From positions 32,001 through 96,000 of the forward strand of contig JASFQK010000004.1 of assembly GCA_050115495.1 (NCBI GenBank): DNA of 64,000 nt, given 5' to 3'. This DNA is from Phycisphaerae bacterium (GTDB lineage Bacteria; Planctomycetota; Phycisphaerae; UBA1845; Fen-1342). Numbering within the stretch: the first letter of the stretch is position 1; each line of letters opens with the position of its first letter. The translations under genes and the position numbers were made by a program. The notes under the pieces were generated by a model. It saw only the letters and a list, made by a program, of their open reading frames with translations, ran no database searches and was not told where the DNA came from. Positions 1 through 64,000 of the stretch are shown here, in pieces.

Positions 1-190
1 GGTTCATCCCGGCCAGCTCAACGCAGACGTAATAGGCGTCGGGCGTTTCGTACACATCGGTGGCCGGTTGCCAGGTTCCCTGGCCGCGGAATCCGACGTA
101 GCTGCGTTTGTGCATCTCGTCCATCAGCTCGTGGATTCGGCGCGACCATTGGTCCATGTCACCGCAGTTGCCGAACTTGCTGAAGCTCAC
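1..190 (-). CDS. Hsp20/alpha-crystallin family small heat-shock protein (5' part; runs off the window)
   Basis: Hand translation from GTG at 190: MSFSKFGNCGDMDQWSRRIHELMDEMHKRSYVGFRGQGTWQPATDVYETPDAYYVCVELAGMN. WxPxxDVYET...V.VELAG is the Hsp20 domain start. Not in the ORF track. Confidence 0.85.
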   Translation of the reverse strand, partial: MSFSKFGNCGDMDQWSRRIHELMDEMHKRSYVGFRGQGTWQPATDVYETPDAYYVCVELAGMN

Positions 191-307
191 GGGCCACCCG
201 CCTTCGCAAAATGAGAGCCGCGACGCCGATCCCACGCCGGCGCATGTTGGATTCTAGCCCACAGGGCCGCTGCTGGCGACCAGCGCGCCTGGTCGGGAAA
301 TGGTCGG

Positions 308-1738
308 TCAGGGCTGGACGGTGATATCGCCGCGGTGGCGGAGCGTCAGGTGGACGGCGCCGTGGCGGCCGCGCACGGCCTGGAGGAAGGTGGCCGTCTG
401 CCCGATGGGCGTATCGTCGACGGACTGGATCACGTCGCCGATGCGCAGGCGGGCCCGGGCTGCCGGGCTGGCATCCTGCACGTCGATGATCACCACGCCG
501 GCAACATCGCCGCCGGCCTGCAACATGCGGCGCGAGTCGGCGGTGAGATCGGCGACGCGCATGCCACGCCAGATGACGGCGCCGCTGCGCATCCAGGCCA
601 CGCGGCTGATCTGCCGGGCCTCGACGCGCGGCTGCACGCGGACGGTCCGGCCCTCCCGGCGGAGCGAAAGCGTGACTTCCTGGCCGACGGGCGTTTGGCC
701 GACGAGCTCGGCGAGGGCCATGGGGGCGTCGATCGGGTGATTGCTGAGGTGCGTGATGACGTCGCTCACCTGGATGCCGACCTGGGACGCTGGTCCGCCG
801 GGCTCGACCTGCTCGACGATGACACCGACATCGCCGGCGATGCCGACGGCGGTGCGCTGGGCAGTGGTAAGGGCGCCGACGGTGAGGCCGAGGTAGCCGT
901 GCTGGATGGGCCGACCGGCCATGAGCTGCTCGATGATGCGGCGCTTGGCCGGGGTCAGCGGGATGGCGAAGCCCACGCCGACGTCGTCCGGCCCGTGCGT
1001 GTGGACGGCGGTAACCACGCCGATCAATTCGCCGCGCACGTTGAAGAGCGGGCCGCCGGAGTTGCCGGGGTGGATGGCGGCGGTGGTCTGGATCATGTCG
1101 GCGTAGAGGCGGTCGTCGACCTCGCCGAGGCCGGGCAGGCGACGGCCGAGGTTGGCGATCACGCCGATGGAGCTGCTGAGCTGGCCGTCATTGCCGAGGC
1201 CGTAGGGATTGCCGATGGCCAGGTTCCATTGGCCGCGGGCGACGGTGCTCCAGTCGCACAGCGGCGCCGGTGTCAACCCGTCGGCGTCCACGTGCAGGAT
1301 GGCCAGATCGCAGCGGGCATCGGCACCGATGACGGCGGCGGAGAGGCGGCGACCGTCGTGCAGAATGACCGTGATCTCGCCGGCGCCCTGGATTACGTGC
1401 TGGTTGGTCAGGATAACCCCGTCTTCGCGGAGGATCGTGCCACTGCCGTTGAGGGTGACGATCTGCTCGCTGCCCGTGCCGCCGGGGACGGGGGTGACGT
1501 ACTCGCGGCGGGCGCGAATGCCGACGACGCTGGGAGCGACGTGATCGACTACGTTCTGGAAGGCGCGTTCAAGAGCGTGGAGGTCGGGTACGTCGTCCGC
1601 GCCACCTGCCAGGGCCGCCGTCCGTGCCGGCCACAACGCCGCCAGGGCGGCGAACAGCAGCAGGACGTAAACCCAGAGGGGCCACGACACGAGGTTCGCG
1701 GCGGTCGTGCGTCCCAATCGCGCAGGAAGTGGGTGCAT
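308..1738 (-). CDS. HtrA/DegP-like serine protease with two PDZ domains
   Basis: TNQHV, DLAIL and GNSGGPL catalytic triad motifs; GYLG PDZ start; N-terminal TM. Start uncertain (ORF extends to 1783). Confidence 0.9.
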   Translation of the reverse strand: MHPLPARLGRTTAANLVSWPLWVYVLLLFAALAALWPARTAALAGGADDVPDLHALERAFQNVVDHVAPSVVGIRARREYVTPVPGGTGSEQIVTLNGSGTILREDGVILTNQHVIQGAGEITVILHDGRRLSAAVIGADARCDLAILHVDADGLTPAPLCDWSTVARGQWNLAIGNPYGLGNDGQLSSSIGVIANLGRRLPGLGEVDDRLYADMIQTTAAIHPGNSGGPLFNVRGELIGVVTAVHTHGPDDVGVGFAIPLTPAKRRIIEQLMAGRPIQHGYLGLTVGALTTAQRTAVGIAGDVGVIVEQVEPGGPASQVGIQVSDVITHLSNHPIDAPMALAELVGQTPVGQEVTLSLRREGRTVRVQPRVEARQISRVAWMRSGAVIWRGMRVADLTADSRRMLQAGGDVAGVVIIDVQDASPAARARLRIGDVIQSVDDTPIGQTATFLQAVRGRHGAVHLTLRHRGDITVQP

Positions 1739-1895
1739 AACTCCAGAGTCCTTGCGCCGGTGCGTACGGCGACGAAGCCGCAACGACGCCTATAGCAGCC
1801 CTTAATACGTCGGCTGGGCGGCCGCCTCGCATCATACGTACGGCGCAGGGTGCACGGAAGTCAGTTGTGGGGCGGCGCGTGGCGCCCGCGGCAGG

Positions 1896-3026
1896 TCACC
1901 GTTTACGAGACGTGCCGGCGGCAGCCGCGGCGGGTCGCTTGTTGGTGGAGGGTTTCTCGGACCTGGTGGATTTTGCGGTGTCCGCGGGCCCCTTGGCCGG
2001 CTCCTTCGCGGGCACGTCCGATTCCTTTTTGGGCAGCTTGACCGCGAGGGCCTGGGTGCGGATCTCGCGGACGAGATCGGGGTTGTCGCGGAGGAACTGC
2101 CGGGCGTTCTCGCGGCCCTGGCCGAGGCGCGTCTCGCCGAAGCTGTACCAGGTGCCACTGCGGGCGACGACGCCGCAGCCGGACGCCACGTCGAGCAGGT
2201 CCGATTCGCTGCTGATACCGCCGTCGAAGTAGATGTCGAACTCGGCCTCGCGGAAGGGCGGGGCGACCTTGTTCTTGACGACCTTGGCCCGGGCGCGGGT
2301 GCCGATGACCTGGTCGCCGTCCTTGAGCATGCCGATGCGCCGCGTGTCGATGCGGACGGAGGAGTAGAACTTGAGGGCCCGGCCACCGGGCGTGGTCTCC
2401 GGGCTGCCGTACATCACGCCGATCTTCTCGCGGATCTGGTTGATGAAGACGACGCTCGTGCGGCTCTTGCTGCAAATGGCGGTGAGCTTGCGCATGGCCT
2501 GGCTCATGAGGCGGGCCTGAAGGCCGACGTGCGAATCGCCCATCTGCCCTTCGAGCTCGGCCCGCGGCACCAGGGCGGCGACGGAGTCGACGACGATGAG
2601 ATCCAGCGAATTCGAGCGGACGAGCAGCTCGCAGATTTCCAGGGCCTCTTCGCCGCAGGAGGGCTGGTTGACCATGAGCTCTTCGAGATTGACGCCGATG
2701 CGCTTGGCCCAACTGGGGTCGAAGCCGTGCTCGGCGTCGATGAAGGCGGCGGCGCCGCCGGCCCGCTGCGCCTCGGCGATCATGTGCAGCGTGAGGGTGG
2801 TCTTACCGGATGACTCGGGTCCGAAGACTTCGAGGACGCGGCCACGGGGGACACCCGCACCGCCGAGAGCGAGGTCGAGCGACAGCGCCCCGGTGGAGAT
2901 GCCGTCGGTGGTGGGGGCGAGGGCCTCACGGAGGAACATGATGGTGCCCTTGCCGTAGGCTTTCTCGATTTGCTGGATGGCGCGGCTGAGGGCCTGCTCG
3001 CGCGTGCCTTCTTGCTCGATGGACAT
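1896..3026 (-). CDS. recA: Recombinase A
   Basis: [39 protein letters not shown] and KNKVAPPF motifs. Confidence 0.99.
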
Positions 3027-3121
3027 GTCGGCCTCCTGAGGGAAAGTTATCGGCCGTTGGCGTTCAGGTCGTCGGCGTCGTGCCCCGGACCGCCCCGGGA
3101 GCTACTCGGACCACGACACTC

Positions 3122-3150
3122 ATTATGCAAACAAAGACCTAACGCGTCAA
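3122..3150 (-). promoter_or_regulatory. sigma70-type promoter of recA
   Basis: Minus strand TTGACG-17 nt-CATAAT upstream of the recA start. Confidence 0.6.
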
Positions 3151-3864
3151 CCCCCCTGGCGGGGAAATCTCTCGGCCGGGGATCAGCTCCCGCGGCACGC
3201 CGATGTCCACGGTCAGCAGCCGACCGACGGCGGCCCGCGCTGCCGGGGTAACCAGGCCGGTTTTCGCGGCGACCATCGTGACCGTGGCGTGTGCGCGGAA
3301 GCAGGGCTCGTTCATTTCGCCCGTGTCGCCATCGAGGCCCGACGGCAGGTCGATGGCCACGCGGCGGGGGCGGACGGCGGCGTTGGCGATCCGCACCATG
3401 TCGGCCGCCGTGTTCCGAGGAGCACCGCGCGACCCGGTGCCCAGCAGGGCGTCGACGATCACGTCGGCCTGCTCGGCCTCGGCTTTCAACACACGAAGGC
3501 CGTCCGGTTCGAAGACGTTGATCAGCGGCAGGCTCATGCGTTCGATGATGCGCAGGTTGACGGCGGCGTCGCCACGCGGCCGGTCCGGCGGAACGGCCAG
3601 GGCGACGATCGCGGTCACGCCAGCGTTGTGCAGATGGCGGGCGACGACGAAGCCGTCACCGCCGTTGTTGCCGGCGCCACACAGCAGCACGACGTGGGAC
3701 TGAAGCGGGTCCACGAGGCTGCCGTGGATGAACTCCGCCACGCCACGGCCGGCGTTCTCCATCAGGACCAGCCCCGGAATGCCGACGTGCTCGATCGTCA
3801 GGACGTCGAGCTCGCGGATCTGCTGGCACGTCAGGGGTTCGCCGACCGGTTCACGGACCGTCAT
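3139..3864 (-). CDS. nnrE: NAD(P)H-hydrate epimerase (YjeF N-terminal domain only)
   Basis: LMENAG, CGAGNNGGDG, DALLGTG and DLPSG motifs; start reassigned to MTVREP. Confidence 0.9.
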   Translation of the reverse strand: MTVREPVGEPLTCQQIRELDVLTIEHVGIPGLVLMENAGRGVAEFIHGSLVDPLQSHVVLLCGAGNNGGDGFVVARHLHNAGVTAIVALAVPPDRPRGDAAVNLRIIERMSLPLINVFEPDGLRVLKAEAEQADVIVDALLGTGSRGAPRNTAADMVRIANAAVRPRRVAIDLPSGLDGDTGEMNEPCFRAHATVTMVAAKTGLVTPAARAAVGRLLTVDIGVPRELIPGREISPPGGLTR

Positions 3865-3902
3865 GGTGCACCTCGCGGCGACGGCGGGCAGCAACGGGCG
3901 CG

Positions 3903-4442
3903 TCAGACGCGCTGGGCGCGCTTGATCTGCGGCGGATCGACGGGGCGGGAAGCCTCGCCGAGGGCCGGGTCGTTTTGCGTCGGGACGCTCTTGACGCGGT
4001 CGAGAACGTCGAGGCCCTCGACGACCTGGCCGAAGGCGCAGTAGCCCCACCCGTCGCTGCCGGGGTGGTTGAGGAAGCCGTTGTCGACCGTGTTGATGAA
4101 GAACTGCGACGTGGCCGAGTGCGGCTCCGACGTGCGGGCCATGGCGATGGTTCCGCGCTTGTTCGGCAGACCGTTGGCGGCCTCGTTCTCGACCGGCTCG
4201 TGCAGGCCCTTGGTCTTGGACGCAAAGTCGGGTGTGTGCCCACCGCCCTGGATCATGAAATGGGCGATCACGCGGTGGAAGATGGTCCCGTCGTAGAAGC
4301 CCTCATCGACGTAGCGGAGGAAGTTCTTCGTTGTGGCGGGAGCCTTTTGCTCATCGAGCTCGAGGATAATCTGTCCCCAGTCCTCGTCGCCGCAGGAGAT
4401 GTCCAGGGCCACGCGAACGCCGCTGCTGGCGGGGTCGGGCAT
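3903..4442 (-). CDS. Cyclophilin-type peptidyl-prolyl cis-trans isomerase
   Basis: FHRVIAHFMIQGGG, GTIAMART, SATSQFFIN, GYCAFGQV. Confidence 0.95.
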   Translation of the reverse strand: MPDPASSGVRVALDISCGDEDWGQIILELDEQKAPATTKNFLRYVDEGFYDGTIFHRVIAHFMIQGGGHTPDFASKTKGLHEPVENEAANGLPNKRGTIAMARTSEPHSATSQFFINTVDNGFLNHPGSDGWGYCAFGQVVEGLDVLDRVKSVPTQNDPALGEASRPVDPPQIKRAQRV

Positions 4443-4508
4443 AATTCACTTGCCTCCGTTCGTTGGTTCGAGGTCGGGTCGTCAGGCGGCGGTGGATGGC
4501 CGCTGCTG

Positions 4509-5513
4509 TTATTCGTCGCCGTCGGCCGGCTCCTCGGGAAGCGGTTCATCTTCCGGAGGCAGGGGCTCGTCGGCGGGAGACTCGGGCTCTTCGAGGTTGG
4601 GGTCGCCTTCGGGCGGCGGGAACTCCGGCTGCTCGAGGTGTCCCTGGACCGGTACCGGAACCACGCCGTCGCCTTCCTCGCCGTGCTTGTGGCGCTGCTC
4701 GTACTCACTGCGTTCGATTCGGCGAGCGCTGATGATCATGACGGGCGTGATCGGCTGGGATTTCTCGGGCGCCTGGACGTCGTAGCCGCGGGCCTTGTAG
4801 CTCTCGAAGCGGCGCTGGGCCTCGGGGCCGACCGTCGTGGGCATGCTCTTGATCCGGTCGATGATCTCCATGCCGGAGATGATGCGGCCGAACACGCAGT
4901 GGCCGTAACGGGTCGAGCCGGCACAATCGAGCCGGTTGTTGTCGGCGACGTTGATGAAGAACTGGCACTGTGCGGAATGGGGATCCTGCTTGCGGGCCAT
5001 GGCGATGGTGCCGCGGGTGTTCTTCTCGGCGATGCGGCTCTCGTTTCGCACGGCGCCGTGCATGCCTTCGGTCTTGATCTCGCCGATGCCGGTGTAGCCA
5101 CCGCCCTGGATGATGAAGTCCGGCAGGACGCGGTGGAAGATGGTGCCGTTGTAGAAGCCCTCGTCGACGTAGCGGAGGAAGTTGCGCACGGTGGCCGGCA
5201 CACGCTGCTGGTGCAGCTCGATCACGACGGTGCCCCACACGTCTTTGGCCGTGCCGATCTCGAGCTCGACCAGCGGGCGGGCGCGCGTGAAGCGGGTGGA
5301 TTCCGGGACCGTTCTCTGGATCCGCGGGGGCTGTGCCGTCCCGCCGGGCCGGACGGCCGGCGGCTTGGTGCGCTGGGTGGGCCTAGGCGGCGGCTGTGTG
5401 CGCGCCGCGCGACGGCGTGCTTCGCGCTCGATAGTCTGGGGCCAGGCGTAGGCGCAGCCGAACACCACGATCAGCAGGGTCGCCAGCCAGGCGGTACGTC
5501 GGCTCAACATCAT
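4509..5513 (-). CDS. Exported cyclophilin-type PPIase with Pro/Glu-rich tail
   Basis: Signal peptide; FHRVLPDFIIQGGG, GTIAMARK, QFFINV. Confidence 0.9.
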   Translation of the reverse strand: MMLSRRTAWLATLLIVVFGCAYAWPQTIEREARRRAARTQPPPRPTQRTKPPAVRPGGTAQPPRIQRTVPESTRFTRARPLVELEIGTAKDVWGTVVIELHQQRVPATVRNFLRYVDEGFYNGTIFHRVLPDFIIQGGGYTGIGEIKTEGMHGAVRNESRIAEKNTRGTIAMARKQDPHSAQCQFFINVADNNRLDCAGSTRYGHCVFGRIISGMEIIDRIKSMPTTVGPEAQRRFESYKARGYDVQAPEKSQPITPVMIISARRIERSEYEQRHKHGEEGDGVVPVPVQGHLEQPEFPPPEGDPNLEEPESPADEPLPPEDEPLPEEPADGDE

Positions 5514-5573
5514 GGCTCATCTCTCCGCTGCGGGGCCGTCTCCGCCGATCCGGCGGGAACATCCCCCACCATC

Positions 5574-6002
5574 CTATTCGACAGGCGGGCGGGGGGCCAC
5601 GCCGGTCAGCATATCGTACACGTCGTCGGGCAGGGGCGTTGGGCGGCCGTCGCGCCCGACACAGGCCAGCGTCGACGACGCCTCGGCCAGGAGCTGTTCC
5701 CCGCGGCGAAGGCGATAGCTGTGATCGACGCGCACGCCGGACAGCCGCTCCGTCGTGGTCGTCAGCGTCACCAGGTCATCGTAGCGGGCCGGGGCGCGGA
5801 ATCGGCATTCGAGCCGCGCCACTACGTAATACACGCTACGCTGTTCCAGGTCGCGGTAGCTGACGCCATTCCGGCGGAGGAGCTCGGTGCGGCCCATCTC
5901 GAAGAAGACGGCGAAGCGGGCGTGGTGGAGGTAGCCCATGGCGTCGACCTCCGCGTAGCGGACGCGGATGTCGATGTCACAACTCGAAATCGGCTCGGGC
6001 AC
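5574..6002 (-). CDS. Acyl-CoA thioesterase, YbgC/FadM (4HBT) family
   Basis: RVRYAEVDAMG, FEMGRTE and PARYDD hot-dog fold motifs. Confidence 0.9.
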   Translation of the reverse strand: MPEPISSCDIDIRVRYAEVDAMGYLHHARFAVFFEMGRTELLRRNGVSYRDLEQRSVYYVVARLECRFRAPARYDDLVTLTTTTERLSGVRVDHSYRLRRGEQLLAEASSTLACVGRDGRPTPLPDDVYDMLTGVAPRPPVE

Positions 6003-6042
6003 GATCGGCCTCTCCGGTCAGGGGTTGCGCGGGGGCCCGGTT

Positions 6043-6288
6043 TCAGGCTCCGAGCTGCTTGTGCGTGCCGTCGCACCAGGGCATGTTGGCGCTCTTGTGG
6101 CACTGGCAGATCCACTTCTTGCCGGGGGCGTCGATCTCGCAGATGGCAGGCTTGCAGCCGGTTTCGAGCCGGGCGTGCGCCCCGTCACAGTAGGGCAGGC
6201 GGGCCGAGTGGCCGCAGGTGCAGTAGGCCTTCTTGCCCGGGATCTCGTCGACAGCGATGGGCTGAGTGCCGTGTTTGGGTTCGGCCAT
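6043..6288 (-). CDS. Double CDGSH [2Fe-2S] domain protein
   Basis: CTCGHSARLPYCDGAH and CQCHKSANMPWCDGTH. Confidence 0.92.
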   Translation of the reverse strand: MAEPKHGTQPIAVDEIPGKKAYCTCGHSARLPYCDGAHARLETGCKPAICEIDAPGKKWICQCHKSANMPWCDGTHKQLGA

Positions 6289-6450
6289 GGTCTATCCTCC
6301 TTCGTGGGGGTGGCTTGCCGGCGGTCTGCCGCCGCGCCGAGTCATGGATTATAGCTGCGCGGGGCGGAGCGCGGGATCGGCGGGCAGTTGTCGGCGGCGG
6401 GAATAGGTCATATAACCGCCGCGGGGCCGATTGATGCGGGAGAGTTGTCC

Positions 6451-8178
6451 ATGACCAACGCCGACGTGGCCCGGGTCTTCGCCGAAGTGGCGGACCTGAT
6501 GGAAATCAAGGGAGAAGATGCGTTCCGGGTGAACTCGTACCGGCGCGTGGCCCGCACGATCGACGATCTGGCCACGGACATCAACGAGATCGCCGCACGC
6601 GGTGAACTCACCGAGCTGGCCGGTGTAGGGAAGGGCTCCGCGGAGAAGATCCAAACATTGCTGGACACCGGGCGGCTGCCGCTGCGGGAGGAACTGGCGG
6701 AGAAGGTGCCCGACACGCTGTTGGCGCTGCGCGACGTGCCGTCATTGGGGCCGAAGAAGATCGCGTTGCTGTGGCGCGAGGTGGGGGTAACGTCGCTGGC
6801 GGACCTGCGGGCGGCGATCGACGCCGGGCGGATGAGCGGACTGAAGGGCTTCGGCGAGAAGAGCATTCAGCAGATCCGACAGGGGCTCGATTTCCTGGCG
6901 CGCAGCGCGGGGCGGATTCGGCTGGGCGTGGCGACGCGGGTCAGCCAGGCGGTGGCGGACGCCGTTCGCGAACTCCCGGGCGTGCATCAGGTTGAGGTGG
7001 CCGGCTCGCTTCGGCGGGGCGCGGAGACCATCGGAGACCTGGATCTGCTGTGCCTGGCGGAGGATCCGGAAAAGGTTATCGGACTGTTCACGAAGCTGCC
7101 CGGTGTGACCGAGGTCCTCGCCGCCGGCCAGACCAAGGGTTCGGTCGTCTTCGAGTACCGCCCGCGACGCTCGGTGCAGATCGACCTCCGCATCGTGCCG
7201 GCGGAGTCGTTCGGGGCCGCGTGGCAATACTTCACGGGCAGCAAACAGCACAACGTGCGGCTGCGTGAACTGGCCGTTCGTCGGGGCTGGAGCCTGAACG
7301 AGTACGGCCTAACCGAAGGCGACCGGGTCATCGCCTCACATACGGAGGAGGAGATCTACAAGGCGTTGGGGCTGCCGTGGTTACCGCCGGAGCTGCGCGA
7401 GGATCGCGGCGAACTGGCCCTGAGCGAAGTGCCGGGCGACCTGCTGACGCTGGCGGACATCCGCGGCGATCTGCACCTGCACACGGTGGCCAGCGATGGC
7501 GTGCATACGGTCGAAGAGATGGCGGCGGCGGCGAAGGCGTTCGGCCACGAGTACATCTGCATCACGGATCACTCGCACAGCAGCACCATCGCCAACGGCC
7601 TCGACGTCGACCGACTCGAAGAGCAGACGGCGCGGATCCAGAAGCTGGCGGCGAAGACGAAGGGCGTGCAGGTCTGGGCCGGCACCGAGGTGGATATTCT
7701 CGCCGACGGGTCGCTGGACTATCCGGACAAGCTGCTGGCCAAGCTGGACTTCGTGGTGGCGTCGATCCACAGCGGCATGGGACAGGACATCGAGGCAAAC
7801 ACGCGGCGGACGCTGGCCGCCATCCGGAATCCGTACGTGAACGTGATCGGGCACCCGACGGGCCGGCTGCTGAACAAGCGGGAGGCGATGGCCCTCGACA
7901 TCAAGGCGGTTTGCCGCGAGGCGGCCCGGACCGGGACCGCTCTCGAAATCAACGCCTCCGACTACCGGCTGGATCTGAAGGATCAGCATGCCCGCCTGGC
8001 CGCTGAGGTCGGGGCGCTGCTGTGCATCAACACCGACGCTCACGCCACGGACCAGTACGGGGACATGCAGTACGGCGTGTTGACCGGCCGGCGAGCCTGG
8101 CTGCGGAAAGAGCACGTACTGAACACCCGGACGGCGCGGAATGTTAAGAAATTTGTCATTTCTAAACGCGGCAAGTGA
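6451..8178 (+). CDS. polX: DNA polymerase X / PHP 3'-5' exonuclease
   Basis: HhH motifs, AGSLRR..ETIGDLD, YFTGSKQHN; PHP motifs DLHLHT, TDHSH, NTDAH. Confidence 0.95.
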   Translation: MTNADVARVFAEVADLMEIKGEDAFRVNSYRRVARTIDDLATDINEIAARGELTELAGVGKGSAEKIQTLLDTGRLPLREELAEKVPDTLLALRDVPSLGPKKIALLWREVGVTSLADLRAAIDAGRMSGLKGFGEKSIQQIRQGLDFLARSAGRIRLGVATRVSQAVADAVRELPGVHQVEVAGSLRRGAETIGDLDLLCLAEDPEKVIGLFTKLPGVTEVLAAGQTKGSVVFEYRPRRSVQIDLRIVPAESFGAAWQYFTGSKQHNVRLRELAVRRGWSLNEYGLTEGDRVIASHTEEEIYKALGLPWLPPELREDRGELALSEVPGDLLTLADIRGDLHLHTVASDGVHTVEEMAAAAKAFGHEYICITDHSHSSTIANGLDVDRLEEQTARIQKLAAKTKGVQVWAGTEVDILADGSLDYPDKLLAKLDFVVASIHSGMGQDIEANTRRTLAAIRNPYVNVIGHPTGRLLNKREAMALDIKAVCREAARTGTALEINASDYRLDLKDQHARLAAEVGALLCINTDAHATDQYGDMQYGVLTGRRAWLRKEHVLNTRTARNVKKFVISKRGK

Positions 8179-8540
8179 AACGGGTTGCGTATTGCGGGCC
8201 CGAATTCGACTGTTTTTCGGCCGCGGCGCGGAATAGGGTATTTTACCTAGGGGTTATCATCGCTGAGACGATCGGGGTGTTCGGGCCGAAGTGAACACCA
8301 GCGCCGGGCATCCGTCCGGCGCTCGTCTCCCTCCTCCCTCACGTGCCCTCGTTTGGACTGGGCCGCACGAGACGCGAGTTCTCCGAACTCTCGACTCGGC
8401 GGCCCGGGTCCTTTTTGGTCGGGTCTGCCGCCGGCGCGATAGGCGGACAACGTACGTCGGGCGAGCCTTGCTCGTCGTTGCCGTAGCGCCGAGAATGGCC
8501 GGCTAACGCAGTAAACCACACTCACCAAGGAGGAAATACC

Positions 8541-10622
8541 GTGCATCGCATCTGGACCCGAGCAGCCCTTTTCGTCGTTTGTCTCGCAATCGCTCCCGCG
8601 GCGGTTCTGGCGGATGCCCCGCCGCGCACGCATGACATCACGCCGGACGACTATTTCACGCTGCACTTCATCTATGACTGCGCGACGTCGCCTGACGGAA
8701 CGCTGGTGGCGTTCAACGACCTGTGCTGGGGCGAGGACGATACGCCGCGCCAGTTCGACATGTGGATCGTGCACACGGACACGAAGCGGCTACTGCGCCT
8801 GACCGCCGGGCCGGAGAACGAGATGTCGCCGCAGTGGCAGCCGGACAGCCAGCGCTTGTACTTCACGACGAAGCGTGACCGCGGCGACAAGCTTCCGCCG
8901 TACGACGGCAGCACGCAGGTGTGGGTCATGCGCCTGGAGGCGGGCGAGCCGCTGCCGGTGACGCGGGTCAAGGGCGGCGTCGGTGCCTACCAGCTTTCGC
9001 CGGACGGGGCGTGCCTCTACTACACGAAGGACGGCGAAGAGGCGACCGGCGAGTGGAAGGAGCTGCGCGGCAAGTACAAGGACGTGAAGTACGGTTCGGG
9101 GCCGGTGACGTACACGGAGCTGTGGAAGCTCGACCTCGAGACCTGGCGGGAAGAGAAGCTGGTGGCCGAGGAGCGGGTCATCCGCGAGTTCAAGGTTTCG
9201 CCGGACGAGGCCCGCATCGCCATGATCACGACGCCGGACAACCGGCTGATCACGAACGAAGGCCAGTCGCGCGTGGACGTGTACGACGCAGCGACGCGGC
9301 AGGTGACGGTGTTGCCGGAGGCCACGTATCGCGAGAACGTGCCGTCGCCCTACGGCTGGGTGAGCGATCTGTCCTGGTCATCGGATGGGCAGCGGCTGGC
9401 GTGGATGGTGGATTACGACGGGTTCCCGTCGGAGATCCTCATCGCGGATCTGAGCGGGGCGGAGACGCCGGTCTGGATGCTGGATCGGCCGAATGAGCTG
9501 ACCGTAGCCGGGCACCTGACGTGGGTGCCGGGCGAGCGTGGGTTGGCGTTCCTGGCGGTGGAGCGCGGCCGGGCACGGATCTACTACCTGGACAACGTGA
9601 GTCCGGGCCGGCAGAACACGGAGACCGCCGGGGCGCTCACGCCGGGCGACGTGGTGGTGAAGGGGTTTAGCTTCTCGGCGGATGGGAACAGCGTCGGGTT
9701 CGTGATGGCCGACACGATGAACTGCCCCGACGTGTACCTGGCCCGGGCGAAGGACGACAAGGGCAAGTACACGCGGCTGACCACGTTCAACCCGCAGGTG
9801 GATACGTGGCGGCTGCCGCAGATCTCGCTGATGACCTGGACGGCGCCGGATGGAACCGAGGTCGAGGGCGTCCTCGAACTGCCGCCGGATTACAAGGAGG
9901 GTGACGGGCCGCTGCCGACGGTGATCGAACTGCACGGCGGGCCGACGGACTGCACGTACTTGGAGATGCGCTTCTGGATCTACGGGCGCACGCTGCTGCC
10001 GGCGAAGGGCTACGCCCTGCTGAGCCCGAACTACCGCGGCTCAACCGGCTACGGCGACAAGTTCCTGACCGACCTGGTGGGGCACGAGAACGACGTCGAC
10101 GTGAAGGATATCCTGGCCGGCGTGGACGCCCTGGTGGAGCGCGGCATCGCCGACCCGGAGCGGCTGGGCGTGATGGGTTGGTCCAACGGCGGGTTCCTGA
10201 CGAACGTCCTGATCACGACAACGACGCGGTTCAAGGCAGCGAGCACCGGGGCGGGCGTCGTGGACCAGGTGATGCAGTGGGGGCTGGAGGACACGCCGGG
10301 GCACGTCGTCAACTACATGCGCGGTATGCCGTGGGAGCGGGCCGACGCCTACGTGAAGGCGTCGGCGGTGTACAACCTCGGCAACGTGAAGACGGCGACG
10401 CTCATTCACGTGGGCGAAAAGGACCCCCGAGTGCCGACGGCGCACTGCCGCACGCTGTATCGTGGGCTGAAGGATTACGTGGGCGTGCCGACTGCGCTGC
10501 TGGTGTACCCCGGGGCGGGACACGGGCTGGTCGTGAAGAACCACCGCGCGGCGAAGATGGCGTGGGATCTGGCGTGGTTCGACAAGTACCTGCGCGGCGA
10601 GGGCGAAACGCCGGAGCCGTAG
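8541..10622 (+). CDS. Secreted S9 family peptidase (acylaminoacyl/dipeptidyl peptidase-like)
   Basis: AGGAGG RBS, signal peptide, propeller region, HGGP, PNYRGSTGYG, GWSNGG nucleophile, D-R-V, GH. Confidence 0.93.
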   Translation: MHRIWTRAALFVVCLAIAPAAVLADAPPRTHDITPDDYFTLHFIYDCATSPDGTLVAFNDLCWGEDDTPRQFDMWIVHTDTKRLLRLTAGPENEMSPQWQPDSQRLYFTTKRDRGDKLPPYDGSTQVWVMRLEAGEPLPVTRVKGGVGAYQLSPDGACLYYTKDGEEATGEWKELRGKYKDVKYGSGPVTYTELWKLDLETWREEKLVAEERVIREFKVSPDEARIAMITTPDNRLITNEGQSRVDVYDAATRQVTVLPEATYRENVPSPYGWVSDLSWSSDGQRLAWMVDYDGFPSEILIADLSGAETPVWMLDRPNELTVAGHLTWVPGERGLAFLAVERGRARIYYLDNVSPGRQNTETAGALTPGDVVVKGFSFSADGNSVGFVMADTMNCPDVYLARAKDDKGKYTRLTTFNPQVDTWRLPQISLMTWTAPDGTEVEGVLELPPDYKEGDGPLPTVIELHGGPTDCTYLEMRFWIYGRTLLPAKGYALLSPNYRGSTGYGDKFLTDLVGHENDVDVKDILAGVDALVERGIADPERLGVMGWSNGGFLTNVLITTTTRFKAASTGAGVVDQVMQWGLEDTPGHVVNYMRGMPWERADAYVKASAVYNLGNVKTATLIHVGEKDPRVPTAHCRTLYRGLKDYVGVPTALLVYPGAGHGLVVKNHRAAKMAWDLAWFDKYLRGEGETPEP

Positions 10623-10679
10623 GTGTGGCATGCCGGAGCTTGGAGTGTGGCATGCTGAAGCCTTAGGCGCCGGCATGTC
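10623..10679 (+). repeat. REP-like palindromes, left flank of RAYT
   Basis: GTGTGGCATGCCGG... then GTGTGGCATGCTGAAGCCTTAGGCGCCGGCATG hairpin; inverted relative to 11339-11392; 38 nt identical copy at 44261-44298. Confidence 0.85.
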
Positions 10680-10693
10680 CCCACGCACGCTGC

Positions 10694-11278
10694 TCAGCCG
10701 ATCCTGGGCAGACTGTCCACGTCCAGGGCCAGCGGCACCTCACCGCGCCCGGCGAAGTAGCGTGCGCTCGACCACGGCCACTGCTCAGCAGCGTCGACCA
10801 GCCCGCGCCGTACCGGATTGTTGTGCAGATACTCGATCTCTGCACAGATCGCCTCCGCGTTCGACAGATTGCGATCGAAGCCCCCACCACGCTGCCAGAA
10901 CCGGTGCCGGAATCTGCCGTTGGGTTGCTGGTCACGCATTCGCGCGAGGAATGCCGGGGCGTTTACTTGAACGTAGGTGATGGCTTGTCGTGTCACCGGC
11001 AGTTTGATGTCGCTCAGTATGTTGCCGATCGAATAGACAGGATCTCGCGGCCAGATCAGCAAATGTACGTGCTCGGGCATGATCACGTACGCCCACAGAT
11101 CAAAGGCATGCTTGGCTCGGGCGGCGTCCAGGCTCTCCAGAAACCACTTCCTGGATCGATCCGCGTTCAACAGTGGCTGTCGGTGGAAGCAACAGAACGT
11201 GAGGGCGTGCGCGTCACCCGGCGTGTTGCAGCGCTGGCAGGTCTTGTATTTCGGCCGTTGCGGCGGCGGCTCGTGCAT
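10694..11278 (-). mobile_element. REP-associated tyrosine (Y1/HUH) transposase, RAYT/TnpA-REP
   Basis: LTFCC, YVIMPEHVHLL (HUH), FWQRGGGFDR, YLHNNPVRRGLV and WPWSS motifs; flanked by inverted REPs. Confidence 0.92.
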
Positions 11279-11338
11279 CTTGTGTCGCAGCATACCACGC
11301 GCGTCATGTTTGCGCATACTAGTGGCTGCGGCGGATCT

Positions 11339-11392
11339 CATGCCGGCGCTAAAGCTTCGGCATGCCACACACGCTGTCTCGGCATGCCACAC
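11339..11392 (-). repeat. REP-like palindromes, right flank of RAYT
   Basis: Reverse complement reads GTGTGGCATGCCGAG...GTGTGGCATGCCGAAGCTTTAGCGCCGGCATG. Confidence 0.85.
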
Positions 11393-11413
11393 ATTCTGAG
11401 TCGTCGCGGGTGC

Positions 11414-12988
11414 CTACGGGCTTGAGGTTTCGGCCGGCTCGTTGGTGTGTAGGTAGCCGAGGGACTCGAGGCGGCTGCGCTCGTCGTCGCTGAGCTCGAC
11501 CTGGGTTGCGGCGTGAGCGCTGGCGCCGGCGGCGTTCTCCTTCGCCTGACGGGCGGCGAGGTCGAGCAGGCTGCGCAAGGCCACCTGGTCGACCAGCGGG
11601 TTCTGCTCGCGCGGATCGTCGGCGAGGTTGAACCACACGGCCTGCGGCGGCGAGCTTTCCACCAGCAGGAGTTTGCGATTGCCGTCGTACACGGCTTTCT
11701 GCTCGGTGCCGGACTTCACGCACTCGGCGTAGGCGACAGCACCCGGCAGCGGCTCGTCGGACCGTACGTGGGGCAGCAGCGATCGGCCCTGCACGCCGGC
11801 GACCGCCGGCAACCGCATCTGATCCAGCAGCGTGGGCATGACGTCGATGAGCCGTGTGGTGGCGGCGACGCGTTTGCCGGCGGGGACCACACCCGGCCAG
11901 TGCAGGATGAGCGGCACGTGCAACTGGTTGTCATGCACGGAGAGACCGTGATCCCAGATGTGGTGTTCGCAGAGGGCCTCGCCGTGGTCGGCGGTGACGA
12001 CCACCAGCGAGTTATCCCAGAGGCCCAGGTCGCTCAGCCGCTGGCGGAGGGCGGCCAGATGCTTGTCCATCTGCCGCACGCCGGCGTCGTAGCGGGCGAT
12101 CCAGTACTCGCGATAGCCCATCAGCCGCGCGTGACGCGCCAGGTCCTTCGCATACTTCGGCGGACGCCGCAGGTGCATGAGGGCCCGCGTTTCGTATTCG
12201 GTCATGGCGTGCAGGTTCGACGAGCTCTCCAGCTCCACCATGCGTTGCTCGAGGTACGCGGGGTCGCCCTCGTATGGCCCGTGCACGTCCATGTAGTGCA
12301 GGTACAGGAACAGGGGCTTCCTGCTGTCGCGCTGAGCGAGCCAGTCGAAGAGGGCAGCGTTGAGCACGGCGCCCCGCCGGTTGGTGTCGGCGAAGCTGGC
12401 GAAGCTGGCGTCGAAGTGGTCGAAACCCTGGCCGAAGCCGTAGTCGGCGATGACGAACGGATTGGCGGAGAAGGCGGCCGTCTCGTAGCCGCCGGCGTGC
12501 AGCGCTTCGGCCAGCGTCTGGAAGGTGTCACCGAAGACGGCCACTTTCGGATCGCCGGAGAAGGTGCTGTCGAACGCGACCTGATAGCTACGCACCTGGT
12601 GTACGCCGGGGTAACAGGCACTGAACAGCGAAGCCACCGACGGCTGCGTCCACGGGGCAGCGGCGATCGTCCGCTGGAAGAGCGTGCCCTCGCGAGCGAT
12701 GGCGTCCATCGTCGGTGTGAGCTCGCCCTTGCTGCCGTAAGCGCCCAGGCGGTCGGCACGGAGGGCATCGGCGACGATGAGGATGATGTTCGCGGGCTGG
12801 GAGGCGTTGGCGGGCAGGCGGCCGACGTCCGGTTTCGAGCAGCCGGCGAGGACCGACCCAACCAACAGGAACACAGCACTGCCCAGACAGCGCCCGCGGC
12901 GCGGCCTGCGCACACTCGACGGGGACCGACTCACAGCAGCGCTCCTTGATGCGGCCGTCCAACCGCTCGCGCAGCGCAACGACATCAC
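11414..12988 (-). CDS. Sulfatase-like alkaline-phosphatase-superfamily lipoprotein
   Basis: NIILIVADALRAD, WTQPS, HYMDVH, TADHGE, HVPLI, C-terminal LESLGY; LAGC lipobox. Start uncertain. Confidence 0.85.
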   Translation of the reverse strand: MMSLRCASGWTAASRSAAVSRSPSSVRRPRRGRCLGSAVFLLVGSVLAGCSKPDVGRLPANASQPANIILIVADALRADRLGAYGSKGELTPTMDAIAREGTLFQRTIAAAPWTQPSVASLFSACYPGVHQVRSYQVAFDSTFSGDPKVAVFGDTFQTLAEALHAGGYETAAFSANPFVIADYGFGQGFDHFDASFASFADTNRRGAVLNAALFDWLAQRDSRKPLFLYLHYMDVHGPYEGDPAYLEQRMVELESSSNLHAMTEYETRALMHLRRPPKYAKDLARHARLMGYREYWIARYDAGVRQMDKHLAALRQRLSDLGLWDNSLVVVTADHGEALCEHHIWDHGLSVHDNQLHVPLILHWPGVVPAGKRVAATTRLIDVMPTLLDQMRLPAVAGVQGRSLLPHVRSDEPLPGAVAYAECVKSGTEQKAVYDGNRKLLLVESSPPQAVWFNLADDPREQNPLVDQVALRSLLDLAARQAKENAAGASAHAATQVELSDDERSRLESLGYLHTNEPAETSSP

Positions 12989-13037
12989 CTCCCCGGCGCC
13001 CCATCGCGCGCTCGGTCGGTGGTCTTTGCGAGACCTC

Positions 13038-13718
13038 CTACAGAACCAGTTTATACCCGACAGCGTGTGCTGTCAGAATATATTGTGGGTTTTTCGGGTC
13101 CGGTTCGAGTTTTCGCCGGAGGCTGACGATGTGGTTGTCCACCGTGCGATCGGCCGGATAGACGCCGGCACCCCAGATCTCTGAGAGCAGATCGGTGCGC
13201 GGGACGGCTTCGCCGACGTGCTCGTGCAGAATGCGCAGGATTTCGGCCTCGTAGTAGCCGAGCGGGATCTCTTCGGTGGGCGTGATAACTCTCTGGCGCA
13301 GGAGATCGACGCGGCGCTGGCCGACCTGGAACTGCTGCCGCGAGGAGGCCGGCGTGTCGGCCCGGCGGAGCGCGGCGTTGATGCGAGCCAGCAGTTCGCC
13401 GAGGCCGAAGGGCTTCGTGATGTAGTCATCAGCGCCGAGTTCGAGACCGCGCACCTTGTCGATCTCCTGGCTGCGGGCGCTGAGGATGAGGATGGGCATG
13501 GTGTTGCCGGCGGCGCGCAGTCGGCGGCAGACCTCGAAGCCGTCGAGGTCGGGCAGCATGATGTCCAGCAGGACGAGGTCGGGGACGCGCTGTCGAACGA
13601 GTTCGAGGCCGGAGGCGCCGTCGAGAGCGTGGGCGACGGAATGGTGCTCGAACTCGAGGTTGTCGCGCAAGCCCATCGCCAGATCGGGTTCGTCTTCGAT
13701 GATGAGGATGTGGGCCAT
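13038..13718 (-). CDS. OmpR-family response regulator
   Basis: IIEDE, LDIMLP, GADDYITKPF; wHTH motif RTVDNHIVSLRRKLE. Confidence 0.95.
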   Translation of the reverse strand: MAHILIIEDEPDLAMGLRDNLEFEHHSVAHALDGASGLELVRQRVPDLVLLDIMLPDLDGFEVCRRLRAAGNTMPILILSARSQEIDKVRGLELGADDYITKPFGLGELLARINAALRRADTPASSRQQFQVGQRRVDLLRQRVITPTEEIPLGYYEAEILRILHEHVGEAVPRTDLLSEIWGAGVYPADRTVDNHIVSLRRKLEPDPKNPQYILTAHAVGYKLVL

Positions 13719-13719
13719 G

Positions 13720-14805
13720 TCAGGTCTTCACGTTGGCGAGTTGCAGTACGGCCACGGGTCCGAACAGAAGGATCGGCACCCAGGCCACCAGGGCCGCCCA
13801 TTGCGCGCTGACCACGCCCTGGGCGACGAACGTAACGCCGAAAAACGCGCCGCACACCAGCAGGGCTCGCCCCCCGGCGACGAGCACACTGCCCGGCTCG
13901 CGTGTCAGAAAGAACGGCAGGGCCAGGGCCAGCAGCAGCCATTGTAACATGGGTTGCGTCAGCCAGATGTGCCGTTGCATGCGTACCGCCGCCAGATTCG
14001 GCAGATTGCGGCTGGTGAGCAACTCGTTCATCTGCCGCAGGCTGAGCATGCCGGCCCACTGGGCGGACTGGCGGAGAAGGAGCTCCTCAGGCGCGAGGGC
14101 GAAGGGGTACTCCCGGACGGGCTCGCGGGCGATGCCGTGCACGTGGTCGTCGTCGCCACGGCCGCCCTCGACGATGCGCTCGCCGCGCTCGAGCCGCCAG
14201 GTCTTGCGCGCGGGGTCGTAAATGGCGGCGTCGGCCAGGATGCTGTGGCCGCCGCGACCGGGAGGCTCGACGATGACGACGTAGTCCAGGCGCCGCTCGG
14301 GCAGGTGGATCCGCCGGGCGGTGAGGAAGGCGTCGTTCTCGTCACGGGCGAAGGAGATGCCGGCCACGCGCACGCCGGTGATGTCGTCGTGGTGGCGGGC
14401 GATCTTGTGGGCCAGGTGGGGCAGAACGTACTCGCGGTTGACCATCCACAGGGCGACCAGCCCCACGGCACAGACGAGCACGGGCACGGCCAGCCGCTGC
14501 AAGCGCACACCCGCCGCGACCAGCGCCACCATCTCGTTGTTGCGCAGCATCATGGCGAAGGTGAACGCGCCGGCGAAGGCCATCACCGGTCCGGCCAGTT
14601 GCGAGAAGTACTGCGGCACGTTGCAGCCGTAGTAGTCGAGCATGATCCAGAGCACCTGGCCGAGCGACAGCTCACGGTTCTCGGTGAACTCGTCCAGGTT
14701 GATCAGCAGGTCGGGGACGATGAAGAGGACGATGCCCACCAGCAGCAGAATGATGTAGCTGCGCAGGAAGGTCGTCACCAGGTAGCGGTCGAGTGTGCGC
14801 ATCAT
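13720..14805 (-). CDS. LptF/LptG family LPS export permease
   Basis: Real start MMRTLDRYL; NEMVALVAAGV; multiple TM segments; ATGA overlap with the upstream permease. Confidence 0.88.
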   Translation of the reverse strand: MMRTLDRYLVTTFLRSYIILLLVGIVLFIVPDLLINLDEFTENRELSLGQVLWIMLDYYGCNVPQYFSQLAGPVMAFAGAFTFAMMLRNNEMVALVAAGVRLQRLAVPVLVCAVGLVALWMVNREYVLPHLAHKIARHHDDITGVRVAGISFARDENDAFLTARRIHLPERRLDYVVIVEPPGRGGHSILADAAIYDPARKTWRLERGERIVEGGRGDDDHVHGIAREPVREYPFALAPEELLLRQSAQWAGMLSLRQMNELLTSRNLPNLAAVRMQRHIWLTQPMLQWLLLALALPFFLTREPGSVLVAGGRALLVCGAFFGVTFVAQGVVSAQWAALVAWVPILLFGPVAVLQLANVKT

Positions 14806-16466
14806 CGCCGCACCCCCAGCCGCAGCAGCACGAGGTCGATGACGGCGACGGCGGCCAGGCCGCCCCAGGTGAGGGCGGGGCCGAGCATCTCGCCGCCCGC
14901 CTTCTCGCCGAGTTGCCGGGCCATGACCAGCAGCACGGCCACCGTGCCGAAGGGGATGCAGGCCAGGCCGAAGGCCGCCAGGGCCCGGGCCCCGCGGAAC
15001 ATCACGCCCAGCGCCGCGGCCATCAGCACCGTGACCAGCACGCTGCACGCCGAGGCCAGGCGGAAGTGAATCACCGAAGTCATCTTTCGCCGCTGGCGCT
15101 GGCCATCGTCGAGCAGCTTGGCCCGCTGGGTGGCGAGTGTTTCGCTGAGCGGCAGCTCGGCGTTGGTATCGAAGATGACCTTTGCATCGTACGGTTGCAG
15201 GCGGGTCAGCACGTCGGGCGGCAGTTGCAGCGTATCGCCGAGGGCCGCGTCGCGCTTGGGGCGGCCCTGCTCGTAGTCGCTGGCCCGCGGGTGGTGCTCG
15301 CGCACCGGCTCGCCGCCGGCTTCGCGCAGGTCCAGGGCCAGCCGCAGACCGCCGTCGGGCATGGGCCGCGGGCGGAGCAGGGCCTCCGGAGCATCGTAGA
15401 ACAGTGGTCGCTGCGGCTGATCGCCGGGTATCTCGATGCGGGCGCGGCGCAGCAGCAGACTGGCGTCGTTGCCGACCGCCTCGGGCGCGGTGATCCGGAA
15501 GGTCTGGCCCTCGTCGTCCTGGAGGGTGAGCGTCTGCCCGGCGTTCAGTTGGCTGGCGGCGTCGGTGAAGAAGTACTCGGTCTGGAACCGCGTGAGGAAG
15601 TTGCGCACCGGCCCTTCCAGCTTGTCCACCTCCCACGGCCGCCGGCGCCAGCGCAGCAGCGTGGCCAGATCCACCATCGACGATTTGCGCGGGAACTGGA
15701 GCGGGATCATGATCGGCCCGATCTGCTGCTGTTGCAGGCTGACGCTGCGGCCGGTCACATCGAATTCCCGCCCGTTGTCGACGTAGATGGTGATTTCCAG
15801 CGGCGTTGTGCGAGCGTCGAACTGGCACAGGCCGTGCGCGGCGGATGCCTGCCGCACGAGATTGTCGTGGTTGTCGATCTGAAGGAAGACCGGCTCGTCC
15901 ACCAGCAGGTAGGTGATGCCCTCGTCCTGCGGCAGATTCTGCTGAGCCAGGGCTTCGTCCGTCGGAATGCGCACGCGGCGGGCGGTGAGCAGGTAGCGAT
16001 TGCCGCTCTTCTCGTAGCGCACGTAGCCCATCACCTGAAGCTTGGTGAAGGCGATGTCCCGCAGGTTGGCCCGGGCGTAGCGGTCGACGCGGCGGACGAA
16101 GTCGGGCATGACCAGATCGCCGAAGAAGAGCGAGAAGCCGGCCACGAACACCGACAGCAGGATCGCCGAGAGGAAGAGGCGGTGGATGTTGATGCCGGCG
16201 GCGCGGCAGGCGAGCAGCTCGTTGTCGGCGGCCAACCGGCCGTAAACCATCGTGACCGAGAACAGGGCCGCGACGGGCATGGTCAGGGCCACGACGATGG
16301 GCACCATCAGGGGGATGAAGCGCAGCAGATCAGCCGCCCCGATACCCTCGTACTTCAGGACGTTGTAGAGTCCGCCGCCCATGGTGAACAGGGCGGTGAG
16401 GGCGACGAGCGTCAGGGCGAAGGTCTTGAGCAGCTCGCGGAGCACGTGCCCGTGCAGCGTCACCAT
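14802..16466 (-). CDS. LptF/LptG family LPS export permease
   Basis: LRELLKTF, YGRLAADNELLACRAAGI; TM segments at both ends. Confidence 0.88.
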   Translation of the reverse strand: MVTLHGHVLRELLKTFALTLVALTALFTMGGGLYNVLKYEGIGAADLLRFIPLMVPIVVALTMPVAALFSVTMVYGRLAADNELLACRAAGINIHRLFLSAILLSVFVAGFSLFFGDLVMPDFVRRVDRYARANLRDIAFTKLQVMGYVRYEKSGNRYLLTARRVRIPTDEALAQQNLPQDEGITYLLVDEPVFLQIDNHDNLVRQASAAHGLCQFDARTTPLEITIYVDNGREFDVTGRSVSLQQQQIGPIMIPLQFPRKSSMVDLATLLRWRRRPWEVDKLEGPVRNFLTRFQTEYFFTDAASQLNAGQTLTLQDDEGQTFRITAPEAVGNDASLLLRRARIEIPGDQPQRPLFYDAPEALLRPRPMPDGGLRLALDLREAGGEPVREHHPRASDYEQGRPKRDAALGDTLQLPPDVLTRLQPYDAKVIFDTNAELPLSETLATQRAKLLDDGQRQRRKMTSVIHFRLASACSVLVTVLMAAALGVMFRGARALAAFGLACIPFGTVAVLLVMARQLGEKAGGEMLGPALTWGGLAAVAVIDLVLLRLGVRR

Positions 16467-16571
16467 GGGCGCCATCCTCGCTCGCGGCCAGCGACCGGAT
16501 CCGCGTCCGTGGCCATCGGCCGGCACGTTGCCGTGTTCATCCCGGCCACTCTATAAGCGGGTCGGGCCGTG

Positions 16572-19500
16572 TCAAGTTGCGCCGCCCGGGCGGGCCCGCT
16601 TGAGGATGACCGCCCGCGAGCTGCGCCCGTTGATGCGGGTTTCCAGCGGCTCAGCCAGGCGCACGTGGCGCACGAACGTTCCCTCCTGCTGAGCCGGCTG
16701 CGCCGCCAGCCAGTCCCAATCGACGTGGCCACGCTCCGTGCGCGGGTCGACGGTCAGGTAGGCAATGCCGAAGGAGACGAGGTTCTGGAAGAAGTGGCTG
16801 CCCTGCGACGGGTCGACAGCGAAGTTCGACAGCGTCGTCTCCACGATCACGCGGGCGGCCGAGATCTGCCCCCAGCCCACCGGTATGCCCAGCGTCGGCG
16901 TCGACGAACCCCAGCGCCCCGGACCGATCAGCACGTACGGGCAGTTCTCGGTCAGCAGGGTGTCGTTCAGCGTGCCGATCTCGGCGGCGATCTCGCGTGT
17001 GCGCGTGGCGTCGAAGCGCTCCGGCCGCACGTAGACGACGTCGCGCACGCTGCGGATCACGCCGTTGCCCAGGGCCCGCGGGCTGCAACAGAGGATGTCC
17101 TCCGCGGCACAGTTGCCCAGGTCGACCTGCTCGCTGTCATCGTCGCCGCGAACCGACGGCCGCACCTGGAGAATGGCGAACTCGCGTGGCTGCGTGTCGA
17201 GGTTGACGGCGAACTCCATCTCCACCGGGCGGTTCATGCCCGACTGGGACATTTGCAGCAGCCGCCGCAGAATCGCCGCCAGCGGGAACAGGTCGGACTT
17301 CAGCACGTGGGCGAAGCTCACCACCCGCAGGCCCGGACGGCAGATGCCGTCGTACAGAGCCTGGTTCTCCGGCGACCACACCGAAGCGAGCGGCGCCAGC
17401 GTGCCGTGGCGTTCGGCGTCCTCGAGTTCGAGGCTGACCAGAGCCTGGTCGGGATCGACCGTGGGGCCGCGCTCCGGCTCGCGCAGGTCGACGGCGTAGA
17501 ACGTGCGCTGCGATTCGTCGAGGAACGCCTTACCGCCGGAGAGCTGCGGCAGCACCTGGGGATGGGTGGGGCAGAAGCGCAGGCTCTTGCCGCCGTCGAC
17601 GACGGTCTTGCCCAAGCCGAGGGCGACGAGGGCCACGCCGTCTTCCGGCTGCATATGTCCGAACGTGTAGAAGTTGTACGAGCGGGCCACGCCGGCGCAG
17701 CTTGGGTAGAAGCAGTTCTCGTGCCGCGTGCCGACGACCGGCTGGAGCACGACGGCCATCTTCTCTTCTTCGATGCGGTGCGGCGTGACCGCCAGGTAGC
17801 GGCGGGCCGAGGCGAAGAAGGTCGAGGCGTAGACCAGCTTGATCGCGTCGCACAACTGGGCCAGGCGGATGCGATGATCCGCGTGGGCGTTGGGGATCAT
17901 GTGCGTGGCGTAGGTGCCGGCGAAGGGGTGGTATTGCGAATCCTCGAGCAGGCTCGACGAGCGCACCGCGATCGGGCCGCGGACGCGATCGATGAAGACC
18001 TGGAGGTCGCGGATCACCGCCTCGGGCAGCTTCGCTGTGAGGAAGGCCCAGGTGAGCCACTCATCGTTGGCCGTGCGCAGGGCGACCATCCGCAGGCGGT
18101 TGGCGTCGAGGAACTCGTCGAAGACGTCGGTGCCGATGACGACCGAGTTCGGTACGTGCACGTCGACGCCGGGGAAGTCGCGTTCGAGCTCGGTGCCGGC
18201 CAGCAGGGCGTCGACGAAGCCGAGGCCGCGGGCCTTGCCGCCGAGCGAGCCGCCGCCGATGCGGGCGAAGCGGCTGGCGGCGTCGAACCGCTCGCGGGAG
18301 AAATCCTCGACCATGCCGCGGCGGTTCGTCCGCAGGGCCTGGCTGAAGGCGTTCATGAGGTAGCGGCGGATCGACTCGATGTCGCGGAAGTCGGACACGC
18401 GTCGCGGTCGCAGTCGCCGGGCCAGAGCAAACTCGGTGCGGGCCCGCAGCCAGTTGGAGAAGTGATTCCGGCGGGCGTGGTAATCGAGCGATTCGACGGG
18501 TACCTGGGCCAGTACGTGGGCCATCGTTCGCAGGTCGCCGGCCCGGCCGACCTCGCGGCCGTCGGGCAGACGGAAGACGAAATCGCCGAAGCCGAAGTTG
18601 TTCAGCATGAAGTGGCGGACGTCTTCGAGCAGCGTCGCCGAACGCTTGTGCAGAAACTGGGCGCCGATGGCTTCGGCCAGGGCCCGGTTGGCCGGGTCGG
18701 ATGATTGCAGCAGGGCGGGTGTATCCGGGGCGTCGGCCTTCACCCGGCGGATGAAGTCGATGCCGGCATGTGGGTCCTGCCGGCCGCCGCGCGGGAAGCT
18801 CACGTCGGCGATGACGCCGAAGAGGTGCCGGCCGAAACGCTCGTAGAGGCGGATGCCCTCGTCATAGGTCTCGGCGACGAGGATCTTCGGGCGGGCCCGC
18901 ATGCGCAGCAGCTTGTGCATGCGGTTGATGCCGTCGGCCATCACGGCCCGCGTCTGCTTGACCAGTTCGGCGTACATGATCGGCAGCAGCGACGAGCGGA
19001 AACGGACGGAGTCCTCGACCAGGATGATCACGCCGACGTCGGCCAGGCGGGCGTCCTCCTCGGCGTTCCAGCGGTCTTCGAGGCACTTGATGATGGCCAG
19101 GAAGACCTTGGTGTCGCCGTGCCAGACGTAGACACCGTCGACATCGAGTTGGTGGCGCTGCTCGGTGACCCGGGTCAGCTCCCAGTTGCTGGCGATCAGC
19201 AGCACGATCGGCAGTTCGTGGTTGACCTGCCGCAGCTCCCGGCTGAAGCGGAAGACGTCCATGTCCCCCAGGCGGAGCATGGTGATGACCAGGTCGAAGT
19301 GCTGCGTGCGGACGGCGGCCAGGGCCTCTTCGCCGGTCGAGACGCGCGTGACGTTCGGGGCGTGGGTCAGGCCGAGGTCAGCGTAGTCGGTGTAGATGGC
19401 CTCGGTGAGCAGGCCGTCCTCTTCGAGGCTGAAGGCGTCGTAGGCGCTGGAGACCAGCAGGATCTCCTCGACGCGGCGGCGCATCAGGTGGGGGAACCGT

Positions 19501-19580
19501 TTCAGCCGCCAGTCCTGCCAGGCAGTGGCGGAATCACGGCGGGGCTTGCCCTCGGTTACTGCTTCGTTGGGTTGGCTCAT
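16572..19580 (-). CDS. Receiver-like + PEP/pyruvate-binding (PEP-synthase N-terminal-like) domain protein
   Basis: ILLVSSAYD, LVEDSVRF, GGKARGL, AVRSSSLLEDS, EEKMAV, ILQVRP; start MSQPNE. Confidence 0.85.
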   Translation of the reverse strand: MSQPNEAVTEGKPRRDSATAWQDWRLKRFPHLMRRRVEEILLVSSAYDAFSLEEDGLLTEAIYTDYADLGLTHAPNVTRVSTGEEALAAVRTQHFDLVITMLRLGDMDVFRFSRELRQVNHELPIVLLIASNWELTRVTEQRHQLDVDGVYVWHGDTKVFLAIIKCLEDRWNAEEDARLADVGVIILVEDSVRFRSSLLPIMYAELVKQTRAVMADGINRMHKLLRMRARPKILVAETYDEGIRLYERFGRHLFGVIADVSFPRGGRQDPHAGIDFIRRVKADAPDTPALLQSSDPANRALAEAIGAQFLHKRSATLLEDVRHFMLNNFGFGDFVFRLPDGREVGRAGDLRTMAHVLAQVPVESLDYHARRNHFSNWLRARTEFALARRLRPRRVSDFRDIESIRRYLMNAFSQALRTNRRGMVEDFSRERFDAASRFARIGGGSLGGKARGLGFVDALLAGTELERDFPGVDVHVPNSVVIGTDVFDEFLDANRLRMVALRTANDEWLTWAFLTAKLPEAVIRDLQVFIDRVRGPIAVRSSSLLEDSQYHPFAGTYATHMIPNAHADHRIRLAQLCDAIKLVYASTFFASARRYLAVTPHRIEEEKMAVVLQPVVGTRHENCFYPSCAGVARSYNFYTFGHMQPEDGVALVALGLGKTVVDGGKSLRFCPTHPQVLPQLSGGKAFLDESQRTFYAVDLREPERGPTVDPDQALVSLELEDAERHGTLAPLASVWSPENQALYDGICRPGLRVVSFAHVLKSDLFPLAAILRRLLQMSQSGMNRPVEMEFAVNLDTQPREFAILQVRPSVRGDDDSEQVDLGNCAAEDILCCSPRALGNGVIRSVRDVVYVRPERFDATRTREIAAEIGTLNDTLLTENCPYVLIGPGRWGSSTPTLGIPVGWGQISAARVIVETTLSNFAVDPSQGSHFFQNLVSFGIAYLTVDPRTERGHVDWDWLAAQPAQQEGTFVRHVRLAEPLETRINGRSSRAVILKRARPGGAT

Positions 19581-19865
19581 CCGTGCCGAAACCTGCACAC
19601 CGGGCTGCGTCGCCAGCCGACGGGGACCTCCCGCCGGCCACGAGCCGAACAATCCCTCATCATAGCCCCGCCTCACGCCCGTGAAAACGCCTCGCTGTCC
19701 GAGCCGCGACCGGCAGGGAACGGTCTTTCGGGGTGCGGTGGTGCTGCGCGGGCGACCCGTCGCTGCCGCTCGGGGCTCGGACAGATGGCGTGTCGGCGGG
19801 CGTTCCGTAGCGTCGGCCCCCCGTGGCCGACGTCGATCGCCGGGAAACGTACGTTTGAAGGGCAG

Positions 19866-20498
19866 CTACCGGCTTGCCCAGAGCAGACTGCGGCGGACGA
19901 TCTCGCGGGCGGCCGGGACATTGAAATCGTGCCACGTGTGCCCGAACGACGCATAGGCCACGCGGCCCTGGCCGTAGCGGCGCGTCCACACGGCCGGCAT
20001 GACCGTGCCGTCGGGAAACGTCGTCGTGGCCAGCACGTGATTCGCCGGATCGACGTGCATGTAATACTGCTCGCTGTCCGGGATGTCGAAATCGTCCAGG
20101 TCGCGCGTGATGGGGTGCTCGCGGTCGACGAGGTTGATGGTGTAGCTGGGCTGGATACCGCCGGGATGGGCCACGAACTGCCCGCCGGTCATGAACTGGT
20201 ACTCGGTGTTCCGGCGGAACGCGTCGCCCGCCGTTCCGTGCCAGCCGGCCAAGCCGGTGCCGGCGGCGACGGCGGCGCAGAGGGCCTGCTCCTGCTCCCC
20301 GGTGAGGTCGCCGCACGTCCAGACCGGCACGATCAGGTCGAGCGTGCGCAGCTTCTCGGCGTCGGCGAGGACCTCGAGCTGATCGGTCACGCCGACGTTG
20401 TAGCCCTGGCCGCTCAGCCAGGGGGCGAACACGTCCGTGCTTTCGCGGGGCGTGTGGCCGTCCCATCCGCCCCAGACGAACAATGCTCGTTTTGCCAT
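19866..20498 (-). CDS. ThuA-like (class I GATase-like) domain protein
   Basis: GGWDGH, GWHG, GGQFVAHPG, EQYYMH, GRVAYASFGH. Confidence 0.85.
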   Translation of the reverse strand: MAKRALFVWGGWDGHTPRESTDVFAPWLSGQGYNVGVTDQLEVLADAEKLRTLDLIVPVWTCGDLTGEQEQALCAAVAAGTGLAGWHGTAGDAFRRNTEYQFMTGGQFVAHPGGIQPSYTINLVDREHPITRDLDDFDIPDSEQYYMHVDPANHVLATTTFPDGTVMPAVWTRRYGQGRVAYASFGHTWHDFNVPAAREIVRRSLLWASR

Positions 20499-20544
20499 GT
20501 CGTTCGCGATCTCCGGGTCGGGCCCGTTGCGGGTCCGCCGCCTG

Positions 20545-21663
20545 CTACGCCGATCGCTTCATCGCCGCCCGCTTGCTCTCCAGGTCGGCCAGCAGGGCGT
20601 CGAAGGAAGCGTTGAACGCCTTGACGCCGTCCTCGAGCAGGACGGCGGTGATCCAGTCCATGTCCACCTTGAGGCCGGCGAACTCGTCCATCACCGCCTG
20701 GGCGCGGGCCAGGTCGCGCTCGATGGTCTGAGCGGCCACGCCGTGGTCGCGCAGGGCGTCGAGCGTCTGCGGCGGGAGCGTGTTCACCGTGTACATGCCG
20801 ATCAGCGGATCGACGTACTTGGTGTCCGGGTAGGCGGGGTCCTTGGTGCTCGTGCTGGCCCACAGCGGGCGCTGCGGCCGGGCACCCTTGGAGCGCAGCT
20901 CCTCGAAGACGCCCGTCGTGAACACCGACTTGAACCGCGAATAGGCCAGCTTGGCGTTTGCGACCGCGGCCAGACCGAGCAGCGGCTCGAGGTGCTTCTC
21001 GCCGTGCTCCATGCGGTGCAGCAGCACCTTGTCGGTCAGCGTGTCCACGCGGCTGATGAAGAACGAGGCGACGGAGGACACGAGCCCCAGCGGCTTGCCG
21101 CACTTCTCGTAGAGCCGCAGCCCGTCGAGGTAGGCCCGCATGACGCGGTCGTACATGCTCAGGGCGAAGATGAGCGTGACGTTGACGTTGATCCCCTCGC
21201 CGATCAGCGTGGTGACTGCCGGCAGGCCGGCGTCGGTGGCCGGCACCTTGATCATGACGTTCGGGCGTTCGATGGTCCGGAAGAGCCGGCGGGCCTGCTC
21301 TATCGTTCCGTCGGTGTCGTCGGCGAGCTTGGGGCTCACCTCGATGCTGACGTAGCCGTCGCGGCCGTGCGTTTCATTGTAGACGGACCGGAGCACGTCC
21401 GCGGCGTCGCGAATGTCCCGCAGGACGAGCGTCTCGTAGATCTCCTCGGTTGAGCGGCCCTCGAGGGCCAGCCGGCGGATCTCGGCGTCGTAATCACTGC
21501 TACCGGTGATCGCCTTGTGAAAGATGGACGGGTTCGACGTCACCCCCGAGATGCCCTGCTCGACCAGGGCTTGCAGCCGACCGGAGTCGATCAGCTCGCG
21601 GCTGATGTAGTCCAGCCAGATGGCCTGGCCAAGGGCGGTCAGTTGCTTGATGCGATTCGTCAT
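20545..21663 (-). CDS. tal: Transaldolase (large type)
   Basis: WLDYISR, GVTSNPSIF, VSIEVSP, NVMIKVPAT, ASFFISR, LWASTSTK. Confidence 0.96.
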   Translation of the reverse strand: MTNRIKQLTALGQAIWLDYISRELIDSGRLQALVEQGISGVTSNPSIFHKAITGSSDYDAEIRRLALEGRSTEEIYETLVLRDIRDAADVLRSVYNETHGRDGYVSIEVSPKLADDTDGTIEQARRLFRTIERPNVMIKVPATDAGLPAVTTLIGEGINVNVTLIFALSMYDRVMRAYLDGLRLYEKCGKPLGLVSSVASFFISRVDTLTDKVLLHRMEHGEKHLEPLLGLAAVANAKLAYSRFKSVFTTGVFEELRSKGARPQRPLWASTSTKDPAYPDTKYVDPLIGMYTVNTLPPQTLDALRDHGVAAQTIERDLARAQAVMDEFAGLKVDMDWITAVLLEDGVKAFNASFDALLADLESKRAAMKRSA

Positions 21664-21824
21664 GAGTGGGCGTTCCTGAGAAAACGACTACGTACTTCCC
21701 ACGACGCGGTGGGCGGGAAAAATAACCCGTCGCCCCGTCTGTTGCCAGCGAACCGCCGGGCCCGGCGGGGGTCGCGAACAGTCCAGGCAGTCTACGCGAC
21801 CGGCCCGCCGAACGCCACTCCGCG

Positions 21825-22334
21825 CTACGGCGAGCGGCCGGGGTCCAGGTCCGCGGCGAGGTCCTCCGCCTCCCGGCGCGAGAGGTGGGCGATGATGCGA
21901 ATCTCGCCGCTATTATCCGGACCCCAAATGCGCGCGGCACAGAGGAAACGGTCGCCGGCGAAGATGGCCAGGTAGCGGCCGGCGTACTGCTGCGTGAGCC
22001 GCGTCAGGTGCTCCGCGCCGATGGCGTTCAGCCGGACCTGCACGATGCTCCGCTTGTCGCTGTGCAGCGCGAGGGCGCTGGCCACGTCGGCCTGATCGAG
22101 CTCAACAATCGGAGAAACGTAGACCGTTTGTCCGAGACGGTCGGTCATCCTCGGCCAGTCGGGCTGCTCTGCCTCGCTGGCTAGGTACACGCGCAGGGCG
22201 GCCGGTTTGCGGTTGGCTTCGCGCTGGGGGACGACGGCGTTGTCCCGCACGCAGCCTGCTGCTGCCAGCCCCAAACAGGCGGCGAGCAGGCCGAACAGCC
22301 GGAGTCGTCGGCGATGCTCAATCGTTCTGCTCAT
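21825..22334 (-). CDS. Lipoprotein with SecDF P1-head-like domain
   Basis: AAGC lipobox; GAEHLTRLTQQYAGRYLAIF resembles the SecD P1 head subdomain. Confidence 0.55.
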   Translation of the reverse strand: MSRTIEHRRRLRLFGLLAACLGLAAAGCVRDNAVVPQREANRKPAALRVYLASEAEQPDWPRMTDRLGQTVYVSPIVELDQADVASALALHSDKRSIVQVRLNAIGAEHLTRLTQQYAGRYLAIFAGDRFLCAARIWGPDNSGEIRIIAHLSRREAEDLAADLDPGRSP

Positions 22335-23607
22335 GATGGCCTCGGTCGACGAGCAGCGTGGCCAGACGGGCCAGCGCCGCTTCACGAGTGGTCAGCACTT
22401 CGCCCAACTGCTCGGTGTACAAGGTTTCGAGCAGGTCGCCGTAAATCGGTCCTGGCGGAATGCCGCGCGCCGTGAGATCGTCGCCGGTGACGAGCGGGGC
22501 CGGGCTAATCGCCTCCGAAGGGATAGCGGCGATGCGTGTCGCGAGGGCGGCCTGTCGCTGCGGGCCGTCCGGCAGGTCGCCATAGCGGGCCTCGGCGAAC
22601 TGCCGCAATGCCGGAAACGCCGGATCGGCCAACAGCCGCTTGAAGTCGGCGAGCGTCGGGGCGTCGGCGTCGTCCAGGTTTGCGTGGTGCTGAACCAGCC
22701 AGGCGATGGTGTCGCGTTGCCGGTTCGCCAGGGCCAGCAGGGGGCCGAGGTCGCGGACTTCGCGGTGGTCGCGGTCGGCCAGCAGGACGGCCAGGGCGAG
22801 CTCGAAGCCGGCGTCGGCGGGCAGGCGTTCGAGCAGCGTCTGGGCACGGTCCAGATGCTCTTCGTGCCACGTGGCCCCGGCCCATAGGTATGGCAGCAAC
22901 CCCGTCTCACGCAGCAGCCGCAGCGCCCGCGCTCGTCGCCGGTTACCGAGGGCCTTCTCCAGCTCTTCGCGGATTCGTTCGGCGGCGACGGCGGTCAGTC
23001 GGTCGGCGTGCTCGCGAATCGCTGCCAGCGTGGCCGGCTCGATCGTGAAGTCCAGCCGAGCGGCGAAGCGCACCGCCCGCAGGAGCCGAAGCTGGTCCTC
23101 GTCAAAGCGAGCCACGGGATCGCCGATGGCGCGAATCAGCCCGGCCTGAAGGTCGGCCCGGCCGCCGACGTGGTCGATCACCTGCCGGCTGAGCGGGTCG
23201 AGGAACATGCCATTGACGGTGAAGTCTCGGCGGCGGGCGTCCTCGCGCGCGTTCGTGAACTCGACGTGCGCGGGGTGGCGGCCGTCGAGGTAGGGGCCAT
23301 CGGTGCGGAACGTGGCGACCTCGATCCATCGGCGGCGCTGGCGGACGAGCACCACGCCGAACTGGGCACCCACAAGGCGCGTCGGGCGGAAGAGGGCCTG
23401 AACGCGTTTCGGCGGGGCGTCGGTGGCCACGTCGTAGTCGTTCGGTTCATCGCCGCGCAGCAGGTCGCGCACGCAGCCGCCGGCCAGCAGGGCGACATGG
23501 CCGGCGTCGACCAGCCGCCGCACGATGGCGACGGCGGGCTGGGCCGCGGTGGGCAGTTCGGTGGTCAGCGGAAACGAATCGGACATATCGAGCATGATAC
23601 CGCGCAT
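22318..23607 (-). CDS. cca: CCA tRNA nucleotidyltransferase / poly(A) polymerase family
   Basis: GGCVRD, DYDVAT, EVATFR, RRDFTVN, EDQLRLLRAVRF, ERIREEL. Start uncertain. Confidence 0.9.
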   Translation of the reverse strand: MRGIMLDMSDSFPLTTELPTAAQPAVAIVRRLVDAGHVALLAGGCVRDLLRGDEPNDYDVATDAPPKRVQALFRPTRLVGAQFGVVLVRQRRRWIEVATFRTDGPYLDGRHPAHVEFTNAREDARRRDFTVNGMFLDPLSRQVIDHVGGRADLQAGLIRAIGDPVARFDEDQLRLLRAVRFAARLDFTIEPATLAAIREHADRLTAVAAERIREELEKALGNRRRARALRLLRETGLLPYLWAGATWHEEHLDRAQTLLERLPADAGFELALAVLLADRDHREVRDLGPLLALANRQRDTIAWLVQHHANLDDADAPTLADFKRLLADPAFPALRQFAEARYGDLPDGPQRQAALATRIAAIPSEAISPAPLVTGDDLTARGIPPGPIYGDLLETLYTEQLGEVLTTREAALARLATLLVDRGHHEQND

Positions 23608-23791
23608 GCACTTCGGCGACGGCAGGTTGCGGGCGGTCCCTCCACTTGCTGGGCGGGTTTGGCCCGCCGATTGTCCGCTGCGCGACGGTTGTCTCAGCGC
23701 TGGACTGGCGCCGGCTCCGCGAAAAACGACGCGGCGGGCTGAGCCCGCCCTACCTCAGCTTCGGCTGCTCAGCGTTGTTCCGTGGAGACCC

Positions 23792-23824
23792 ATAAGAAAC
23801 GGCCGGGCCGCGTGGCCCGGCCGT
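23792..23824 (-). terminator. Intrinsic terminator after rpsG
   Basis: Minus strand ACGGCCGGGCC-ACGC-GGCCCGGCCGT followed by TTCTTAT. Confidence 0.75.
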
Positions 23825-23845
23825 GGAATTCTGACGGCGAGGGGC

Positions 23846-24328
23846 TTAGCGGCCCCAGGCGAAGTGGGCGAAGGCCTTGTTGGCGTCGGCCATGCGGTGC
23901 ACTTCCTCGCGCTTCTTCATGGCTTCGCCTTCGTTGTTGTAGGCGGCGAGCAGTTCAGCCGCGAGATGCTCGGCCATGGGGCGGCCGGTCTTCTTGCGGG
24001 TGACCGCCAGGAGCCAGCGGATGGCCAGCGACTGACGCCGCTTGGGGTTCACCTGCATGGGGACCTGGTAGTTGGCACCGCCGACGCGCTTGGAGCGCAC
24101 CTCGATGTTCGGCTTGAGGTTTTCGAGGGCTCGCTCGAACACCTCGATGGGCGGGACGTCCTTGATCTTCTTGGCAATGCTGTCCATGGCATCGTAGAAG
24201 ATGCGATGGGCCACGGACTTCTTGCCGTCCCACATCATCGAGTTGATGAACTTGGTGGCCAGCTTGCTGCCGTAGCGCGGGTCACCGATCTGCTGCTTCG
24301 CCGAAGCCGTGAAACTCTTGTACGCCAT
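23846..24328 (-). CDS. rpsG: 30S ribosomal protein S7
   Basis: [32 protein letters not shown]. Confidence 0.98.
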
Positions 24329-24375
24329 TGCTCACCCGAATAGTCCGGACGCGCCTCGCGACCACACGAACCGTG

Positions 24376-24768
24376 TTATTTCTTCTTGCGCTTGACGCCG
24401 TACTTGCTGCGGCCGCGGTTGCGGAGCTTGCCTTCCTTGTCGTTACCGACACTGGCGCAGTCCAGCTTGCCGCGAACGATGTGATAGCGCACGCCCGGGA
24501 GATCCCGTACACGCCCGCCGCGAATGAGCACAATCGAGTGCTCCTGGAGGTTGTGGTCCACGCCGGGGATATAGGCGGTGACCTCACGCCCGTTGGTCAG
24601 CCGCACACGGGCCACCTTGCGGAGGGCCGAGTTGGGCTTCTTGGGCGTCTGGGTCTTGACCTGGAGGCAGACGCCGCGCCGCTGGGGGCAACGTTCCAGG
24701 TCGCGGACCTTCGACTTCTTCGGCGCGGTCCGGCGTGGATGACGGACAAGCTGATTCACGGTGGGCAT
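24376..24768 (-). CDS. rpsL: 30S ribosomal protein S12
   Basis: [34 protein letters not shown]. Confidence 0.99.
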
Positions 24769-24864
24769 AGCGTACGCCTACTCCTGAGAACCTTTCGTTC
24801 CCTGATGGCCATGACGAGCCGACGAGCCCCCCAGTATACCGAAAGCCACCCCGGTGCCAAGCCC

Positions 24865-25284
24865 CTACGCAGGTAAAAGCGAGGCGGGCTCGCCCGGCAG
24901 CTCGAGCCACGCCCCGCCGAACTGCCGCGGCACGTGCAACGCCGGCGGCGGACTGGCGAGTTGGTCGACCCAGATCAGGACGGCGTAGCGGCAGTGCCGA
25001 CGGGCCCGCCAATACGCCGGTGGGGCACAGATCGCCTGATTGTATTGACGTTGAAGAGCATGGACGCGCTGCGGGGTGAGGCAGTCGAAGTGGCGGACGT
25101 GCTTGACGTGAGCGGTTCCGATAACACTCCCGCCGCTCAGCTTGAAGTGGACCGCGTCGCCCACGTCGATCCGCCCGAAGGGCAGGCGCCGGCTGCGGGA
25201 CAGGCGCGATTCGATCCGCTTCCGGCCGCTGAGGAGCTGGCCGGCGGCGATGGCGTCGATGATGGCCACGTGCTGTCGAGTCAC
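24865..25284 (-). CDS. ASCH/PUA-like domain protein
   Basis: LSGRKRIESR (GxKxxExR) and GD.V.F motifs. Confidence 0.75.
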   Translation of the reverse strand: MTRQHVAIIDAIAAGQLLSGRKRIESRLSRSRRLPFGRIDVGDAVHFKLSGGSVIGTAHVKHVRHFDCLTPQRVHALQRQYNQAICAPPAYWRARRHCRYAVLIWVDQLASPPPALHVPRQFGGAWLELPGEPASLLPA

Positions 25285-25382
25285 GGAAGTGCTGTTCTCG
25301 TCACGGGTTGCGCGCGTTCGCCCAGCCTATCGGCTCGCAGCGGACCGGGGATTCGCCCGGGAATGTGGTGGCGGATCGGTCG

Positions 25383-25778
25383 TTACTTCGATGGGGCGCT
25401 GGGGTGGTCGAGGTGCGCGGTGATCGCCGCACGGGCCTTCGGCACGTCCGGACACGTGACGATCAGCCGGTCGATACGGGTGACGCGCAAGACCTGGGCG
25501 ACGGAGGGCCGCGGGGCGGCCAGGCAGAGCATGCCGCCCAGCTCGCGGCAGTGGCGGTGAATCTCGATGAACGCGCCGAGCCCCTCGGAGTTGATGAAGG
25601 TCAGCCCGGACAGGTCGAGGACCAGCCGGGACGCCGACTCCGAGACTTCCTGGAGTTTACGGATCAGTTCAGAGGCGAGTTCGGCGCCGGCGGAACCGCT
25701 CACGGCGGCGATGCGTACGCCCGTCTCGTCGCGGACACGGACGTCGATGCTGTCGGGAGCAGGCGTGGGGTCGCTCAC
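25383..25778 (-). CDS. STAS domain anti-sigma factor antagonist
   Basis: LDLSGLTFINSEGLG, VLRVTRID. Confidence 0.9.
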   Translation of the reverse strand: MSDPTPAPDSIDVRVRDETGVRIAAVSGSAGAELASELIRKLQEVSESASRLVLDLSGLTFINSEGLGAFIEIHRHCRELGGMLCLAAPRPSVAQVLRVTRIDRLIVTCPDVPKARAAITAHLDHPSAPSK

Positions 25779-26221
25779 GGGGCGGCTCCCGTGCGCTCCT
25801 TCAACAGCCAGACCTCGTTGCCGGCCTTGTTGAAGCGCACCTTGGTCATGTAGGACTGCATCAGCATGATGCCGCGGCCGTTGGGGCGTTCGAGGTTCTC
25901 CTCGGCGGTCGGATCGGGCACCAGGTCCGGGCAGAAACCGGAGCCCTCATCGCGGATGGCGACGACGGCACGCTGCGGATCGATGCTGTAGCGGATCGTG
26001 ATGTGCTTGCGGCCGTCGTTGCAGTTGCCGTGTTTGACGGCGTTAGTGAGGGCTTCCTCCAGGGCGAGCTTGATGCCGAAGATGGTGTCCTCGTCATAGC
26101 CGCATTGGAGCAGTCTGGTGAGAATCTGCCGCTCGGGGACTTTGGCGGCGTGCAGATCATTGGGGACGACGACCTTGACCAGGGCCGACTCGTCCACGCC
26201 GAAGTCCGGAGGGGCTTTCAT
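25775..26221 (-). CDS. RsbW/SpoIIAB-like anti-sigma Ser kinase (HATPase)
   Basis: EEALTNAVKHGN, DEGSGF, GRGIMLM. Confidence 0.92.
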   Translation of the reverse strand: MKAPPDFGVDESALVKVVVPNDLHAAKVPERQILTRLLQCGYDEDTIFGIKLALEEALTNAVKHGNCNDGRKHITIRYSIDPQRAVVAIRDEGSGFCPDLVPDPTAEENLERPNGRGIMLMQSYMTKVRFNKAGNEVWLLKERTGAAP

Positions 26222-26264
26222 GGGCGTACCATGCGCCGTTGCATTCGGCTGCCGAGGCTCGCGG

Positions 26265-26630
26265 CTAGGCCCGGCCGAAGCCGGACAGAGCCTGCTCGGC
26301 GGAATCGTGAATCTCGAAGACGCGGTTGAGCTTGGTGATCTTGAAGACTTCGAAGATCTGCCGGTTGATGTCGGACAGCTTCAGCGCTCCGTGCTGCTCC
26401 TGGACGCGGCGGTTGAGCGTGATGAGCATGCCCAGGGCGGCACTGGAGAGGTGGTCGACGTTCCGGAAGTTCAGCAGGAGCTTGATTCCCGGTTCGGCCT
26501 CGACCAGACCGGCCAGCTCATCGCCGATCTCCTGGATCGATAACTCTTCCAGGATCTTGCGGTCGGCGAACTCGACGATGGCGATGCCGTCGGTACGCTT
26601 GATTTTCAGGTGGGACGAGGGCTGTTCCAT
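26265..26630 (-). CDS. STAS domain anti-sigma factor antagonist
   Basis: Real start MEQPSSHLK; NFRNVDHLSSAALG, VFKITKLN. Confidence 0.9.
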   Translation of the reverse strand: MEQPSSHLKIKRTDGIAIVEFADRKILEELSIQEIGDELAGLVEAEPGIKLLLNFRNVDHLSSAALGMLITLNRRVQEQHGALKLSDINRQIFEVFKITKLNRVFEIHDSAEQALSGFGRA

Positions 26631-26718
26631 GGGCCACGCTACCTCCAGGCCAGTCGGGCCAAGCGCACCGCCGCCGGCCTTCAAACGGATCATTCGTCCT
26701 GTACCGCCTGCGCGAGGG

Positions 26719-26747
26719 ATTCTCTTCGCGCTAACAGGCAGTGTCAA
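26719..26747 (-). promoter_or_regulatory. sigma70-type promoter of the STAS/RsbW operon
   Basis: Minus strand TTGACA-17 nt-GAGAAT. Confidence 0.55.
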
Positions 26748-26951
26748 CCTCCGGTTCTCGCGAGGGAGACCTCTGGGCGCTATCGGCATCTTTCGGGGCC
26801 GACCCTTTGGCGCCGGGGTGGGAAACGGGTTAACATGCTTACCTCGCCAGATCCCGCCGCACAGGCGGGCAGCGAGCGCGGCCCGGTGACGGGCCGGGTC
26901 GGCGGCCCGGGCGCTGGTCGCCGTCGGTTCCGCACACAAGGAGTTGCCTTC

Positions 26952-27566
26952 TTGGCCCAATCCGCCGTACAGCGGTTCTACCGCTTTCATGCTCACGTGT
27001 ATGACAGCACCCGCTGGATGATCCTGCACGGACGAAAGCGGGCCGTGGAGCGGCTGGAGCTGCGCCCCAACAGCGAAGTTCTCGAAGTGGGTTGCGGCAC
27101 CGGTTTGAACTTCCGGCACGTGCTGTCCCGGCTCGATCCGGCGGCGGGACGGCTGACCGGGCTCGACTTCTCCGCGGACATGCTGGCCCAGGCCGCCAAG
27201 CGTCTCCAGGCGCGCGGCTGGAGCAACGTTGACCTCGTGCAGGCCGATGCTTCCGCGATGGATCTCGGCCGGCAGTTCGACGCCATTCTGTTCGCCTACA
27301 GCCTGACCATGATTCCTGACTGGGCCGCGTCGCTGGCCCGGGCGCGGGAGCACCTGCGGCCCGGCGGGCGGCTGGTTGTGCTCGATTTCGGCCGGTTCCA
27401 GAGGTGGGGGCCGGCGGGGGCGCTGATGCGCGGCTGGCTGCGCATGAACCACGTGGAGACGCTCCGCCCGTACGAATCCGGGATGCGCGAGCTGTTCCCC
27501 GACATGGAAGTGGGCTACTGGCTCGGGGGATACAACTTCACCGCCGTTGGACGGAGAAGCGCATGA
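26952..27566 (+). CDS. btaB: Class I SAM methyltransferase, BtaB-like
   Basis: TTG start after AAGGAG; YDSTRWMILHGR, LEVGCGTGLN, YSLTMIPDW, VLDF; ATGA-coupled to the btaA-like gene. Confidence 0.7.
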   Translation: MAQSAVQRFYRFHAHVYDSTRWMILHGRKRAVERLELRPNSEVLEVGCGTGLNFRHVLSRLDPAAGRLTGLDFSADMLAQAAKRLQARGWSNVDLVQADASAMDLGRQFDAILFAYSLTMIPDWAASLARAREHLRPGGRLVVLDFGRFQRWGPAGALMRGWLRMNHVETLRPYESGMRELFPDMEVGYWLGGYNFTAVGRRSA

Positions 27567-28777
27567 CCGTGGCTCCCGTGCTGGACATGCCCCTGCCGAC
27601 CAAGCGCAATCTGCTGGAGCGCATGGTCTTCCGCGGCATCGTCTTCAATATGTCGTGGGAAGACCCAGAGATGGACCGCCAGGCGTTCAAGCTGACGTCT
27701 GAGGACACGGTCATCTCGATCAGCTCCGCCGGCTGCAACCCGCTGAACTTCCTCTGCCAGAGCCCGAAGAAGCTGATCTCCATCGACGGCAACCCGGCGC
27801 AGAACGCGATCCTCGAGCTGAAGCTCGCGGCGCTGAAGACGCTCGACTACGAGACGTTCTTCGACATCTTCGCGGCCCGGCGGCCGAACGTGATCACCCG
27901 CGTGTACCGGGGGCGCCTGCGGCCGCTGCTGTCGCAGACCTCCCGCGATTTCTGGGACAAGCGGTTGTGGATGATCGCCCGCGACCTGTACCAGTTCGGC
28001 GGCATGGGCCTGTTCTGCCGGATCCTGCGCCGCTTCCTGACGATGCTCGGCATCAAGCGCCAGCACGTCGAGCGGTTCTTCGAGCTGCGCTCGCTGGAAG
28101 AGCAGACGGCCTGGTACTACAAGTTTGCGGCGCCCAAGCTGTGGGGGCCGTGGTCGCGGCGCTTCGTCCAGTTCCGCCCCTTCATGTACCTGGCCGGCGT
28201 GCACCCGAACCAGTTCCGCCTGGTCGACGGGCGGCACGACATGTACGAATACGTCAAGGAGCGCGTCGAGTACGTCCTGACGCGCGTGCCGGTCTACGAC
28301 AACTACTTCCTCAGCCAGGCCGTCACCGGTCGCTTCCGTGGCTCGCGCGTGCCGCCCTACCTGCTCGAAGAGAACTTCGACACCCTGCGGCGGAACCTCG
28401 ACCGCGTGCAGATCGTCAACGGCTGGCTGGGTCCCTATCTCGATACGTTGCCGGCGGGCTCGATCACCCGCTTCAATCTGCTCGACATCTTCGACTGGAT
28501 GTCGCCGGAGGTCTTCGAAGCCACGTTGAAGAGCGTCCTGCGGGCGGCGGCCCCCGGGGCGATCATGATCTACCGGTCGGGCAGCTATCGGCTGGACCCC
28601 CCGCCCTCGATTCTGCCTCACGTGGAGCAGCACACGGAACTGGCCCGCCGCCTGCTGGCCATCGACCGCTCCGCGACCTACGGCAGCTTCTACATTCTCT
28701 CGGTCAAGGACAACGGCAACGGCAACGGTAACGGCCGGGTGGGGGGCCTGAACCCGGGTCGGGCCACTGTCGATTGA
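27563..28777 (+). CDS. btaA: BtaA / DUF3419 SAM:diacylglycerol 3-amino-3-carboxypropyl transferase-like
   Basis: WEDPEMD, ISSAGCN, DGNPAQ..LELKLAA, NYF, LLDIFDWM, DRSATYGSF. Confidence 0.8.
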   Translation: MTVAPVLDMPLPTKRNLLERMVFRGIVFNMSWEDPEMDRQAFKLTSEDTVISISSAGCNPLNFLCQSPKKLISIDGNPAQNAILELKLAALKTLDYETFFDIFAARRPNVITRVYRGRLRPLLSQTSRDFWDKRLWMIARDLYQFGGMGLFCRILRRFLTMLGIKRQHVERFFELRSLEEQTAWYYKFAAPKLWGPWSRRFVQFRPFMYLAGVHPNQFRLVDGRHDMYEYVKERVEYVLTRVPVYDNYFLSQAVTGRFRGSRVPPYLLEENFDTLRRNLDRVQIVNGWLGPYLDTLPAGSITRFNLLDIFDWMSPEVFEATLKSVLRAAAPGAIMIYRSGSYRLDPPPSILPHVEQHTELARRLLAIDRSATYGSFYILSVKDNGNGNGNGRVGGLNPGRATVD

Positions 28778-28904
28778 TTTCGCCGGCGGCTGACCCTATC
28801 GTACGAAAGACCCCGTGCGGAGCCGGCGGGGCCGGGCGTCCGGGTCGCTCGGACCGGGCCCGTAGGTCGTCCGAAACGCCTCGTGGCGCGGCGCGGAAGC
28901 AGTC

Positions 28905-29738
28905 ATGCAAGAGCCCATTTTCGCTGTTATCAGCGATATTCATTCCAATCTAGAGGCCCTGCAAGCCGTTCTGAACGACATCGAGCGCCGCGGTGTCCGT
29001 GAGATCGTCTGCCTGGGGGATATCGTCGGCTACGGCCCGAACCCCAAGGAGTGCCTCGATCTCGTGCGGCAGCGCTGCCGCATCGCCCTCATGGGTAACC
29101 ACGATCACGCCGTCCTGTTCGAGCCGTGCAATTTCAACCTGCCGGCGGAGCGGGCGTGCTACTGGACGCGGCAGTTGTTCGAGCAGGAGGCTGATCACAA
29201 GCTGCGCAACGAGCGCTGGGCGTTTCTCGGTGCGCTGCCCGTCCGCCAGCAGTCGGCGGACATCCTCTTCGTGCACGCCTCGCCCCGCCGCCCGATCAAC
29301 GAGTACATCTTCCCCGAGGACGTCTTCACCAACCCGCAGAAGGTGATGGCGAACTTCGAGCGGCTCGACCGCCGGTTGTGCTTCGTCGGCCACACGCACC
29401 AGCCGGGCGTGTTCCTCGACGATCCGTATTTCGACCCGCCGAACGAGCTAGCCGACGCCCCGTTCTTCGAGGTCGAGGACGAGCGGGCGATCATCAACGT
29501 GGGCAGCGTGGGCCAGCCGCGCGACCGCGATCCCCGGGCCAGCTACGCCCTGGTGACCCGACGGCCGGATGCCCTCGGCGACTCAGCGGAGAGCCTGGTG
29601 GCGGCGGCGCTCAGTTGCAGCATCGAGCAGGTCGAGTTCGTGCGGCTCGAGTATGACCTTGAGACGACCGTGCAGAAGATCCTCGCCGAGCCGGCCCTTG
29701 ACGACCTGCTAGGCACCCGCCTCTACGAAGGCCGCTAA
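28905..29738 (+). CDS. Calcineurin-like metallophosphoesterase
   Basis: SDIHSN, LGDIVGYG, GNHD, VHASP, GHTH, NVGSVGQPRD. Confidence 0.92.
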   Translation: MQEPIFAVISDIHSNLEALQAVLNDIERRGVREIVCLGDIVGYGPNPKECLDLVRQRCRIALMGNHDHAVLFEPCNFNLPAERACYWTRQLFEQEADHKLRNERWAFLGALPVRQQSADILFVHASPRRPINEYIFPEDVFTNPQKVMANFERLDRRLCFVGHTHQPGVFLDDPYFDPPNELADAPFFEVEDERAIINVGSVGQPRDRDPRASYALVTRRPDALGDSAESLVAAALSCSIEQVEFVRLEYDLETTVQKILAEPALDDLLGTRLYEGR

Positions 29739-29842
29739 TCACACGCACCATCCGGACTCCGCGTGTAGCGTTCGGGCTCTGCGCCGGACGTTTGGTGGTG
29801 TCGGCCTTGCGTGGCCGCCGTCGAACGCGGAGGAACGTTCCA

Positions 29843-29975
29843 GTGTGCCACTGCTCTTGAGCAGTGCGCCTCGCCGGGCGTGGGAGTGGACGTTTCTCGA
29901 CCATCTGACGACACGCGTGGCTGGACGGACGCCGGTTGCGCTATCTGGCCGCACTGCTCAAGAGCAGTGGCACAC
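29843..29975. repeat. Inverted pair of REP-like palindromes
   Basis: GTGTGCCACTGCTCTTGAGCAGTGCG (29843-29868) and its exact reverse complement (29950-29975); related unit at 44368-44396. Confidence 0.8.
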
Positions 29976-30298
29976 CGGGAGCGTAACGGCAGACGGGTGA
30001 AGGATTTACGAACGGTGGTGGCATCCGCGGTTGGACGCGCGCGCCAGGCCGCGCAATATGTTTAATAGGCCGCAACGTGCAATAAGTGCAGTAAGACTTC
30101 GTGAAAATAAGAAAACGACATCTCACTGGTGTCTGCCGCCCGTCGTCCCCTCTTCGTTGGACGAACGCCTGTTGGATGTCCCCCAAGAAAGGGATCGCGG
30201 CCGGCGACGTGCGTCAGTGTGCCTGCCCTCGTGGGCAGCGCATGACAGCTCCATCGACGGCCGCGATCGTCATGAACCGGTTGTGTGGCCTATTCCGG

Positions 30299-30886
30299 CT
30301 ACCGCCGGCGGAGCGCCAGGGCGCCCAGGCCCAGCAGCAGAAGGCTGGCCGGCTCGGGCGTGAGGACCGCGCCGTCGAACCAGATGTCGTACAGATTGAC
30401 GTCCTCGGGTGGCACCAGGTCGTTCACGTCGGCCATCCGCACTATGATGTTCGCGCCGATCTCCGCGCCGCCATCGACGGTGTACGACACGCCGTCGAGT
30501 TCCTGCCAGGCGTCGACGCCGGTGACGTCGTAGTGGGCCGAGGCGAGTGGAATGAAGCCGTTGCCGTCATCCCAGCCGATCTGGAAGCGGGCGATACCGG
30601 TGCGGTTGCCGCCACCGATGGCCCAGCCCCAGAAGTCGTAGGTGACGCCGTCCATGAAGACAGCGGTCGTGGTCTGCTGGATCTTGCGGTCGAGGACACC
30701 CATGGCCTCGGCGTTGAACCAGTCACCGAGGGTCTCGTTGCCGGGGGCGCCGTAGACGCCGTGCTCGTAGACGCCGCCGCCAACCCAGGGGGCGAGGCCG
30801 GTTTCAAACCCGGGGTTTTCGAGGAGGTTCGCGTTCGCCGCCGCCGCCAGCATCAGGCCCGCGACGAGTACACAAATGATGCGCAT
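30299..30886 (-). CDS. PEP-CTERM surface protein
   Basis: Signal peptide, NLLENPGFE, C-terminal TPEPASLLLLGLGALALRRR. Confidence 0.92.
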   Translation of the reverse strand: MRIICVLVAGLMLAAAANANLLENPGFETGLAPWVGGGVYEHGVYGAPGNETLGDWFNAEAMGVLDRKIQQTTTAVFMDGVTYDFWGWAIGGGNRTGIARFQIGWDDGNGFIPLASAHYDVTGVDAWQELDGVSYTVDGGAEIGANIIVRMADVNDLVPPEDVNLYDIWFDGAVLTPEPASLLLLGLGALALRRR

Positions 30887-31269
30887 TGCAGTCCTTCCTT
30901 ACTCCGCCCCCTGGCCACAGGTTGATCATATGCGACCGGCTGGAACCAAACAGATTCCGAACCTTTCGCCCATCACAACGACCCGCACATTCTAACCCGC
31001 GCGGATGGGCAGGTCCAAGCGTTTGTGGATCCGAGTTGACTCCCGGAAACGCGCACGCCGCACTCGACGGACCAGCCCGAGACGGACGCCCGGTTGCAGC
31101 GCCCGCCTCGTACGCCGGCCACACGTGCCATTATGACACGAAGGGGGACGAGGGGCATGATTCATAACTATTTGTGAATGCTTAGCTTGCGTTGATTCAT
31201 CCGCTGGAACGGCGTGTGCAACAGGTGGCAATGGCCGGCGTACGCGCCGCCAGACGGGAGAGTCGAAGT

Positions 31270-33888
<2,619 letters not shown>

Positions 33889-33972
33889 CCGCCGGCGGCG
33901 CTATCATCAGGCGGGACGAGCCCGCCGGCGGCGATGGCGCGGGGCCGGCATTGACTCCAGGAGGACGGCCTG

Positions 33973-34230
33973 TTGACCGGAAAACTCGCTCTGCTGGCGG
34001 CGTTTCTGCCGATCGTCGGCTACTGGCTGCGGGTGCGCTTCTGCTGAGGGCACCCCCTCGCGACGCTCGGTACGATCGTCATCATGTTCGGGTTCTTCAT
34101 CGCCTTCGGCAACGGCTACCAGGCGTGGCAGAAGGGGCCGGATCGTGGGTTCGGCATGGCCGCGATGGTTGTCGCCGGCCTGATCGCTCTTGGCATGCTG
34201 GTGGGGGCGACGGCACTCGTGCGACGCTGA
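33973..34230 (+). CDS. 85-aa three-TM protein with in-frame UGA after Cys (candidate selenoprotein; alternatively a pseudogene)
   Basis: AGGAGG RBS 8 nt before TTG; reads MTGKLALLAAFLPIVGYWLRVRFC*GHPLATLGTIVIMFGFFIAFGNGYQAWQKGPDRGFGMAAMVVAGLIALGMLVGATALVRR; TGA at 34045-34047. Confidence 0.55.
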
Positions 34231-34252
34231 GCGGCGCCTCTGTCTCGGGCCG

Positions 34253-35629
34253 TCAGTCGTAACGGAACGCGAGCATGTAGGATGTCGGCCAGATGGGGAA
34301 GGTGGTTGACATGCGGTGTCCTGCGTAGTCGCCACGGTTTGCACCGCAACGGTCGAAGAAGAAGCGGCACATTTCGGCGTAGCGCGGCCACGCCCGATCT
34401 TCCGCGGCGGCGATCTCGTTTGGCAGGATGCGCAGGTCCGGGTACTCGGCAATCCGATACGCCCAGCGGGCCATCTCGCTTTCGTGCATCCACGCGGGCA
34501 CCGGCGCTTGGCAGACCGCTTCGGGGATGCAGGATTTCGCGAACGACCGATGCAGGTACACGTCCACGATCAGGTTGCGCGTGGGATGGTCGATTGTCTT
34601 TATGAAGGCTTTGAACGGCGCGAGGGCCTGCTCGGGGCTATGCGGGATCGGATCCAGCCGGAACGCCACCACGATGTCGAAGCCTGCCCGCAATTGCTGC
34701 ACGTCTGCCGGATCGACGCACAGCCGCGCCAGTTGGCGAGACGCGGAATGCTCACGCAGCACCGCCGGCAGAGGGTGACTGCTGAACTCGGGCACGATGC
34801 AATGGTCGCTCCGTCCGGCGATGGGGCCACCCGCCGCATCGCGGATCTCCAAGCCGCTGTTGGGATCATCCGACCGGCGTGGGGCGAGCGGCTGCTCCTT
34901 CTGCGAGCCGACGTGGACGATCAAGGGGCGACCACCCGGGCTGGCCTGGTATCCGAGGTAGGCCAGCAGCATCGCGACTTCGACGATGTGACCCGGCTCC
35001 TGCGAAGGCATGACCAGCACGATCGCCCCGTTCAGATCGACCAGACTGCGATTGACGGCCAGGGCGTTCTCGAACGCCGCGGCCTTGATCGCTGCCGTCG
35101 ACGTTGACGCCGTGGAGGGTAGTTCTGCTTCAGGCTGAGCGCTGGCGGCTTCGACCGCCGGCACCTGGCTCAGCAGGTCCTTGAGTCGCGTCTGGCTGCG
35201 GTACTTCTCGTGCACGAAGGAGTCGAACTGCTCGACGGCCAGTTCGAAGCGATCGACCTGTTCCGGAGCCAGTCGTCGGTGTTTGATCGCCGCCGCGAAA
35301 CCGCGCATCGCCGCCGTCCCCGGCAGCGACCTGGCGATCTCGTCCCACCGGTTCGGTGACACCTGCGAAGCTCGCCACAGACGATAGCAGGTGGATCGAT
35401 CGACCCCCAACGCATCGTACAGTTTCCTCGGACTGCGGATGTGAACAGGTAATGCCTGGAGCACATCCAGAAGCGCCGATTGCAGACGTTCACCGTATCG
35501 CGCCAGATCTTCGGCGTGCGGCAACGAAGGCACACCGCGATGGGCGATCGTGCCCGCCGACGTTGTCTTGCGCTTCAGTTGCGTCACGTTTTCCATGAAG
35601 ACGGTTTCCGTCGCAGTCGTGCGTTTCAC
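34253..35629 (-). CDS. Hypothetical protein with N-terminal HTH-like segment (putative regulator)
   Basis: SPRKLYDALGVDRSTCYRLW resembles an HTH; long ORF; no family recognised for the C-terminal part. Confidence 0.6.
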   Translation of the reverse strand: MKRTTATETVFMENVTQLKRKTTSAGTIAHRGVPSLPHAEDLARYGERLQSALLDVLQALPVHIRSPRKLYDALGVDRSTCYRLWRASQVSPNRWDEIARSLPGTAAMRGFAAAIKHRRLAPEQVDRFELAVEQFDSFVHEKYRSQTRLKDLLSQVPAVEAASAQPEAELPSTASTSTAAIKAAAFENALAVNRSLVDLNGAIVLVMPSQEPGHIVEVAMLLAYLGYQASPGGRPLIVHVGSQKEQPLAPRRSDDPNSGLEIRDAAGGPIAGRSDHCIVPEFSSHPLPAVLREHSASRQLARLCVDPADVQQLRAGFDIVVAFRLDPIPHSPEQALAPFKAFIKTIDHPTRNLIVDVYLHRSFAKSCIPEAVCQAPVPAWMHESEMARWAYRIAEYPDLRILPNEIAAAEDRAWPRYAEMCRFFFDRCGANRGDYAGHRMSTTFPIWPTSYMLAFRYD

Positions 35630-35773
35630 GTGAGCGCCAGCCGCATGCTGCTGGCTTCGAGTGAGTGTAGAGACCGGCGGCTACCGCCGCAACGTCGCTC
35701 CGGATGCGTCAGACTAGTAGAGAACCCGTAGGGCAAGCTGACGCGAACCGGTCCTTCGACGATCGCTAATCGA

Positions 35774-35807
35774 GCGGGTCTTATCCTCGGCAGAGGATAA
35801 GACCCGC
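35774..35807. terminator. Perfect 15-bp hairpin after the PEP-CTERM gene
   Basis: GCGGGTCTTATCCTC-GGCA-GAGGATAAGACCCGC; no U-tract. Confidence 0.55.
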
Positions 35808-35842
35808 CGAACGTTACCCATGTCCTGCGAGCGAGCCGCAGG

Positions 35843-36517
35843 CTAGCGCCCGCTTCGTCGACGGCTCAACACGAGCAGCGCCACGGTCGCCAGACCGAAG
35901 GTCGCCGGCTCGGGAACACCTTGGATTTGCAGCATTTGATCGGGGCCGTTCCAGAGACCGAACAACGGTTCGTAGGTGTTTGTACCGATCGAGTACCAGA
36001 TGGGCCGATCGCCGTTGGCGGCGTACGATCCCCATGCCGTCCATCCGGTTGGGGGTGCCGCTTCGATCGGGGACATGCCGATCCAGTAGTCGCCCGGAGC
36101 CAGCGCCATGTTCAGTCCTGAAGCATCGACCTTCTCCACATAGCGGCTCCAACCGGTTTCCGAATCCGTGAGTACCAGGGTCTCGACGGTGATGGGAACC
36201 TCGATGGCGAAGTCCATGGCGTTGACTTCCCCGAGCGCTTTGGGGAACACCACGAGGTTGGCCGTGGTGGCCGTTGGCGAATTGAGCGTGCCAAAGTAGT
36301 TCGACACCGTGTCGATGACCCAGCCTCCCGCGGGGACACTGATGTCATCCATCAGGATGAAGCCCGCATCCACGTCCGTCCAGGTTGTGGACGTGAGACC
36401 TCCGCCGACGGCGTTGAACACCGTGGAGTCGTACAGGACGTCCGCGCTGGCGTTGGTCGCCAGGGATACCACCACAGCCAGCACTGCCATAGCTGCCGCA
36501 TGACCTGTCATCTTCAT
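35843..36517 (-). CDS. PEP-CTERM surface protein
   Basis: Signal peptide (ASA-D), C-terminal VPEPATFGLATVALLVLSRRR. Confidence 0.9.
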   Translation of the reverse strand: MKMTGHAAAMAVLAVVVSLATNASADVLYDSTVFNAVGGGLTSTTWTDVDAGFILMDDISVPAGGWVIDTVSNYFGTLNSPTATTANLVVFPKALGEVNAMDFAIEVPITVETLVLTDSETGWSRYVEKVDASGLNMALAPGDYWIGMSPIEAAPPTGWTAWGSYAANGDRPIWYSIGTNTYEPLFGLWNGPDQMLQIQGVPEPATFGLATVALLVLSRRRSGR

Positions 36518-36652
36518 TACTCTTCTACCTCCTGCGTGCCGAAGCACTCCTCCAAAGTTGAAAGCGATGCACGTTTCGCCGGTGTGAAGCTTCTGAGCCG
36601 GACTCCTTCGTTCCCTTCCGAGAAGGCCCCCCGATCGGATCCATCCTCTCTT

Positions 36653-36719
36653 AATATAGCCGGGTTGCCGGGCTATGTCAAGAATAAATCTCGATACAAT
36701 CTAGACACAATCCAGAGAC
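36653..36719 (-). promoter_or_regulatory. sigma70 promoter with three upstream 11-bp direct repeats
   Basis: Minus strand TTGACA-17 nt-TATATT (36681-36653); plus strand AATCTCGATAC/AATCTAGACAC/AATCCAGAGAC at 36687-36719. Confidence 0.65.
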
Positions 36720-36895
36720 GATTGGAGGCTGGGCGGGAACAACCAGGCCGCGGCGGAATGGCGGATTCAGGAGCCGTCGCGCAGGGAATGTTGGCGTGGT
36801 TTCGGCTGGCGGCCTGGCGCCTGGATCACGCCCTTGCCCAGCCCGGGCGCGGTATAATCACGCCCGCATTTCGCCTCTCGTCCAGGAGCCACGTC

Positions 36896-37156
36896 ATGTC
36901 TGAGCAGCGCATCGGAATCGTCACCCATTACTTTGGCAAGGTCGGCGTTGCGGCTATCAGGATCACCGACGGCGAGCTGCACACCGGCGACACCATCCAC
37001 ATCGTCGGCCACACGTCCGACTTTACGCAGCCCGTGGACTCGATGCAGGTGGAGCACGCCACCGTCCAGGCCGCCCGGCCGGGGGATGAGATCGGCCTGC
37101 GCGTCATCGAGCACGCTCGCGAGCACGACGTCGTCTACCGCGTCTCGCCGGCCTGA
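36896..37156 (+). CDS. Small translation-elongation-factor (EF-Tu domain II)-like protein
   Basis: MSEQRIGIVTHYFGKVGVA, GDTIHIVGHTSDFTQPVDSMQ; AGGAG RBS. Confidence 0.8.
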   Translation: MSEQRIGIVTHYFGKVGVAAIRITDGELHTGDTIHIVGHTSDFTQPVDSMQVEHATVQAARPGDEIGLRVIEHAREHDVVYRVSPA

Positions 37157-38853
37157 TCTTCCGTCGGCCAGGGGTCGTCTGCCGGCGCGGTCGGATCGTC
37201 TTCGCGGATGGCGACCGGCTGTTGCCCCAGCACGCGGGTGAGCGCGAGCAGACGCCGTTTGTGCCAGCTCGTCGCTGCCGCCGCCAGGAGCAATAGGAAG
37301 GCGCTGCCGGCGGCCATGGCGGCGGCTGGATTGGTGGCGGCGCTCAGCCCGTGAGCACCAGCCGCCAGCAGCCACACGCCGATGGCCAGGCCGGCGAAAT
37401 AACAGAATCGGGGGATCGCCCAGCCGCAGCCGAGTGCGGCCAGTGCCGCCGCCGAAGTCACCGCGTGCAGCCGCGCCGGCCATTGCCAGGACGCGTCGAA
37501 CTCACACACGCAGCTCCCGCTCATCAATATCAGTACGAACACGACCTGCCACGCCCACGGCGGCCGCCGCGACGCCACCTGCACCGCGATTAACCCCGTC
37601 CAGCCGATCGTCGTCAGCAGCACGAGCCCGTCCGCGGTCGTGCGACCCAGGGCGAAGGCGGCGATGGCACAGGCGTTCACGAGCAGGGCGGCGACGAGGT
37701 CGAAGCGCGACCGGCGAATCAGGGCGATGAGCAGCAGATAAGCCGTCAGTCCCCAGGCGGCCCAGGCGACGTTCAGCGGCAGCGGGAACGTCGGCGGCCA
37801 CGTCATGCGCTCCGGCACGATCGTCACCGGCGACAGGCTGAGATACAGGGCCGCCGCCGCCGCGAGGCACCCGCCGTGCAGGAGCAACGTCAGCCGATGC
37901 CGGGCGTAGCCGTACCACCATACGCCGGCGGCGCAGGCAATCGCTGGCACGAGCGGGTTACGCATCGGTCCGGGTAGCCGCTCCACCGGAAAGCTGGCAT
38001 CGAAGCCTTCGTGCGTGAGCAGCATGGCCAGCACGGGCAGGATGGTGCAGACCGCCAGTCCTGGTCCTTTCTGTCGGGCGGCGACGGCCAGGTACTCGAA
38101 ACCGGCCGCCGCCGCCACGGCGACCAGCGGGGCAGCGTATAGCCGTCCGGCGTGGCCGCAGAACGCGTAGTTCATCGCGTATAGGTGAACGCCGCCGGCG
38201 ACGAGCACGGTGACCAGGAAGCCCAGTTCCGTACGCAGCCCGTTCGGCGTCGAAATCGTCCCTGCCCGCGCGTGCCGCCGGATGGCCGGCAGGACCAGTA
38301 GGGCCAGGCCGGCGAGCAGCCACCAACAGGCGTAGAGGGCCACCTCGTCGGTGCCCGCTGTCGCGTACGGCACGCGCAGGCGCAAGGGGGCGATGGCCAC
38401 AAGGGCCACACAGAGCATCGCCGCCAGTTGGCCGGCCCAACTCAGGCGCAGCTCAACCAGCCGGCGGACGATGTGCAGTTCGGCGACGGCGAGCACGCAC
38501 GTACCCACCGCCAGGCAGAGTCCCAACCGGGCGTCGTTGGCGGTCAGTTCCAGGCCGGCGGCCAGCGGGCCCGTCCAGAAGAGGGCGGCGACCCACAGCA
38601 GCGACGGCTCGTCCTCCGGGCTGCGGCGGGCGCGGTGCAAGAGGATGAGCACCCCGGCCACGGCCAATTCGTAGGCCTGGAGCACGCCGAAAGTAAGCAG
38701 AATCAGGCCGACGTCGCCGGCGAGGGCGTCGGGGGCGGCCAGGTAGAGCTTGGCGCCGACGGCCATGGCGGCGGCGCTGAGCAGGTACGTGGGGTTTCGG
38801 CGGAGCCACCAGTGCCCCGCCTGAGCGCAGGCGCTGCAAAGGGTTACGGCCAT
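37135..38853 (-). CDS. Polytopic membrane protein of unknown function
   Basis: Many hydrophobic segments; NPTYLLSA N-terminal motif; GGAGG RBS. Confidence 0.75.
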   Translation of the reverse strand: MAVTLCSACAQAGHWWLRRNPTYLLSAAAMAVGAKLYLAAPDALAGDVGLILLTFGVLQAYELAVAGVLILLHRARRSPEDEPSLLWVAALFWTGPLAAGLELTANDARLGLCLAVGTCVLAVAELHIVRRLVELRLSWAGQLAAMLCVALVAIAPLRLRVPYATAGTDEVALYACWWLLAGLALLVLPAIRRHARAGTISTPNGLRTELGFLVTVLVAGGVHLYAMNYAFCGHAGRLYAAPLVAVAAAAGFEYLAVAARQKGPGLAVCTILPVLAMLLTHEGFDASFPVERLPGPMRNPLVPAIACAAGVWWYGYARHRLTLLLHGGCLAAAAALYLSLSPVTIVPERMTWPPTFPLPLNVAWAAWGLTAYLLLIALIRRSRFDLVAALLVNACAIAAFALGRTTADGLVLLTTIGWTGLIAVQVASRRPPWAWQVVFVLILMSGSCVCEFDASWQWPARLHAVTSAAALAALGCGWAIPRFCYFAGLAIGVWLLAAGAHGLSAATNPAAAMAAGSAFLLLLAAAATSWHKRRLLALTRVLGQQPVAIREDDPTAPADDPWPTEDQAGETR

Positions 38854-39135
38854 GACAGATTCCTCCCTCGGTTACGGACGGGGGACGCGGCGCGCAGCGC
38901 AGACGGCACGGCAGACGCCGCGTGCACCGCACGTGTGGCAGTGAACCATCACATCAGGATGTCATGGATGGTGGTGCCCGCCCGAAGAGGGAGATTATTG
39001 GATGATGACGAGAAGATGCAGCGGATCGATACGGGCTATACCATCCGTCTGTCATTTAAAGTCTAGATCGCCCCAGGCGCGAGTCAAGGCCTGTGCGCGG
39101 CGGCGCGATCCGGATGGGCGAATGTGCGGGGAAGG

Positions 39136-39286
39136 ACCCCGTTGAAACGGGGTGGGATGTGGAAGGGGGGGGAGGAAAGGGGAGGGGCGGTGGTGTGGTC
39201 CGTCCAACCAGTCCTCGAAGGGCTGGCCTATCAGCCCGCCTCCGGCGGGAAACGCCGCTGAAGCGGCGTGCGGTGAGGCGGCTGGT
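39136..39286 (+). repeat. Composite palindromic repeat, copy A
   Basis: ACCCCGTTGAAACGGGGT ... ATCAGCCCGCCTCCGGCGGGAAACGCCgCTGAAGCGGCGTG; inverted copy at 45306-45443. Confidence 0.8.
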
Positions 39287-39593
39287 CTGCGACCCCGTTC
39301 ACGGGGTCTCCCCGGCGCAGCCGGGCTACTAGGTCAGTCCTTTAGGACTGGTTGAGCGGACGGTCCCACCCCCATCCTCTCCTCCGACCTACCACAGCCC
39401 GCTTCCGCGGGTCTCCGGCGGCCGCCGACTGCGGACCGTAATCCCCGGCAGGAGCGTGTATGAATGTGTCCGGCCGGCAGGGCGGCATATGTATACTGCG
39501 GGCGTGCACGAGCCGCGGAGACGTAGGCGGGAGGTGGTGTGCACGGGTGGAGCTGCGTGTTCTTACGTTCTATCCCGGCGAGGAGGCGATCCG

Positions 39594-40640
39594 ATGTGGA
39601 AGATGGCGTTGACTCTCGGTCTCGCGGTGGTGCTGTGCTCCTGTCACGGCGGAGCGCAGCGCGGTGCGGCCGGCAGGGACCTCGGTCGGGCGCTGGATGA
39701 TGTTGGCCGCGGAATCCATGATGCGATCGCGCTCCGGTCGGCGGCTTGCCTGACGGCGTTTCGCCTGTGTGACCGGACGCAGCAAGAGCTCTTGGACAGC
39801 GTCGGCGAGGAGTTCTGCTTCGATGCACAATACCCTTGTGACACGCTCGTCGACGCACAAACCAGCGGGGTCTTCCGGCTCATCGGCATCGGGGAGAGTG
39901 AGCACGAGGCACGCCCGTGGCCCGTGGCGACCGAGGCGGACATGCTGGAATGGTGCGATCGGATCAGGGAGTCGCTGGACACGCCAAGCTCCAGCCTCAC
40001 AGTCCCCGCGCACCTGTACGTGTATCTGGCCGGCACGGGGGCCTCGACCTCCGACGAGCTGCTCCGGCTGGGCTTTCGGGCTGTAATGCAACGGCCGGGT
40101 ACGATCACAGTCCGGTGCGAGTCGGCGGCCGTGGTCAGCCGGAGTGACGTGCATTTCGTCGAGCCGGCGGACACGACGGTCACCGACCGCGCGCAGCAGG
40201 ACAAAGCCGCCTCGCCGGCCGGCGGCGGCGCGGAGGCGTGCCCGTCTTTGGAAGACGTGGTCGGCGTTTGGATCGAGGAATCCGTCCGAAGGGCGCTACG
40301 CGTCGTGCTGGTCAGTGAGGGGCGCTACATGATCGTTCGCGGACAGTCCGTGGACGGTGACTCCGCGAGTGCGGCGGACGCCGGCACGTCCGACCCGCAG
40401 CGCCTGGACAGCCCGGAGGAATGGCTCGCCGCATCGCACCCGGTTGGGCAACTGGCGGGCGAACTGCGCGAAGGCCGGCACGATGGGCACGTTTTCCTGG
40501 TGGTCGCGACGGAAGGTACGTCGCCGGAGGTGGTCGCCGAGGTCGAGACGATCCTGCGCGAATCCGGCCGCAGCTACCGGGTGCATGCTGAGCGTGTACC
40601 GGCAGCCTGGGACGCGGTGCCGGCCAACGCAGGCGAATGA
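39594..40640 (+). CDS. Hypothetical lipoprotein
   Basis: GAGGAGG RBS; MWKMALTLGLAVVLCSC lipobox-like signal. Confidence 0.65.
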   Translation: MWKMALTLGLAVVLCSCHGGAQRGAAGRDLGRALDDVGRGIHDAIALRSAACLTAFRLCDRTQQELLDSVGEEFCFDAQYPCDTLVDAQTSGVFRLIGIGESEHEARPWPVATEADMLEWCDRIRESLDTPSSSLTVPAHLYVYLAGTGASTSDELLRLGFRAVMQRPGTITVRCESAAVVSRSDVHFVEPADTTVTDRAQQDKAASPAGGGAEACPSLEDVVGVWIEESVRRALRVVLVSEGRYMIVRGQSVDGDSASAADAGTSDPQRLDSPEEWLAASHPVGQLAGELREGRHDGHVFLVVATEGTSPEVVAEVETILRESGRSYRVHAERVPAAWDAVPANAGE

Positions 40641-40673
40641 GCGATGTAGAGAAACGGGGATGGCGAGTTCAGC

Positions 40674-41180
40674 ATGAGGCGCTGCATACGTACGGTGTTG
40701 CTCATCGTGGCTGCTCTTGCCGCTGTCGCTACGCTCGCAAGCGGGGTGCGTCGATTCTCGTGGGACTGGAAGACAGACGACGAGGTCGATGCAATCAGGG
40801 GCGGCTGCAGCATCGCGCATGGTCAAGTCTACATCGGGGTATTTGATCCGTCGGCTACGCAGGACCAGACGCCCAGGCTGGACGACGTGGTTTGCTTCGA
40901 TGCCCTCGGCGTGCACGTCCTGGTGCAGGAAGAGGGTCCGAGCTCAGCTCTTTTCGAAGATGGCGTGGTTCGGGACCTGCCGGCCGCGGTCACGTACAAT
41001 ATCAACTTCTCCGGTTGGTGGGTGGTCCTTGCCTGTGGAGCATACCCCTGCACCGCGTTTGTAATCCGGAGGATCAGGACCGCGCGGCGTAGGCGACGTG
41101 GCCTGTGCGTTCACTGCGGTTATGATCAGCGTGGAAACCCAGATGAGGTCTGCCCGGAGTGTGGGCGATCACCCAGATGA
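40674..41180 (+). CDS. Membrane protein with C-terminal zinc ribbon
   Basis: TM, then RRRRRGLCVHCGYDQRGNPDEVCPECG. Confidence 0.8.
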   Translation: MRRCIRTVLLIVAALAAVATLASGVRRFSWDWKTDDEVDAIRGGCSIAHGQVYIGVFDPSATQDQTPRLDDVVCFDALGVHVLVQEEGPSSALFEDGVVRDLPAAVTYNINFSGWWVVLACGAYPCTAFVIRRIRTARRRRRGLCVHCGYDQRGNPDEVCPECGRSPR

Positions 41181-41219
41181 CCGCTGGGCACGCGCAGGAA
41201 ACGGCATCGCCGCGGTACA

Positions 41220-44090
41220 TCACACCAGCGCGTCTGCCACCAGTTCGATCAGATGCCGCGGGCGGGCGTCGGTGTGGTGGGCGATGTGCTCGCGGCAACT
41301 GAAGCCGGCGACGGCGATGTCGGCGTCGCCGCGGGCGCGGACCGCCGGGAAGAGGCGCTGTTCGCCGATGGCGCGGGCGATTTCGTAATGGCCGGTTTCG
41401 TGGCCGAAGGAGCCGGCCATGCCGCAACAGCCGCTGTTGATTTCATTGGCGCCGCCGGCGGTGCAGGCGTTCAACACGCGCAGCGCCGCAGCGGTGCCGG
41501 TGAGCGCCTTCTGGTGGCAATGTCCGTGGAATAGCACTGGGCGAGCGCCCGGCCGAAACCGCAACGCGTCCGGCCGCTCGGCCAGCACGTCGGCGATGTA
41601 CGCCTCGATATTCCGCACGCTGGCGGCGACTTGTCGCGCCGCCGGCGTGCGGACGAATTGCGGCAACTCGTCCAGCAGCACGGACACGCAGCTCGGCTCG
41701 GTGCCGACGATCGGCACGCCTCGCTCGGCGTATGGCCCCAGCACGCGGACGTTCTCCTCCGCCAACGCGCGGGCCTCGTCGAGCAGCCCCTTGCTGATCA
41801 GCGGCCGGCCGCAGCACACCGTCGGCGGTACGAGCACCTCGTTGCCCAACGCCTCCAGCACCTTCACCGCCGCCATGCCCACCTGCGGCAGGTAGTAATT
41901 CGTCCACGTGTCGACGAAGTACACGACCGGCGGTCGCGGCGACCCGCCCGTGTCCGCTCTTGGCCGGCGCTTGAACCACTGCCGAAACGTCTGCCGGGCG
42001 AACGCCGGTGGCGGGATCCGCCGGTCCAGCCCGAACCAGTGCTCCAGAAACGCCCGCGCCACCGGCGAGCGCATCAGCCAGTTGCTCAGCGGGGCGAACC
42101 GGCTGCCCCAGGCCGCCAGCCGAATCGTGCTGGCGATGAGACGGCTGCGGCGGGGGACGCCCTCTCGCCGATTGCGGGCGTGGAGCCATTCGGTCTTGAG
42201 CCGGGCGACGTCGGTGCCGGTCGGGCACTCGGTCCGGCACGCCTTGCAGCTCAAGCAGAGATCGAACACGTCGTCGAGGGCCGGGTCGGCGAGGCCGTCG
42301 AGCAGCCCGCGGTTGGACAGGGCGACGCGCAGGGCGTTGGCCCGTGCCCGCGTCGTGTGCGTCTCGTCGCCGGTGGCCATGTACGACGGGCACATCGTGC
42401 CGACCAGTCGCTGCCGGCAATTGCCGACACCGGTGCACATGCCGGCCAAGCCGGCCATCCCGCCGAACGCATCGAAGTCGAGCGCCGTCTGCGGCTGCTG
42501 CGTCGCGAAGCCCTCGCCGAAGCGGAGGTTCTCGTCGATGGGCAGCGGGTCGACGATCTTGCCGGGGTTGAGGATCCCGTCGGGGTCGAAGGTCTGCTTG
42601 ATCCTGCGGAACGCCGCGATGAGCCGCGGGCCGTAGAGCTTCTCCAGCCAGCCGGAGCGGATGATGCCGTCGCCGTGCTCGGCGGTCATCGTCCCGCCGA
42701 ACTCGAGCACGAGCGAGCTGACGCGGTTGCCGATGCGGCGGAGGCGGGCGATGTCCTCGCGTTTCTTGAGGTTGAGCACGGGACGGACGTGCAGGCAGCC
42801 GACGCTGGCGTGGGCGTAGTAGCCGGTCTGCGAGACGCCCTCCTCGGCGAGCACCTCGCCGAGTCGGCGGATGTAGTCGTGCAGGCGGGCGGGGGCGACC
42901 GCGGTGTCCTCGATGAAGGCGTACGGCTGCTCGTCGCCGGGGCGGGACATGAGCAGGCCGAGGCCGGCTTTGCGCAACTCCCAGACGTCGGCCTGGGCGG
43001 CGGGCTCGGTGAGGATCGGCCAGGCGTAGCCGATGCCGCGGCTGCGCAGGTCGGCGGCGAGGTCGTTCAGGCGGCGTTCGAGCGTCGGCATATCGTCGCT
43101 GAAGAACTCGACCGCGAGGAACGCCTCGGGTTCACCGACGAGGAACCGCCGACGGCGGGCCATGGCCGGGTTTGTGCAGGAGGCGTCGAGGATGAGGCGG
43201 TCGACGAGTTCCACGCCGGCGGGTTGATGTTCGAGGATGTGCGGCACGGAGGCGAGGGCGGGCAGTACGCCGTCGTAGTGCACGACGAGCAGGGCGCGGT
43301 GGTGGGGCAGGGGCGTCAGGGCGAGCGTGGCCCCGACGACGACGCCGAGCGTGCCTTCGCTGCCGCAAAGTACCGCCTCGGGGTTCAGTCGGCGGCCGTC
43401 GCGGTGGAGCCGGTCGAGCCCGTAGCCGCCATTGGAGCGCAGCACGCGCGGATAGCGCGCCGTGATCTCGTCGCCGCAGTTGCGGAGGATGTCCGCCAGA
43501 CACGCCTCGCCGGCGGCGGCGAGTGGGTTGTCGCTTGGCGGGGTGTCCGGGCCCCAGGTACAGAGCGACCCGTCGCTGAGCACGACGTCGACGCTGTGCA
43601 CGTGGTTGACCGTGCGGCCGACGACGAGCGAGTGGGCCCCGCACGAGTTGTTGGCGATCATGCCGCCGATCGTGGCCCGGCTGCTGGTGGCGACGTCGGG
43701 GGCGAAGTGCAGGTCGTGGCGGGCCAGGACGGCGTTGAGCTCATCCAGCACGACGCCGGGCTCGACGCGGGCGAAGCGTCCCGCCGGATCGACGTGCACG
43801 ATGCAGTTCAGGTGGCGGGCGCAGTCGAGGATGATGCCGCGGTTGACGGCGCCGCCGGTGAGGCCGGTGCCGGCGCCACGGGCGGTGAGCGGTACGCCGT
43901 GCTGGCGGCAGGCGCGGACCGTGGCGGCGACGTCGTCCACGCTGGCGGGCAGGACGACGGCGTCGGGCAGGATTTCGTAGATGCTGGCGTCGGTGGCGTA
44001 GAGCGTGCGGGACAGGCGGTCCGCGCGCACCTCGCCGCGGAGCGTCTGCGGCAGCGTGGCGAGCAGTTTGGCGGTCTCGTTGGCGGGCAT
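41220..44090 (-). CDS. FAD-linked oxidase fused to 4Fe-4S/CCG domains (GlcD/GlcF, YdiJ-like)
   Basis: YATDASIY, RGAGTGLTG, GSEGTLG, AEHGDG, CLSCKAC..ECP, CCGR, CCGMAGSFG. Confidence 0.93.
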   Translation of the reverse strand: MPANETAKLLATLPQTLRGEVRADRLSRTLYATDASIYEILPDAVVLPASVDDVAATVRACRQHGVPLTARGAGTGLTGGAVNRGIILDCARHLNCIVHVDPAGRFARVEPGVVLDELNAVLARHDLHFAPDVATSSRATIGGMIANNSCGAHSLVVGRTVNHVHSVDVVLSDGSLCTWGPDTPPSDNPLAAAGEACLADILRNCGDEITARYPRVLRSNGGYGLDRLHRDGRRLNPEAVLCGSEGTLGVVVGATLALTPLPHHRALLVVHYDGVLPALASVPHILEHQPAGVELVDRLILDASCTNPAMARRRRFLVGEPEAFLAVEFFSDDMPTLERRLNDLAADLRSRGIGYAWPILTEPAAQADVWELRKAGLGLLMSRPGDEQPYAFIEDTAVAPARLHDYIRRLGEVLAEEGVSQTGYYAHASVGCLHVRPVLNLKKREDIARLRRIGNRVSSLVLEFGGTMTAEHGDGIIRSGWLEKLYGPRLIAAFRRIKQTFDPDGILNPGKIVDPLPIDENLRFGEGFATQQPQTALDFDAFGGMAGLAGMCTGVGNCRQRLVGTMCPSYMATGDETHTTRARANALRVALSNRGLLDGLADPALDDVFDLCLSCKACRTECPTGTDVARLKTEWLHARNRREGVPRRSRLIASTIRLAAWGSRFAPLSNWLMRSPVARAFLEHWFGLDRRIPPPAFARQTFRQWFKRRPRADTGGSPRPPVVYFVDTWTNYYLPQVGMAAVKVLEALGNEVLVPPTVCCGRPLISKGLLDEARALAEENVRVLGPYAERGVPIVGTEPSCVSVLLDELPQFVRTPAARQVAASVRNIEAYIADVLAERPDALRFRPGARPVLFHGHCHQKALTGTAAALRVLNACTAGGANEINSGCCGMAGSFGHETGHYEIARAIGEQRLFPAVRARGDADIAVAGFSCREHIAHHTDARPRHLIELVADALV

Positions 44091-44207
44091 CGTTGCTCTT
44101 ACATCAACCGCCGGCCCGCACCGCGGACCGTGCTACTGCCAGCGTATCACGCCACCGCGCGTCTCGCGAGCGCGTAGCGTCCGGGTTCCGTGCCGGCCGT
44201 CTTGCGC

Positions 44208-44478
44208 GAGCCATCAGCCATCAGCCATCAGCCACCAGCTCCAACCTTGAGCCTTGAGCCGGAGTGTGGCATGCTGAAGCCTTAGGCGCCGGCATGTCTT
44301 CCTCCTCGCACAGGCACGTTCGCGCCTACTCATGCCCGCGCCTTAGAGCTTGGGCATGCCGCACCCACACTGGTGGGCAAGCCACCAGTGGCACCCAGCG
44401 TCTCGCAGCGCGTCGTACTGATTCCTCTTCAGTCCCGAAGGGACGACTGAATACAGCCCAGCAGGAACTGCTGGGATC
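44208..44478. repeat. Cluster of REP-like elements and short tandem repeats
   Basis: (AGCCATC)n, (CCTTGAG)2, RAYT-type REP doublet 44261-44298 / 44331-44364, CACTGGTGGGCAAGCCACCAGTGGCACCC, GTCCCGAAGGGAC...CCCAGCAG..CTGCTGGG. Confidence 0.8.
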
Positions 44479-44614
44479 CGCGGCCACCCCTCATTCACCA
44501 AGCCCCGGACGGGCGGCAGAACGACCCCGCGCCATCCACCGCTCGTCCCCGCGCAAACGCGAAATCCCCCCTCTACTCTCCACTCTCTCCTGCTCAACTC
44601 TCTCGCGCAGCGCC

Positions 44615-45061
44615 TTATCCGCCGCCGCCCTGGTTGAACACGTACAGCACGATGTGGTTCTCGTGCTCCTCGTGGCGTTCAACCCAGCTCAACAGCGTCT
44701 CGATCCGCCGGCAGCAATCGCGCAACAGGAGGTTGTCGTCGGGCGAGAGCTGGTGCACGGCGTGGTGAATGCTGTCGATGAGGCGAACGAGCTCGGTGTG
44801 CTCGTGCGTGAGCAGCTCGACCTGTTTGGCGAGGTCCGGCCGCGCCTGCAACACCGGCTGCAGATAGCCGCCCTCTTCCATGCGGCTCATCCGCTGCCGG
44901 ACGCAGGCGGTGAAGCCGTCGAACTGCTCGCGGAGCTCGCTGAGCCACGTCCGGCGGTCGCCGCGTGGCAGGTGGGCCACGGTGCCTCGCAGCTCGTCGG
45001 CGTGTTCCTGGGAGTGGTTATGCTCATCCCGCAGCCACCTGACGATGTCCGTCGTCGCCAT
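44615..45061 (-). CDS. Hemerythrin-like domain protein
   Basis: DEH, MEEGGYL, HEH and HEEHEN motifs. Confidence 0.75.
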   Translation of the reverse strand: MATTDIVRWLRDEHNHSQEHADELRGTVAHLPRGDRRTWLSELREQFDGFTACVRQRMSRMEEGGYLQPVLQARPDLAKQVELLTHEHTELVRLIDSIHHAVHQLSPDDNLLLRDCCRRIETLLSWVERHEEHENHIVLYVFNQGGGG

Positions 45062-45305
45062 GGCGTATACCTCCGTCGCTGGCGGGCGGCGCGGAGCCGG
45101 GACGACCCGGCGGGAAAGGCTGGATCAGGCCGGCCGGCCCGCAAAGCCGAGGGCCGCCCCTCATCAGACGGTCGGGATGCGCTCCGGAAGGACCACGCCG
45201 CCGCTGCGCGAGAGGTGACCGGGCCCATTATCCGGCGGCCCCGCCGGCGTGCAAGACGAATCTCCAGCCGGGGGCGCCTTCCGGGCATTGCGAAGGCACG
45301 CGGTC

Positions 45306-45443
45306 ACCAGCCGCTGAGCCACGCCGCTTCAGAGGCGTTTCCCGCCGGAGGCGGGCTGATGGGCTGGCCCTTTGAGGGCTGGTTATCTGCGTCGCATGAT
45401 TTCCCCTATTCCCCCTCCGGATTTCACCCCGTTTCAACGGGGT
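45306..45443 (-). repeat. Composite palindromic repeat, copy B
   Basis: Reverse complement matches 39136-39286 (41-nt core with 1 mismatch plus the ACCCCGTTGAAACGGGGT palindrome). Confidence 0.8.
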
Positions 45444-46174
45444 TCCCCGCCGCACCGGGACGGTGCCGATGGAACGTGATTGCACCTCTGCTCGTCGGCG
45501 GGAGGCTCGCCCGGCTTGCATGGTCCACTGAACGCCGTGCCGCACTCCGGGCAGATCGCGGTCGGCAGACCTTGCCGCGGATAGCCGCATTCGGCACAGA
45601 CGGCGTCATTCTGGCGATCTCGCCGCCAGATCACGGTTCCACACGACAGACACCGCCAGGATGTGCCAAACCCCGGCCAGCCGAAGAGCAGCAGCTCATT
45701 GCCGATCAGCCGCAGGGTGCTCCGCAGGCTCCGCGATCGGCGTACGTCGGCCAGCCCGGCACAGCACGGGCAGTGCAGCACCGTACGCTCCCGCCAGGAG
45801 CGGAACAGGCGATACGCGAGAAGCACGATCGCCAGAAACAGCATGGGTACCAGGAAAGGCATCGTGACCGCATGCGCAGGAGGCGCACGCATCGCGTAGT
45901 ACTGCGGCCAGAAGGCCAATACCTCCCATCCGACGCGAGCACCTCGCTCGCGGTAGCTGAGCCAGAACCCATATGGGTAGCTCATGCTTGGCACGACATG
46001 CGCGAAGACCATGCCATCTTCCAAGTCGACCATGCCCAGCGGGCAACTTGCACAGAATGATCCCCGATAGGCGAAGAAGGGCACGTAAAGGAGTGCGCCC
46101 ACCAGCAGCAGGATCAAGCCCGGGCTGCGCAGTGTTCGCCAGAATGCGGCGAGGAACCTCGACTTCTTTCGCAT
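45434..46174 (-). CDS. Membrane protein with C-terminal zinc ribbon(s)
   Basis: Start MRKKSRF; TMs; CPCC..., CLSCG and CAECGYPRQGLPTAICPECG. Confidence 0.75.
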   Translation of the reverse strand: MRKKSRFLAAFWRTLRSPGLILLLVGALLYVPFFAYRGSFCASCPLGMVDLEDGMVFAHVVPSMSYPYGFWLSYRERGARVGWEVLAFWPQYYAMRAPPAHAVTMPFLVPMLFLAIVLLAYRLFRSWRERTVLHCPCCAGLADVRRSRSLRSTLRLIGNELLLFGWPGFGTSWRCLSCGTVIWRRDRQNDAVCAECGYPRQGLPTAICPECGTAFSGPCKPGEPPADEQRCNHVPSAPSRCGGEPR

Positions 46175-46329
46175 GGCGTTACTCCGCCGGGCACTCCAGG
46201 GCGATGCCGCCGTCCACTGTTGCCCAGGGCGGGGCGGCATCGGCGGGACCGGTGGCGGCGTTCGTCGTGCAGTCCAGTGAGGCGACCACGCACTGCGCTT
46301 CGGTATCGACGCCTGTTGTCGCGCTCACA

Positions 46330-46614
46330 CTATATTGCCCTCCCGCACTCGGGGCAGCGCGGGACCGTAAGACCTCGCAGCAGGTACCCGCAGCCGCTGC
46401 AATACGGGCCGACACGTACCCAGCGGGCGGTCAACACGTCGTGCACGCTGACGCAGACCAGGAACGGCACGACCATCGCCCCGAAGATGTACATTAGTCC
46501 GTTCAGGGGCCCTCTCGATCCAAGCCCGATACGAGCTAGCAAGATACACGTCAGCAAACCGGCCGCCATGCTGACGAGGGCGCTCACGCGGTGCCGTGTC
46601 CGTAGTGCCTTCAT
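46330..46614 (-). CDS. Small membrane protein with C-terminal zinc ribbon
   Basis: GGAGG RBS; two TMs; CSGCGYLLRGLTVPRCPECG. Confidence 0.8.
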   Translation of the reverse strand: MKALRTRHRVSALVSMAAGLLTCILLARIGLGSRGPLNGLMYIFGAMVVPFLVCVSVHDVLTARWVRVGPYCSGCGYLLRGLTVPRCPECGRAI

Positions 46615-46686
46615 GTGCACGTCCTCCAAGGCCGCCGGATCGAGGCGCGTCGCAGGGGTTGCAGTGCCTGCGAACGCCGCCGAGTC

Positions 46687-47211
46687 CTACAGCGGCGTGC
46701 CGCAATTCGGGCACGCGGCCTTTTCCAGGTGTCGAAGCGCCGCCCCGCATCGCTCGCAGCGTGGCAGGATGCGACCGCCCCAGACCAGTGCGTCGTGCGC
46801 GACCAGGGCCATTGCCATGGACACGATCAGCCCTGTTACCGCGCCCGCATACACGACGACTCCTTCCACGTTCATGGCCCAATCGGGCGGCGGAGTGGGT
46901 TGCCAACGGAAGCACCCCCAGCCTTCGCGCTGTGCCCGGGCGACGGCCGCGCCCTCAGCACCGAGGCGGTCACAGATGGCGTAGAAGGAATCCCACGCGG
47001 ATCGCTCTACAGCGCCGGTCGCGGTCATGATCGTCACGAGGCACGCGATCCCAGCGCCCGTGCCGATCGCGATACCGATCAGTCTCCGCCTGGCCGTGGC
47101 AGGTCTGCGCGGCCGTGCGAACGCGCTCGTGTCTTTCTCCGCCGTGTGGCCGCCGTCGGGAGGCGTCACAGCCGCCGGCTCGTTGGCGTGCCCCGAACCG
47201 TCAGACGCCAT
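46687..47211 (-). CDS. Membrane protein with C-terminal zinc ribbon
   Basis: Two TMs; CERCGAALRHLEKAACPNCG. Confidence 0.75.
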   Translation of the reverse strand: MASDGSGHANEPAAVTPPDGGHTAEKDTSAFARPRRPATARRRLIGIAIGTGAGIACLVTIMTATGAVERSAWDSFYAICDRLGAEGAAVARAQREGWGCFRWQPTPPPDWAMNVEGVVVYAGAVTGLIVSMAMALVAHDALVWGGRILPRCERCGAALRHLEKAACPNCGTPL

Positions 47212-47500
47212 GTGCCTCTCCCTCGCTCTCTGCGGGTTTTCGCTGCGAGCCGTCCAGGGCCCACAGCGCGGTCGCCGGGATCGCCGCGCCGGCGGCGACA
47301 ACCCACAGCGACAGCAACTCCTCGCTTACGGCGCAGGGGCCGTGCGCATGCACGCGCCAGATGCCGCCTGATTCGAACGCGTACCACGTCGAGCCGCTTC
47401 GCCCCCAGTAGATGGGCACGAGGAAGCTGAGTAGGATCAGGGCGCCGGCGGCCAGGAAGCAGCCCGTCACGGCGTACTTGGCCAAACGCAGGACGGTCAT
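47201..47500 (-). CDS. Small two-TM protein (array member without ribbon)
   Basis: MTVLRLAKY...SLWVVAAGAAIPATALWALD; overlaps both neighbours. Confidence 0.6.
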   Translation of the reverse strand: MTVLRLAKYAVTGCFLAAGALILLSFLVPIYWGRSGSTWYAFESGGIWRVHAHGPCAVSEELLSLWVVAAGAAIPATALWALDGSQRKPAESEGEAHGV

Positions 47501-48348
47501 GGCGCGGCTCCTGTCTTCGGCGGGGTGGTTTCGGGCTGAGCGGGTTGCGGCGACACCGGCTGGCCCCCAAGCAATACGACGAACTCGGACGCCGGCACAT
47601 CGCTCCAGGACGCGTACGGCAACCGAACGCCCGGAGTCCCAGGCGCGGCAGGAGCCCCAATACGCACGGCGAATCCGTGAAACCAACCACTTGCCGAGAT
47701 GTGTATCATCCCCTTGGAGGGTCGCTCCGCGGCGTAGGCTTCCACGTCAAGTGTCGTCGCCTCGCCCGCGCCCACAACACGCACCCCCGTGCCAAGTAGC
47801 GGGCCGGGCGCCACCTCCAGCCAGACCTCCGGCGGGTCGCCAAAGCGAAGCGGATCCCAGTAGCTTACCGCGCGTGGAGGGAAACGTAGCGGTGGAATGA
47901 CTACCGGCGCATCGCCATGGTTGGTTACCACCAGGCGCAAGTGAATGTAGCTGTCGGCGTATGTGACCGGCGTCTCCAGACGAACACTCGTGCTCGCGAG
48001 ATTGTCAGACCATAGACTCGTTCCACAGGATTGGGGGAAGGGATAATAGAGCGAGAGCTTCCGCGTGAGCTTTTCATCCCACCAGAGCTGGATCGCCAGC
48101 CGCAGGAGCGTCGGGGACGTGAGGATCGCGCCCGAGTCCAGCGGCCCGATGCCAGGCCGTCCGTCGAGCGTGCGGATGCCCCTCCACACCCACGCCCCCA
48201 GCCCACACGTGACCCCGATTACGGTGAGGCCGGCGCACCAGCACAGCACACGCCGCCACAGCCTGCCACGGCGCCGATGGACGGACGCGTACTCCAGCGG
48301 CTCGATCAACGGCTGGTCCTCGCCCGTGACGCCGGTGCCGCTCGTCAT
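47497..48348 (-). CDS. Hypothetical single-pass membrane protein
   Basis: Start MTSGTG; PLEYAS-RRR-TM N-terminus; tightly packed with neighbours. Confidence 0.6.
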   Translation of the reverse strand: MTSGTGVTGEDQPLIEPLEYASVHRRRGRLWRRVLCWCAGLTVIGVTCGLGAWVWRGIRTLDGRPGIGPLDSGAILTSPTLLRLAIQLWWDEKLTRKLSLYYPFPQSCGTSLWSDNLASTSVRLETPVTYADSYIHLRLVVTNHGDAPVVIPPLRFPPRAVSYWDPLRFGDPPEVWLEVAPGPLLGTGVRVVGAGEATTLDVEAYAAERPSKGMIHISASGWFHGFAVRIGAPAAPGTPGVRLPYASWSDVPASEFVVLLGGQPVSPQPAQPETTPPKTGAAP

Positions 48349-48350
48349 CC

Positions 48351-48680
48351 TCAGATCCTCCGCCCGCACTCGGGGCAGCGGGGTTCGGCGACGCCGCGCA
48401 GCAGGTATCCGCAGTCCGGGCACGCCGGCTGTTCCACCGGCTTGCGGCGGGCGAGCAGGTGATAGACGGTTAGCGCCGTGATAAACGCCAGCGCCGGGGG
48501 TAGTGTGTCTTCCATGAGGCTCGTCAGAACATAGCCAAGTTGTGCGCGTCGTCCATCGTTCATGTAGATGAAGAGCACCCAGTAGAACGTCGCGGTCCAC
48601 ACCGCCATCGCCACGATGATGGCGATGCCCGCTCGCAGGAAGTATCTACTCGCATGTGTACGCAAGCCGCTGGCCTCCAT
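48351..48680 (-). CDS. Small membrane protein with C-terminal zinc ribbon
   Basis: Two TMs; CPDCGYLLRGVAEPRCPECG. Confidence 0.8.
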   Translation of the reverse strand: MEASGLRTHASRYFLRAGIAIIVAMAVWTATFYWVLFIYMNDGRRAQLGYVLTSLMEDTLPPALAFITALTVYHLLARRKPVEQPACPDCGYLLRGVAEPRCPECGRRI

Positions 48681-48726
48681 CAGGGGGACTGCTTGCCCCC
48701 GAACGCCACCTGGACAGCACAGTTAC

Positions 48727-49143
48727 TCACAGTCTCTGCCCGCATTTCGTGCACCGGGCTTCGGTGAGCCGTCGCAACAGGGCTCCGCAGTTGGCGCATT
48801 GCGGGGCGTTGCGGACCGGGCGAAGCACCAGATAGTCGTACAGCAGCAGGGTTACGCCCGTCGTGATGGCGATCAGGACATTCCTTCGCACCCAACCTTC
48901 GACCCACCACCGCCACAACCAAGCTCTCGTCGTGCCGGTCGCGGAGCCAGTCTTCAGAGCATGCCGGGCATCGGCGGCCCCGGGCATCTCCAGGGCCTCA
49001 CCTGCCGCGTACACAAGGTCAACCCCTGGGCTCCAGGCGATGGAGTACGCCTGCGTGAACAGCAGGCCGTGCAGAACAGTCGCCACCACAACGCAGACGG
49101 CCCCGTACGCCAGAATCGTCCACCGTCTGCCGGTTGAGCGCAT
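48727..49143 (-). CDS. Membrane protein with C-terminal zinc ribbon
   Basis: AAGGAG RBS; two TMs; CANCGALLRRLTEARCTKCG. Confidence 0.78.
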   Translation of the reverse strand: MRSTGRRWTILAYGAVCVVVATVLHGLLFTQAYSIAWSPGVDLVYAAGEALEMPGAADARHALKTGSATGTTRAWLWRWWVEGWVRRNVLIAITTGVTLLLYDYLVLRPVRNAPQCANCGALLRRLTEARCTKCGQRL

Positions 49144-49359
49144 CTACCGCTCCTTCCGCGTGAGACGCGGGCCGCCGGCCTCGCGGGCCGAGATCGTCAT
49201 CGAATGGAACATCGTCCCCGGCATCCGCAATACCCCTGTCGGAAGCCTGCCCATCACGGGCCCCAAACCTGTTAGGTGCAGTATCGTCCACCGGCAGGCC
49301 CGCGGTCAAGCCGCAGGAAACCCGGCGGGATCGCCGACGCGTCAGACCGGGTCAACGTG

Positions 49360-50400
49360 TCAGCCTTCCTTGGCGTCGCCGACCGCGAACTGGCGCCCGC
49401 ACTCCGGGCAGCGGTGGCCGTGACTCGGTAGGCCGCGAAGGCTGTAGCCGCACTGTGGGCAGACGGGATTGGACGGGTCGATGGCTGCCTTGTAGCGCAA
49501 CACGAAGATGAAGAACCACAGGGCGACTGCCGGCGCACACAGCCCGTCGACAAACAACTGCACGGTTTCAGCCCCGGGCCCTCCCTGAAGAGCAACGGTG
49601 CCGCCGTACCAGCAGACGATCTCCGGCACCGCGACTGCGCTCGTGGCACAGACTAGGGCGAACGCCGCCGCCGGAATGCGCCTGGCTCGCCCAAGAATGA
49701 GGCCTACCCCGGCCCCCAGACAGATCAGCGGCAACAGCGGCCTCGTGATGTACCATAACGCCCACTTCCAATCCATGCCCCAGTCCACGTTGCACGCGTA
49801 GCCATGCTCACCTGGATCAAGGAACAACAGGCAGTACCAGAAGCTGCCGCAAGCACCGTAGATGACCAGCGTCCAGGCCACGACGACCATCGAGCGGGTC
49901 GGCCTGCACCGGCTGCGCCAAGCAGCCCACACGACGCAGGTCGGTATGGCGACTTCCGCCGTCCACACCAGCGCTACCCCGATACACACGAAGGTCGAAG
50001 GTGGATCAACCGCCCACTCATGAGTGGTAGAAGACAGCGATAGGATGGTCTCAGCGAGCATGACCCCGCAGACAAGTGTCACGGCCGCGAGCCACGCGGT
50101 AGGCCTGCGCCACAGCACCAGGCCGGCCAGCAGCGCAAGGACCCCCGTGGCCACAGAGCACAAGTACCGGGCTTCGTCGATGAGCGCCCATGTTCCGGTG
50201 CTGCCGTACCAGGATCCTGTGAGCGCCCGGTAGAGCGGTCCGTCGTTCCGACAGAGATCCAGCAACGCGCTGGCCGCGCCAAAGATGCCGACGACCAGCA
50301 GATAGCCGGTCACCAGGGCTGCGCGAGTCTCCCTGGTTCGGTCAGCCCAAAGGGGATGCCGGGCGACCGGGGGACCGTCTATCGCGACCGACGTTCGCAT
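49360..50400 (-). CDS. Polytopic membrane protein with C-terminal zinc ribbon
   Basis: About 8 TMs; CPQCGYSLRGLPSHGHRCPECG. Confidence 0.8.
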   Translation of the reverse strand: MRTSVAIDGPPVARHPLWADRTRETRAALVTGYLLVVGIFGAASALLDLCRNDGPLYRALTGSWYGSTGTWALIDEARYLCSVATGVLALLAGLVLWRRPTAWLAAVTLVCGVMLAETILSLSSTTHEWAVDPPSTFVCIGVALVWTAEVAIPTCVVWAAWRSRCRPTRSMVVVAWTLVIYGACGSFWYCLLFLDPGEHGYACNVDWGMDWKWALWYITRPLLPLICLGAGVGLILGRARRIPAAAFALVCATSAVAVPEIVCWYGGTVALQGGPGAETVQLFVDGLCAPAVALWFFIFVLRYKAAIDPSNPVCPQCGYSLRGLPSHGHRCPECGRQFAVGDAKEG

Positions 50401-50509
50401 TCGTTAGGCCTCGCTCTATCCCCGGTCAACCACGCACCGCCGCAGACCCAGTTGTTCTGCGCTTGGTGATCGGACGGCATATTCCGCCGAACCCCGCGCG
50501 GCGCCGGCG

Positions 50510-51172
50510 TTACTTGAACGGTGTCCCGCATTCCGGGCAGCGCTGCGCGGCCAGTCCGTGGCGCGGGTACCCGCAGACCACGCACAACGACGCTCGCCGG
50601 CGACGCCAGCGCCGCAGCAAACGCCAGGCGGGGCCGATCAACAGCAGTGCAGCGATGAACCCCAACACGCCCGCCGCGACCCGGGCGGGCACGGCGAATG
50701 CGGACGAGCCCCTTACTGTGATGATGCCGAGGTTGCGCAGACGCGTCCAAGCGCTGGGCGACCGCGCCAGGAGCTTCGTCGCGAGCAGGAAGAGGACTGT
50801 CCTCTCCTCCTCGTCTGCAACGGCACGTTCGGCCTTCAGAACACTACGCTCCGAGAGAAGCAACGCCTGTTTGGCGTCATACGCACCGTCGGCGGTCTCC
50901 TTCGGCTCGGGCAGACGGCGCAGCTCACGTTCGGTCCGCTGTTGAGCCTCCCATGGCCCCGAGCGCGTCGAGACGAACACCAACTCCCGCGCGGCGGTGT
51001 ACACGCGCACCTGCACCAGGGGAATGTCCCCGACCGTACTGAGCCGCATGTCTCGGCCCACCCACAGACACCACCCCGCGCCTGTCAGGCACAGCAACAC
51101 GCAGATAATACGCACTGCCGCCACCGCGGTTCGCAAGGGCCGTCGCCGTCGGTGCTGCATAGCGGTGCTCAA
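50510..51172 (-). CDS. Membrane protein with C-terminal zinc ribbon
   Basis: TM, RRWRRRRASLCVVCGYPRHGLAAQRCPECG. Start uncertain. Confidence 0.78.
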   Translation of the reverse strand: MSTAMQHRRRRPLRTAVAAVRIICVLLCLTGAGWCLWVGRDMRLSTVGDIPLVQVRVYTAARELVFVSTRSGPWEAQQRTERELRRLPEPKETADGAYDAKQALLLSERSVLKAERAVADEEERTVLFLLATKLLARSPSAWTRLRNLGIITVRGSSAFAVPARVAAGVLGFIAALLLIGPAWRLLRRWRRRRASLCVVCGYPRHGLAAQRCPECGTPFK

Positions 51173-51228
51173 CAGATGGGCAAAGGACGTACGCCTGAGT
51201 ATCTGCGACTACTTGTCGGCTCCCCCCT

Positions 51229-51837
51229 TCATTCCAGCCATTCACTGTGCATGGGGAACGGCTTCGCCAGCGTTTCTGCGTCCGCCATCTCCAGGGAGAG
51301 AGCCTGGTCCGTCAGAGCGATGATCGGATGGAGCGGGTTGGCGACGGTTCGCTCCCGCACGTCGCGCGCAACCAGGCGGCCGTTGCCTCGTCGGCACAGA
51401 CACCACCCGCCCGCATCCACCGGGATCGCGTCATTCGCGGGCAGCGACTGAATCGTCTGGTCCACGGCGTTTGTCAGCGTCTGCAGTTGCTCGCTCGACA
51501 GGTGCCCCTTGATGTACGTCTTCCCGATCGCGTCCGGCGCCGTGCACCGCACGAACGTCCCATCCTGCCATACCGCGAAGACCACGCCGCCGACAACCTC
51601 CTCGTTCACGCCGGGGTAGTGCGGGATACGCTGGAGGAACACCATGGGCTTGCCGGCGGCCTGTGTCGCCGGCGGCTGCCGCGACGAAGCGTGCTGCCCC
51701 TCGGCACAGCCCGGCAGGCCGAGCAGGCCCAATCCGACCACAACACATAGGGTCGCGGCTCTGCTGTGCTTCGCTCTCCGCGTCACACAACGCCGCCACA
51801 CGCAGGCAAACCAGCTTCGACCGTGTTTTGTCCCCAT
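51229..51837 (-). CDS. Hypothetical lipoprotein
   Basis: LLGLPGC lipobox-like segment. Confidence 0.6.
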   Translation of the reverse strand: MGTKHGRSWFACVWRRCVTRRAKHSRAATLCVVVGLGLLGLPGCAEGQHASSRQPPATQAAGKPMVFLQRIPHYPGVNEEVVGGVVFAVWQDGTFVRCTAPDAIGKTYIKGHLSSEQLQTLTNAVDQTIQSLPANDAIPVDAGGWCLCRRGNGRLVARDVRERTVANPLHPIIALTDQALSLEMADAETLAKPFPMHSEWLE

Positions 51838-52058
51838 CTCATACTCCCCGGCGGGCTTGCCCCGCCCCTCGGCCAGTGGTTCGAGGATCTGCGACCCCGC
51901 GTCGGGCCTCTCGCCCGGCAGCCCGCCGGCTGCCCCACCATGCCGTTGCAGCGTGCCGTTAGCGTACGTGGCCTACCCCTCGGATGCAAACGTGCGGGCG
52001 GTGATGCAAAGGCTGTCCCGCCGCCCCGGATTGACGTCGATCAAACGTGATCGCGCCT

Positions 52059-52631
52059 CTACTCACCCGGTGGCTCTTCGCCCGGTTCGTGCGGCGGGGT
52101 GATCGGCGTGCCGCATTCGGGGCAGACGCCGCTGACGTTGCCCGTCAGGTTGTAATCGCACTCCGGGCAGCGTGGCGGGCCCGATCGTCGCTCGCGGGAC
52201 CGGATCGCGATTCGTGCCAGACCGTGTGCAGCGCCCGCCAGCATGAGCGAGAAGCACAGAACCGGCAGCATCAGGTGCCAATCCCGCACAAGGCGAAATG
52301 TCCCCTGAGAGATCATCTCGCAGATCATGCCCACCGCCGCCGGCGTCACCCACATCGTGACCGCGCCGGCGATCGTGACCCACCACTTCCGCTGCCAGGC
52401 GCCCACGACGCCGACCGCCACGTTCAGGCCCAGGACCATGCCGGCCGCCACGGAGACCACATAACCGCGCGTCACGGTCGGGGCGAGACGCACCAGCAGA
52501 CCGATGTGCATCAGCAGCAAACTCGCCCCGCACACGCACAGCAGCCACCCGACGCTGTGCGTCCGCAACCACGCCGCGAGTCGGCGGACGAACGGCTCAT
52601 CGGCGGATCGATCTGGCTTGTCCCCAGCCAC
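52059..52631 (-). CDS. Membrane protein with C-terminal zinc ribbon
   Basis: About 4 TMs; CPECDYNLTGNVSGVCPECG. Confidence 0.82.
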   Translation of the reverse strand: MAGDKPDRSADEPFVRRLAAWLRTHSVGWLLCVCGASLLLMHIGLLVRLAPTVTRGYVVSVAAGMVLGLNVAVGVVGAWQRKWWVTIAGAVTMWVTPAAVGMICEMISQGTFRLVRDWHLMLPVLCFSLMLAGAAHGLARIAIRSRERRSGPPRCPECDYNLTGNVSGVCPECGTPITPPHEPGEEPPGE

Positions 52632-52670
52632 GATGGCCTCGCTACGTGTGGGCGCGCTGCCTTCCCCGCC

Positions 52671-54374
52671 CTAGGGCTCGTACGTGAAATTCACGTGATT
52701 CACGCCGTGGCAGTTCAGCGTGCACGAGCCGCGGCGCTGGCCGGTGTCCACGTACCCGCGCCGGCCGCCGACGATGGAGAGGTCGAAGTTGATCAGGTGC
52801 CCGTGGTTGCCCGTGCTGCCGCTGACGCCGTGGGCCGTGTGGCACGCGCTGCACGGCGTTCGCCCGCGGACGACGTGCTCGCGGTGCAGTGGGAAGCTCT
52901 CGTCGCCGAGAATCGACGCCCGATCGTGACAGCCATAGCACAGCGCATACGCCTGCGGCGATTCGACGGTGTAGTCGCTCGTCTCGTACCGGTCGGCGAG
53001 CAGATACGCGTAGCGCGACCCGTGCGGTCCGTTCACGAGCGTCCCGCCGGCACTGCGGGCGTCCGGGTTGTTGTGGCAATCCTGGCAGCTCACGAACCGC
53101 CGGGCCTGCACTTCCGGCGTGAGGCTCGGCACATCGGCCCCGAGTCGGCGAGGAAACGCGACCGGGTGCGCCGAAGCGGTCGTTGGCAGGAACTGGCGGC
53201 GTACGTTGCCGTCGGTGTCCCGCTGGCGGACGATGCGCTCCGGCACGTACACCGGCCGATCCGCGTGACAGCGGAAACACACTTCGTAGTAGAACCGCGC
53301 CGCCGACAACGGCGCTCCCGTCAGCGACACGCCCGGAACATCCTTCATCGCCGGCGGCACGAGCGGCCCGACCACGCCGACGCGCGTCGCCGTGTCGCCC
53401 AGCGTCGCGTTTACCGCGTGCGGGTTGTGGCAATCGGCGCACGTGACCATCACCGACGGCCGCAGCCCCCGCGCCGGCGACCGCTCCGGATTCAGCACGT
53501 GGCTGAGCCGATGCCCGCTGCGCAGATTCAGCACGGGCATGATGTCGGTAGCGCTCAGCCCGTCGTGGCAATTGAGACAGAGCCGATCCGGCCGATCGCG
53601 CAGCAGCCGCGGCCGCCACGGCGCGCTATGCGACACGTGACACGCCGCACACGCATTATCCGCCAGCGAGCGGTAGGGGAGCGCTTCGCCATTCGTCGCA
53701 CTCGGCGGCACCGAGCGCACGCTGCGGGCGTGAGCGCTGGCTGACCAGCCGTCCATATCGTGGCACGTGTTGCACAGTGCCCCCTCACGCGACGTGACCC
53801 GCAGGAAATCGCCGAGCTCATTGTTATGTGGATCGTGGCACGCCGTGCATTCCAACTCGCCCCAGCGCCCCAGCTTCAACCGATGATCGACCAACTCCGG
53901 CGAGCGGAGCTGCCGATCGCGATTGCACAACGCTCGGTCGTACCGCAGCCCGACCGGATGATCGTCCGACAGATCGTTCGTCAGATCGCTCGGCCCCGAC
54001 GGCATGTACGGATGCGTCAGCGGAATCGGTTCTGTCGCCGCCCGATCGAGCGTCAGCCCGAGGGCGATGCTGCCGTCGTGACAGCTCAGGCAAAGCCGAC
54101 TGGCCGGCCCCGGCTGCCCGATGCGGGCGTCGGTCGTATCGCTGCGGTAAATGCGATAGTACGTCGTCGGCTGATGGCGGTTCCACAACGGAGCCGCCGG
54201 GTCGGCGTTGTGCGGCGTGTGGCAGAAGATGCACACCTGCGTCTCTTCGAGCGCCCGCACCGGCCCCGGCCCCCAGATCGACAGGTCATGTTTCGAGCGC
54301 ACGACCGAATCGTCCGCCCCCGCCACCCCCAGCAGCATCAGGCTCAGCATGGTGGCGACTACGACCCGCATCAT
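52671..54374 (-). CDS. Periplasmic multiheme c-type cytochrome (paired CxxCH type)
   Basis: Signal peptide; 11 CxxCH plus a terminal CTLNCH; SKHDLS, DLSDDHPVG. Confidence 0.93.
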   Translation of the reverse strand: MMRVVVATMLSLMLLGVAGADDSVVRSKHDLSIWGPGPVRALEETQVCIFCHTPHNADPAAPLWNRHQPTTYYRIYRSDTTDARIGQPGPASRLCLSCHDGSIALGLTLDRAATEPIPLTHPYMPSGPSDLTNDLSDDHPVGLRYDRALCNRDRQLRSPELVDHRLKLGRWGELECTACHDPHNNELGDFLRVTSREGALCNTCHDMDGWSASAHARSVRSVPPSATNGEALPYRSLADNACAACHVSHSAPWRPRLLRDRPDRLCLNCHDGLSATDIMPVLNLRSGHRLSHVLNPERSPARGLRPSVMVTCADCHNPHAVNATLGDTATRVGVVGPLVPPAMKDVPGVSLTGAPLSAARFYYEVCFRCHADRPVYVPERIVRQRDTDGNVRRQFLPTTASAHPVAFPRRLGADVPSLTPEVQARRFVSCQDCHNNPDARSAGGTLVNGPHGSRYAYLLADRYETSDYTVESPQAYALCYGCHDRASILGDESFPLHREHVVRGRTPCSACHTAHGVSGSTGNHGHLINFDLSIVGGRRGYVDTGQRRGSCTLNCHGVNHVNFTYEP

Positions 54375-55402
54375 GCACCCTCCGCCAGATACTGGAACAC
54401 CTGCACCCGGCGATTGTAACTGTCTGCGATCCAGATGCGATCCTGCCCGTCGATTGTGATGCCCGACGGCACCGAGAACTCGCCCGGCCCCGTCCCGCCC
54501 TGACCGAACGCCAGCAGCAACTGCCCCTCCGGCGTGAAGATCTGCACGTTTTCGAACTGGTTATCGAGCACGTAGACGTGTCCCGCCGAATCCACCGCCA
54601 CGCCGCGCGGCCGCGAGAAATCGCCCGCGGCGTCGCCTTTGCGGCCGAAGACGGCGAGCGGCCTGCCTGTCATGCTCAGCACCTGCACGCGGAAGTTCAT
54701 GGCGTCGACGACGACCAGCCCTTGCTCCGGGCAGATCGCGACGTCGCTGGGGTAGTTGAGCGCGCCCGGCACGCCGCCGCGCCGGCCGAAGCGCTCGCCA
54801 ATATCCGTCAATCCGCGACAGGCGACGCAGGCGTGCGCGGTAACGTCCGCCAGCCACAGCGTCTGCTGCGTCTCATCCCACGCCGCCGCCGCCGGCGCGG
54901 CGATCTCCGGCCACCGTCGGGTGCAACGCCACGTTCCATCCGGCTCGAACAGATCGACCGCGGCGCGGGCCCGATCGACAACGACCAGCGTCCGCCCACC
55001 CTCCGCCAACTCGACGTCGATCGGCACTTGCAGCGGATCCGCCGGCGAGCCCGTCGTCACCGCGTACGTCCGCGCTTCGAGATCCAGCACATGGACGGCG
55101 GCGAGGCCGGTGTCGGCGACGAAAACACGCGAGCCGGCGACAGCCACCGCCGACGGACGCGAAAACGCGCCTTTCGGCGCCGGTCCAGTCAGCGCCGCCC
55201 GCATCGCCTCCCACCCGCCGACGCGCCGATGCAGATCCGCCTCGCCGCGCAGCTCCCCCACGTACCGAATCCGGGCCTGGTCCGGCGGCTTCGGCCACAC
55301 GATCGCCGGCGAGACCTCGGGAAACACCGGTTGCAGCGGCCCCTGGCAGCCCATCGCCGCCAGCAACACCACCAGCATGACCGGCCCGGCGACGCGCCTC
55401 AT
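54371..55402 (-). CDS. NHL-repeat beta-propeller lipoprotein
   Basis: Start MRRVAG; AMGC lipobox; repeated F/LxxPxxVAVD...D..N.RVQ units. Confidence 0.9.
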   Translation of the reverse strand: MRRVAGPVMLVVLLAAMGCQGPLQPVFPEVSPAIVWPKPPDQARIRYVGELRGEADLHRRVGGWEAMRAALTGPAPKGAFSRPSAVAVAGSRVFVADTGLAAVHVLDLEARTYAVTTGSPADPLQVPIDVELAEGGRTLVVVDRARAAVDLFEPDGTWRCTRRWPEIAAPAAAAWDETQQTLWLADVTAHACVACRGLTDIGERFGRRGGVPGALNYPSDVAICPEQGLVVVDAMNFRVQVLSMTGRPLAVFGRKGDAAGDFSRPRGVAVDSAGHVYVLDNQFENVQIFTPEGQLLLAFGQGGTGPGEFSVPSGITIDGQDRIWIADSYNRRVQVFQYLAEGA

Positions 55403-57516
55403 CGTTCCTTCCTCGCCAGAACCGGGATGTCCCGCTTCAGCTTCAGCCAGAACGCCGCCGAGTTGTCCCGTGAGCCCGGTAGATCGAGCAGGTCGTACTC
55501 CGCCTCGAACCGCAGCGAGAAGTAGCCGATGTGCCACTCCACCGCCGCGTTGAAGTCCACGCCGTGCGTACGCCCGTACAGCGTGTCGTCCTCAAACCGG
55601 TACATGCCGCTCGCCGTCAGTTCGAGCTGCCGGCTCAGCAGTTGGCGATACGACAGGCCGCAATCGAGCAGCGTCGTGTTGCGGGCTTCGAGCCCTTCCG
55701 ACCCGTCGAACCAGAAGCGCGACAGCGTGCTGCGCCCGTCGAGCTGCCTATCCGCCGCCTGCCAGATGACGACGTCGCCGTTGGCGTGCACCGCCTGGAA
55801 CGGATCGATGGCGTCGTCGTTGTATTCGTATTCGAGGCCGGCGGACCACCGCGGCTGTCGGAACGTCGCCCCCAGCCGGTGCCGGTTGACGTTGCGGGCG
55901 CGGAAGCCCAGGTGCTCGCCGCGGTCCAGGTCCTCGTTCTGCACCGACGCCGCGTAGTAGGGCGTCAGGCCGCAGTCGAACGCCTGCTGCATGCGGAAAT
56001 CGATGCGATCGCGGGCCACGTCGTAGTTGTTCTGGACGCGGTACGTGTAGCTGACCAGAACGCCTTGCCGGTCGGCGATCTGCCCGGTCGGCATGCGTCG
56101 CAGAGCCGTATACCGGCCGAGCGGAACGACCAGGTAGTCGCGGCCGGCCAGGTACGTCCGCGTGCGGTTGGCGTCGGTAACGACCAGGCTGCCCAGGTTC
56201 ACGTCGGTGTGCGCCAGGTAGACCGGCAGCGGGTCGCGGAACGTCACCGACTCACCGATGACCACGCCGCTGCGCCGCCCGTTGCGCGTCTCGGTCGAGG
56301 CGTGGTTGTACGACAGGTTCGCGCTGAACCGGCCGAGATCGTTGTCCCGCGTCAACGCCGTGCCGAGCATGCCGCCCCACTCGTCCCAGTCGGCGTTCTC
56401 GTCGGCGCTGGTTTGCAGGGCGTAGAGCTGGGCCGACGTGGTCAGCCAGTTGTCGAACTGGTGCGTGAGGCCGGCCTCGCCGCGCCAGGTGCTCGTTTCG
56501 AGATCCTGGAACGTCTCGCGCAGATACTGCGCGGCGAAGTTCGTCGCCAAGGCGTCGGTGCACTGGAGGCGCAGGCGCGAGGAGAACTCGGCCAGATCGC
56601 GGGCCAGATCGCCGGACTCGTCCTGGAACCGGGCCAGTGTTTCGACGGAGCTGCGGCCCTCGGGCCCGAAGCGCAGCACGTGACGGAGCAGGACGTCGTC
56701 GCGCGTCGTGTCGAAGCGCGTGTCGGTGCCGGAGTACCGCTCGCGGCGGTCCTCGTGCTCATATTCGAGCGTGAGGGCGTGCAGTTCGCTGATCTGCCAC
56801 GTGCCCTCGTAGCGCACGGCGTGGCGGCCGCGCTGCTCGTCGTCGCTCAGATCGTGCGTGCGGCTGGTGAGCTCGTCCCATTCGTGCTCGAACGTCAGCC
56901 GCATGGGCAGCTTCTCATCGTTATAGAACAGGCCGGCGGTGTATCGCTCGCGGGTACGGTCCAGGCTGGGCAGAAACGCCCGCGGCAGCCGGCTGCTCTC
57001 GCGGGAGGCCTGTGCCGTGGCGGAGAGCTTGCCACGCGGCAGGAACGTCAGATTCACGTCGTATTCGAACAGATCGCCGTGGGCCCGGCTGTCCCGGTCG
57101 CGGCCGGTCCAGGTCTCGTGGAAGTGCTCCTGCGACAACCCCCAGCGCAGATCCCAGTCGAATTGCAGCACGCGGTCGTCGATGACCGACCCGGCCCCGC
57201 GTGCGCCGAACGTCTCTTCGAGCCGCCAGGCCCGGTCCGTCTGTTTCGCGTAGCCCCCGCGTGCCCCGGCCACCCGCGAGCGGTTCTCACGTCGATCGGC
57301 CTGCGCCTCGAAGCCGAGCTCGAAGGTCAGCTCGTCGAAGGCGAACAGACCGCGTTCGTTGCCGGCGGGCGCCGTAGCCGGCGCCGGTGCCGATGTGGGC
57401 GCGGAAGTTACGGGTTGAGTAGTGGGGGGCGAAGCGGGCGGTTCGGCGAGCGCGGCTGCGCCCGGCAGAAGCGCCGCCCCGAAGGCAACACCGACGAAGC
57501 GGAGAGGCCGTCGCAT
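55399..57516 (-). CDS. Outer-membrane beta-barrel (porin-like) protein
   Basis: Signal peptide; alternating amphipathic beta pattern rich in Y/F/W/R; position in the cytochrome operon. Confidence 0.7.
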   Translation of the reverse strand: MRRPLRFVGVAFGAALLPGAAALAEPPASPPTTQPVTSAPTSAPAPATAPAGNERGLFAFDELTFELGFEAQADRRENRSRVAGARGGYAKQTDRAWRLEETFGARGAGSVIDDRVLQFDWDLRWGLSQEHFHETWTGRDRDSRAHGDLFEYDVNLTFLPRGKLSATAQASRESSRLPRAFLPSLDRTRERYTAGLFYNDEKLPMRLTFEHEWDELTSRTHDLSDDEQRGRHAVRYEGTWQISELHALTLEYEHEDRRERYSGTDTRFDTTRDDVLLRHVLRFGPEGRSSVETLARFQDESGDLARDLAEFSSRLRLQCTDALATNFAAQYLRETFQDLETSTWRGEAGLTHQFDNWLTTSAQLYALQTSADENADWDEWGGMLGTALTRDNDLGRFSANLSYNHASTETRNGRRSGVVIGESVTFRDPLPVYLAHTDVNLGSLVVTDANRTRTYLAGRDYLVVPLGRYTALRRMPTGQIADRQGVLVSYTYRVQNNYDVARDRIDFRMQQAFDCGLTPYYAASVQNEDLDRGEHLGFRARNVNRHRLGATFRQPRWSAGLEYEYNDDAIDPFQAVHANGDVVIWQAADRQLDGRSTLSRFWFDGSEGLEARNTTLLDCGLSYRQLLSRQLELTASGMYRFEDDTLYGRTHGVDFNAAVEWHIGYFSLRFEAEYDLLDLPGSRDNSAAFWLKLKRDIPVLARKER

Positions 57517-57804
57517 GGCACCGTTCGTTTCGTCACCATAGACCGCGACCGGAAGCGCTGATACGCGGAAGCTAGCGGTCAGCGTGCGTACTGTCCAGCG
57601 CAACCGCGGCTTTTCAGTCACAGAATGTTGTATCGCGCCGGCCGGTTCGCTATAGTTCTTCTGCGCGGGCAGTCTGTTGGAAGAAGAGGGGACCGGCTCT
57701 GAGCCGAGATGTTCGGGCCGATCCGGGAACCACACGATGCGTGCCTGTCCCCGTTCGTTTCAACCGATTGCCGAGCGCCGGTGCATTTCCCTAGGAGCTC
57801 GCCC

Positions 57805-58488
57805 ATGATGCACGGACGGCCTAGCCGTATCGCGGTCCTGGCCGGCTTGGCCGTTGCGGCCGGTAGCCTCCTCTTCGCCCAGGTTGCCGACCAGGGACCA
57901 CCGGGCGATACCGACGCGCCTCCGCCTGCGTCCCAGCCCACGTCGCAGCCGGCGGAAATGGGCGCTGCCCGCGCCCATCTCGTCAGCGGCCTGATCGGCA
58001 GCAAGCACGATTTCACTCAAAACGGTCGCCTCGGACGTGATTTGTGCCTGCCCTGTCACACGCCGCACCTGGCGTCGGCGCCGACACCGCGGTTCGATCG
58101 CCGGCCGGAGACGACGCTGCCGCTCCGGCCGTACGATGCTCCCGGCATTGAGCTGACGGGCTGGTCGCTGCTCTGCCTGGGTTGTCATGACGGCGTGACC
58201 GCACCGGACGTCTACTCCTCGGCCCATGCCCTGATCGCCGACGACGCCCTCGGAAACTCGCGGCTGGGCACCACGGGCCTGCGCAGCCACCCGGTGGGCA
58301 TCGTCTACCCGGCCAATGGCGAGGGCTATCACCCGCGGGCGGCGGTCGAGGCCGCCGGTCTGCTGCTGCCCGACGGCCGTATCCAGTGCACAACCTGTCA
58401 CGATGCCCACAACACGCATCGTCACAGCGGCATGTTGAAGATTTCCAACCAACAGAGTCGGCTTTGTCTGACATGTCACGATCTCTAG
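57805..58488 (+). CDS. Tetraheme c-type cytochrome (paired CxxCH type)
   Basis: CLPCH, CLGCH, CTTCH, CLTCH; GSKHDF, SHPVG; signal peptide. Confidence 0.92.
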   Translation: MMHGRPSRIAVLAGLAVAAGSLLFAQVADQGPPGDTDAPPPASQPTSQPAEMGAARAHLVSGLIGSKHDFTQNGRLGRDLCLPCHTPHLASAPTPRFDRRPETTLPLRPYDAPGIELTGWSLLCLGCHDGVTAPDVYSSAHALIADDALGNSRLGTTGLRSHPVGIVYPANGEGYHPRAAVEAAGLLLPDGRIQCTTCHDAHNTHRHSGMLKISNQQSRLCLTCHDL

Positions 58489-60497
58489 ACAAGTGCAGGT
58501 CAGCGCGACGCCGAGTGGCCGGGGGGCTGGTCGTGGTCGCGCTCGTCGTGCTGGCCACGGTTGCGGGGTTGACGGGTGCGGGTTGCGCCGGCGGCGAGCG
58601 CCACGGGCCGTCGGCGTGGCCCGCCTACCCACCTGCTCCGCAGATCCCCCGTGTGCTCGCCCGCGGCACGCTCCGCGGGGCGCCGCCGCCGTCGTCCTCT
58701 TCTGTCGAGCTCTCCATGTTCCTCTTCGGGGCGGAGCCGCCGGCCAAGCTGGTGCTGCTGAACCCGACGGGGCTGGCCGCCCGTGGCGGCGAGTCGCTCA
58801 TCTGTGACAGTGCCGTCGGCGAGTTGCTCTGCTGGAACGCCGACACCGCCCAGTTGCACGGCGTGGCCGCCGATCCGCCGCTCGACCGTCCCTTCGCCGT
58901 CGGTCTCACCAACGATGGCGGGACGCTCATCTGCGACCGGTCGGGCGTTCGCCGGAACGACGCGGCCGGGCGGCTTCAGTGCCGGTACACGCTGGCCGAT
59001 GAGCCGTTCAAGCCGGCGGGCGCGCTGGCCGTCGGCGAAGAGGTCTGGGTGACGAACCTCGCCCAGCATCGCGTCGAGGTTTTCGCCGCCGATACCGGGG
59101 CCCATCTCCGCTCCATCGGGCGGCACGGCAGCGGGCCGGGCGAGTTCGCCCTGCCGCGCAGCCTGGCCCGCACGCCCGACGGCAACGTCTGCATCGTTGA
59201 CGTGCTGAACAACCGCGTGCAGATGCTCGCCCCCGACGGAACGTGGCTCCGCGACATCGGACAGCCGGGGGACAACGTGGGTTCGTTCGGGCGGCCGAAG
59301 GACGTCGCCGTCGGCCCCGACGGCACTATCTTCGTGACCGACGCTTTCTCGCAGCGCGTGCATGCCTTCGCTGCCGACGGCACCGTGCTGCTGGCGTTTG
59401 GCGAGCCCGACTCGGGCCCGAACGCTCTCGTGCTGCCCAGCGGCATCGCCGTCTCCACCGTCCCGCCCGAGCACTACACGCCGCTCCCCCCCGGCGAAGA
59501 TGTGTCGTATTACGTGCTCGTCGCCGAGCAACTGCACGATCCCGGCGTGCGCGTGTACGCCTGGCTCGACGCGGCGGGGCGGGCGGAGGACGCGCCGCTT
59601 TCCTCCGGCATCGCTACGCACTGGCAGCCGCAGTTTCCCCAGTCGGCGGCCATTAACCCGCACTGGCATCCCGACCGTTGCGACAAGTGCCACAAGCTGG
59701 AAGACGGCCGGCGTTTGCCCATTCCGCCGCAGGACGTCGATGCCGTCTGCGTCTCCTGCCACGACGGCGTGCAGGCTTTCGCCGATCCGCATCCCATCGG
59801 CCGCCCGGCCGTGACCGATCTCGTCACCACGCCCGATGACTGGCCGACCGTCGACGGCCGGATCGGCTGCCTGACCTGCCACGATATGGAGCGGCACTGT
59901 CGGCCCGACGCCCAGCGGCCGGACAGCAACGTCGTGCTCCTGCGGCACTTCGACCCGCAGCGGGCCCTCGCCTACTGCGAGACCTGTCACCGCACCGAGC
60001 TCGGCTATCGCTTCAGCCCGCATCGGCAGCGCGACGCCCAGGGCAAGATCCGCGAGGATGCCTGTCTCTTCTGCCACACGCAGACGCCGGAAGTCCCCGC
60101 CGACGGCCGCCGCCGATTTGAGCCGCACCTGCGTGTGGAAAGCTCGGCGTTGTGTCTGAATTGCCACAGCAAGCACTGGGACCTGTCGCCGCTCGGGCAC
60201 GTCGATCGCCCGGTGACGCCGCACATCCGCGAGTGGATGCTGAAACGCGAACTGAGCCTCGACACGCAGATCACGCCGGCGGAGCTGGCCAGGATGGCCG
60301 CCGACCCCAAGCGGCACCCGGCGCGTCTGCCGCTCGGCGAGAACATGGTGACCTGCTACACCTGCCACAACCCGCACTACAACGGCCTGTTCCCGCCGGA
60401 CAGCGAGGTCGGCGCCCTCGCCAGCAACCCGCAGGATCGCCGCAGCGCCCTGCGCACGGACTGGATCGACCTGTGCTCCGAATGTCACGAACGGTAG
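58473..60497 (+). CDS. NHL-repeat propeller fused to an octaheme cytochrome c (lipoprotein)
   Basis: GAGC lipobox-like; NHL repeats; 8 CxxCH in the C-terminal part. Confidence 0.9.
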   Translation: MSRSLDKCRSARRRVAGGLVVVALVVLATVAGLTGAGCAGGERHGPSAWPAYPPAPQIPRVLARGTLRGAPPPSSSSVELSMFLFGAEPPAKLVLLNPTGLAARGGESLICDSAVGELLCWNADTAQLHGVAADPPLDRPFAVGLTNDGGTLICDRSGVRRNDAAGRLQCRYTLADEPFKPAGALAVGEEVWVTNLAQHRVEVFAADTGAHLRSIGRHGSGPGEFALPRSLARTPDGNVCIVDVLNNRVQMLAPDGTWLRDIGQPGDNVGSFGRPKDVAVGPDGTIFVTDAFSQRVHAFAADGTVLLAFGEPDSGPNALVLPSGIAVSTVPPEHYTPLPPGEDVSYYVLVAEQLHDPGVRVYAWLDAAGRAEDAPLSSGIATHWQPQFPQSAAINPHWHPDRCDKCHKLEDGRRLPIPPQDVDAVCVSCHDGVQAFADPHPIGRPAVTDLVTTPDDWPTVDGRIGCLTCHDMERHCRPDAQRPDSNVVLLRHFDPQRALAYCETCHRTELGYRFSPHRQRDAQGKIREDACLFCHTQTPEVPADGRRRFEPHLRVESSALCLNCHSKHWDLSPLGHVDRPVTPHIREWMLKRELSLDTQITPAELARMAADPKRHPARLPLGENMVTCYTCHNPHYNGLFPPDSEVGALASNPQDRRSALRTDWIDLCSECHER

Positions 60498-60539
60498 CAA
60501 CGCCGCGGGGTCGGGCCGGCCCCGGCGACGCGAGGACGG

Positions 60540-61853
60540 ATGATGCCACAGAATTGCGCCCGTAAGTCATACGTCTGGCGGCTGCTGGCGGTCGGTGTCG
60601 CCGCCGTGTCGCTCGGACTCATCCTCGTCGGCGGGTGCCCGGTGACGTCCGGCGATAGCTCTACGGACGGCGGGTTCGAGTTCAAAAACGACGCCGACCC
60701 CACCAACGGCGGGGCGAGCTACATCGGTTCGGTGGCGTGCGGCGCCTGCCACACCACCATCGCCGCCACGATGCAGAAACACGCCCACGCCCACGCCCTC
60801 ACGCCAATCCTCGGCCAGGCCCCGACCTTCCCCGCCGAAGCCACCCGCGCCGGCGTGCCCAACCCGCCGACCGGCCTTGCCTGGACCGACGTCAGCTACG
60901 TCATCTCTGGCTATCTGCATGGGGCGTTCTTCGTCGATGCGGACGGGTACGTTCTGACCGACGGGGTGGCCGGCGTGAACACGGGGTGGCAGTTGGCTTT
61001 CCCCGCCAACGGCACCGCCGCAGGCTTTGCCGCATACCTGCCCGCTCAGGTTGCGCCCAAGCCGTACGAGTACGAGACCTGTTTCCGCTGCCACACGACC
61101 GGCCCGCAGCCGCAGGACGCCGATCACCCCGAATCACAGGACGGCCGCCCCGGCATTCACGGCACCTGGGCCGAAGTCGGTGTGCAGTGCGAAGTCTGCC
61201 ACGGTCCGGGCAGCTTCCATGCCCCGCAGCCGGCCGAACGCGATATCTATGTTGATTCCGCCGCCACCGTCTGCGGCACGTGTCATACGGAGGGCGATGA
61301 TCCGGACGTGATCGTCTCCGCCGCCGGCTTCATGAGCGGCACCACGCAGTATCCGCAGTTGTTGGCCAGCGGCGGCCACAGCGATTTCGCCTGTGTCACC
61401 TGCCACGACCCGCACGCGTCGATCACGTACGACCGCACGAACGGTCTGCGTAACGACTGCACCGCCTGCCACACCGACGTGAACATGGCCTTCCACGACG
61501 GGGCCGTCTTCACCTTCGGCGACTACACCGAGACGGTGAACTGCCAGAGCTGCCACATGCCGCTGGCCGGCCTGAGCGTGAGTTCCGCCCCGGCGTCGCT
61601 CGTCGGCGACCTCGCCCGCATCGGCGACGTCCGCGCCCACATCTTCCGCATCGACACGCAGCACCCCGGCTACTCGGCGATGTTCACCGCTGATGGCACC
61701 GCGGTGCAGAAGGACGCCGCCGGCCGCGCCGCCGTCACGGTCGATTTCGTGTGCCTACGCTGCCATCACGGCGAGGGCAACGTCTTCCCCCTGACACTCG
61801 ACGGCGCCGTGACCATTGCCCGCCAGATCCACGCCCACGCCGAAGAAGAATAG
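60540..61853 (+). CDS. Octaheme c-type cytochrome lipoprotein (c554/MtrC-like motifs)
   Basis: VGGC lipobox; 8 CxxCH; YIGSVACGACH, GVQCEVCHGPGS. Confidence 0.92.
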   Translation: MMPQNCARKSYVWRLLAVGVAAVSLGLILVGGCPVTSGDSSTDGGFEFKNDADPTNGGASYIGSVACGACHTTIAATMQKHAHAHALTPILGQAPTFPAEATRAGVPNPPTGLAWTDVSYVISGYLHGAFFVDADGYVLTDGVAGVNTGWQLAFPANGTAAGFAAYLPAQVAPKPYEYETCFRCHTTGPQPQDADHPESQDGRPGIHGTWAEVGVQCEVCHGPGSFHAPQPAERDIYVDSAATVCGTCHTEGDDPDVIVSAAGFMSGTTQYPQLLASGGHSDFACVTCHDPHASITYDRTNGLRNDCTACHTDVNMAFHDGAVFTFGDYTETVNCQSCHMPLAGLSVSSAPASLVGDLARIGDVRAHIFRIDTQHPGYSAMFTADGTAVQKDAAGRAAVTVDFVCLRCHHGEGNVFPLTLDGAVTIARQIHAHAEEE

Positions 61854-61975
61854 CAACCCACCCCGCACCGAAGCCGCGGACCAGCAAGCCGCGGCAGGGG
61901 GGCGCAATAGAGAAGGCCGGCCCGGACAGCTTGTGCCCGGACCGGCCTTGTCGTTGAGCGGCAGCTCGTATTTCG

Positions 61976-63541
61976 TCAGCGAGCCAGCGGGTCGGTCAGC
62001 CCGACTTCCGTCCAGAACGCCGCCACGCCGTGGCAGTCGCTGCAGTCCAGGGCCATACTGGCCGGGGCCACCTCGTGGTTGATCGTGAGGTAGCTGACCG
62101 TGTGGGCGAAGCCATAGCTGCCGCTGTACGGCTGGCCCGTATAGGCCGCGCCGTCGGTGATGGCCAGGCCCCAGTCGTACTTGCTCCAGTACGGGTTCGC
62201 CCCGCCGAGCGTGCCGAACAGGTGCGGCACCATGATCCGCTTGTTCGTCAGGTCCGCCGGCTGCGCGCCGAGCATCTTCTTGAACGGATAGATCTTCGCG
62301 CCCGACGTGGCGCTCGTGGCCGTCGGCGCGGCGACGATTACGGGATCGGCCTCGGTGCCGGCGGCCGCATACGTGTCGGTCTCGTTGATGACCATGCGGC
62401 TCCAGTTGCCGTCGTACCACAGGTAGCTCGGCTGCACGCCCTGCGCCCAGACGAACGTGCCCTTCATCTTGTCATACAGCGGCCGGCCGTACTGGTCCGT
62501 GGTGACCGTGCGGGTGGCGTCGCCCGCCTCGCTCCAGTCCCACTCAACCTTCGTCGGCATGCTGCGGGCGAACGTCGGGATGTGGCAGGTCTGGCAGGCC
62601 ACGCGGTCCAGGTGCAGGTTGAGCAGGAAGGACACCGCCGAATTCGCCGCGTGCACGTTCGTCGCACCGTGGCAGCGCGTGCAATCGGGCGAGGCGGCGC
62701 CCTCGTCGACCGAGTGCAGCGGCATGCCGGCGATGCCGTGATGGCTTTCCGTGTGGCACGTCTGGCAGGAGAAGTCGTGACCACCCATGTGCACGTCCAT
62801 CTCCTCCGTCGGCTCGACCAGATCCGACGACAGGTCGCCGTGCTTCACATTGTCGCCACCGCCGGCGTAGAAGTGGCAGAAGCCGCAGTTGGCCCGCGTG
62901 GGCGTCCCGACGTTGTAGGCCACGTCCTGAAGCTCCGCCGCCGTCACCACGGTTAGCGTACCGTCGATGTTGAGGGCCGGCGGACCGCCACCGCCGTTGG
63001 CCGACGGGTGCTTCTTGTAGGTGCCGGTCGTGTCATGGCAGATGAGGCAGTCGACACTGTCCGTGTCGGTGAAATCGAACGTGTTGTCCTTCCAGCCGAA
63101 GCTCGGGTGACACTGCGTGCAGCGACCCTCGTTCGACGGGATGGCGATGCAGAAGCTGTTGATGAGGTTCTGCTTGCCGACGTCCTGGCCGGTCAGACCC
63201 TGCACGCGCGTCGTCGTGCCCACCCACGTCCAGTGGCCGGTGTCCACGAAGTCGCGGGCCACGTCCGAGTGGCAGATCATGCAGTTGTCCAGCGACGTGA
63301 ACCCCGTGGTGATGATCTCCGTGAAGATCTTCCCGTGCAGGGACAGCTCGGTCGTCGTGCCGTCACCGTCAGTCGTACCGTCACCATCGGTGGTGCCGTC
63401 ACCATCGGTCGTGCCATCGCCGTCGGTCGTGCCGTCACCGTCCGTCGGCGGCAGGAACGACGTGAGACAGCCGCCCATCGAGAAAGCCAGAAGAAGGCTC
63501 AAACCGCAGACGGTCAGCCAATGCAGAGGGCGTCTTACCAT
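61976..63541 (-). CDS. Octaheme tetrathionate reductase (OTR) family cytochrome c lipoprotein
   Basis: 8 CxxCH; HWTW, GKQNLINSFCIAIPSNEGRCTQCH, GGGDNVKHGDL, KIYPFK, INHEVAP; MGGC lipobox. Confidence 0.9.
   Translation of the reverse strand: MVRRPLHWLTVCGLSLLLAFSMGGCLTSFLPPTDGDGTTDGDGTTDGDGTTDGDGTTDGDGTTTELSLHGKIFTEIITTGFTSLDNCMICHSDVARDFVDTGHWTWVGTTTRVQGLTGQDVGKQNLINSFCIAIPSNEGRCTQCHPSFGWKDNTFDFTDTDSVDCLICHDTTGTYKKHPSANGGGGPPALNIDGTLTVVTAAELQDVAYNVGTPTRANCGFCHFYAGGGDNVKHGDLSSDLVEPTEEMDVHMGGHDFSCQTCHTESHHGIAGMPLHSVDEGAASPDCTRCHGATNVHAANSAVSFLLNLHLDRVACQTCHIPTFARSMPTKVEWDWSEAGDATRTVTTDQYGRPLYDKMKGTFVWAQGVQPSYLWYDGNWSRMVINETDTYAAAGTEADPVIVAAPTATSATSGAKIYPFKKMLGAQPADLTNKRIMVPHLFGTLGGANPYWSKYDWGLAITDGAAYTGQPYSGSYGFAHTVSYLTINHEVAPASMALDCSDCHGVAAFWTEVGLTDPLAR
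63356..63445 (-). repeat. 5 x 18-bp tandem repeat encoding TDGDGT
   Basis: Five degenerate 18-nt units inside the OTR N-terminal linker. Confidence 0.9.
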
Positions 63542-64000
63542 GTGGTGTTCCTCCTTCACTACAGCCGCGTGCCCGCGCAGCACCGCCCGGTTGTACTCGT
63601 GAATTGTCAAAGGCACCGCTTGTCGGCTGCGAAGCTCCGTGTCCGGGGCCGTCGGCCAGACAGCCTACGCTCGCCTGCACATGCCGCAGTATCGGCAGAC
63701 GCCGCAATCCGCACAATCGCCCACAGAGGGGGGCGCACTCCCCCATTGGGGGAGTCATCGCCGGCGGAGTCCGAATGCCACGAAGACGTCCGGGGCAGAG
63801 CCCGGACGCTACACGGGCGCCCGGTCCTACGGGCTCGCGTGGCTCGTCTCCACCGAGAACGCCGCTCCGGAACCGTGGCATACGGCGCAGCTCTCGGAGA
63901 ATGTGCCCGCCAGCGTGTTCAATTGCACGTGCACGGCCGCTGCCGGCGAATCATGGCAAGACGTGCAGGCCACCATCCAGATGCCCACGTCGTCGCGTTC

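Follow-up and report, generated by a model that had tools for sequence, protein, structure and literature searches.

Does the short reading frame downstream of clpB, broken after 24 codons by a TGA, encode an intact protein, and if so, how is that TGA read? In the window (the whole 64,000-nucleotide stretch of contig JASFQK010000004.1 from a Phycisphaerae bacterium that was analyzed), the initial annotation had described a ribosome-binding site, a TTG start, 24 codons ending in TGC, the TGA and 60 further sense codons, and had proposed a candidate new selenoprotein. All of these elements are present in the sequence as described. The features of the locus, in order of position, are:

31192..33888, + strand: clpB, the upstream neighbor (Pfam), not a conserved partner (synteny test)
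33891..33949, + strand: GC-rich inverted repeat that separates the clpB stop codon from the ribosome-binding site (-40.8 kcal/mol, z -2.27), context only
33959..33964, + strand: Shine-Dalgarno sequence AGGAGG, 8 nt upstream of the start codon (sequence)
33973..34230, + strand: predicted selenoprotein gene of 85 codons, with a TTG start and a TGA stop at 34228-34230
33976..34038, + strand: helix 1, predicted membrane helix with a kink at the conserved Pro13 and Gly16 (AlphaFold2 2-10 and 12-22; hydropathy)
34042..34044, + strand: TGC for Cys24, vicinal to Sec, usual and dispensable in the family
34045..34047, + strand: in-frame TGA, inferred Sec25 (TGA in 20/20 aligned homologues, TGC in a tandem paralogue)
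34054..34131, + strand: helix 2, predicted membrane helix whose first codons overlap the SECIS (AlphaFold2 28-53; hydropathy)
34062..34080, + strand: putative SECIS hairpin with an 8-position stem and a GUA loop at 34070-34072 (covariation, synonymous constraint, selD apex)
34144..34224, + strand: helix 3, predicted membrane helix, missing in two-helix members (AlphaFold2 58-84)

GC3 in the frame is 0.83 before the TGA and 0.87 after it, where GC3-rich usage had previously been noted. Among 57 profile-found homologues, the start codon lies exactly 24 codons before the TGA in 30 and 23-27 codons before it in 52. A sequencing error is argued against by read-derived contigs that span the codon and keep the TGA: an identical contig from run X1 (depth 21.5), possibly the source of the assembly, carries it, and divergent contigs from runs X2 and X4 cross the codon with no change there among the differences listed. 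As to the surroundings, the inverted repeat at 33891-33949 is essentially single-copy in the genome and possibly a terminator or processing hairpin; no U-tract terminator was called at it. A convergent 458-codon ORF (34253-35629, - strand) without a Pfam match ends 22 nt from the selenoprotein stop. Two exported proteins are also encoded on the - strand, one at 30299-30886 with a PEP-CTERM-type tail that matches PF07589, and one at 35843-36547 with a similar tail and no match at 1e-3.

A search with the read-through protein yielded 26 matches (E<=1e-3) in 24 of 61 related genomes, its own included, and 25 of the 26 carry a TGA. At the 20 best loci, which share 27-71% identity, Cys-TGA is invariant and the TGA falls at the same codon in 20/20. 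The initial annotation had asked whether homologues hold Cys or a conserved TGA at codon 25: with few exceptions, TGA is kept there, rather than Trp or Arg. A profile search of the class gave 34 matches in 31 of 301 genomes; two were dropped as non-members, and the remainder resolve to 31 TGA genes in 29 genomes and one Cys paralogue. Scanning GTDB with a DNA motif returned at least 119 matches, of which at least 111 are members by flanking protein score and 8 were dropped; because the motif includes the TGA and the hairpin, these members show breadth only.

That the frame is a pseudogene, bears a sequencing error or has its TGA read as Trp is very improbable. Three homologues do have Trp at the Sec position, and the hairpin is unremarkable by energy alone; yet well over 100 genes, some with as little as about 27% identity, have this same TGA, independent contigs retain it, and TGA is an ordinary stop in these genomes, since this gene and many of its homologues end in it. 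With the TGA kept in homologues and the frame open on both sides, the nonsense-mutated pseudogene that had been left as a possibility is excluded.

The genome contains the genes for selenocysteine insertion. Matches to selA (532 bits), selB (302 bits) and selD (367 bits) all lie above their cut-offs, the selD gene itself has one in-frame TGA, and a tRNA-Sec is located at C24:83297-83391 (66.7 bits), so that all four selABCD components named for checking are accounted for. A second tRNA-SeC called by ARAGORN (C3:95769-95868) was rejected because it has no Rfam support, and odd-anticodon tRNAs (Val aac, Asn att) are among the ARAGORN calls at C39:7215-7291 and C46:33241-33326. In the class sample, selA is present in 39/39 genomes with a TGA copy and a TGA copy in 0/190 genomes without selA, a co-occurrence that, like the p-values, overstates the association because related genomes are not independent. 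Neither profile finds a TGA copy in 72 of the 111 selA-positive class genomes. The SelA match falls into two pieces (profile about 1-260 and 265-454) within one open frame in G019, G021, G023, G030, G185, G192, G315 and G009, which implies roughly 25-65 inserted residues in these genomes, which belong to the same family.

The hairpin that follows the TGA has a GUA apical loop beginning 22 nt after the UGA, as first described, and 7 of its 8 stem positions are paired. By energy it is ordinary: its z values of -0.38 to +0.30 make it no more stable than chance, and its free energy depends on the window folded, from -5.2 to -6.7 kcal/mol alone and from -9.6 to -15.8 kcal/mol with flanks (the bSECIS energy criterion is a minimum free energy of at most -7.5 kcal/mol; PMC13188914, in part). 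A hairpin of this position and shape follows 303 of the 135,940 TGA triplets in the genome (0.22%). Comparison with homologues is decisive. Pairing across the 8-pair stem reaches 90% in the alignment of 20 rows, where 16 cells carry changes on both sides; stem covariation is 0.357 vs 0.186 in shuffled alignments (0/500) and at most 0.134 when the stem is slid, and RNAalifold recovers the inner 6 pairs unprompted. The number of pairs with two-sided change (5) is not significant, 61 of 500 shuffles being as high.

Codon choice gives a second line of evidence. In the set of 47 genes collected with the protein profile, GGT encodes the loop Gly in 42/44 cases vs 52/388 for other Gly codons, and CTC encodes the Leu before it in 41/41 vs 125/570 elsewhere; the contrast is large, though kinship inflates the tests. 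The spacing from UGA to loop is 22 nt in 40 of the 47 genes, and in 2 others it is 19 nt. The selD hairpin shares the G-GUA-C apex, 33 nt after its UGA, and the TGC paralogue in genome G030 has lost the hairpin sequence. A control motif with TGC, TGT or TGG gave 74 matches in metagenomes, a different collection from the GTDB set used for the TGA motif, with 0 family members among them and a best score of 9.1 bits. Collectively, these comparisons argue that the hairpin is a selected RNA element.

The consensus bSECIS is a short hairpin whose loop begins with G and lies 16-37 nt beyond the UGA (PMC13188914, Fig. 2 legend), and the gene described here is alike in its short hairpin and G-first loop 22 nt after the UGA. 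With bacterial genes that carry the SECIS in the coding region (SelD of this genome; PMC13188914, in part), it shares the in-frame UGA, selABCD and Cys homologues; sel genes, a conserved UGA, the hairpin and Cys homologues were thus all found, which places it among bacterial SelB/bSECIS selenoprotein genes. It differs from the other members of that class in that its family has no known domain, rare Cys homologues and two hairpin types. SelB almost certainly reads the hairpin and inserts Sec25, and the proposal of a new selenoprotein is strongly supported by the conserved TGA, the conserved hairpin and the Sec machinery in the genome.

The family falls into two branches. In branch I, Cys precedes Sec in 42/47 genes and is replaced in 5/47, Gly follows Sec in 44/47, and His occupies the +2 position in 27/47, the remainder often having Asp, Ser or another residue. 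Branch II, made up of the more distant homologues, is one clade (support 99) in which Cys is found in 0/10 genes counted and Gly precedes the TGA instead. Its hairpin is of a different type, placed at the same distance from the TGA and with a UGG or UGC loop, and it too shows fixed synonymous codons (CTT in 10/10 vs 18/140; GGA in 8/8 vs 13/80). Because Cys is replaced in part of branch I and absent from branch II, Sec, not the Cys-Sec pair, is the invariant feature. The CU pair emphasized in the initial annotation is thus present in this protein, but its Cys is dispensable in the family and Sec alone is invariant. The underlying tree was built quickly from 88 columns; 58 of its 107 branches are open, it omits 62 of the 97 motif-found sequences, and it fixes neither the root nor the ancestral residue.

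Among the 80 matches listed with titles, members are nearly all Planctomycetota (including Phycisphaerae, Pirellulaceae, Gemmataceae and Isosphaeraceae), and the cultured Rohdeia mirabilis Pla163 carries a two-helix form (L066). Judged from these relatives, the window itself comes from a planctomycete lineage, probably Phycisphaerae. Single members among these matches occur in Thermoanaerobaculia, Limisphaerales and Paracoccaceae records, and one further member is labelled Acidobacteriota in the tree; those outside Planctomycetota may be transfers or binning errors. In 1.84 billion representative proteins there are 77 matches, mostly fragments that begin after the TGA, and most start near profile position 30; a word-indexed search of proteins, run with the alignment of 51 rows, gave 4. 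Cys-containing homologues comprise the protein records P0003, P0004, P0006 and P0061 and the paralogue in G030. In that genome a TGC (Cys-Cys) paralogue, which has gained a His-rich tail, stands in tandem with a TGA copy (L031:1108-1740); the two are sisters (support 99) and constitute a natural Sec/Cys pair. Two Sec copies stand in tandem in G002 (L023:1125-1752).

Several relatives depart from the common plan. Trp occupies the Sec position in P0005 and P0029 (protein records, in which it may reflect TGG or the gene caller's code) and in L222; the DNA behind P0029 was not found in JGI metagenomes. P0007 has Leu there, and two genomic branch-II relatives lack the TGA, one of them with Trp. Genome G244 carries an intact TGA copy, a Trp copy and a further branch-II copy (L224:1501-1602), in which another TGA follows three codons after the first and the C-terminus has diverged; this copy is probably broken. 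Long C-terminal extensions of 292 and 219 residues follow the Sec domain in L054 and L060, respectively, and in P0006 additional helices precede the Cys-Cys form. A junk frame in G076 and five half-length matches were dropped as non-members. The C-terminal three helices of LptF/LptG-family permeases (L181, L183, L185 and L187) match the family profile weakly (E 3e-7 to 2e-5 per genome), which may reflect composition or remote kinship, and were likewise left out.

The AlphaFold2 model, computed from the 20-row alignment with Cys substituted for Sec, places helices at residues 2-10, 12-22, 28-53 and 58-84 and the Cys-Sec pair in a loop (pLDDT 81.5, pTM 0.59). Structure searches returned generic helical bundles only (best Z 8.5, rmsd 2.8 over 76 aligned residues; best Foldseek E 0.78). 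The earlier description of an 85-residue protein with three transmembrane helices agrees with the three helices predicted here, but the conserved unit is two helices and the Sec loop: among the motif-found matches listed, 37 of 111 members stop after helix 2, 69 possess all three helices and 5 extend further, and some members carry an extra N-terminal helix. The family core, as it appears from these alignments, is helix, Sec loop, helix, with the third helix dispensable. Mean K+R counts are 1.15-1.3 at the N-terminus, 2.1-2.2 after helix 2 and 0.5-1.3 around the Sec loop. By the positive-inside rule, the basic residues at the N-terminus and after helix 2 place the Sec loop outside the cytoplasm; the predicted placement has a modest margin, and helix 1 is both kinked and short. 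The N-terminus is probably inside, with the Sec loop, located where helix 2 begins, on the outside.

What such a protein would do is a matter of graded likelihood. We put at about even chances the composite reading of a planctomycete-family membrane protein whose UGA is decoded as Sec via the hairpin and which likely serves as a membrane-anchored selenol redox centre on the outer face. The functional part of this reading, a membrane-anchored selenol redox centre facing the periplasm, is put forward tentatively, at slightly below even confidence. The selenolate would attack an oxidant or disulfide at the membrane surface; Cys24, where present, would close a vicinal selenenylsulfide, as in thioredoxin reductase (PMC10779653, in part), members without the Cys would have to draw on a thiol in trans, and re-reduction of the Sec centre could fall to an exported thioredoxin-like protein. 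Consistent with a redox role are the invariance of Sec, the usual Gly at the next residue and the lack of a recurring metal or transporter neighbor; most uncharacterized selenoproteins probably serve redox functions (PMC13188914, in part). Against it stand the lack of a thioredoxin fold, of a CxxU or UxxC motif and of a conserved redox partner nearby.

The C-terminal motif of thioredoxin reductase is Gly-Cys-Sec-Gly, and exactly G-C-U-G occurs in 9 of our 154 members. The mammalian enzyme has its vicinal Cys-Sec redox centre at the C-terminus, where the pair undergoes a Cys-Sec cycle (PMC10779653, in part). The family described here shares the vicinal Cys-Sec but has no flavin/NADPH domain and holds the pair in an internal membrane loop, not in a mobile tail, so that the analogy is chemical only. 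In a lipobox, a small residue precedes the Cys. Lipidation of Cys24, as in a lipoprotein, was rejected: the residue before the Cys is Phe or Tyr in at least 105 of the 154 members, most of which came from a motif in which the Cys is fixed and the preceding residue is free, and branch II lacks the Cys.

Two other selenoproteins, KCU-star and SaoC, are also small. Together with SaoL, SaoB, HgcA and MbdU they share with our family the vicinal Cys-Sec and the truncation in databases (PMC13188914, in part; bioRxiv 10.1101/2022.07.06.499078, in part). Unlike in those CU-motif selenoproteins, the CU here occupies a loop that joins membrane helices, its Cys is dispensable and the gene belongs to no conserved operon, and none of the 51 members searched has an NCBIfam match to any of the six. 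CC and CU motifs have been taken to suggest heavy-metal interaction (Haft and Gwadz, bioRxiv 10.1101/2022.07.06.499078, in part), and the Cys-Sec loop could accordingly bind a soft metal or metalloid (Cu+, Ag+, Hg2+, As3+) as a sink, a chaperone or a small MerT/MerF-like carrier, a reading we regard as unlikely, if worth retaining. The +2 His of more than half of the branch I genes and the His-rich tail of the Cys-Cys paralogue would suit it, and MerT (PF02411) is also a small three-helix membrane protein with paired chalcogen residues near positions 24-25, planctomycete MerT proteins likewise having a Cys-Cys pair after the first helix. The motif nevertheless differs, being C/SxxU in the "putative mercuric transport protein" selenoprotein (PMC13188914, in part), and homology was not detectable: hhalign against three MerT sequences gave a probability of 0.6% over 11 columns, and no member matches a Mer family in Pfam. 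The dispensability of the Cys and the frequent Asp, Ser or other residue at +2 also count against metal binding.

Genomic context bears on the same question. Across 112 loci, 37 of them shorter than 1 kb, no neighbor recurs beyond close kin, whether from a mer operon or as a metal-resistance, transporter or redox-partner gene; the largest neighbor cluster is a Ser/Thr kinase-like family at 7/112 loci and varying positions. The position directly downstream of clpB that the initial annotation had stressed is real in this genome and not conserved, a clpB match occurring at one other locus; the synteny test rejects a coupling to clpB, and the adjacency appears incidental. A regulatory leader role was rejected as well, because the downstream gene is convergent and the neighbors vary. 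On these comparisons the gene is a stand-alone one, with no conserved operon.

One partial exception concerns the sel genes themselves. Branch II lies behind selB on the same strand in 4 of 12 genomes, from two families, at distances of 68 nt (G092), 55 nt (G076), 995 nt (G085) and under 100 nt (G302). This arrangement, the invariance of Sec alone and a protein about as small as a membrane carrier of one Sec can be would fit a part in selenium economy, as a cheap Sec sink, a cell-surface selenium acceptor or a membrane sensor of selenium status. A selenoprotein gene, however, frequently lies in a cluster with sel genes that it does not serve; two of the four genomes belong to one genus, and no sel gene was found near the copies of the remaining 8 branch-II genomes or any branch-I locus within the DNA examined (172 loci, 119 of at least 3 kb). 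Most selA-positive class genomes also gave no TGA copy, and we consider this role rather improbable.

Full-length homologues with neither Cys nor Sec exist (P0002, P0018, P0021, P0023, P0032, P0035, P0037, P0056, P0067 and P0073), and the scaffold therefore persists without a chalcogen, perhaps with a chalcogen-free role; in P0032 and P0067 the chalcogen-free domain lies behind an N-terminal CxxC pair. Such homologues and fusions might indicate a small structural or regulatory membrane protein, remotely DUF4190-like, in which Sec is accessory to protein-protein contacts in the envelope. Helices 2-3 resemble three DUF4190-like sequences weakly (hhalign probability 15%, E 0.0017, 43 columns), but this match excludes the Sec loop, one of the three sequences was found by the family's own profile, and no member matches PF13828 (DUF4190). 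Given also the strong selection on Sec and hairpin across the phylum, this reading is highly doubtful.

The initial annotation had not recognized the family, and database searches agree. Among 20 members searched, any Pfam family that was matched had a single matching member at most (best E 0.005); among 51 members the same held for NCBIfam, where no match was to a selenoprotein model. The best match among PDB sequences had an E value of 1. All Rfam matches were below gathering scores, and the ESM Atlas, queried with two natural homologues, returned unnamed clusters only. By Pfam or NCBIfam model and motif, none of the 119 catalogued prokaryotic selenoprotein families matched (Table 1 of PMC13188914, in part, in which two entries lack accessions and for some the defining model comes from CDD or PANTHER). 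A description in the literature was not found, and preprint supplements, subscription journals or recent GenBank annotations may hold an earlier mention; Table S9 of PMC4807772 (in part) lists one unexplained "hypothetical" candidate. As far as these comparisons reach, the family is uncatalogued and spread across planctomycetes, its decoding of a known kind and its protein new.

Taken together, these results add a phylum-wide selenoprotein family to a 119-family catalogue that lacks it. The family was missed because only 24 codons precede the UGA, databases mostly hold the post-UGA fragment and Cys homologues are rare; current finders such as deep-Sep rely on Cys homologues (PMC12013277, in part). 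It is conceivable, though improbable, that this is an old, selenium-first microprotein family in which Sec is original, with two lineage-specific SECIS types, and which forms a membrane selenium or electron relay for the large selenoproteome that planctomycetes export. If true, this would give bacterial selenium biology a further, unrecognized component that one lineage cotranscribes with selAB. At 50-85 residues, these proteins are among the simplest possible membrane scaffolds for one selenocysteine, and so small a scaffold makes the role of selenium at the bacterial cell surface directly testable.
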